64,000 bases of DNA, taken from contig CP075492.1 in NCBI GenBank assembly GCA_021613535.1, positions 5,642,001 through 5,706,000 on the forward strand, read 5' to 3'. Source of the stretch: Adineta vaga (lineage: Eukaryota > Animalia > Rotifera). Shown piece by piece: positions 1-64,000 of this stretch; positions within the stretch are counted from its first letter, which is position 1; each line of letters starts with the position of its first letter. The position numbers and the translations under genes were made by a program. A model generated the notes under the pieces. It made no database searches and was not told where the DNA came from. It saw only the letters and a program-made list of their open reading frames with translations.

Positions 1-1378
1 AAATAAACTACATACCACATTGATTTAAAGTTGCATCATAATATTTATTGTTAGCACAATTACATGTATAATCAGGTAAATATTGTGAACAATTACAATA
101 GCCTGCTACTGGTGGACAAATTAATGTTGGAATACAATCATTATCATAGGCACATGTATCCGAATAATTACGACGTAAATCTAAAATAACAAAAATCATT
201 TGTTTCATTGAAAATAACAATCGCTCTTGACTTTCTTACAGCATCGTTCAAAATTCCAATCCCAAAAACTATCCGCACCACATACACATCGACTGTTATT
301 ACAAGAAAGTCCACGAGCTGAATCGCATTGTGCAGAGCCAACGACACATGTTTCATTAACTTTACGTTGTGTTTCTAGAAATATTAGACTTGATACAAAC
401 AAACACAAAGGCTTTCTCTCTCATATCTTACCACAAAGACTTGATGAATTTAAAAATGTTGCCGATGGACATGAACATGCTGATACATTCCATGCTTTTG
501 TTGCCGTACACGAACAAGTCCCATTACAAGCGAGTCCAGCTGATGATTTACATTGAGCTGAACCAACTGCACATGTGTCGCCATAAGTCAATGTATTGTT
601 GAGAATAAGTGTGCCTAATAAATTCGATCATTTCAACGGCAAATTCAGTATTAAATTTCAAACTTACAACTACTGTTTGTTGTATTGTATGTATAATACG
701 CATTGCATTTACAAAGACTATTCGTACAAACAAGTTGTAATGATGAATCACATTGACTTGATGATGTACAACCATCGTTATATTTCAAATACGAACCTAA
801 AATACAATGAAATTGAATTAGTTCTTTCCGAAAATAGTTCGATTGTTACATGAATTAGCTGTCGAATTCCATGTTAAAGAAGAAGTGCATACACAAAATC
901 CATTTGGACAATAGAGATTTTTTGATGACATACATTGACTTGAACCAGGATTACATGCTTCATTGTATGAAAGTGAATTATCAGCTGCAGTTGATGCTAA
1001 AATAGAATAAGGTAATTTCAATACATCTAAGCTCTTGATTAAAAAAAGAATAGACATACATTTTTGGCTAACTACTGCACCTACAACAGCTCCAATAACA
1101 ATTGCAAGTAAAACAGCACCACCAATAACGATACCAATGACAGCTTTTTTTTGTTTTTTAGGTTTGTCATCAAATATACCTTTCTAATTAACACAAAAAA
1201 GCGATGATATAGAAAAACATTCAGATCAATATGTATAACTTACATTCTTTAAATTCGGATCCCATGATGGTTGTCTATTGAAACCCTGTCCTTGATCTTC
1301 ATTTCCTGGAATTTGTCTTATTTGAACATTATCTTGAAATTGAATATTTCTCGGCGTTACTCGCGCTTGCTTTTGCAT
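1..1378 (-). CDS. Type II membrane protein with Cys-rich EGF/EB-like repeats (multi-exon, runs off the window start)
   Basis: ATG at 1378 (MQKQARVTPRN...). A single hydrophobic segment (AVIGIVIGGAVLLAIVIGAVVGAVV) is followed by Cys-rich modules such as YNEACNPGSSQCMSSKNLYCPNGFCVCTSSLTW and NETCVVGSAQCDSARGLSCNNSRCVC. Short GT-AG introns. Confidence 0.75.
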
Positions 1379-2313
1379 GACGATTGCTTAATGTAATCGT
1401 CTAACAACCAACAGAAACGTCTTTTTATTTTATGTTACTACCGAAAATATTTAAAGTAGAAAGAAGTGTAAACAATTTTTCTTTTTCGTTGCAAAATCGA
1501 CGCTTTTTTTTCGTTTATGAAATCGAAAGAGTGAAGAAAAAAAATGGAACATACTGTTTGTTTTTGTCATCAAAAACAAAACAAACTGTGAGTTTCAATA
1601 TGATCATGCGTTAAAACTAACAGCAAAGAGAGAGAAAAGCATTAACAGATTTCACTTTATGTATTTACCTTTCAATGATTAACTAATGGAATTCAGTCAT
1701 TTAACAAATGGGCGTTTTTCATTTCGTTGTCCAAAGAGAAAACGTTATTTCACTACAACCCACGTTATTGAATTATCTTGTATTTGAAAAACACATGAGA
1801 ATAAGTTTTAGATAGTTAAAAATAACATTTCGGTCCAATTACCTTTTCGTAAAAAGATAATCAAAAGGAAATTTTTTCAATTTATGAAATAAATATATGA
1901 ATGTTGTTTTTGCAAATATATTTATTTTAACTATTGTAAACGATATGGTCTGTTTGCTTTTCGTCAACTATTCGACTTCAAATATTTTGGCCTTTATATG
2001 GATTTATATGCATAAATACGTGAATTTAATGCGGATATTGAAAGATTTCTTTACTTGCGATAGATATTTTTGACTTTCAAAGTATAAATTTCATGATAAC
2101 AATGTATGACTAATTTCTTCCGTCGATTAGAGAGATAGTTGTCAGCGTTCGCTGTCCTTCACTGATAAAATATAAAAGAAAATCTTTTGTTTTATGAATC
2201 ATTTTTCTTGCATATAATAAGATCAACATTGTCTTTTCATGTTTTACTTTGTGAGTTAGTATATTCATACAGATAGTGACGTCAACAATATCTTTTTTTC
2301 CATAATCATCGAA

Positions 2314-3608
2314 ATGAATCGACTTTTTGGTAATTCAAAATCGAATGCAGTCCCTAGACCAACATTAAATGATACAGCAGCGACAATTGATTCACGAGTG
2401 GAAACGATCAATAAACAAATCGCTGCAGTTGATCAAGGTTAATTGATAAAAGAAGGACATATATTCACATGAATATCTAATTAATTCATTTCAGAATTAC
2501 AAGCATATAGTCGATTACCTCCGGCGAGAAAAGTTTGTCAATTGAATGATGAAACCATATTAATATACATTCAATTTGTTTATAGGCTAGTCAAAAATCA
2601 CGTGCAGTGGCACTTCTTAGTAAAAAGAAAATGTAGATAGATCAATTTCTTGTTTTCTTCCAAGATTTTTGTTTTAATCAATGAATACATTTAGGTATGA
2701 AAAGCAACGTATGAATTTAGAAGGACAAGCATCTAATATTGGTGCGACAGCTTTTGCTGTTAGTAATATTGAAACACAAAAACAAATGGTAGAAATGATT
2801 AGTTTTCAATTTTATTTGAATCTATGCGATTATTTTATAGTACAATGGATTACGAGATGCGAAAACACAATTAGCAAAAGGTTATAAAGATTTAAAAATC
2901 GATAAAGTTGAAGTAAGTATAATAATGATAGTGTATAGAAAAATAATTGTAGAAGAAATATTCTACAATTCAATAAAGTCTATAATTAAATTCAAGAATG
3001 ACTGGATAAGTAAAGATTTGATTATAAAAAAAAAGAGTTACTATCATAAAATAGCTCTTCAATAAGAGTTTAAGATTGAAATGAAGTGTAACAATCGTTT
3101 ATATGATTCTTTTCAAGTGTAAGAATATTTCACACTTAATTCAACATACAGGGTACATATTTGAAGCTTAATCAATTGTTAAATGCTATTCTTAGGCACT
3201 TATGGATGATCTTGATGATCAACTTCTTGATCAAGAAGATATGAATGAGATGTTCAGTCGACCTATCGGTCAAGATACATGTATGACTGATGCTGATCTT
3301 GAAAATGGTATTTACGAAAAGAAATATTACATTCGAACTAATTTCTTTTAAATTCTTTTCAAGAATTAGCTAATCTTGCTGAATCTGAATATGGTATGGA
3401 CTCAAATGCTATGTATAATGATTTACATGCACCTAGTGTGCCTGTTCAACCGATTGATACTGGTTTTACTCCTGCACCGCCGACAGCAACAGTTCGTATT
3501 TCATATTATTTTCATCTTTCATAAATATTGTTTAATTTCCATTAGGGTAGTGTTGCCGTTGATGAATTTGGTCTACCAAAACTTTCAGCAACAGGAATGA
3601 AAAGTTAA
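2314..3608 (+). CDS. CHMP5: ESCRT-III SNF7-family protein, CHMP5/Vps60-like (multi-exon)
   Basis: Spliced translation MNRLFGNSK...PTLNDTAATIDSRVETINKQIAAVDQEL...KKKMYEKQRMNL...KIDKVEALMDDL...VDEFGLPK. The MNRLFG start and VDEFGLP end are typical of CHMP5. Confidence 0.85.
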
Positions 3609-3665
3609 ATGTAATTTGTTTTCTATATAGTATTTTATTTACAAATAAAAATTTAATGATTCATT

Positions 3666-4202
3666 TTAAAAACATTTTTTATAACAAGACATTCTACCCA
3701 TAATAGTCCATCTGACACAACGACATTTACCTGAACAACATTGATAATCTCGAGCACAAAAACTATCGGTTAAACGACATGCTTCTTGACTTGTAGCACC
3801 TAGATGTGTTCCAGGTCCACCATATGAATAATAATACGACGAAGATATTGGTAACATAAATGATGAGGGTTGACCGAGATCACGTAAATCACGTGCAAAT
3901 TGTTCAGGATGAAAACGACGAGATTGAACAAATGTTGGAGAACGTTCTCGAGTACGAAAGTTTTTATATTGTTGTTTATAAAAAACTTTTGATGGATTAA
4001 CACCCAATTTTGATGGATCAGTATTTAAATTTGTCGGACGAATTCGACCAGATGATTGACCGTAAAGTTCTTTAACTAAAATATTTATTTTTCTTTCTTC
4101 TCAAGAATTATTTTCAATTAGAATGAATTATTTACCTGCATCAAGTTGACGCTTATTTGTTAACAAAACAAAAACAGTTCCAAAAAGAATTAATCGTATC
4201 AT
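3666..4202 (-). CDS. Secreted precursor with C-terminal 8-Cys knottin (agatoxin-like framework) peptide, 2 exons
   Basis: Hydrophobic N-terminus MIRLILFGTVFVLLT, intron ~4077-4135, propeptide, then CRLTDSFCARDYQCCSGKCRCVRWTIMGRMSCYKKCF*. Confidence 0.7.
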
Positions 4203-5045
4203 GTGGACTTTTCTTTGTCAGAAGACACACCTACAAAATGAAGTTGAACTTTTTTTTTCTTCTCTTAACAGAATGACGACGGTCATATCTTTTTCTTAAC
4301 AGGTCATACACTGATATTGTCTCTCGTTCTTTCTCTTCCGTCGAGCAGACGACTAAGACAGAGAGAGAGGTCATATAATCTTGAGAACGGAAAAAGATAT
4401 AAAGCTGATTGACATTGCTCACCTAGTCAAATATTTAGAAAGGGATGAAATTTACTTTCAAGTCGACCGGTACTAAAGTTAAAAAACGTATGCATACACA
4501 GCAAGAATGAGTAGATAAATCTTTTAAAAAATCAAAGTTTGGATAATTAATAAACCAGGAGAACAAATTTATTTTCTATCTTCAAATGTTCTCATACATC
4601 GTTTTACGATATCATTAAGAACACGACTGATCTATTTCGAACATTCATAGTCTTAATGGTACTTTGACTTATGGATATAAAAAGCATTGAAGATAATTAA
4701 TTAGCATGATGTTGCATTTGTTCACGTTTCTTAAAAGCAAAATGTTTCAACCACTGATATTCAAACTATGGATGTAGAGTAAATCTATTTTTTGAATCAT
4801 CATTTACTAAAGCGTACACCTTCAATCTCTTTAACTTTTTATAATAACTGTCGAACTGTCTCAGAAACAGAAGACAATCTTCATGCGACCTCCAAACTCT
4901 ACTTTTCGTGCGTTTCATAACAGGTTCGGTATGGTATAGAGTCGCTACTATAAATGTTTGTACTATCTTTTTTTATCATGACGAATAAGGTAAGAAAAGA
5001 GACTGCATATAAAAGAACCGTCAGATACATATCTATTTGCATACT

Positions 5046-6572
5046 ATGTTATTAATATTCTTTGTTTCTGTATGCGTAACATTGCTATGTTTTACTCTAC
5101 TGACTATCTATTGGAAAATAATTCGTCCATCGAAATCTATCTACGATATTCTTTGGAGTCAAGGTGTGCCCAGTGAACCTTTTATTCCAATTATTGGTCA
5201 AACACTTGAATTACGTCGTTATCGTGAAGAAGGTCAATTATTAGAATATCATAAAAAATTAACGAAAAAATATGGATTACGTTATGTGTTCAGTATGGGT
5301 CCGTATCCTCGTCTTGTTATTCAAGAACCTGAATTAATTGGTGATGTTCTTGGACGAACACAAGCCGAACATTTCTATAAACCAGCTGATCTTAGTTTTC
5401 GTTTAAAACCTTTGATTGGTACTCAAAATCTTCTTGTTAGTAATGGTAAAGAACATGATCGTGCACGAAAAATGCTAAATCCTGCATTTCATTCTGATAA
5501 TCTTCAATCTATGATATCAATTATGACCGAGCATACGATGAAAGCAATTCATAATCTTCTTGAATCATCTTCAACTATTGATCTAGCTAAACAATTCAAT
5601 AGTTTAACATTATCGATTATTATTTCAAGTGCATTAGGAACAAATTCGGAAGTCGATTCGAATACTGAAGAAATCATTGCACAAACATTTAAAGAAATTT
5701 TAGCAGCTCTTTTTTATCGTCTTGCACGAATGATCATGTTTATTCCTATTGTATCACAATTACCATTCTGGAAAAAGAATATTATTGATCAAGGTAGTAA
5801 AGAACTGGATAGATTCATACAAAAAATTATCAATGATCGACGACAAGGACGGTCACAGAGTCAATGTATTAATGCAGATCTTCTTGATTTACTTGTCTCT
5901 GCTGTTGATAATCAAGGACATGAATTTACGAATCAAGAAATTAAAGATCAAGCATTAACATTTATTCTCGCCGGTCATGAAACAACAAGTAATTTGATGG
6001 AATGGATAATGTATGAATTAATGACAAATCCATCTGTATATCAAGCTTGTCAAGATGAAGTCGATCGAGTTTTACCCAATGGTCTTATTCCAACTTATGT
6101 ACATTTGAATCAATTACCAATTATTGAATCTGTCTTACAAGAGACACTTCGTTTGTATCCACCGGCACCATTCTTTATTCGCCAATGTATTCATGAACAA
6201 ACAATAGGAAAGACAACGAATCATCCATTACGAATTCCAATTGGAACAACAATTCTTGTTAATGCATATGCCGTTCACCGACGAACTGAATTTTGGTCAC
6301 GACCAAATGAATTTGATTATACACGATGGTTACGTGATCCAACTACTGGTTTAAAACCTAAACTATCACATCCTTTTTGTTATCTACCATTTGCTGCTGG
6401 ACCACGAAATTGTATCGGTCAAAATTTTGCTTTACTAGAAGCTAAAGTTATATTAGCCATGTTTGTACAACACTGCCATTTTGAATTAGAAGCAGGACAA
6501 CAGATAATACCTGAAATTCGAATAACTATGCGACCTAAATATGGTCTTCGAGCACGAATTAGTAAAAGATAA
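5046..6572 (+). CDS. Cytochrome P450, intronless
   Basis: N-terminal TM anchor, I-helix AGHETT, K-helix ETLR, heme motif PFAAGPRNCIG. First ATG is at 5046. Confidence 0.95.
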   Translation: MLLIFFVSVCVTLLCFTLLTIYWKIIRPSKSIYDILWSQGVPSEPFIPIIGQTLELRRYREEGQLLEYHKKLTKKYGLRYVFSMGPYPRLVIQEPELIGDVLGRTQAEHFYKPADLSFRLKPLIGTQNLLVSNGKEHDRARKMLNPAFHSDNLQSMISIMTEHTMKAIHNLLESSSTIDLAKQFNSLTLSIIISSALGTNSEVDSNTEEIIAQTFKEILAALFYRLARMIMFIPIVSQLPFWKKNIIDQGSKELDRFIQKIINDRRQGRSQSQCINADLLDLLVSAVDNQGHEFTNQEIKDQALTFILAGHETTSNLMEWIMYELMTNPSVYQACQDEVDRVLPNGLIPTYVHLNQLPIIESVLQETLRLYPPAPFFIRQCIHEQTIGKTTNHPLRIPIGTTILVNAYAVHRRTEFWSRPNEFDYTRWLRDPTTGLKPKLSHPFCYLPFAAGPRNCIGQNFALLEAKVILAMFVQHCHFELEAGQQIIPEIRITMRPKYGLRARISKR

Positions 6573-7048
6573 GTGATTTGTAATTCATTTCTCATCAATA
6601 TTGTCTGTTTGATTGTACTCAATGATGCATCATTCTTTTCTGTTTATTTATTCTACAAAAAAGAAACTATTGTCTGATGATGAAAATCATTGGAACGTAA
6701 TTATTCTTCAAAAGAACTGATAGGTTTATTAGATAAACTGTAATTCAATTGTTTGTTTCATCAAGCATAGATTTTTTTTTGTTGTTTATATTCTATATTA
6801 AATATCGGAATTTTCACGCTTATCGGATATTTATTAATGGTGAAAAAACGGCGAATGTCTTTTCTTCCCTCTCAAATTCAATAATACGAAAATTGAATTG
6901 TAAGATATAAATAAATGATTTTCTTATGGAATATTGTCTGTGGTAATGAGTTCAATAGATTTTATTGATCAAGAAAAGAAAATCACAAAAGAATAAAATA
7001 ATTTTTCTGGAATGTTCTGTTTTTTTTATGAGTAAATTTATTTGTCTT

Positions 7049-13362
<6,314 letters not shown>

Positions 13363-13430
13363 AGCTGTTAGACGTACAAGTTTGTTATAAAAATTTCAGC
13401 TGATGATAAAAAGTAAAACAACTCAAACAT

Positions 13431-13463
13431 ATTGCCATTGACAATGGATGTAACTATAACAAA
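13431..13463. promoter_or_regulatory. Candidate RFX X-box-like motifs in the tektin/SCOC divergent intergenic region
   Basis: GTAACTATAACAAA (13450-13463) is one mismatch from GTHNYYATRRNAAC. ATTGCCATTGACAAT (13431-13445) is a looser match. Both lie ~70-100 bp upstream of the ATG of a motile-cilia gene. Confidence 0.35.
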
Positions 13464-13698
13464 GCCCTCATCATGCGAATCGATAGATGTCGCTAGAAAA
13501 TTTTTCCAAATCAATTCGATTTGATTTTTTATTCTGAGAAAAAAAACATAAAAAGTTTTTTTTATTAAATTCTGATCGATATTCAATTTGAAATACAAAC
13601 TTGACTTTTTTTTCCTTCGGGATTGCTTGTTTTGATCATTGTTTACCAGTTCATATACATACATATACTCATTCGAACGGAAGACAAGACATCTCATC

Positions 13699-14031
13699 AT
13701 GGCTCAAACTTCGGATAATGATCAAAGTTCAATGGCTGCAACTATTATTACCAATAATAATAATGGAAATAATATCGAAAGTGATCCTGATTCATTATCA
13801 ACACATTCGCGTACATCTTACGACTTAAATTATAATTCCGAAGAAGAAGAAGAAAAACAACGTTTAATCAATCAAGTGTTAACATTACAGAAAACTCTTG
13901 ATGATCTTTCACATCGTGTTGATAGTGTCAAGGAGGAAAATTTTAAATTACGTTCAGAAAATCAAGTTCTAGGACAATATATTGAAAATTTAATGGCTGC
14001 ATCGAATGTTTTTCAAATGACAAATAAATAA
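13699..14031 (+). CDS. SCOC: Short coiled-coil protein (SCOC/UNC-69)
   Basis: [56 protein letters not shown] is near-canonical SCOC. Confidence 0.95.
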
Positions 14032-14680
14032 ATTGATTTTGTTTTTTTCGTACGATAATTTGATCGATTTTCTAGTCAGCATAAAACGGGAGAAACAATA
14101 TTAATCAACGCTTTTTTTCTGTATTGTGTTTTGTTTTTGTATACATTTTAATCTCGTTTTTATTCGAAATAAATATGGATATTATCGCTAGATGCAAAAT
14201 GATCGTATTATTTATTTTCAACTTTCAAATCATAGATATTTGATTGAGAGAGTTTATGGGAAATATCTTTTTTTTCGTCAATTGTTTGAATAAACAAACG
14301 ATAGTAAATATATATATATTCAGTTTAATCATAAGTAGCAAAACAAAAGTCAAACGCGAAAAACAAGAAAGAAAAAAAAACGTTCTCTATTCATTTTTTT
14401 TTGTCTTTACAGATCATCATTCTCCAACGTGTCAATAGTGGCCTGAGGATAAGAGACAATAAAACTAAAAAACAGAATGAAACAAAAGCAATGATTAGAG
14501 TAATACACGCACACACATATACAATAAATTTTGTCATAATGATATTCAGATACACATAGCCAATTGATACCGGAAGATAAAAATATATATATATATGATG
14601 TGAATCAGTTTCATTTCATGGCAAATCACAGCTAAGACAAGAAAGAAAAACATGGAATGTAAGAAAAAGAAATGAAAGAG

Positions 14681-17600
14681 TTAAGCTAAGGTTGATATCG
14701 TTTGTTGAACAGGTTCATTTGTATGATCAATTGATAAAGAATTACTTTCTAAATCTTCATCTTCTTCATCAAGATCATCTTCATTTTCGCCTTCGTCATC
14801 ATCGTCATCTTCGTCAGTTAATTCACTGGAATCATCTTCATCTGTTGAATTTTGTGGTAAAGTTTCATCACGATTTGCTTGAAGATGATATGATGATGTC
14901 GATGGAATTAATGGCATTGCTGATGTGGAATCAAGGAGAGATAACATTACAGATGGTTGAGATAAATGTTTCTTCATATGTCGATCAAGATTGGTTTGTT
15001 GACCAAAACATTTATCACAATGTGTACAACGAAATGGTCGTTCACGTTTATGAATATTTCGGATATGTCGTTGTAAATTGGATGAAATGGAAAAGCTTCG
15101 ATTACAGAATTTGCAAACATATGGTTGTTCTCGTGAAAAAAAAGAAAGAAAACGAAATACATGATTAGAATTTTCATAGAAATTCGTCTAATAGAAATAA
15201 CTCGAATACGAATAGTTAAGTATACTTATCTGTATGTGTTCTTAGATGTCGAGTCAAATTGGCACTTCGTGGAAATGTTTTCGAACAGTATGAACAGCAG
15301 TATCGATCTCGGTTTCGAATAGACATTGCTGGTGTTGGTAGAAGATCATTTGTAAGAAACTTTTTCTCTATTAATGACATATTCGGTGGACTTGATGATG
15401 ATGATACTGGTGTTAATGGTCTATGTTCATCATATTCTTTAATTTGTTTTTTTGTTAATGATAATAACTGTTGATGTTGATCATCTTCTTCTTCATCGTC
15501 ATCATCTTCGTCATCTTCATCATTCTGTTCTTTTTTAAACTTTTTCTCATGATTATCTCCGAAAACATGTGAAACACGTTGACAATTGATATCAATTCGT
15601 TTATTTCCAATTGAATAATCAATTGGTTGATCAAAAGATAAGTGTCTTGTGCGTTTCAATGTTTTAGATAAATCAATAGGTTCTTCAATTTTCTTCGTTA
15701 GTGGTAGTGGTAGGGGTGGTGGCGGTGGTGGTGTACAAGCAGTTTTAATAAATGGAAGTAATGCAGATAAATCTGAAGTAATCATTCCATTTCGTTCTTT
15801 ACATGAACTTCTACGAAGAAAATGTTCTTTTTTTTCTAACAAAGAAAGTTTATAAAAAAGATAGATTACCGATGTTTATTCAAAGCAACAGGACTTTGAA
15901 ACGTTTGTCGACAATCTTTACATTCAATTTGTGCTTTAGCATTCGCATGCGAACGTTTATGTCGACATAGATTAGAAAATTGAGTATACGATTTAGTACA
16001 AAACTAAAACAAAATAATAACAATAGAATCGATATTTTCCTTTTTCGAATTGCATTTCTTCTTACTTCACATTTCCATGGTTTAACACTTGAATGAATAT
16101 TTCGATGTTGTTTTAAACCCGATGATGTTTGAAAACTTTTGCCACAATCATTACATGTATAAAGACGATTTTCACATTCACTTGCTTCACTTGAGTTGGA
16201 TGTATTTTGATGATTATTTATAGGTTCGTACATTCTAAAATAGATACTCAAATAGATTTCTTCCTTGCCGGAAGTTGTCGTCTTCTAACGACGACATACA
16301 TTCTTTTAAATTAAAGTTTGACTGATTAAATATGAATTAGAGAGAGAGACAGACAGAGCAAAGAGACACACACATATGCACACTGTCTTTTTTTTCCTTC
16401 TCTCCTCTTCAGTGTATTAAAATTCAACAGAATAACATTATTGTTTTCACATCTCTGCTCAAGGCATTCTTTCTCTCGTTATTCAATAATATTAACAACA
16501 AACCAATATTCTAATTAACAGTTTTTTCTTTCCCCCAATAAGAATAACAATATACACCCAATGGCGAATATGAATGAATCTTTTCTTACCTTTGTTCACG
16601 ATTATCTTGTTCATTTTCATCAGGTTCCATTAATAAATGATCATTTATTATTGGTTCTTCTAGTGCTAGAATATTCAAAAGAAGAAAGAAAGAAAAATGA
16701 AAGATAAAGTAGACATCGATCAATGTGAATGTCTTTCTTTACCTTCTTCATCTTGATTTGTACATCTCATTATGATTCGTTTTCTATTTTGTTCGTCCTC
16801 TGCATTTTCATTTGTCAATTGAAAATTATTTGATTTATTAATAATCGTTGGTTGTTCTAAATGGATAAAATTCAATTTCACACATCAGAAACGATATCAT
16901 TATCCATCAATTCGTTCGATCAATACATTTCTGCATGTTTCAAAGAAATAAAAAATGATAATGAGTATATAGATGTGTCTCATCCATTTGGTGCCCTGCT
17001 TGCTACCTGATGACTTACTTGACATGCTTGCCTTGTTCTCATTCAAATGAAAAGACATGAAATTGTCGTTGAATGAATTTTATCTTTTCTCCCTCTCTCT
17101 CTCTCTCTCTCTCTCACTCCTTTTTCTTCTCATTCTCTTTCTCTTACTTGAATATGACTTAAAAAGAGACATGCCAATATATTTCTTTCGTTCTCCTTCA
17201 GACAAATGATTCCACCTGAGCGAATTCGTTGTTGAATCTTTCATTCTTTTCTTTCTTTTCGTTCGAGCTAGCTCGAAGGGTAATTATATCTTTTTCTCTC
17301 TTTACTCAATTTTCAGACGATGATTATCCATGCTGTGAGCTTGTCACCTCATTCATAAGAGAGAGAGAATCTAGATAGATATCGTAAATATGACACTGCT
17401 GTCTTTCTCTCTCTCTCTCTTCTACTCCTTTTTTTTATGATCGTGTGTAATCCTCAACTGAATCAACATACATAGAATGAAGATAATATTCAGACAACAA
17501 ACGCGAGGTAAAGTGAAAGGAAGAGATAAGTTTTCGATGTGCACATCTCGAATTTTTTTTTGTTAAATGCACACACCTACACAGGTCAATATTTGTCCAT

Positions 17601-18064
17601 TTTTTTTCTCTTCATAATCATCATCATCATCATCAGTCGCCGCATCCTAGACAGATAATAGGCTCTATTAACTGAAGTATGTATGTGAGATAAAACTGAC
17701 TGACAAAGAATCATATTACATGTTTCATGTTCAAGATAATATTCGTCTTTTATACCTTAATTCGATGTCTTATGATATTTCGAAACGATCATAGATGTAT
17801 TGTCTTGAAAATTTGAAAGAAGAAGAAAAAAAATCAAACGAATTGAATGTATGTTTGTTCATCGTGATTTTTATCATCAATAACAACAATGAGAGGATTA
17901 GGATGATATGTATTTAAATAATTATCAAACAAGATTTGTTCCTGTCAATTAACACATCTCAACTTACCATGTTGAACGGAAGAGGATGGTGATGATGTTG
18001 TCGGTGGTGGTGGTGGTGATGATGATGTTAGAAGACGTTTGGCTGCTTTCGTTTTTAGCCGCAT
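14681..18064 (-). CDS. MECOM: EVI1/MECOM/PRDM16-like (hamlet/EGL-43) C2H2 zinc-finger transcription factor, 7 exons
   Basis: N-terminal fingers [24 protein letters not shown] and [13 protein letters not shown]. CtBP-type motifs PIDLS/PIDYS. C-terminal fingers [43 protein letters not shown]...[15 protein letters not shown], then an acidic tail. Upstream exons (18064-17968, 16856-16743, ~16665-16590) splice in phase. Confidence 0.9.
15133..15229 (-). other. Non-canonical AT-AC intron (97 nt) with U2-type signals
   Basis: The minus strand reads ...CAT ACA G|ATAAGT...TTCTAATC...TTTTTTTCAC|GA GAA CAA CCA TAT. Removing it restores the HTGEQPY linker, and no nearby GT-AG pair restores the frame. 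Confidence 0.8.
17093..17115. repeat. (CT)n microsatellite in intron 1 of the EVI1-like gene
   Basis: Direct reading: ctctctct ctctctctct ctctc. Confidence 0.85.
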
Positions 18065-19936
18065 TGATGTCTTTTACTTCTGCTATTCTGTGTGTGTGTG
18101 TGTGTGTATGTATGTATGCTGTGCAAATGTACGTTCGTGTGTGTGTATGAATGTATGTATGTATGTTTCGTTTAAGTTGTCATCATATAAGGTAGTGATG
18201 TTGATGGCATTTTCTCTTCTCTTCTTCTGTTTACAGGTTGCTGCTGATCAATTTTGTTTTAAACTACCACTGCCATCTCCGTTCTCTCTCTTTATGTTCT
18301 GTTCTTCTTCGCTGGTGATGCGAAAACGAAAATCCCCATCGCGTCGTCGTGACCGAGGATGACTGTATGCTCTCTCTCTCTCTTTTTCGCTCTCTTTCTC
18401 GTTCCCAAGTATACCTGCCCGGCGTGCATTTATGTATGTGTGCACACGAATTTGAATGAATAGAAAAGAAGAAGGTAGTTCGTTTGCGTTACTCTCGCAC
18501 ATACACATTGATGATGGAAGCACTTGACAAACTTCTTTACTCAATTTTCTTCTTCTTCTTCTTCTTCTTCGTCTTCGTCATCGTCTTCTTTCGCATGCTG
18601 TGTTCGCTCGAATGCATCAGATGTATTTATATTCAAAGGAAACAAAATAGAGTTTGATTTAAATTTCATGTTTATACAATGTGTTTTTTTCTTCATTCGT
18701 TCTTTAAGAAGAAGAAAATTGTTGTTTTGCAGATAGTACATTTTGAAAGGATAAAAAGAAAAAAGTCAATACAAGTGTTGTGACAAGAGGAGGAGAAGAA
18801 AAAGAAGAAGAAAGAAAGAAAGAAGAAATTTAGATGAAATGGAAATGAAATATCAATTCGCTTGATTACTTTTACGCTCCGTCTGGAAGATGAATAAGAT
18901 GCTTTCGGGCATGTATACGATGAAATCAAAATAATAAGCACATAAAAAAAAAGTTTGAATAAAAGAAAGAAAAGTTTCAAGTTGTTCCGCTAGAGAAAAG
19001 AAACAAGATAATGCAAATTTAGTCAAAATTTATTTTGTTCTTTTTGACGTCAGAGACAATGGTTGAATTTTTATTGAATAAGAGATAATACTTCAGATGA
19101 TTTATGATATTAGTTTGATAATATATATTCAAAGATAAATATACATATAATATTGGAAAAAAGAAATCTCATCAAGTATTCATTGAACAATGCAAATAGT
19201 TTAGAATCAAAAAAGATTGATTGACTACCTATTTAATCAATAATGATTCGAATAATTTACTAATCGTCATTATATATATATATATATATATGTGTGTGTA
19301 TTTGGAGTTCTACGAAAAAACTTTTATGAGTAGGGTTGTGAAGAGAAAATTTACTTTCTTATGCATCGAAAAAATAACTATTAGAACAATTATCAACGTA
19401 TGTAAATCTCAAGTATTAAACAGATCAAACACTTCATGAAAAACGATATGCATCCAACGATAATAAAAGAAAGGGAGGAAGAAACGACACAGAAAGAGAG
19501 AGAGAGAGAAGTAAATAATATTCATTCGGAGTTATTTTAAGACGTTTTCATGGAATGGTCGAAATAATACATTATGATAATGTCAACCATCAAAACATAT
19601 TTTTTTTTATCATGAATAAGAAATTGTTTGGAATATAGATTTTCTCCTTTCATCGCAAAAGAAATATTTTTAATGTTTCGATGGCATATATTCATGATTG
19701 ATAGTTAACGCAAAGCCCTTTTCCTTCATTTCTACCTTTTCAATTCTACTATATACATACACACATTCGATATCATCGTTATTCATACAAAGTACAAAAA
19801 AAGAAAGGAAAATGTAAAATACACTCGAAAGCTGTATCGTCACTCCATATTATTACTTACTTACTCAGTTTTAATCGTAGAAAAAGAAAATATACATATA
19901 AATACATGCGAAAATCTTTTTTGACTAAAATAAATA

Positions 19937-21979
19937 ATGATTAAACCTTCTCTGTTGCGTTCATCAACATTGAACGAGGATGAAATAAAACGAATTATGT
20001 CTGTAATTGAACGTGATTTTAAACTACGACAGAAAGAATCAAAACGTATTGAGTAAGTTTTATACTATTCTTTATATTAGGAATCTTTATTTTGCTTTTC
20101 TTTTTTAGAGAATTGAAGAGAATTATTCGACAAGAATATCAACGTGTCGAACATTTGACTACTTCAAAAGATTTCAATTATCAACGATGTATTCGATGTT
20201 GGAAACTATTTCGACGTTTTTTCAATCCAAAAGAACTTTGTTCCAGGTGTCAATTAAATGTTTGTCATAATTGTGCAACATATAATAAACAAACGAAACT
20301 ATGGACATGTAAAATATGTTTAAAAATCAAGTAAACCTTTTAGTTCATAGAATCTAGTCTCAGTTCTCCTTTTGTTTTTTTAGAGAATTGGAATGTTTAA
20401 CAGGTGAATGGTTTTATCTTTTGGTTGGTAAGAAATTTAAACGATGTGGTAGTGCAAAGATTGTTCGTCAATTATACAAACGAAATAAACAACTTGGTAA
20501 ATGGAAATTTCTTGAAATGATTCGAGTAATGAATCCTTTTCTTTTAGCTAATATAGATGAAATGGATGAAGATTTAGGATATGGAACGTTACCAACAAGT
20601 AATAGTAATGATTCGAGTTAGTAAAAATCTTCTTCAAGAATATAATTCAATGATATTATTTAGGTTCTATTGTATCTTATGTTGTTCATGATAGAAATAT
20701 TAGAAATGAACTAAATGATTATTTCAAACGATTGATTCTATTAATCGATAATTTAAAATTAGAATTATCTAATTCAAATCCATCCAATACATCACTTTCT
20801 CTACGTAGTAAAAGTATGATTCCGAAAAAAAGTTTTCTTTCAATTGATTTAGTAGTTTTCATCAATATTTAATAGATACAGAAAGTATTAAAACTCATCA
20901 ACAACAAATAATATCCGAAATAAATCGTGCTCGATTTGCTCTTAATGATGCGATTCGACGTAAGTTTTATCTCAAATGAATTACAAATCTTACAACAAAA
21001 CTACTAAACGACATATTTTATAGATAAGAAAGATTTTGTTTTGTGATAATAATACGAAAAAGAAAGCTTTCGTGTCCAATATTGAAAGTCTTTTTACACC
21101 TATCTGTTTGATTTCACGTCTTTCTGTAATGCCATTTAAGTTGATTTAGTGTATGTCGAGACTACTTATTCAATTGTGATATGAGAGGAAGAAAATAATA
21201 GTTTATGAGTGATTCATAACCAGATCGAATTTTTAAGTTAACAATTGTCAGAAAATATTTAGATTCCAATACAGAACTTAATCAAACCTATGAAAATGAT
21301 TTACGCAGTTTATTGATACAAAAAACTGAACAAGTTCTTCAAACATGTTTTTCACAAACTCAAAAGGTAATATAGTTTTAATATTAAACTTCTTACGAAT
21401 TGCAATAGAAAAATTTAGAATTCATTGGTACAATCAACAAATTTTGATCAAAATTTAGCACAACTTATATTTGAGAATAAGATTGGTAATGCATCTGAAA
21501 CTACCGATTCGGTATGATTCATCGCTTTCTAATTATTATATCTTCTCATGTTTTATTCATTTGAAAAATAGTCACCATCATCTTCTCAAAGATCTTCGAA
21601 TCTTCAATCATCATTGACTGATATATCATGTGATATAAAGTCTAGTGATCATCCAATTCGAAAAGTAACTTTCTCTGAAACATCAATTATAGATGAAGAA
21701 GGTTAGATTTGTTCTTTCGAATGAAAATATTCATTAAAAAAACATTGGGTTTATATATTTCTAGATGATGATGATGATGACTTAACCCCAACTGAAAGTT
21801 CCGTTCGCGATGATAAATCTGATTCTCTTACTAGTAAACATCGTTTTATTGATACAGATCCAGAAACAATCAAACAATCAACTCAACGTGTTGATAATTG
21901 GCAAACGATATTTCCACCGATGGAAATTGAAAGTGTCCCATCCGATGATGAACAAGTAGAATTCTCTACTTGGTTATAA
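19937..21979 (+). CDS. MYRIP: Rab effector with Slp-homology (Rab-binding, FYVE-type zinc finger) domain, MYRIP/melanophilin-like
   Basis: LNEDEIKRIMSVIERDFKLRQKE..RIEEL; CxxC...CxxC..CxxC...CxxC zinc finger; TGEWFY...KFKRCGSAKIVRQLYKR. Stop at 21977-21979 is followed by AATAAA at ~22017. Confidence 0.75.
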
Positions 21980-22264
21980 AACTTGATGTTTTTATTTCTT
22001 TTTATCTTGTAATTCAAATAAAAAGATTGAATTCCAAAAAGTAAAAGAAATCTAGCTTTTGTCATATATGGTAACATTCAGATTGTTTGTAGACGAAAAA
22101 AAAAGAAGGTGTTTTTTATCTTTATCTTCGTACGCGAAGATATTAATATGCTGCATATTTTATATCTTTAGTTTCTTTCTTCTTCTTTTTTTCTTTTGAA
22201 AGACAGACCATTTTGAGTATCATCTAATAGCAACAAAAGTAAATACAACAAGAATTATTTCAAA

Positions 22265-23896
22265 ATGAGTTATTCTTTGGATGATGACCATGATGAAGAT
22301 GATTTACCAGTTATATCAATACCTAAGACTATACGTGAAGTAAGAAAAACTTATGATCAAGATGAGGCTGAAAATGATTATTCAACGCGATTAATTGGAA
22401 GTAAGTAGATAGGAATACCATAGATAGTTCATCATTTAATCCATTATTTCAAGATTGGCAACGTTTATATGAGACAAGTGTTCAATCTTTACATTCCGAT
22501 GATGACGGTGAAGAATCAACAATACAAAAACCATTCTATATAGATCGACCAATACAAATTGAAACACCATCTCAAAGTAAGCTTGTTTTGTTTTCTAATG
22601 AAAGGTTTATCGATTTGTTCTTTGACAGGAGAAATACCTCCACCACCACCCATCTATCAACATGAAGTAGAATCCAATATATCTAATTCAAGATGGCAAA
22701 TACGTTTACCTGATTTACTCAATAGAACTGTTGGTCCTGATCGTCAAGTAACTGAAAACCTATTTTTTCAATCATCGATTTGTATTTCATTTCTTATAGA
22801 ACCAAAATAAGCTTCGTCGACATACAACTGCTGTCGTTTTTCAAGTATCTAATCCTCATAATAGTGAAGTAATTGATCTATCCATCATTTCTAAACTTGA
22901 TCTAAGTTTTTGAACGCAGTTTAATCCACCACATTTAAATCCAATTCAAAATGAACAACCGTTTAGTCCAATTTTCAGCCAATTAAAACAAAAATTTGAA
23001 TCAATGTCAAAATCTTCTTTACAATCTCCAATTAATAATTCTCCAAGACTTCCTCGAGTAAATAATTTGAAAATATCTGAAATTCACTTTCTAACTATTT
23101 CAGTTCAAATAGGTATGGAGTTCCATGGATATTAGACAAAATATCGATACAAAAAAGCCTTTCAATCGAACACCACGATCAGCTTTACCAGTTCGTCCAT
23201 CGCGTAAGTTAATAGATGACATTCATCCAATGTTTATTTTAACGAATGATCTTGATTGATTAGCTGAATTAATACCTAGCAAACCGCGAACAGCCAGTGT
23301 AGGAATAATACCTAGTCGACCAATGACAACAAATGGTCGTGTACCACGAGAACGTACGAATCCTCCTGTTAGTTATTCCAAACATTTCTATCCACCACCT
23401 TCAACAACATCTGTTGTTAAACAATTAATTGGTGGAGGTGCAACACTTGTTTATGATAGTATTTCTTCTTCTTCTTCAAAAAATACATCCCAACAAAACT
23501 CTCCTCGATTTAAACATCAACGAAACATTGAAAAACGAACACAAGATATTCTAGATTCTAGCAGAATCCTAACAGGTCGACAACTACCATCTGATTCAGC
23601 TTCTGATACTTATGCAACTATAAAACCAGTATGATAGCAAAACATACACAAATAGTATCTTTTCTTTTTTCTATATTTAGAAAAATTCTGATAAACGTAC
23701 ATGGAATAAACCAATGGAAGATGATTCCGAAGGTATCTATGAAGATCCCGAATTTTATGAACCATCAATTAATTCATCCGAACCAAGATCTTCTCGAAAT
23801 CCAACAACTCCAGCACGGAATGCTCAAAAGAATTTAAGTGACGATGAACACGAAGATTATTATCCTACTTATAATTTCAATGGAATGAAGAAATGA
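22265..23896 (+). CDS. Uncharacterised disordered Pro/Ser-rich protein with acidic tyrosine motifs (multi-exon)
   Basis: ATG at 22265 (MSYSLDDDHDEDDLP...), consistent GT-AG exon chain, motifs YATI, IYEDP, FYEP, EDYYP. Confidence 0.6.
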
Positions 23897-25131
23897 AAAT
23901 TTCATTTTTGTATTTCGAAAAAGTTTCGTCCTCTTTTTTTTTCTCCATGTCATATTTCTTTTATCAATCGACTGATCGTCAAGGTCAGAAAATGAATGAG
24001 ACCTTTATTTGTTTCTTTCTATCTAGAATAAACGAATGGAATAACGTCGTGTTGATGTTGTTGTTTATGAGTAGCAGAAACGATATGTTTGCTTAGAATA
24101 GAAGAAAAAGAAACCGCTTCGATTGGTGATAACGCTTCTTGTTATATGCTACATTAGATCATCGGAATACTTGTACTAAAAAAGAAAAAGAACTATATAT
24201 GTACATGGAACAGACGATTGTATTTAGGAAAATCTGTCTTTTTTTTCTCTTCCTTTTCTTTCTTCTTTAAGACGAAGACGAAGACGACGAGAGGAAGATA
24301 CACTCAAACAGTCGTTCTTTAGCTTTCTTGCCGCGCAATAATAACAACAACAACAACAACAACACGAATACTATCTTCTCTCTGACTATATAAGGTATAT
24401 AATATAATTAATAGAAAAAAAATGAAGAATATATTAGATAAATGATGTTCATTTAATAATGAGTTATATGACAGGAGACGTTTTATTGTTACTATTTAAG
24501 ACTTGATCGATTTTCTCCTTGAGATGAAATAGAGAGACGTATGAAGGCGGTGAAATAATGTCGTTATCTTTTTTGTTAGATAACTTATATTTAGCAAAGT
24601 ATTTCTAGTTCAACTATGATGAATAGAATTTCTTCGGATTAGATTATTCTTCGACAAGCTATTTCTAATGAGAAAAATAGAACAACATCAGAAGATTATC
24701 TCTTGTACTTGTCAGTTGTACAATGAAATTTTTCTTTATTTAACTCATCAATTTCCTAACGAAGAAGCCCCTCGAAAACGAGCATTATGAAAGATTTTGT
24801 TAAGTTGTTGTTATTATGAAATAGATGAGTCTAATGTAATGCACTGATAGGATAACTTGTTGTGTTCGGGTCGTTGAGTGCATGAATAGACATACGCAGC
24901 TTCTATTATCATATCATTGAACTAATAGTGATTGATCTCATGTTATAAAAGTCAGTCAATAGATTTCTATCATTCGTTTGTTCATGAATTCGAAATTATT
25001 CGTCTAACAACTTGTTATTACAGAAAAATATTCATTAAGTACATGTCTTCAAGACATCATATGTGCATAATTTCATATAAAAAATAAAGAATATTGAATT
25101 TATCTCTGTTTTTCCCTTCAGATCATCAACA

Positions 25132-28100
25132 ATGACCGAAGCACTTTTAGCCGTAAGTATTCCAGAAACACGAAATGTTTTTTCCTATAAATTGTGTATA
25201 GAGTCGTTTACGTGATGTTGAAGAAGAATTAAAAACTGAACGTGATGTTCGTTACCGTCAAGAGAAAGATATAACAAATTTACGTTTGGATTTTGACGAA
25301 ATTGAACAACAATTAGATGAAGTAACAAATGCACGTGATCGAGAAATCGAATCAAATAAACGGTAAATAATAAAATCAAACTAAAACCTTGTTCTTGTTT
25401 GTAAAGAAAAAAGATGATATTTTAGTTTAAAACAAGAAATTCATGATCTTCGTCAAAAAATTGAACTTCAAACAACTGAACATGATGAAAATCAAAATTC
25501 ATTTCGTCGTCGTTATCAAGATTCAATTACAGATTTAACAAGTCAAGTTGAAGCGTTAAGCAAAGGAAGAATAAGGTTGAAATTTTCTTTATTTCTTTTT
25601 CTAATCTATTCCCTTTGTTTTCCATAGATATGAAAAAGAAAACAAGAGTTTTCTTGTGGAAATTGAAGAATTAAAAAGTGAAATTGAATCAATTGCAAGA
25701 GGTAAAAGTCAAGCTGTTTCAATTAGTAAAGAACTTGAAGGAAAATTAATCGAAATGAATGGCAAAGTTGATGATGCTATTCGACAATTAACCGATGCCA
25801 ATTCTTCAAAATCTCATCTTATCGAAGAAAACTTATTATTTAGTCGTCGAAATGAAACATTAGAATATGAATTATCATCATTACAAACAGCATATAAACG
25901 TGCACAAGGTGATCTTGACGAAGCACGTCTTCATTTAGAATCGGAAATGGCTGTAAGAGAAAACAAACAAACCGAATGATAAATAATTTTGAAAAGATTC
26001 ATTATTTTTTAGACAAATCGAACATTACAATCAACAGTTAAAACATTTCAAATGGATTTAGAATCAACAAGATTACAATTAGAAGATGAAATTGATGCTA
26101 AAGTTGAATTACAAAAACTTTTAATTAAAATTCAAGAAGAAACACGAATTGGACGTGAACGATTAGAAAGAGAACTCGAAAGTAAAAATGAAGAAATTGA
26201 AGATCAACGGTTTGTTATTCTTAATCCTATTCATGAAATATATTTATTGAATTTAGACGAAAATTAAATGCACGTATCAATGAAGTTCAAGAACAATTGA
26301 CTGAAATTTTAACTAAAGCAAGTAATCTTGACAAGACTAAACAACGACTACAAGGTGAATTGGATACAATCGGTGGTGAAATTGAGAAAGTAAATAATAA
26401 TTGAAGTAAAACGAAAATAAATAGTTCGCAAATTTTAGAATCGTAAAAGAGCTGATGAAGCCACTCGTCGTAATAAACAATTAGAAAAAGAAAATGATGA
26501 TTTTCGTCAACGTTCAAATCAAATCAATGCCGAATTAGAATCAGCTTCTCAAGCAAATCGTAATTATCAAAGTGAATTAATTAAAGTTAAAAGTTTAAAT
26601 GATCAATTAAGCGAACAAATCGAATTGATCAATCGAGATAAACATCGTTTTCAAGGTAGGAAAGATTTTTTGTTTTCTAAATAGAAAAACAAAACCAAAC
26701 GCTTCTTCTATGTTAGACGAGATGGATGTTGCATTAAATCAAATCTCGGATTTGAATACACGTATGATGGAAATGGATCGTCTTCGTAAACAACTTGAAG
26801 CTGAAAAGTTAACCTTATGTTCAGCCATTGATGAATATCGTGAACAAATTCATATTGAAGTTACAAAATATAATGTTTTAAATGCTTCAATTGATAAAGT
26901 TCGCGGTGATTTAGAAAAGAAAATCGCTGCTAAAGAAGAAGAACTTGAAAATCTTCGATCAAGTCAACGTAAACAATTAGATCAAATACAGAGTCAAATG
27001 GAAGAAACTGAAATACGTTATAAAACTGAACTTAGTCGAACAAAATCAAAATTACAAAATGAACTCGAAGAAACACGTCTTCGTTATGAAGCAATGAAGA
27101 AAGCAAAAGGTGATTTAGATAATCATTTACGCAAACTTCAAAATGGTATTAAAGATGCACAAGATCATCTTATTGAAGAACAAACAGCACATGGTGCTAC
27201 AAGAGAATTACTTTCCGCATCAGAAAAACGATTTGGTAAAATTTGTCATTTTTTGTTTTTATAGAAATGGAATTCTTTCTTTTCTCTCTCTCTCTCTTCT
27301 AGGTCTCGTTCATGCAGAAATTGATGAATTACGTAGTTTACTTGATCGTGTATGTGATTTGTATTGAAATAATTTAAAATCGATTGTTGTCCTTTTTCTT
27401 CTTCTGCAGAGTGAAAAAGCTCGTAAAACAACGGAACTAGAATTACATGATTCTGAACATCGTTTATCTGAAGCAGTATCAGCTGCTAATCGTGCTATTG
27501 GAGAACGTAAGAAATTTGAAGCCGATGCTATGCAATATCATTCGGCAATTGCTGATGTTCGACAAGAATTGAAGGTTGTTGATGAACGGGTAAAGAAAAG
27601 ACAGAAATAACAGATGATCATTTAAATTGTGATTATTATTTCTTTTTATCATTAAGGCACGAAAATTAGCTGCTGATTTAATTCATCGTGATGAAGAAAT
27701 TCGTCATGAACGTGAAAAAACAGCTGAAAGTGAAGCATCAAAACGAGCTTTAGATCAACAATTACGTGATTGTAATGTCAAAATTGATGAAGCGGAAGCT
27801 TATGCACGAGCTGAAGGCAAACGTATCTCTGCTAAATATGAAGGACGTGTAAGTAGAAAAGGATTTTTGTGTTTTGATTCTAATGAAAAACTTTCATTTA
27901 GGTTTCTCAACTTGAAACAGAAATCGATTTAGAACGAGCACGTTATCAAGAACTTTTGAAAGAATTACGTCGTAATGAACGACGTATCAAAGAATTATTA
28001 ACTCAAGTAGATGAAGAACAAGCAAAAATTCTTTCACTTACTGATACATTAAGTAAAACAAATGATAGAATGCGTATATATAAATCTCAAATTGAAAGTG

Positions 28101-28282
28101 CTGAATCATCAGCTGCACACGGTTAGTTTGTTATTGAAAGAAACGAATTTCTCTCATCTTCTATTTTAGTATTAACACGGGCTCGTCGTCTTGAACGAGA
28201 ACTTGAAGATGCTGAACAACGTGCCGAAGTTGTAACTACAACATTAATTCGTTCACGATCTGTTCATCGTAATGATTATTAA
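25132..28282 (+). CDS. Paramyosin-like myosin-tail coiled-coil protein (~13 exons)
   Basis: SRLRDVEEELKTERDVRYRQEKD..., continuous heptad coiled coil, LRRNERRIKELLTQVDEE, RARRLERELEDAEQRAE. No motor domain upstream. Confidence 0.85.
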
Positions 28283-29112
28283 TAGAAAGCAATCGATTTT
28301 CTTCTTTCTTTCTTTCTCTCTCTCTCTCACACACACTATTACGTATTTTTATGAATATTACCTAGATAGACTAGGATTGCTTGTTTCGTTTTGTTTTTTC
28401 TTTTTCTTCTAATCTTTTCACCCAAGCTTTTATTTTTTAATCCATTTACCTGATTACATATAAACATCTCATTGAATAAATTATTCTAACAAAGTGAATT
28501 AATGAATCATTATCAGTTGAAAAGTATCATGCAATCTTCTATAACAAAGCATTTCCGTTCTTCTTGTCTGCAAATAACTATCAACATTATAATAATCAAA
28601 AATGTATAGAAAGAATGTCTGTAGGTAGTGATATGCAGTACATCAGTCTGTATATCCATGCGTACGATATTACAAATAATATGAAGACAACTTTCCAGAT
28701 TCAATTCCTATACACAGGAATCTTTATTTGACAGATATTTTCTTATGATTTATAGTAAAAGTCAAGCGTCATTGCCCAAAACGTTCCAATTATCTATATA
28801 ACTAACTCAATGCTAATGTACTTGGACATATTCTACAGATGAAAGTATTTTCTTCTCATATAATCTAATATCAAGCTGTTAATCTTATTTCAATGACATA
28901 GCACGTAGTGATACCATTAGTTTAATCAAGACTTGAGAACATACTCAACACAATTATTAGCTGATTCAATGAGATAAAATCATCGTTCAGTTTTATTACG
29001 ATAAGCATAAAAAAAATAACAAATCATAAAAATCGAAATATATATTCGTAGCTTGTTCTATCAAATGTTCTTTTTTTTTCCATAAAGAAAGCGAAGAAAA
29101 TGGATATTCAAT

Positions 29113-29625
29113 TTATTGGAGTTTTTTCTCAACTTTTGTCTTGACAGTTTTAATAGCATCTTTAGCTTTTGATCTGGATACCAAAACGAGTCTTATGACA
29201 AGTAAGAATGCCATGAAGATTGCTGAACCAATATAATCAAGACCATAGTTTAATTTTTGAAAGGTAATAATAGCATTAGTCATAACCGCCAATAAAACAA
29301 TGGTTGCCAATGTTTGAAACATACCTAGAAGAAAATGTTTGATTTCTTTTTTTCAAAAATTTCTAATTAAGAAAACGCATTTACCAAGAATTAAGAAAAC
29401 CCCACAAACAACTTCAGTTACACCAATGGCTAAACGATAAGTTTTTGCATATGGGCGCCAACCTGTTTGACGATGAAATGGAAATTCTTTATTAAATTTT
29501 CCATATTCATTTTTAATTTGATTATGTTGTTCAGGAAAGAATTGTGGAGTTAAATGAAGATGTCCAAAATAGATAAATGCAACACCAAGAATCAATGTTA
29601 AAAGACGTAAAACAAGTGAACCCAT
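29113..29625 (-). CDS. TMEM35: TMEM35/NACHO-like (DoxX-family) membrane protein, 2 exons
   Basis: LILGVAFIYFGHLHLTP...EYGKFNKEFPF...YRLAIGVTEVVCGVFLILG; four hydrophobic segments and a Lys-rich C-terminus. Confidence 0.75.
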
Positions 29626-30739
29626 ATTTTGTTCAAAATGTATCGAGAGATGTGATATGTAGAATAAAACTGATAATGATGGAAAAAAAGATATATCTGA
29701 TTAATTAAACCAATCACATAGAGCCACACTATTTGTTTTCGATGATTGGATAAGTTATATATGCACTTTCTGTGATAGAGGTAGTTGATTGGTAATTGAT
29801 ACCAGCTAAGAGAATGGAACGAACTGACGATTAACGGTTGTAATTCAATTTAAATTATCATAGATGTGTAATATAATATAAGAAAAAATGTACGATCAAG
29901 TTCTATCAAAGAGATGAATTTGAAATTGTTCGCAATGTATTTCAACAATAGGAGATTCCTTGTCTAACTTTTTTGAATTTTCCATCTGTATTGTATTTCT
30001 AGAATGAATTAACACATATACATATATAGACAAGATCTATCATCATGAAGAGAAATGTTTTACATCGATTTCGAATGAATCATTGTAAAAGGAACTTTTT
30101 TTGTTGTTGTCCATTTGATCATTATCTGACATATGTTGAAAACAAGTACCTTATCATATCTCTCTGAAGAATTTTCTTCCCAAAACATCTTCATCAATGT
30201 TATTCTTATCATGCGGGTTATATATATATATTTATCCAAATGATTAATTAAATTCTTTTTTATTTCCTCGTGAGAATATCTGTCTCTAAGAAAAGAATAA
30301 ATAACTAAACAATAATAAAACGATCATTTATGTTACAGAAGAAGAAATAATAAGACGAGAAAGAAGAAAACTATGCAATCAACTTCTCTTTTCTAATCAT
30401 TTCCGTGAGAATTTTCTTTCATTTCATTCGACTATATATACGAGTAAGTAAAAGAACATGACTAGTTAATCGATGCATGTATTTTTCTTTTTGTTTAAGT
30501 TGATTAGAATAAATATTTGAAAAGCGATTACTTATTTATATTGAAACACTTAGATACAAGTACATGATGTGAGTTATTCTAAATATCAAATGAACGACAA
30601 TCAGTCTTGAACTTATTCATTCAAAGGTTATTTAAATTATGAATTATAAGAAAGTTCATTTCTTATCGTTCGAAGATAAAGAAAAGCCATTTGTATTTGC
30701 GATATTAGTTTAATATACTTAGATTCGTTTTTAGGTGAA

Positions 30740-31459
30740 ATGGAAGATGGAATCTATCGAATGAGTTTAATGGAAAGTTTATTGGTATTAATAGTCATTG
30801 GTCTATGGTTTCTTGCTATTGTAAATTTAGTACGAAAATTCGAACGTATTTGTAATCCTCCATCGATATTTTTAAACTATTCGACACATAATAATCTTAG
30901 TTTCAGTCCATCAACTATTCAGGAATGTTATGAAAATACTCTATTAGAACCAACTACAACCTCATCAGTGCATATCACTCGTGCGACGTCAGAACCTGCT
31001 ATTGATGAATTATCTCGAGCATCTATTCAAATTCGATCTCCCATTGAAACATGTATACAAACAAATACGTCCATATCGACACGAATTCCTACAGACAATA
31101 TCATTGAAGGAAGTGCGACTTCTTCACATCAAACTGATCAACAAAACCGTTTCGATATAATATCAATTGAAAGATCACCATGTCCAAAATATATACCAAA
31201 GATTGTTAAACAAAGTCTATTAGATTTACATCGACGTGCTCTTTTTTCGAATACATCATTTCCGACTATGCGAACGCGAGAACTTAATTATACAACAGAG
31301 AATCGAATGACTACGAGATTTTCGTTGAGAAAAAAACGATATCAACGAGAAAATGCCATTGATGAAGGAGATTTTTATAGAAGTAAGTTCAAATATATAG
31401 AACTGTCTTGAATGCCTTTCTTTTATCATTTAGATCGCGAAGCAACTGATTCAATGTGA
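30740..31459 (+). CDS. Uncharacterised single-pass membrane protein
   Basis: TM segment LLVLIVIGLWFLAIVNLV, Ser/Thr-rich cytoplasmic tail, and a short terminal exon after an intron at ~31383-31433. Confidence 0.6.
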
Positions 31460-31812
31460 TATATAAACAAATGATGAACATCGGCTTAAATATAAATATT
31501 TATATATGTTTATTAATATGTAAAATAAAATCGTTGTTTTTTGAAAATATTCAAAAACAAAGAAGTTTTCTTTTTTTGTCATCTAAACAAGCGCAAAACA
31601 AAACAAAAATATAGACTTGAAATGTCAGAAAAGGAGAAAGTTTATCACAAAATAGTAATTTTTTTTCTATATATATGCAGTGCAAGAAAACGACATAGAA
31701 TTCATCACCCAATTGACAAACATTAACAAACGGAAATGCTTGATTGTATTTTTTTGAATGATGAAAATAGATATGTAAGTTTAATTTTGTTTTTTTAAGG
31801 TTACAGTAATAT

Positions 31813-36385
<4,573 letters not shown>

Positions 36386-37308
36386 TACGTCTATTAATTG
36401 AGTAAAAACGATGGATTTGAATTTGAAATCAAAAGACGACAATGACAGAACGAAAACAAAATAAAAACTTTCTAGAATAAAAAAATATACTAAATTTGTT
36501 TGCACTTTATGATGAGCAACAATACGTTAAAATGTTTATTTTTTTTCTTGTTTTTGATCATCCAGCTGACATATCCAAAGACGTTCTGTTCTGTCTTTCG
36601 TCTTCCACGGAAACCAACCAGTCAACAAATAGAAATAATTCTATTAGAAAGAAAAGATGTCGTAAGACGTTTAACTTAAAGAAGTTTTCATCTAAAGGCA
36701 ATGGAAAAAACGACGCATAATGAGTTATACAAGTGTCAGCCTTTATGAGACATGTCAAAAGACGATTTTTTTACCACGTGTTGTTTTTTAATTGATTAAT
36801 CAACGCATTCACCTGTAACTCAAGGCCTTTTTTTCATATGATACCTTGATGTTCATTACTGCGGTACATATGGAATCATGGCATCGAATATCGAGTGCAA
36901 TTAGTCACAATGCTTGTATATATATATATATATTTGATTCATGTCATGAGTATGCGCATTTTTATTTTGAAAGCAATCATAGTTTTATTGTACAAAAGTC
37001 GTTTTAACGAAATAATCAATTTCTAATTAAACCTTTTTTTCTTTCACATAGTAAGAATGACTATTTTTTATAGCAATCATCACATGTCTGTTATTATCTT
37101 TTTCATCATAATCATAATATCATGATTTTGTATATCTATGATACCTTTTAATAAAAATCACAAAAAATCTATCGAAGTATATTCTCGGCATACTTCCCTT
37201 CTTATTCACTCCAACTCATATAATCAATCAACCGTATCGAATATATTTTTTCATAAATGCTTTTCTTCAAAAATATCTCATAATTATTACGACTAAAAAT
37301 TCACAACG

Positions 37309-40300
37309 ATGATCGACGATTCATCTTCGGAAATTACCTGTTTATCAACATCTGGTTTAACATCATCTGATGTTGAAAATTCGAATCTAAATTTACCTAA
37401 TTCATTAAAGAAATCTGTAAAATTAATTCAAGTCTCTTCTCATAATAGTCAAAGTTCACTTGCTTCAAGTACTACATCAAAAACAAGTATACGACCATTA
37501 AACAAATATGAATCTGCTAAATTTGGTCAACATATTGAACAACAGTATAAAGCATTAGAGAGAAGTGAAATGCGATATTGTTATTATATTGAAGATTCAA
37601 AGATTTGTTTCTATGCCAGAGAACAATTGAAAAAAGCTGTCGATGGTATGTAATTCTTTGAAATGATTTCGAATATAATTGTATTTTTTTTCTCTATTAT
37701 TCAATCAATATAGGGACTTATTTCTTACGATCAGCTACTGATTCTGAACAACAGTCCAATATATTATACGTACTTTGTTTTGTCAGTCATAAGGAGACGG
37801 TTGATGTACCGATTTGTTACAATGAGGATCGTCGATCATTCTATTTTCTTTCAAGTAAAAATATTTTCAAAAACATTAGATCGATATTCCAAAAGATTTT
37901 CTTTAGGTTTTGGATTAGGTTCTGAAGTAACAGTTGAATATAATGGTATTGATTTGATGATATCTGATAAAGAAAGAAATCCATTTATTGGATTACAATA
38001 TCCATTTCAGATTTCTCTTTATCGTCCAATTGTCTTACATTCGGGAGTTTGTATACCATTACCTGATGAATTACGTTCATTAGATCGTGAAGATAATCTT
38101 CTTCATGACATAGCTAGTCGAGGTTTAACACATTATTTAAATGAATTAATTCTTATCTCACAAAATTATGATCATGCATTACGAGAAAAAGCTGAATATA
38201 TATTAAATAAAATCAATGCAAGAAATAAACAAGGTCTAACACCATTAATATTAGCTATTCAAGGAAAGAAATATAATTTTATTGATATGTTAATTGATAA
38301 TTCTGTTAATACGAATATTGTTGATGGACAAGGATGTTCACCTATTCATCATGCATGTCAACAAGCTAATTATAAAATTTTACAAAGATTAATTGAAGCA
38401 GGTGCTGATCCACATTATTTCAATCGAAAGTAAATTTTTAATAAAATCTTTCTCTTTGTTTCATTACATTTGATAATAACATTATTGTTTTTAGACAAAC
38501 GACAGATGAAAGATATCTATCAAATCTCTCTGCATTACATTATCTCGCGTTTGTTAAAATTAGAAATTCTTTTTGAAATTTCTCTGTATTTCGAAATTCT
38601 TTTTTCTCTTTTCAGAATGGCAAAAGATGCAACGACAACAGAAATTCAAAGATGTGCAATAATTCTTCTATTAGATTGTGGTTGTCCATTAATGTCATTA
38701 ACGAAAGATGGTAAATCACCATTTGATATTGCTCAAATGTATGAAAATCGCACATATGAATGTGTCAAGAGTTTCTCGGATATTTATCAATTTAATAGTA
38801 TAATACCAGTTGAAGTCTCATCTCGAAGTGAAGCAAAATCGATCTTAAGGGATTATACGTGTTCCAATCGAATCCACATATTAATATCACGTATCAAACA
38901 CTGTGATAATAGAGATTCCATACAAAATAAAGGTTTATTTTTATTCTATCGAACGAAGAAAACTCGAAGTCAATCGGATGAAGAATATGGTTTATGTGTT
39001 TACTATAATAAAAATGTAACTGTTTATCCGATTATAGAAGAACATATGGCTAATATTACAAATCTACCCAAAACTCCCTATGAAAGTTTCTATAATTATT
39101 CATTAAAAACAGATACACGAATAGATGATCATATTCAAGTAACTGTATTTCGATCATATGAAGAATTAATTTATAATTATACGAGATTTAAAGGAATATT
39201 ATCAACAAAATTAACATATTTTATTCAAAAAGAACGTGGTGAATGGAAAAGAACTAACGCAGCAGATTTAATTTTACCACCACGGGTGGATATTCCGTAA
39301 GTATTGTTTTTCGATAAGATTGTTTTTTGGAAATAATCTTACTATCGTTTATTTAGTGAACCTACTGATCTTGAGACCGCTGGTTCATTTGATATCGATG
39401 TTCGAAAAATTGAACGAATCGCTTTATCTGATATTCATTTAGCAACAATTATCGATGAGAATCGTCGTCGATTAATTTGGTTAGCAAAAGTTCAAAATAG
39501 TGACGATATTTCTTTTCCAATTATCATCAAAGACTACCTTCCAAAACATGATATTGATACTTATAAATCAAATCGATTCAAAGATTTCAACAGTCCTCCG
39601 CCATATGATGGTACTTTGGTCGAAATTGAAGATGAATATGAATATAATTCACGTGCTCGTCTTGAGTATCAGAATGAATCGAAAATCTTATTAACTACTT
39701 TGAAAAATCATCCATTTATTATTCATGCATTTGAATGTAATCGACGTGTCAAACGAGATCTACGAATATATATGGAATATTTACCTGATGGAAATCTTCA
39801 TTCGTATTTGAGAAAATTGAATCCAAAATCGATTGAACCATTAATCGATGCATTTCATTGGATCTATCAATTAGCACAAGTTATGGCATTTCTATTCACA
39901 AAGAAAATTGTTCATCGTGATTTAGCTACAAGAAATCTTTTACTACGAAACGAACAACATATAGTATTAAGTGATTTTGGTTTATCGCGTAGTGAAGGTG
40001 AAGTACTGAAGGGAAAAGAATGTGTTGTCTCACCATGTTGGGCAGCACCAGAATGTTTTACACGTGAACAAAAAGTTTCATCGTCGTCCGATGTTTGGGC
40101 ATTTGGTGTAGTTATTTGGGAAATGTTTTCATTTGGATCGAAACCATATGAAAAAGAAACAAACATCAATGAAAATACACATTCTCAACAAATCGTTTCG
40201 ATATTAAAAAAATTTTTAATTCAACAAGGTCGACGTTTAACGAAACCGGATAGTTGTTCCAATGGTATGTATGACTTAATGTGTCGCTGTTGGAATAATG

Positions 40301-40536
40301 ATGTTAGTCAACGACCGAGCTTTTTTGAAATAGTGGAAGAGTTGAATAATAATAGTATGATGAAAGATCGATTGAAATCCTTTTCAAAAGAAGAAAAACA
40401 AGCATGGAAAGATGCAAGGAGCGAATATACATTGATCAAAAATTCATTTTCAACTGATCCTAATCCGTCTCCTGGTGGTTATATAGACGCAGCAGCGTTT
40501 CAATCTGATTTTCCAGGTCAAAGTGAAGCAAAATAA
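37309..40536 (+). CDS. SHARK/HTK16-like non-receptor tyrosine kinase (degenerate SH2 - ankyrin repeats - degenerate SH2 - TK)
   Basis: SH2-like GTYFLRSA, ankyrin repeats (GLTPLILAI, GCSPIHHAC, GKSPFDIA), second SH2-like GLFLFYRT, and kinase motifs HRDLATRN, DFG, WAAPE, SDVWAFGV, FGSKPY. Confidence 0.8.
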
Positions 40537-40669
40537 TGCAGAAACTAAACTTTTCTTTTTCTAGTTATTTCATGTTTTTATGAATAAACGAGATGAGAAA
40601 TACAAAAAAAGAAAACAGAAATGAACTTTTGTTACGAAATAACATAAAACACAGAAGAATTGATCTGAT

Positions 40670-40959
40670 TCAACCAAGTCGTTCAAGTGCTTCAATCATG
40701 AGAACACTATTTCCACGAGCGACAACCATACCAATCGGACGTTTTTCACCAGTTTTAACAGCTTCATAGGCTTCATCAATAACTAAATTCATAAATGGAT
40801 CAAAACCTCGAAGAACACCAACAACTGTTCGATTTCCATTTAGTTTTAATTGACATTGTTTATCCATAAATTTCTTCAATTCAGGAGGATTTGCTTTACC
40901 TATAATAAATATTCATTTACACAAAGAAGTCAAATGATTTCAAGAAATTTACCACTCAT
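40670..40959 (-). CDS. SNRPG: Small nuclear ribonucleoprotein Sm G, 2 exons
   Basis: MSG|[42 protein letters not shown]...[21 protein letters not shown]. Confidence 0.95.
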
Positions 40960-41734
40960 ATTTACGAATAACGAATGTTTTGAAAGTAAATTCGAGTAGT
41001 TACTTCTATCCAAGCAATGCACAAAAAAAGATATATAGAGACAGACAGAGTTGAAAGAAAAAAAGACATTTCACAATACCACCATTGCGAATCAAATCAA
41101 ATTAAAGCAATAGATGTCGCTTGTATACACAAAACGTTTAGATAATCGAAAAGTTAACTTAATTAAGGTAAATCGAAGTTTATCATTGAAAATATCAAGA
41201 ACTCTTGTCACATAGAGACATTCAATAATGTACGTATATCAATTCTACGTTTGGTTGTAAATGTACTGATAGAATACAAAGTATTAAACTTTCAGTTCAA
41301 TTACTTCCGAGGATAATATAATGAAAATGATCGAAATGATGCATAAACAGTTTGAACAGCACAATACGTATAAAATTTTTATCAAAACATTTCTAAATTG
41401 TTTTTTTCGTTTGTACAATTCAGAATTGAGATAAGACAGTTGTAAAACCATGTATAGTATAAATACTGATAAGAGAGCGAATGATAAATGGCACATTCTT
41501 AAGTACTACTTATTGCTATCTGCTTAAAAACTTAAAAGACCTTCAAATCAATTGAATTCTTCAAGATTATAATAAAACAAAACTTTAATATATACTGGTA
41601 ATGAACGCCCTCTTTTCCTACGTGAAGGCAAGGCAATCGTGAATTTTTCGTACAATGGTGAAAGGTTTAAATTTTATAATCGCGTCGTGTCGCGAAATAT
41701 TCCTTCCTTTTTTTAACAGATCTATTTTCCATCC

Positions 41735-42916
41735 ATGTCGTCTCGCGTTGAACATTACCTCACAGAACGTAAAGCAATCGGTGGTTCATTAGCAAATGAT
41801 TGGCTTGAATTTGAATCTCTTTATCAAAGTCGTCTTTGGCATGAATTAACCCTGCGTGTCACATCATTTGTTCATCGTGAAGAACTTCAACAAGGTGATC
41901 AATTGAAATCATTTTATGAAAATTTTCTGTCAGATTTCGAACATCGTATTAATCAATTGGCATTAGTTGAAATAATCATTCCAATTTCGCGTACATTCAA
42001 ACAAGTGGATGAAGCAATACAATTTATCAAACAAGTACGTGAAAAAGTTAAAGCAAATTCACTTGCTGTTTTACTTTGTGATATTACAATTGGAAAAGCA
42101 TATTTAGTAACAAAGAATTTAAATGAAACCAAAGCAATCATTGAAGATTTAACACCGAAATTCGAAGAATTAGATCATTTAACAACAGTTCATTCGAGAT
42201 TTTATGATTTAGCATCGAATTATTATCGTGTCATGGGTAATCATAGTGATTATTATCAAAATGCATTGAAATACCTTGGTAAAAGAAAACTTAATTAAAA
42301 TTTAACTAAAATTTGTTTGATTTTTCAAGGTTGTATCGATATTTCATCGATGGTTTTAAAAGAAAAGGCTGAACGAGCATTTAATCTTGGTTTAGCTGCC
42401 TTACTAGCTGAAAATGTTTATAATTTCGGTGAAATTCTTCAACATCCTGTTCTTGATGCATTGAAAAATACACGTGAACAATGGTTAATTGATCTCTTAC
42501 AAGCATTTAATATTGGTGATGTCGAAAAATATGAAGCATTAAAACCTGTTTGGCAAATTCAACCGGATCTTCGTGTTGCTGAAGAAATTTTAAAACGAAA
42601 AATTACATTACTTTGTCTAATGGATATGATATTTGTTGCCGGTGGTGTACGTGCTTTAAGTTTTACTGATGTTGCTACACGAACGAAATTATCGCCTGAA
42701 CAAGTTGAATTGTTAGCTATGCAAGCTTTATCTTTAGGTTTAATTCGAGGAAATATCGATCAAGTTGATGAAAAATTGAATATGCATTGGGTGAAACCAC
42801 GTGTATTAGATTTAAGACAAGTTGGTACATTAAAAAAACGATTAGATCAATGGACAAATGATGTAAAACAAATGTCGTCATTAGTTGAACATCAAGCAGA
42901 AGATATTCTTTCATAA
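41735..42916 (+). CDS. PSMD13: 26S proteasome regulatory subunit Rpn9, 2 exons
   Basis: LYQSRLWHELT, FEHRINQLALVEI, YYQNALKYLG|C, NFGEILQHPVL, C-terminal PCI with WVKPRVLD. Confidence 0.95.
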
Positions 42917-43033
42917 GTTATTGTATTTATATCAACATTATCTTCTTTTTTCTTTTAGTTTCAATTTGTTAAAAACAAGATGTTTAGATAAAAAATAAAC
43001 AAGAAAATAGAGATTTTATTCTAATAGTTCTCT

Positions 43034-45000
43034 TTAAAAATATGGTTCATTTTGAAATGAAAATCCATAGGTATTACAATGTTTCTGTATTTCACTTGCA
43101 ATGATTCTATTTCCAGTAAAAAACACATTCGTCGTTCGATAATCAACTTTGAAGTTTGCAAAAAGTAATTTCCGTAGCGGTCGTCCAACATGTGTTCGTG
43201 TTTTTAATTGTGTATCCATATCTTCATGTTGAATAACTTCATACATATTTCCTACGAGATTACAAGGAAGATTTGCTAACATCGCTTTTTCATTATTTCG
43301 TATTGATGTACAATAAAGATGAATATCAGGATTACGTGTTTGTTGTTCATGTGAATTCATCATGGTTGCTAGATATGATTCTTGTTCATTTTCAAATTCT
43401 TCAAGAATATTTCGAAACCAGGACATATTTTCAATATTTCGAATGGATAATAACTGGTTGATACACAATGAAAAGATAAACATCGTTGATTTCGTAATTG
43501 ATAAACCAAACTTTCCAAAGCACTTATATATGGAGTAATATCAATACCTGTACCAATCAAAACCACATGTTCACAATCGAATATATATGATGTACAAGTA
43601 CTAAATGGACCTTCGATACAAATAATTGCATCTTTTTCATTCTTGTCTATTTTCATTTCTTTTGGATATATAAATTCTGATCTAATTGAAATCATATTTT
43701 CTAAATATTCATAAATTTTTCTTGTCCAATTTTGTTTTTTCATTATCGTTAAACGAAGAATATTCTTCTGTTGTGGAGCACTACATATTGTAAATGGATG
43801 CCATTCATTTCGAACTAAAGAAATTGTCTACTTCCAAAAATCTTTCGCATGAATGACAAGTAAGATAAATATTGGCCAAAATAAATAATGAGTATAACGA
43901 AATAATTGAAAATAACCTGAACGTCGGCGAATGCATTGTTATGAACAGATAAACATTAGAATTAGTGATACAAATAAAATATCATCAGTTATTGTAGCTG
44001 AATGACTTACCCATCCGATTTCAGCTACCTTAGTAAACATTGATGCTAACCATGAATATCCTATACAACAAGACATTTATCATTGAGAAGAAAAACAAAA
44101 GAAATAACTCGTCTATATTCTTACCTTTAGAATCAGTTGCAAAATATATCGCATGAGCAAATGAATGATTCATTGCAGAGACAAATAATACTGTTCCAAC
44201 AAAACGATGTGCATCGATATAATCATCAACAGGAATAAATAAACGAAGATAATATAATCGTCGTATAATAGTCATCGTTTGTTTAAGCATTAAACTAATT
44301 GCAAGTGCATAATTAAAGTTAATTAATATACCACCGATGCGTGCAAAAATTTGCCATATTGAATGATTTTTCAAGATTAAAGCTCGATAAAGAATTAAGA
44401 CGATTAAATATAAGATGTATAGAATAAGAAAATTAAGACGATTTATATTATTTTTTGCGTACATCCAACATTGTTGAATAAAACCGATTTCTTCTTGTTC
44501 GCTCGTGTCTTGATCAGGAATACTAATAAGATATAGAGATTGAAAGACGGATGGATTTCTTTGTAAAATTTGCATTCCGAAAGAAACGCTTCATAAAATA
44601 AACGAATATTATCGATAGAAATCTTCTCTCGATTTTGATAATCAAATAATTTGAAAAGTATAAAAGCTTCGATAGACATTGGTGATATCCAAAGAAGACG
44701 AGCAATACGAATGATGAAAGTAGAATTCGGATTTGAAATTATAGGAAAAAATTTACTTAGTATAGGTGTTATTTGAAAAAGACGGGCAAATTTTTCTAGC
44801 GTAAAGAGTTTTTGACTTATATCATCGTTGAAATATCGATGAAAATGATGTTGATGTTCACTAGATATAGATTCATTAAGTAAATTATTGAATTGTGGTC
44901 GAATGATTTCACCAGATAAGATCGTTCGACGATCATTTATATGATAATTTCTGTAATCTAAGACGATAAAGATTTTTTGAATATTAAATAACAAATTGTC
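43034..45000 (-). pseudogene. NOX5: Decayed NOX5-like NADPH oxidase
   Basis: Recognisable EF-hand-like, ferric-reductase TM (ARIGG..NFNYAL; GWVSHSATIT...LMFICS*QCIRRRSGYFQLFRYTH), FAD (EWHPFTICS) and NADPH (IEGPF..., LIGTGIDITP) segments. Lesions: in-frame stop at 43939-43941, frameshifts near ~44560, ~43890 and ~43480, and a large deletion before EWHPFT. Confidence 0.8.
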
Positions 45001-45466
45001 TGAAACTTAGAAAGATAAGGATTTTGATTGACGAGTATATGATAATCTTTCTTGTAATTTCCATCGTGAAATTACCTCTGGAAGTGAAAATCGATTTGTT
45101 TTTCTACAATCATTACGATCTATTTTTATTATAAAAGATATATAAATTCACGGAATATCTGTATTCAAATCGACCATTTGTTCGTTTCGAAAAAGTGAAA
45201 AAAGGATACTATATATTTATTCTATTCGATAAGGACATGAAAATCATGGAAATTTGAGTAAAATCAAAGTTATTACTCACAATGAAACTGTATTTTATTT
45301 CCATCAGTCAAATGAAATGTTACGTGTTCTTTTTATCAATATCATATATTTCAGCTTAGCAAAACTAATATTATTCTGTAATCTGAGTTGTTTCAATAAT
45401 CCACATAGTCACTTCCTTTCCAACACTATAAATGTACAGCATTTCAGAGCCGTGAATATTCACAAA

Positions 45467-46233
45467 ATGAAACTTTTACAATGTGTCTTTTATTTAACAA
45501 TCATTTTCACTGCTACATTTTGCGGAGAAGTTCCTTTAGACAACAATGATTATTTCAATTCGAATCCAATAGCACCTAGTCGTCTTGAAGCATTGAAAAA
45601 TTCTTATAGCAAATTAAATTTTCTTTCGAAAACAAATCCATCAGATTTCATTTTCGATTTTAGCAGAGCAATATCTGGTGTTTCTCACGGAACGGGTGGT
45701 CGAACAATATCAGCAACTGTAATGAAATCGTTTCATTTCAAATCAAAATACTATAATAACTTGTTTGTTTTTAGTCTTCGAATTTTCCTGGTCTTATCAA
45801 TCATGGAATAGCAATGACAGTTGCTTATCTAGGTCCATGTGGTATCAATCTTCCACATACACATATACGAGCAACGGAAATTGTTTTTTCTATTAATGGA
45901 AATTTTCAAATTGGATTTTTACAAGAAAATGGTGCGAACTTTATTCTTAATGAGTTACATCCAAATCAAGCAGCTATATTTCCTCAAGGTGCTATTCATT
46001 TTGTACAAAATCTTAATTGTGTACCAGCGACATTTGTTGCAGCATTTAATAATGAAGATCCTGGTGTATTAACTATTTCAGACAGTTTTTTTGGTTCATT
46101 ACCAGCAACAGTAGTTGGAGCGACACTTGGTGGATTGAATATTACATCAATTAATGATATTCGATTGCAACTAGCAAAAAATCCTTCAATTGGAATAGAG
46201 GAATGTCGAAGACGATGTGGTCTTCAAAAATGA
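45467..46233 (+). CDS. Secreted germin/spherulin-like cupin, 2 exons (HGT candidate)
   Basis: Signal peptide; SDFIFDF; intron 45719-45774; germin box GPCGINLPHTHIRATE and FPQGAIHF; C-terminal ECRRRCGL. Confidence 0.9.
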
Positions 46234-48732
46234 AGAAAAAAAGTACATTGTTTTTTTTTTCATTTTTCTTAGAGGAAATAAATCGCAACATAGTAAAATA
46301 CACAATTCTAAGTTCAATTACATGAAACTAATAAGAAAGTACCAGTTTATTGTCAACTGAGTTCATTGTGATCTTTATAGAAATTTTTAAAAGACAAATC
46401 AATTAGAAATGATTTAATTGTATTATTGATAGAAAATATCCTAAGCACTAATTTAGTTTTTATAATTCATATGTAACATATGCAAGAGATGATAAAATCG
46501 TATCTTGATGTAGAAATGACGATCTCCTTCGGAGCATTTAGTTTGAACTTAAATTTGACTCTTAAATCCAACTGTTTCTATTTTGTGATAAACAAATTTC
46601 AAGTATCGTATAATTTATCAACGTTATATTGCATATATTATGTTTATAGTCAATGCTTAATGTTTGGTGAACTACATTTAGAACGTATTCAAGTACCCAG
46701 AAGATATAGTTTAAAATCTAGAACTTATTCTTTCGCATTAAAATTATTTCATGCATATACTATTGTGAAATAAAGTGATTATTTCACTTGAAGGAACAGG
46801 AAACTAAACATTAAAATTTCTATTCATACAATGTAATGAAAACATCATCGATGGTAGTATGCAAGCAGATCAATCAGTATAGTATGGACGTTTATACAAT
46901 TATAGTTTGATATGGTGTCGAATTGAAAGAATTCGATTCCAACGTACATATCAATCAGTCTGTCACACGTAAGAATTGACCTTTGCTGAAAAACTTTCTA
47001 GGAGAAGAAGAAAACGTCGTTATACTTACTATTTCCTATGGATTTTACATTAACCTTTCTCTTTTTTTTCCGTCAATGTTTTCATTAGATATACAATCGC
47101 GTATAGATTATCATGAGTTTCTGGAGAAATATGATATCGAAATGACGTCTCGAAGCAAAAATTTTAAAAGATTAATGAGTTTGAAATTCTGTATGTAAAT
47201 AATTTTAGTTCTGAATGATGAAAAAAGAAAAGAAAGAGAAAACAATTTGATCATCAATATAAATTTCAACGTCCGTTGACAAATGTTTAGTAACTGATTG
47301 AGACATTATTTCGATTAGTCATTATCAATATCCGTTTCCATATGTCAAACAATAGTGTTTTATTGAAGCGTAGATAAGAATATTTCAATAGGATTTATAG
47401 AGAGACTTTTTTTTTCTCACAAATAGAAGTGTTCTTGACAAGTTAAAAAAAAAGTATATGAAATAGGAGAAAATATTAAAAAGAAAGACGAAGAAAAGAT
47501 AATTACGATAATTTTCCTACATGCTATTTTTTCCTTGAGTGGTCTTTTAGTATAATAAATGCAAAGGAATAGATAATTATGCTCAAATAGGTGAAAGAAA
47601 ACCTCTCCGAAAATGATGTATTGTTAGACTTCTCACGAGTTGCATGATATTTCTTTTCTATTATTCAAATATATTAAATGATACTCAATCAAAACCTTTA
47701 TAAAACAATCATTTCTTTTTCTTTTTTTTTTCGTAGCCTACACATCAGTTTTCTTTTAATTATTCTTTCTTCGTTCATAGTCAGAGAATGTTTTTTTGTA
47801 TATATATATAATCCTCTCATATTTGATCGATATGTGCGTAAAATTACTCAATTTTAATATGATAGTAGTTTATAAAAATAGTCTTTAGAGAATCTAATTA
47901 ATATCATCTCATTTATTCTTTGACTTTATTCAAATTCTAATGTTCAACATACAAGCCTATTAAATAAAGAAGTTCTAATCCGTGCGTGCAATTCGACCGG
48001 ATATATTAGCAAAAATTTAATTAACTCAAACTATGTGTTTTTACGGTGAAATCTAGGAGAAAATGACGTGATGTTACGCTTAACTTTTTCTCAACAAGAA
48101 TGAAAGATTAGATATCGATTATTTGCTTTGTTTTTACTTAAAAATATTTCAATCAAATTTGTTCTTTAGTTTTTTTTGTTTTTCATGTAAGTAGAGATAG
48201 GAATATTTCTCGTCAACCAATTCATCGTTTTTGTAATGTCAATCATTTTTCCGATATCTCGATTTTCCTCTTTTCGTATCATTATAAGTTTCTTTGTCGA
48301 TAATCTAATCATTTCGATACCATTGATTTAATTGTAAAAGAACAGAAATAGAACAAAACCATATATTATCATAGCGAAGAATCTTTTTCTCGTTCTCATC
48401 ATCAAATTGCCAGAAGAAAAACGCACGACAATAGAAAAAATAACGAGCGCAAAAAACTAACTAGAGAAAGATTGACGCTAAAATATAGATTTCACATCGT
48501 ATTCCTTCACCGATCTTCTCATTCGTATCAAATAACATGAAATTAACTAACCACCTACATGATGAACAAGAATAGAATATATAATAGTTTCTCATTAGTG
48601 TGATATTTAGCGTAAGCTAATTCTCATTCTAGTATGTATTCAACTTTAGCTATTAGAATTTCCTCTATCATTTTACAATGATTCTCATATGATCTCTAGT
48701 TCGTTTTAGTTTATATATAGACATATAGATGT

Positions 48733-48757
48733 ATATATATATATATATATATATATA
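48733..48757. repeat. (TA)n microsatellite
   Basis: Direct reading: tatatatat atatatatat atatata. Confidence 0.85.
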
Positions 48758-50092
48758 ACAATATTCGGAAATAAACTGATAATAAGCGACGATGTTGCCC
48801 GCAAGCGATTCTCATCAATCATTTTTCTTCATATGTTGTCACAAACATGTTGAATACAATAATTTAAATAACAAAAACAACAGCAGTTTCAACTTATTCT
48901 CATTACTAAGTTCTTTTTTTTGCTTCGTTTATATTACTAAAACAAAAGATCAACAATTTATCTTTTAGATACTTTTCTTTTTGTTTCTTTTCAAATTAGA
49001 ATCCTATTAGAGATAGTAGGAAAATTACTTACATGCAAATAAATCTGATTATCTAGGGTTACCAATTAACATATTGAAGTATGAAACCTCTTGTGTCTAA
49101 TCAGCGCAGACGCATCGGACAGTTTTCTTCTAGTTTCATGTTTATAGTCTAAATGACATTGAGTTTCCGTTTTTCTTTTTCATTCTTAAAAAAGAAAACA
49201 ACAAGAACAAATTGAGATAATATCATTGATACCGATTCCATCTTTCGTTCTCGTTATTTTTCTTTCAAAAAAAATTGGCACATTATCGCAAGTTAGTTGC
49301 AGCAATTATCATGTTTATAAATCAGCAAAAACAATCTACACCCAGAAATGTCAATCATATCTCTATGTTCGTCTGCTCTTCTGACACTACTTATCCTTCG
49401 TACATAACAGCAGGAAAAGAAGAAGAAGAAGAAACGAGAAATCTTATAGTTTCTTATCTGAGATTTCCGACTCGATGCTTTTTGAATTCAGTTAGCTAAG
49501 TGAGTTAAGAGTATTTATTTAATTTATTCATCGTTGATTAACTGAACAATAAACTTTTATCTTGAAGTATTCATTCCAATTTAGATTTATCTATCTCGAA
49601 AGATAACTTCTCATCATTTTTATTATTATTATTATTATTCTTTTTCTTTCTATTTCTATTTCTTGTCATTGTCTGAATTTTTTATATCGTAAAAGCTGAC
49701 ATATATTAAAGAATACTAATAATCCAGAGACACCTGCTATGCCTGGTTTATACCCATCAAATTAAGTTTTTTTTTCATTATGATTCTTAGGCACTTAGTA
49801 TTTATAGTTTTTCTTGCATATCCATCATTCATTCAACACAAATATCTCCTAAAAGAAAAGAAGACGAATAAGAAGAAGAAGAAGAAAAGAAGAAAAAAAA
49901 TATAAGAAAATTCCTACAAGTTTTCTTGCTCGTTTTTTTTTCTTCTCAACTGATTTAGTTATTATTAAGACAACATAGCACTTTTTTTCGCACATCTCCA
50001 GAGAAATATATCACATATGTTATCGTAATCAAACAAATGAGGAGAGGGAAAAAATAAACCTTTGTTTTTTTGTTTTAGATTAATATTAGATC

Positions 50093-51965
50093 ATGATTTT
50101 AACTCGAGAAGATATCGATCCATGTATATTATGTAATATTCTTGCACCGATATTTATATGTGGATTTTTCGGTAATATCATTTGTATAATCGTTTTTCTT
50201 CGTCGTCGTTTTCGTACACGGTCAATCAGTGTTTATTTTATTGCATTATTTTTCATTGATTGTTTACTTTTGTTTATTTCACACGTGGCTAAAATGTTAA
50301 TATTTGATGCTGCTGAATCTTGTTGGTTTAATATATTTCTTTCGAAATTTCTTAATCTTATACATTATAGAGATATAACTGATCATGGCGTTTTATCCGT
50401 TCTTACTTATAATACGATATATACACAAATATCAATGTTAATTTTTATGTTCATGTCTATTCAACGTGTTCGAACATTTTCATCAATATCTTATCGAGAA
50501 AGTCGAATGTGTGCATTTATGTTAACATTAATTGCATTTGTTTATGGTATTGTTATTTCCTATATACAATTATATGATGGATTTTGTATTAAAAAATTAG
50601 AATTAACTACAAATGAGAATAATGTCATTGATAGATTACTTAATGATGCGAACGATGTTTATGATACAGTATGTTCATCGAAATCTATGAATAATTCAGG
50701 TAAAAACATATATTTTCAAAGGAATAACGAGATTTTCTTATCTTTTTGCATCATCGATTGTGATAGACATCCGTTTTGCCACTTTTCTCTGCTATCAGTA
50801 GTTTTGATAAATATAAACAAATACAACGATGCGAAACTATCGATCTTGTCAATTTTTTCTTCATTTTTTAGTATTCGATTCTCTAACTACTGCTTATCAT
50901 CATTATTCAACATCATCATCTGTAATGAATGAATCGTTGAATAGTAGTATTGATCCAATGTGTCATTCCAAACCAGATTGGCACCGTATACGTCAGCGAA
51001 CTATTGCATATGTTTATCTTCAGTCATATATGTCAATTGATTGGCCAGATCAATATGCTAATCGTACGGATTGTGATCCTGATTATAAACTACCGGATCA
51101 TCTTCTACAAGCAATCGATAATTTAACACGACCATTATTAAAATCACGTCCAGGAAAAGATTATTTTCTTGAACATCAATATTGTGCTCAATCATCTCAT
51201 TTCATCGATTCATATCCGAACTGCTCATATCCTTTACCAGCAAATATTTTTCAAAATTTCTATCAATTTTTATATGATCGTCGTTTATCCTTAAAAAATC
51301 GTTATACAATCGGTTTTATTATTGGAACATTCATACCTTCATCAATATGTATCATATCATCATTTATCTGTCTTTATTACATTGCAAATCGACCATTAAT
51401 ACGTAAACATAGTCATTCGCGTGCTGAACTTCGTTCACTATCACTTATTTTAGTTGAAATCTTATTAAGTCTTATGAGTGCATTACAATCATACATTATT
51501 AATTTTTTTACATGCCATCGTTTATTATTTCGTATGGAAACAGATAATTGTTATGGCCCATCAAGTGATAATATTTTACCAATTTTTCTTGGTAGTATAT
51601 TGGAATTGTTTACTTCAACATCAAATATACTGATATTGATGATTTGTGGAGCACAATTTCGTAATGAATTAATTGAAATACTTCATTTAAAGAAATTCTT
51701 TGCCAAAGAAAAACAACGACAAAGTCGAACAGATGAAAGTAAAATTAATACACATCGACCATCAGCTGCTATATTACCTCTTCGAATAACACTCCCATCA
51801 ACATTATCACATAATGATTTGAGTAAAAAACCGACTATTTCTCATGATCCATCTATGGATTCATTTCTTGTATTAAGTCAAAATAAAGATGATATTAGCA
51901 TGACAGAAACCGAACAACCATCCGAAGAAACAAGTCAATTTTTGATTAAATTGACTAGTGTTTAA
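50093..51965 (+). CDS. Divergent class A-like GPCR with very large second extracellular loop, 2 exons
   Basis: GFFGNIICIIVF (TM1), SVYFIALFFID (TM2), MSIQRV (DRY-equivalent), intron 50700-50871, TM5-7, and CGAQFRNEL helix 8. Confidence 0.8.
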
Positions 51966-53127
51966 ATGTAGTATTATTAATTCTAATTTTCTTTTTTTTT
52001 CTTCCTTCTTTTTATATATATATATATATATGTTTCCTTTTATTAAATAAAAGGTTTTTACTTACATATTAATTATGTAAGATGGCGAAGAAAAAGTTAA
52101 ATATACCGGAAAATCTTTTCAATGTGCATCGAATGATTGTAGTACAAACGTTTCTATTATATTCCTTTTCTTTTCGTCCTTTTGGCCCAACTTCTTGTTA
52201 GAAGTAGCGATTTACTTGAGCCAGAAGATTTTCTTTCTTTGACAACAAGATTTATCCTTGAATAATCTTCAAGTTATTCATATCCTTCTAGAAATTGTTC
52301 GTGTTTTTTAGTTTCAAATATTTGAAAAACATACGCAATATGTTTTCTATCTTTCGACAAAAAAAAACTAATTAGAATTAAAGGCCATTAATTCCTTCAC
52401 TGTCAGAACAAGATATAAACAAGCAGCTAAACACTAATTTGAACTTTCTTGTCAACAGTTCGACATTTAAGAACAAAAAAAAACAAAATATTAACAAGTC
52501 AAAGGTCAACAAATTGTTTATATCATCTTTACGAATAAAATTATGCAGTGTTTAGTTGTCAGGTTTGGTTTTAGATAAAAACAAACATTTCAAATGATCT
52601 ATTTGCTTAATTATCACTGTCAGATATGTAAATAAATCATCAATAAATGATGATGTCTAGCAATTATTTCGCTTTTTATTCTCCAGAATTTCATTTGATA
52701 TCGATCTCCTGTCAACTGAGACGTATGTACCGAGTAAGTGCACATAAATTAATTAATCTCGCACATTCCGACTACTAAATATAAACCTTTTATATGTGAA
52801 GAAAATAATTCAATTCATGAATTGTACGCTTCAGAAAACATTAATTGTGCAAAAAATTATGACGTTAATAATGGTAACAAAAGATTTGTGTAAGAAGTCT
52901 TCTTTTTTTTGTCATGACTTTATAATTCTGAAAGAATTTGAAATGGTACATGATGAGCTTCAAGTTTGGTACATTGCGTTGATCTATGAAAATTCAACTG
53001 AATTTTGAAGATTCATCTTCAAGATAGAAATAGTTAATCTAGGTTTATTGAAAAAATAAGATGAAATGAATGATACTCTTATTGTTTTATTGTTATTATT
53101 ATAAGAAGATTAACGATTTGTTTTCTT

Positions 53128-54166
53128 TCATTCTTGTGGTATGATTTGATTGTTGATAATGATTCGTCTTCGCCATTTATTGAAATGTATTCTGTAAAAA
53201 ACGTGAATAAATTGTTGACGAAATCGTCCCGATACACATATGTATACATAAAATGGACTCTAGAAAATCTTCATATGTTAAATGCTTCGAAAAGAAAATC
53301 ATTCGATTACTTACAGCAAAACTCAGATAGAATAAACAAATTGTGAGCGTATTTGCAAATCGAAATTGTTCCGATGTCGTCGTATCAATTCCATCGAAAA
53401 GTGCATTTAAAATCAGAATATAAACAATAACATATGGCATTATCATAATAGTATTAAAGATAACTTGAATAAGAACTATACTTGTTAATTGTCGATCTAA
53501 TTCCCGTCGAACAAGAGGTATGGTTCGATAAGATAAATCTTGAATATTTCGATATGCTAAAATGCCAAATATAATGCAGATAAGCGTTGGAAATAAACAA
53601 TTCCAAATCACAAGATGAACTGCTATATAATAGATTTGAAAGATAAAATTGTTGACAATACAAATCGAATGACCTAGTGTAATTGATTGAATTTGATCAT
53701 AAAAAATCCAGTAAGGAATACCATGTAACAACCAAATAATTACTGATAGAATAGTTAAGCGATGTGCAACTTTAATATTACTCCATTGTTGCCATTGACG
53801 TGTATAACAAGTAGCTAGAAATTGATCGATTATTGCTAAACACATACATGTCATTGAAATTGATACACATGTTTGTAAACAAAATTGTCGAAATTTACAA
53901 TAAAATATCGATGTTTGTGTCCAATCGATATTAAATCCGCTGATCATAATACGTGTAAATAAACCTGTAATTAATTGGCCATTATTAACAATAGACATGA
54001 TAGTTAAATAGAATGCACATGAATTTTGTCGAAATGTTTGTAAACTTAGAAAAACAATGATATTAATTATATTACCAAGAAGACCAGCACTAAGAATTGG
54101 AATACCCGCATAGATTGTTATTTGTTGAGAGATAAACTCTAATGAAGATCTATTCGATTCTGTCAT
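53128..54166 (-). CDS. Class A-like 7TM receptor (rotifer-expanded chemoreceptor type), 2 exons
   Basis: GLLGNIINIIVF, NSCAFYL, CKFRQF, CLAIIDQF, RELDRQLT. Intron ~53261-53313, then SPFYVYICVSGRFRQQF. Confidence 0.88.
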
Positions 54167-54680
54167 TGTTGAAATTAGAAAATTTAATGAATGTATTCGT
54201 ATTTAAAATAACAAAGGTCACCTACATAGAGAGAAGAATCGATTTTATCAAATAATTCAAACCATAAACTACTTTGTTTTACTGAATAATGTCATTAATG
54301 TTGATTGTTCTACAGTAGTTTGACACAGGTCATTGATATAAGTACTCTTAATGATTAAGAAATATGTAGGTTGTAGTTCTTAAATAACTCTATTTACTTT
54401 TTAATGAATAGTAGCAATGATTCTAGATGAAATTCAGATGATTATAAAGCATCAAGTCAGGTAGGATGAATATTTCAAGATCAGAAAAACTAATGAATTC
54501 TAATCTCTCTTTAGATAAGCGGTTTATTTTTCCATTTTCTTTAATCTGTCAGCTATGAAGATCAGGAATAATAATATGACATTTCTAAATATTTTATTTA
54601 ATAAATATATAGTACATGCATTGAGTGAAAAACAAAGATTTTATTTAATTAATAAATACAATGCTCCAAACGTTTGATAA

Positions 54681-55353
54681 TTAAACTGTTGCTTAAAAAA
54701 AAAGAAAATTTTGAATTCAATATATCATGTCGAATGATGATGAAACTTACCAGAATTTTGATAACGTTGACATTCCTTGAAAAAAATATATTTGTCATTG
54801 ATGTAAACATTGAAAAAATAGAGAAGCTTACTTTTAAAGCTTCCCAAAATCCTTGACATAGTTTTGAATCTCCATTTGTATTATCCAGACATTTCATAAA
54901 TTCTTTTTGATATAGATTACATCGTTCTGTACTATACCTTTCTGCAGAATCTTGATACAATGGTTGAGATGTTGGGCCAGTTGTTGTTTCTGACGTAGCA
55001 ACTGATTGATCATGATAATGATGACCGCCTACAATATGTGAAAGAACATTTATGTTACACCATCTCAATATTTATATGTATTTACCAGTTATTGCAGCAC
55101 CGACGCTATGTCCAACAGCTGAACCAACGGCAACACCGCCAGCTATAGCAGCCATTTGTCCAAACAGGCCAGGTTGACGGCCAACTGGAGTTGAAACAGT
55201 TGGAGGAGCTGCTACTACTGAACGAGTTGATCTTGGAGCAGGAGCTCTTGAAATCAAAATTTCGATAAATAGGAAACGAAATGAAAGATTTTAACTGAGT
55301 ACATACCGAGTAGGTGAGGAAAAACGCATACCACCACCTGAACGACGAGGCAT
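54681..55353 (-). CDS. CHCHD2: Mitochondrial CHCHD2/CHCHD10-like twin CX9C protein (multi-exon)
   Basis: MPRRSGGG...; [31 protein letters not shown]; [11 protein letters not shown]...[11 protein letters not shown]. Confidence 0.92.
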
Positions 55354-55812
55354 TTTATTAGCGAGAAATGTTGTTTGTATATTGGAAGAAATATGTATTA
55401 GAATACTACAACAGAATCGATTATTTATATAGATATAGATATTCTTCGAGAACAGAAAGAGAGCAATTGGTGCAATGACGACATGCGGAATTCTGACTCA
55501 TGAAACAACCATCAGATCTGATCTGATCAGTCATAGATGTATTCAAGAACATTCTCGTTTCTCTTCTTTATAGAAAAAGAGATTTGTTTTATTCATGTAT
55601 GAAAAATAATAAGAACTACAATTTTGATATTGTCGATTTCTGCAAGCAAGATTTTTCTATGTATAAAACTCATCATCATTGAGGTAAGTATCTTTATTTT
55701 GATTGGTAACGCACAATACATGTTCTTAAAATGTCATATATTTTGCACATTTCTATAAAAAAAATAGTAAACTCTTCATCACAGAATAAGAAGATGCACA
55801 AGTAATCCTTTT

Positions 55813-58132
55813 TTAATCAAAGAAGTCATCTACGTCATGATTTGTTGTTGGACCCGAAGGAGGAGGAGGAGTTGATGATATAATCTTATCATTAGCTTTA
55901 TTTGCATTGTTAGCGGACGGATTCCTGTCAAAACTTTGTTCATCATCTTCATGCATGTCATCTCCATTTGATAAAGCAAAATCTTCATCATCGACAACCG
56001 GATCATCATCTCTATTATCAGGTTTTGGTGATGATTCTTTTCGAGGTGGAGAAGTTGATGGTATAACCTCGTCATTGTTCGAAACATCTTTATTAGCTTT
56101 ATCTGCGTTGTTAACGGATGTATTTCCATCAAAATCTTGTTCAAAATCGTCTTGAGTATCATCTCCACCCGGGAAAACAGAATCTTTATCAGATTTCGAT
56201 GATGATTCTAAAAAAAGAGAGAACAAACATGATGCTTGATATAAAATAAAACTGATAAGTACTTTGTGGTTTCACAACAATTGGTGATGGTGCTAAATAA
56301 AATAAATGATTTCAAATCTTTCACATAAAAAAGAAAACAACAAACTTCGAGATTTTGCGCGAGCATTATTTTCACGATTTATTGTTGGTGTGGTTTTTAT
56401 AGCTGATTCTGGTGCTGCAATAGTCGTTAGAAAAATAATTGTACTTAAAATAACTAAAAAATATATGTTTACATACGCTCTTTCGGTAGAACAGTTATTT
56501 TTGAGTCATCTCCAAATACTCCTTCGATTAAATCATCCTCTGCAACACTTTGAGTTCGCGGTGTCGATTGAAATAATGGTTGTGGCGGAACATCAACTAT
56601 TGAACTTCGGCCCGTGTCCGTATTTGTTGCAGGTACTGGAACTACTTTCTTAACAGATGAGATCGGTCGAGATGGAGCAGACTTAACTTTTGTTGTTATA
56701 GGTGCATTTGTTGGTGTAGGTTTTACTGGACGTGGAATAGGTGGTCTAGGTTTGATCGTAGCCGCACTATTTTCCCATGCAGATTTAACTTTACTCTCAG
56801 CAGTTGCGATACGTGTTTTTAATTTTGGATCACCACTTGGAATTTGCTTGGTAGTTTTCTTCCATACGATTGGTTCAGTTTTTGATCTAATTGGAGCCGT
56901 GAATTCAGATTTTACAGTAGGTTCAAAATATTTTGGATTTTTTCTTTTAGATTCTAGCGATGGTGGATGCCATACTGGTTCATGTATTTGTGTTGGTACT
57001 ACTTTACTATTTGGATCAAAAGCACGAAAAGGTTTAGTTTTCGGAACACCACCAGGTTTCCACGCCGGTTCACGTGTCGGTTTTGGTTGTGTAGGTGGAG
57101 CATTCGAACCCATAAACTTCGGATGTTTAATCGAACCATTTGGTCGCCAAACAGGAGCTGTAACCGAGAATGAACTAGCAGAACAACGAAGTAAATTAGG
57201 AGAAGTATCATGACGAAAACGCGATTTCAACGACGATGATCTTGGACGTTCTAGAATAGATAATCTCTTTTAAATTATTCATCTTTATTGAAACCTGTAC
57301 CTTTACAATCAGATAATCGACTTGAGGGTTGAATCAGTTGGTTATCATAATCTGGTGCTCTAGGTGTACGATAAGTACTTTCTTCGGAGTAAGAATTTCG
57401 TCGAATAGGTATCTCATCAGGAAGCCATGGAATTCGATTATCAGGACGATTTCGAATACGTCGAGTATAACCTTGATCACGTGTTGGATATATATCCACT
57501 GTCAATGGATCATCTTGTACATATGCATCTGATGTTGATACGAGTAGTTGATCGACATCAGACGTGGATTTTTGTGGTGGTGGTTGTTGCTGTTGCCGTC
57601 GTCGTCGTGGAATATGAACTTTATATGTTATACGTGCATTATGTTTTTCAGGTACAATCTCTTCAGATTCTGATGATGAATCCTGTTGATTCGATGAGTA
57701 AGAATGATGTGTTGAATGCGATATTGGATAATGCTGAACATGATAATGTGTCGGAGATGGTTGAGAGTAATTGGGTAGGTCAGATTGTGCAAGTGTGTAG
57801 CACAATTCATCATTAATTTGACGTAATTTTGATATTGCTTGTGAAGGAGGTGGAGAATGTACAGGATGATGATGATGAATGATCACAGATGATGAAGGTG
57901 AAGTTTGATAATCTTGAAATTCGGGAAGATGATATTCATTTGGATGATATAAATCAAAATTAAACTTTGGATTTGATGAATTCAACGAAGACGATATCGA
58001 TTGACTTGGTTGTGATGAAAACGAAGAAGTAGGTATAAAGATATGAGGTTGACGGCGCACAGAATTTGGTGATGAATTATATACCGAATCAAAATTGGAC
58101 ATAACATGTGCATATTGGATTGATCGATCCAT
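55813..58132 (-). CDS. Uncharacterised Pro/Ser/His-rich disordered protein with repeated W-[RKH]-P motifs, 5 exons
   Basis: Long ORFs 58132-57301, 57250-56477 and 56207-55813, plus two small exons, join by GT-AG introns in phase. Confidence 0.7.
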
Positions 58133-58473
58133 TATGTTGTCGTTATATTCCAAAATTGAGATTTATTTGTGTCAGATTTAAACAATCGCCATCCGACAAA
58201 GTTCTTCTGAATGTTTCCATAGAAATATCATACTTAGTTAGATTAAAAAGGAATGAATAAAATGGTACATTGGCAAATAAATAGATATGTAAATAGAATT
58301 CATTATTATAATTAAAATTGATACGTGTATTTAGTTAAAATGAAAATAATCAATTGAAGATTATGCTGACATCTATCGACACTAGGGATGTGCAGTTTCA
58401 GTGCAAATACTGAAAAACTGTCGCTAACAGCACTGGAATCGGTGTTCGGTGGAACACTGACTTCGTTAAAATG

Positions 58474-59174
58474 TAGGCATAATAATAGTTCTACTCTTAT
58501 TTATTAAGAAATACAATTGAGAGATGCACACTTGTACATTCATAAAATAATATACTGTCTTTATTTACATAAAAATATTATCCTTATTGAAATTCTTGGT
58601 TTTTATTTATACGGTTAGTTGTAGAAAGAGATTCTAAAGCAAAGTAGAGTTTTATGCTATTGAATTTAACACATTTTGTGAAGTAATTTAAAGGTACGAT
58701 ATAAAACAACTATTTTATATTTATATTCAAGTCAGATAAAAACCTTACTATAGATTAACAGATGAAACGTTTTGGTAAATAGAAAGTTTGTATTATGAAC
58801 CATCCTGAGAGGGTAAGGTTTGCTTATAACAAGGATTTCAATAAGAATAGTATTTACACGTAATCAAGACACTATATCGGCAAAACCAGAGTTACGGAAT
58901 TTCATTTTATGAAATTGTAATGTTCAAATCTCTTCGTTAATGAATGTAAATACTCTAACATTTTAGCTGTATATACAGATTATTTAGATCTAATATTAGT
59001 GTACATTTTGTTTATTCTACTTTTGGTTTTAAAAACAATTCTTTCAAATAAAAATCTTCCGCAACGAAGGCTACTGCTGGCTGGTTTTGCTGATATGATT
59101 TTATAGCTGTATAAGTGCGCATCTCTCAATTGCATTTCTTAAAAAAAATAAGAATAGAACTATTATTATGCCTA
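58474..59174. mobile_element. MITE-like non-autonomous DNA transposon with ~65-bp terminal inverted repeats, TA at both ends
   Basis: 58474-58538 TAGGCATAATAATAGTTCTACTCTTAT...GAGAGATGCACACTTGTACA is the reverse complement of 59108-59174, with ~5 substitutions and a 2-nt indel. No ORF inside. Confidence 0.75.
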
Positions 59175-59793
59175 GTCGAGACTTGTTTAATGTCATACAC
59201 ATCCCGTTAATTACACATCAAGGAATGACTGAAATAGTACATCAAAAGCACAAAAGAAAATACCATCCTGTAGTCATCAAGTATATCTACTTGAATTGAA
59301 ATAATATTCTTCATTTGTCCTCAAATGACAAACTCTACAGTTTATCACATTATAAGATATGACGTCACATAGTGCAATTCTTTCTGAACGACATTATTGT
59401 TGTGATACACTTAAAAAACAATAAAGATATACCAATTGTTGAAAACTGAGGGTTAACGATATTTTCAAGGGTTCGAAAAGTTTTTTCCAAAGAAACGCCT
59501 TTCAACTATAGAATAGATATGTTCCTTTTGTGCTCGATGTAAATTCCATGAAGATTTGATCCATCTTTATATTATGTTCTCATTTCTAAATGAATTTTGA
59601 GAACATTCCATAATTCTTAACTGCTAGAGAAAAACAATTCATACTTATTATTATCTCCGGTCTTGCGAATACTACTTTTTGAAGATAATTAATAACAATA
59701 ACTGACACATCTAATTTAAGTTTTGATTGGTTACTATTTCTTTTATAGCTAAAAAAGAAATCTCAAAAGTAGATAAAAATTCTTCAATAAACA

Positions 59794-60765
59794 ATGTCTT
59801 CGTCGATGTTACCACGAGTTCAAGCAGAAATTGTTCGTTATGGAATGACAATTGTTTTAATTTTAGGCGTGATTGGTAATTCTTTAGTTATTATTCTATT
59901 CAGTCGACGTCGTTCAAATTCATGCGCAATTTACCTAATAGGTTCAGCAATATTAAACATTCTAGCTTTGATATTGATAATAATTCTTCAAGTCTATAAT
60001 CTCTATCATCAAGATCCAACTAGTCATTCTCTTCTACTCTGCAAACTACGTGTCTATTTTGCTCATGCATGGGTTCAATCAGCCAAATATTTAATGATAT
60101 GCGCATGTATTGATCGATATTTATTGACTATAAATAACATTCGTTTTCGTGCGTTACATCGTTCAGTAGTAGCACGACGAATTGCAATTACTATCGTAAT
60201 CTTCTATCATATCTTTATCATTCATTTACCAATTATGTCAACAATTGTCAATGGAAGATGTGTTCAAGTCGGTATCTATAATGTTTTCTATCAAACTCAT
60301 GTTCTCTTATTTCTTTGTTTAATTCCACCGATACTCATGGCTATTTTTGGTTATTTAGCTTATAGAAATATGAAAAATTTACATAAACGTATTCGACCAA
60401 TTGATGTCAATACTATTGTTGGTAATGATAGATATATTCCGATTGATAGTCGTGATCGAGATTTATTAACTATAGTACTTGTTGAAATATCTTTGTATAT
60501 TATAACAATGTCTTATTATCCATTTGTTTTACTTGAAATTTCAATTACAACATATTTAGGCATCAATAAAAGCATTGGACATCTTGAAATTGAAAGTTTT
60601 CTAGCAACATTTTCAATGTTTCTTATTTATGTGAATAGTGCTGCTCCTTTCTATGTATATGTAGTTGTTTCGAAAATATTTCGGAGAGATTGCAACGAAC
60701 TTTTTACTAAATTCAAATGTCGATTTATTTGGCAAAATAATCAAATAAACATAACACAAGCTTAA
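59794..60765 (+). CDS. Class A-like 7TM receptor (rotifer-expanded type), intronless
   Basis: LGVIGNSLVIILF, NSCAIYL, LCKLRVY, CACIDRY, SRDRDLL, NSAAPFYVYVVVSKIFR. Confidence 0.9.
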   Translation: MSSSMLPRVQAEIVRYGMTIVLILGVIGNSLVIILFSRRRSNSCAIYLIGSAILNILALILIIILQVYNLYHQDPTSHSLLLCKLRVYFAHAWVQSAKYLMICACIDRYLLTINNIRFRALHRSVVARRIAITIVIFYHIFIIHLPIMSTIVNGRCVQVGIYNVFYQTHVLLFLCLIPPILMAIFGYLAYRNMKNLHKRIRPIDVNTIVGNDRYIPIDSRDRDLLTIVLVEISLYIITMSYYPFVLLEISITTYLGINKSIGHLEIESFLATFSMFLIYVNSAAPFYVYVVVSKIFRRDCNELFTKFKCRFIWQNNQINITQA

Positions 60766-60855
60766 TTATATCAAACTTGCGATCATACTGTATCTTCTCA
60801 TGTTTTCTTATGGAATAAATTGAACGCTATGATGTGATAGGATATTATTTTATTT

Positions 60856-61320
60856 TTAGAATTGAGTAAGATATTCTTCTCTCATTTTTTGTAACTTTTC
60901 AATCAATGATTCAATTCCTTTAATTGCTTGTCCACTTTCGAATATGACTCGTTTGCTGCCATTGTTCCAATCGACTTGAATCCATTCAATACCACCATCA
61001 GCACAACCTGGACATCCAATAGTATCATCTAAATTTGAAAATACTTGTGGTGTAAGAAGAGCCAAAAGTTCTTCCCATTGATTGGACGCAAATGTAAAGG
61101 ATTGGCGAAGTGGTGGATAAGATTCTTGAGCAAAATTTGGTTGTTTTGTTGCAATTAATTGAATTGGATTGATGGTAGCATTAATGGATTGTTGACAATA
61201 ACCACGGCATCTTCCAAAAGAAAGACCACTGGAGATTGAACGAACATCTTTCCGTTCGAAATTTCCATAGACAACGGAAAGAAGAGAGAGAGCGAGGAGA
61301 TATTGCCACGATACTTGCAT
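60856..61320 (-). CDS. Secreted intronless protein resembling bacterial hypothetical proteins (HGT candidate)
   Basis: Signal peptide; motifs SFGRCRGYC and IGCPGCADGGIEWIQV; 154-aa uninterrupted ORF. Confidence 0.75.
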   Translation of the reverse strand: MQVSWQYLLALSLLSVVYGNFERKDVRSISSGLSFGRCRGYCQQSINATINPIQLIATKQPNFAQESYPPLRQSFTFASNQWEELLALLTPQVFSNLDDTIGCPGCADGGIEWIQVDWNNGSKRVIFESGQAIKGIESLIEKLQKMREEYLTQF

Positions 61321-61582
61321 GATGGTTTTTCTTCAGGAATATAAGGAATCAAATGTGATTTGTAGCTTCGAAAGTACTTGATTTATATATTGACAAAGCG
61401 ATAAGATACAATAAATCACTTTTCAGGATTGTTGATAATTATAAAATAAATCCTTTACAAATTGATATTCATTGTTTTCGATATTGTATGATTAAGTCCA
61501 TTATATCTTGTATGAAAATATGAAATTGATTTTTATGATTCGAAATTGAAGATATTTCCTCAATTATTCAATTTATTTTATT

Positions 61583-61975
61583 TTAGAAAGTTTTTTCTTT
61601 TGATTTCACTGATGAAAATATACGTTGACAATAAAATATACTACAACTAATCAGTTTTTTCAATTCAATATAATCAAGATACACAATCGTATAGCATAAC
61701 CAATCTAAATCATAATATGCGTACCATGGATATGAATTGTTTACTGATATTAAAGATTCTACTGCATGTTCAATACCACCATGTAATTTCATTATTGTTT
61801 GAATTTCATTTGATATTTTTCTTTGGAGTCGCTTTGCCATCGGATTTAAGCATCTTTTCTTTCAATTATTCAGATGTAATTGTATGTTGATTTAACCTTT
61901 TACCAACACTTACATCTTCTGAACGTTGTGCCATATCATTTTGACATGCATAGAAATGAATAAGGCTCTTCTTGA
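61583..61975 (-). pseudogene. Probable UDP-glycosyltransferase C-terminal relic
   Basis: FYACQNDMAQRSEDVSVGKRLNQHTITSE*LKEKM..., a frameshift, then IMKLHGGIEHAVESL...PWYAYYDLD and a hydrophobic stretch with a Lys-rich end. This resembles a UGT C-terminus. Confidence 0.45.
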
Positions 61976-62579
61976 TTTTTGTTCAATTGATAAATCAATA
62001 AGAAATAACAAAATAAGAAATTGTTGGAACAGATATCGAATATTGCAAATTGTTGATTGTACTATGGAGTATAGTGTGTATTTCTTGAAATTATCTACTT
62101 GATACTATAAGCAAAACTTCACATAAAGATTTAGATGTATAATAATCAATTCTAATATATTGACTCGTCCAAACAGAAATAACACTATATAATACCAACA
62201 ATATTTTAGTTTTCAATGCTAGTAGAACATGAAACAGGACGGTAAAGACGTCAACAGATATTTTCTTATCTCATAATCATCACTGTAGTATCCTTATATT
62301 GCTGAAATTATGTATGAAATATGTTTTGCTCTTGTTTGATACTTATAATAATAGTTTTTGATAGTTAATTTCAATGAATTGTATGCTATCTGTTTTTTAG
62401 TGCTATAGATATCAAGATTTCGATAGCAATTCGTAGCATTCTTTATCAATTATCTAAATCTCATATTATTATACGCATGAAAAGTCATTTTAGTATGAAT
62501 TTATTATGTTGCAGTTTTTCTTTTCAATCAGTAAAATAATCATGTCTGTTTCTTATGTTTAACGAAGGAAAAACAGCGA

Positions 62580-63556
62580 TTAGATTGTTTTTTTACATCG
62601 AGCAGGTGGATTAGAACCCTAAAGAATGAAAAAGTATGATTAAGAATTGATATTATGAGTATTCATATTCATTTTTACTTTGTATGTATCACATAAAAGA
62701 GCAATAAGATTTGTTTGAGCACGATCTTGAATTTCATCCGAATAATTTCCATTGAGTGTGACAAATGGTACAAAAGCCGTCGATGGTTTGATCTTTTCAG
62801 TTTGAACAGCATAGACATGTTGTAATTGATTTCCTACTCGACTATTTGTACAAGTCGCGACTTTTTCATAATCAATGCTAGCATTTTGAGCACACTGTCT
62901 TGCTACTGTTTCTACATCACCTAATATTGAATCCATGCAATAAATAAAAGGCTAAAATAAAACATTTAAAATCTCATTGGTTTTTCTTCATTCATTTTCT
63001 TCTTACTATATGTTGACGTGTATCGGGATAAGATGCAATGGCACAAGTCTATGAAGATAAAGAAATAGAAATATTCATATCTAATTGAAACACATTACAT
63101 GAATAAGATTTCCATAACATTCATCAGCACCATGTTGACAATAAAATTGATATAATTGTGTTTCAGGTCGATAGACTTCATGTGCATTTCCATAAGGAAT
63201 AAATGTTAAATTGACAATATCAGCAATAGCTTGATAAGCAAACCATACTTGAGTTGTCGTAAATTGACGACAATCAGCGCAAAGGGATTCATAATAGATT
63301 GTAAAATTAACACGATCATTTGTCGATGTATTCCATACAAATGATGTACATTGTTTAGTTACCTACGTCATACGAAAGAACAAATGTATTAGAAACAAAT
63401 AAAAGCAAGATTAATACACACTCCGCAAACAGCAGCGATTTCTTTTGTTTTACACCAATCACCAGGTGAATTGGGACACTTTATTGGTAGACTAGTTGTG
63501 ATTAAGATGAAAGAACCATATAGAATAGCGATAGAAAAAGAGATGGTACGCATCAT
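62580..63556 (-). CDS. IFI30: GILT (gamma-interferon-inducible lysosomal thiol reductase) with N-terminal saposin-A-like module, 5 exons
   Basis: Signal peptide; CPNSPGDWCKTKEIAAVCGVTKQC; YYESLCADC active site; IPYGNA; signature CQHGADECYGN; ends GSNPPARCKKTI*. Confidence 0.92.
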
Positions 63557-64000
63557 GATGAGAATGATAAATAGAAATGTTAGATGTGATTAAAGATAAG
63601 AATTTTACGTCAACATGACGATGCAATCAGTTATCTTTCGTTAACAATCTATCGTCATAATTCTAATATCATAAAGGTCATTGAACTGACTTCCATTTCA
63701 ATACATGTTGTTCAACAACTGTTCAAACATTAGAAATTCACTAAGAAATAGAAAATAAATATATTCAATGTTCATATTACAAAATCTACTTGTTATATTA
63801 AATTATTCTCACAGAAGTTTAGAAAATATATCTCGTCATTCAATTTTTCTTTTCTCTCCGATCACATTGAATTGTCGTCAACAATAGCGTCATTCAAAAC
63901 AGAAATAAACTTCAAATAGTATCTTTATATTATTTTTCATCACAAATGAAACCATATAATTCTTTGAATTTGAATAAAACTATGATACGGTTTCGTTTTT

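Follow-up and report, generated by a model that had tools for sequence, protein, structure and literature searches.

An AT-AC Intron with U2-like Signals in the EVI1-like Gene of the Bdelloid Rotifer Adineta vaga

Results

The EVI1-like gene and its last intron

The window analysed here is a stretch of 64,000 nucleotides of the Adineta vaga genome (contig CP075492.1, positions 5,642,001 to 5,706,000 of assembly GCA_021613535.1), and on its minus strand lies a gene whose translated exons contain the C-terminal triple finger and acidic tail of the EVI1/MECOM/hamlet/EGL-43 type. Over the finger region the translation is 65–89% identical to proteins that are named EVI1 or MECOM by their sources, and the nearest relatives of the window's proteins are in Adineta and Rotaria. 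Homology searches were run with single exons. The translated exons also contain three upstream fingers (one reading GLKQH.., another ..ALNKH), which would be only part of the N-terminal seven-finger cluster, and a PIDLS motif as a candidate for the CtBP-binding PxDLS; a PR/SET domain was absent from the RNA-supported exons up to position 16857. The assembly as a whole comprises 100.8 Mb in six contigs, with a G+C content of about 30%.

The penultimate exon (15230–15810, minus strand; from its translation, with limits taken from RNA joints) encodes the CtBP-type PIDLS motif, an acidic run, C-terminal finger 1 and the first base of a glycine codon. The remaining GA of that codon, the residues EQPY, fingers 2 and 3 and the acidic tail are encoded by the coding part of the last exon (14681–15132, minus strand, also from its translation), which ends with a stop codon at 14683–14681. 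The 3' untranslated region extends to about 14301, and RNA contigs span 14301/14321–15023 and 14994–15132.

Between these two exons lies the last intron of the gene (15133–15229, minus strand, 97 nt), which reads ATAAGTATAC...TTCTAATC...TTTTCTTTCTTTTTTTTCAC on the gene strand, from 15229 to 15133. It is a phase-1 intron that splits the glycine codon of the finger linker HTG/EQPY (a slash between letters marks a splice boundary): the upstream exon ends at 15230 with ...CGA CAT CTA AGA ACA CAT ACA G, the downstream exon starts at 15132 with GA GAA CAA CCA TAT, and their joining gives H-T-G-E-Q-P-Y, restoring the linker of EVI1 type that connects C-terminal finger 1 to finger 2. The borders, CAG/ATAAGT...TTCAC/GA, thus have AT and AC in place of the usual terminal dinucleotides. 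The 5' splice site (15224–15232) matches the U1-pairing consensus CAG/GTAAGT at eight of nine positions and departs from it only by the A at +1. A TTCTAAT box at 15164–15170, whose CTAAT fits YTRAY, is a putative U2-type branch site, with a candidate branch A some 32 nt upstream of the 3' end. An unbroken polypyrimidine tract of 18 nt (15135–15152) is followed by the terminal AC (15134–15133).

Transcript and genomic evidence for the junction

A preliminary description, made from the sequence alone, had called an AT-AC intron at precisely this place, with U2- rather than U12-type signals, and had proposed looking for the junction in transcripts, for both intron ends in raw reads, for the orthologous intron in other rotifers, and for minor snRNAs and further ATAAGT..YAC introns in the genome. 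We aligned the contigs of four public runs to positions 14100–19999 of the window (5,900 letters). Three of them (X1, X5 and X6), which come from three studies, were judged to be RNA from their exon-only coverage, with many intronic and intergenic bins empty; X6 is labelled with a different organism. The fourth, X15, is an independent DNA-like run from 2013 in which all bins were covered.

The joint 15132>15230, which skips exactly 97 nt, was present in the contigs of all three RNA-type runs, with 101–139 matching nucleotides on each side. The skipped segment begins with GT and ends with AT on the plus strand, which is AT..AC on the gene strand, and the joint has a positional ambiguity of 0. 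The same transcript contigs contain four other introns, all reading CT..AC on the plus strand and hence GT-AG on the gene strand: 59 nt at 15811–15869 (joint 15810>15870), 62 nt at 16004–16065 (joint 16003>16066), 355 nt at 16235–16589 (joint 16234>16590) and 77 nt at 16666–16742 (joint 16665>16743). Two other ways of removing the last intron were considered and rejected. Splicing from the GT at 15225 to the AG at 15130 causes a frameshift, and AT-AG splicing skips 100 nt and loses one codon, whereas the transcripts skip 97 nt; the earlier argument that only AT-AC splicing yields HTGEQPY is therefore borne out both by the sequence and by the junction in use. The interior of the intron was covered by no RNA contig of the three studies, although contigs could miss a rare retained form.

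The joined form was not found in the DNA-like run X15, nor was an intronless copy of the gene found in the genome. The X15 contigs represent two haplotypes over the intron, which differ by four SNPs inside it and by none at its four terminal bases. Because AT and AC are on both haplotypes and the termini are free of SNPs, the unusual ends are due neither to sequencing error nor to a damaged allele. That the whole pattern is an artefact, whether of assembly or sequencing, of a damaged allele or of a misplaced junction, has a negligible probability given that AT and AC recur in this independent DNA run, on two haplotypes, in the ohnolog and in at least six other species, and given a junction without positional ambiguity in transcript contigs. 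The AT-AC junction is real, and it is the form that was assembled from transcripts.

Conservation among bdelloids

AT-AC ends are present at the same phase-1 site in the gene's own ohnolog, in Adineta steineri, in Rotaria and in four types of environmental bdelloid contigs. The ohnolog (contig C6, locus L002) shares the exon ends of the window gene, and its intron is 365 nt long (ATAAGTATTC...AAAAATTCTAATC...TTTTTAC). The intron is 264 nt long in A. steineri (L011; ATAAGT...TTCTAATC...TTTAC), 52 nt in a GC-richer environmental species (L012; ATAAGT...CTTTAC), 55 or 57 nt in a widespread environmental species (L017–L023; ATATGT...TCTAC) and 92 nt in a further environmental (metagenome) contig (L034; ATAAGT...ATTCTAAT...TTTTTAC); only its 3' end is available in Rotaria sp. 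(L010; ...TTCTAATG...TTTTTAC/GAGAAC). The donor reads CAG/ATAAGTAT in the window, the ohnolog, A. steineri, L012 and L034, and CAG/ATATGT in L017–L023. Across these orthologs the length varies from 52 to 365 nt, and the interior is not conserved apart from the splice signals. A search with the last-exon peptide added ten ORF-style proteins that read [L/S]REQPY, which corresponds to ...AC/GA GAA, as well as P0004, a natural spliced product of another bdelloid, which reads RTHTGEQPY. A metagenome scan returned one further ortholog, one unrelated zinc-finger gene and nothing else.

In a tree of last-exon peptides, the window gene, the ohnolog and all bdelloid and environmental sequences formed one rotifer clade (support 100/98), within which the window gene, A. 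steineri and Rotaria constituted a subclade (support 99/100) and sequences of the ohnolog type a grade. On this tree the divergent lineages L012 and L017–L023 may fall within or outside the bdelloids; L018 is probably bdelloid because the SCOC protein encoded beside it is identical to that of the window over 85 residues. On the sequences compared, the shared ends and the tree together place the origin of the AT-AC state before the ohnolog split and before the divergence of Adineta from Rotaria, and reversion of the ends was seen in none of the lineages compared.

The expectation that gene predictors would mis-model this gene is realized in public annotations. The annotated A. steineri protein P0005 reads ...RTHTDNFSISS, in which a false GT-AG intron joins RTHTD to NFSISS and both cysteines of finger 9 are lost, and the Rotaria gene model P0003 begins inside the intron.

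Splicing signals and the minor snRNAs

The window intron and its orthologs have donors of the form ATAAGT or ATATGT, and TATCCT is found in none of the seven readable donors; neither the minor-intron donor [AG]TATCCTT / ATATCCTT nor even TATCC is present in any ortholog. The U12 branch box TCCTTAAC was likewise absent 10–20 nt from the 3' end, both from the window intron and from the orthologs. The best matches to this box reach 5/8 and are misplaced, among them one in the TTCTAAT region, and although the L012 intron ends in TCCTTTAC, a 7/8 match, that sequence abuts the 3' end, where it could not act as a branch site. The TTCTAAT box itself, which would be the branch site, is present in five of seven lineages (including the ohnolog L002, L011, L010 and L034), 22–33 nt upstream of the 3' end. 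Pyrimidines make up 0.95 of positions -23 to -4 in the window intron and 0.85–0.95 among its orthologs, as against 0.45–0.80 in the other four introns of the transcript, all of them GT-AG.

All four minor snRNAs are encoded in the genome with scores above the Rfam cut-offs (U12, 78 bits; U6atac, 83; U11, 81.7; U4atac, 92.8), and the recognition stretches of U11 (AAAAAGGGC), U12 (AUGAGUAAGGAAAAU) and U6atac (AAAGGAGAGA) are canonical. The local minor spliceosome should therefore expect ATATCCTT and TCCTTAAC, motifs that are absent from the AT-AC intron. The 5' end of U1 in this genome is AUACUUACCUG, with which the donor of the intron pairs at every position but +1. A U1 variant fitted to an A at +1 was considered and rejected: the genome has six U1 genes, and in all of them, including the three with AUACUUACUUU as a variant 5' end, the base that faces +1 is still C.

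Similar introns in other genes

Introns of this kind were examined by sequence in two other genes, and one in an aminopeptidase gene on the same chromosome (L036, 744–797) was confirmed. It is a 54-nt AT-AC intron with the same architecture as that of the EVI1-like gene, again in phase 1 within a glycine codon (...WLNE G/ATAAGTATTC...TTCTAATG...TTTTTAC/GT FATW). Judged in the same way, the C1 copy of prospero reads in frame across CAG/ATAAGTATTC...TTATGTAC/ATGGCT. The C4 copy of prospero keeps ATAAGT, yet its frame is preserved only by a shifted GT...AG.

Discussion

The last intron of the EVI1-like gene is a new and well-documented case of an already known, very rare class. We favor, with a probability of roughly 0.8, the reading that it is a constitutively spliced U2-type ('type II') AT-AC intron, because a U2-like donor, a pyrimidine tract and the lack of U12 motifs are the features by which Sheth et al. 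(2006, PMC1557818) defined this accepted class. Such introns are scarce: human has 15, mouse 6 and fly 3, which is about 0.003–0.008% of the introns of these three species, and worm and Arabidopsis were found to have none (PMC1557818).

Under this interpretation, the CAG/xTAAGT donor would be recognized by U1 and U6, the TTCTAAT box some 30 nt from the 3' end by U2, and the pyrimidine tract by U2AF, such that A for G at the first base and C for G at the last would be the sole departures from a strong major-spliceosome intron. The first and last bases of an intron touch during the second catalytic step, and there an A...C pair can substitute for G...G; the doubly changed intron would therefore stay a substrate of the major spliceosome, and the mismatch with U1 at +1 is probably offset by the great strength of its other signals.

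An alternative is that, although its signals diverge, the intron is a substrate of the minor (U12-dependent) spliceosome, or of both machineries as a 'hybrid' intron. AT-AC ends are typical of one subclass of minor introns, phase 1 is common among minor introns, and a complete set of minor snRNAs above Rfam gathering scores is at hand in this genome. Hybrid introns with mixed dependence have also been described (PMC11347168). This alternative is nevertheless very unlikely: no pairing is possible between the donor ATAAGTATAC and the genome's canonical U11 and U6atac sequences, TATCCT is missing from every readable donor, the sole conserved branch-like box matches the U12 box at only 5/8 and sits 22–33 nt from the 3' end, and a long pyrimidine tract together with an exonic CAG are hallmarks of the major type. 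A different possibility, raised in the preliminary description, concerns not the machinery but its speed: slow AT-AC splicing could serve as a regulated switch that sets the ratio of the full-length factor to one truncated after C-terminal finger 1. As had been stated, reading through into the intron gives ...RTHTDKYT followed by a stop, after four codons, and a stop falls within 4–9 codons in every ortholog; moreover, since this is the last intron, a retained transcript would have no exon junction past the stop and could escape decay. But the early stop, while literally true, is uninformative, because stops at such distances are expected by chance in sequence that is 70% A+T. The RNA contigs of the three studies are spliced only, with no coverage of the interior, and the intron ranges widely in length and is unconserved beyond its splice signals. 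The switch finds no support here, and we consider it improbable. Retention in frame, which seemed to occur in one species (P0044), was rejected on inspection: the gene call had read TGA as sense, and the contig has a stop.

How a U2-type AT-AC intron came to occupy this site is a separate question, on which two accounts can be offered. The intron may have been an ordinary GT-AG intron, gained or already present in the rotifer stem, that fixed a change of G to A at its first base and a compensating change of G to C at its last. That a mutation at one end of an intron can be suppressed by a mutation at the other is well established biochemically (and is referred to in PMC1557818), every signal other than the termini is of perfect U2 type, and no minor intron is known from the site. 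A literature search for MECOM as a minor-intron gene yielded nothing useful. Against this account, the intron would first have had to pass through a single-mutant stage that is spliced poorly, and a common origin, for instance from converted minor introns, accounts more readily for the clustering of several introns of this kind within one genome. We consider it plausible, at somewhat less than even odds. The other account starts from a U12-type AT-AC intron that kept its ends while its internal signals drifted into the U2 type, as part of a massive loss of minor introns in bdelloids. It draws on the other genes with the CAG or G/ATAAGTAT...TTCTAAT...TAC layout (of which the aminopeptidase and the prospero C1 copy were checked), on the intron of that prospero copy, whose site we take to be the U12-intron site of flies and vertebrates, and on the ATATGT of one lineage, which has ATAT in common with the minor donor. 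Minor-intron loss in bdelloids has been reported as extreme but incomplete (PMC10639083). Yet none of the outgroups examined has an intron at this exact position: the coding sequence is uninterrupted there in Pinctada, Helobdella and a Tachypleus gene, and the GT-AG intron of Tetraodon is 16 nt downstream. Within the genome, one paralog carries its GT-AG intron 8 nt downstream while a second is free of introns here, and a U12-type ortholog was found nowhere among the sequences examined. Conversion at this site is accordingly possible but on the unlikely side.

Because the same architecture recurs in other genes of the genome, a broader version of the conversion account can be entertained, namely, that AT-AC introns whose U2-type signals are uniform and very strong (G/ATAAGTAT ... 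TTCTAAT ... pyrimidine run ... TAC) make up an entire class in bdelloids, which would be the fossil record of lost minor introns captured by the major spliceosome with their ends unchanged, the EVI1-like intron being one member. We regard this reading as doubtful. If it is true, the class would provide a direct and countable trace of minor-to-major conversion, and bdelloids would be a natural system for studying A...C termini as routine substrates of the major spliceosome.

The closest known parallels are the U2-type AT-AC introns of the vertebrate sodium-channel genes SCN4A and SCN5A (PMC1557818), which likewise combine AT-AC termini with a donor that is U2-like except at +1, a pyrimidine tract and an absence of U12 motifs, and whose borders are conserved from human to pufferfish much as those described here are conserved across bdelloids and through an ancient duplication. 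They occur in a different gene and phylum, and dependence on the major spliceosome was established experimentally there, whereas here it is inferred from sequence; in addition, the architecture seems to recur in several genes of a single genome in A. vaga. With U12-type AT-AC introns, the intron shares its terminal dinucleotides, its phase and a genome that encodes U11, U12, U4atac and U6atac, but it lacks their ATATCCTT donor and TCCTTAAC box and has instead a strong pyrimidine tract and an exonic CAG. U2-type GC-AG introns (PMC1557818) are similar in that the major spliceosome tolerates an off-consensus terminal base in an otherwise near-perfect donor; there, however, only +2 is altered, whereas here the two bases that make contact in step 2 are altered together. 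The minor-to-major conversion described in the leech Helobdella (Larue and Roy 2023, PMC10639083) also took place in a lineage with heavy loss of minor introns and offers a possible route to the present state, although the outcome usually inferred for such conversion is a GT-AG intron, whereas the present intron retains AT-AC, and no minor intron is documented as its ancestor at the site.

In practical terms, the AT-AC intron explains why public rotifer annotations of this EVI1-like factor are broken, with finger 9 deleted or the gene truncated, and annotation of bdelloid genomes should allow AT-AC junctions. More generally, the junction is verified in transcripts, and its ends have outlasted an ancient genome duplication and the divergence of bdelloid families, which indicates that a major-type intron can keep a terminal A...C pair over long evolutionary times. 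If more such introns hold up in this genome, they would bear on the question of how minor introns disappear.

Genes adjoining the EVI1-like gene

The EVI1-like gene has as neighbours in the window a SCOC/DUF2205 coiled-coil gene (13639-14031, plus strand) and a tektin-like gene (13156-13362, minus strand), and the same two genes adjoin it in the same order on the environmental contigs L018-L022. A SCOC gene also follows the EVI1-like gene in Adineta steineri (L011), and across 85 residues the SCOC products of the window and L018 do not differ. On a further environmental contig (L017, 534-663), the annotated 215-residue protein P0044 was rejected as false: the JGI gene call, apparently made with an alternative genetic code, takes TGA as a sense codon and runs through the intron.

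Two more EVI1-like paralogs lie on contig C6, at 10.14 Mb (L003, about 1700-1770, minus strand) and at 11.60 Mb (L005). In one of the two, a phase-0 GT-AG intron follows GEQ, 8 nt past the position of the AT-AC intron on the downstream side; in the other, the linker is without an intron, and introns interrupt fingers 2 and 3.

Apparent 2.1-kb joints between window positions 15502-15513 and 17612-17617 were present in RNA and DNA runs alike, matched on one side by only about 20 letters, and connected acidic coding runs of GAT/GAA repeats; they are low-complexity artefacts and do not reflect splicing.

U1 snRNA genes

Three of the six U1 snRNA genes (L031, L032 and L033, on contigs C2, C6 and C5) begin with AUACUUACUUU rather than AUACUUACCUG, a variant that alters the bases pairing with exon positions -1 and -3.

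Putative AT-AC introns in other genes

In an M1 aminopeptidase gene, a 54-nt intron (L036, 744-797; contig C3, about 8974543-8974596) interrupts WLNEGFA, the zinc-ligand motif, within its Gly codon and reads, with slashes at the junctions, G/ATAAGTATTC...TTCTAATG...TTTTTAC/GT. Only AT-AC splicing would regain WLNEGFA, and the adjoining intron is GT-AG; as read from the DNA, its architecture is the same as that of the EVI1 intron.

A prospero intron sits just upstream of the homeo-prospero domain in two ohnologs, on contig C1 (L024, 1824..1660, minus strand) and contig C4 (L025, 1325-1496). The C1 copy, CAG/ATAAGTATTC...TTATGTAC/ATGGCT, would be in frame if spliced AT-AC, whereas the C4 copy retains ATAAGT and its frame would be held only by a shifted junction, ATAA/GT...AAG/CG. 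Judged from these predicted junctions, the ohnologs may record a shift from AT-AC to GT-AG splicing.
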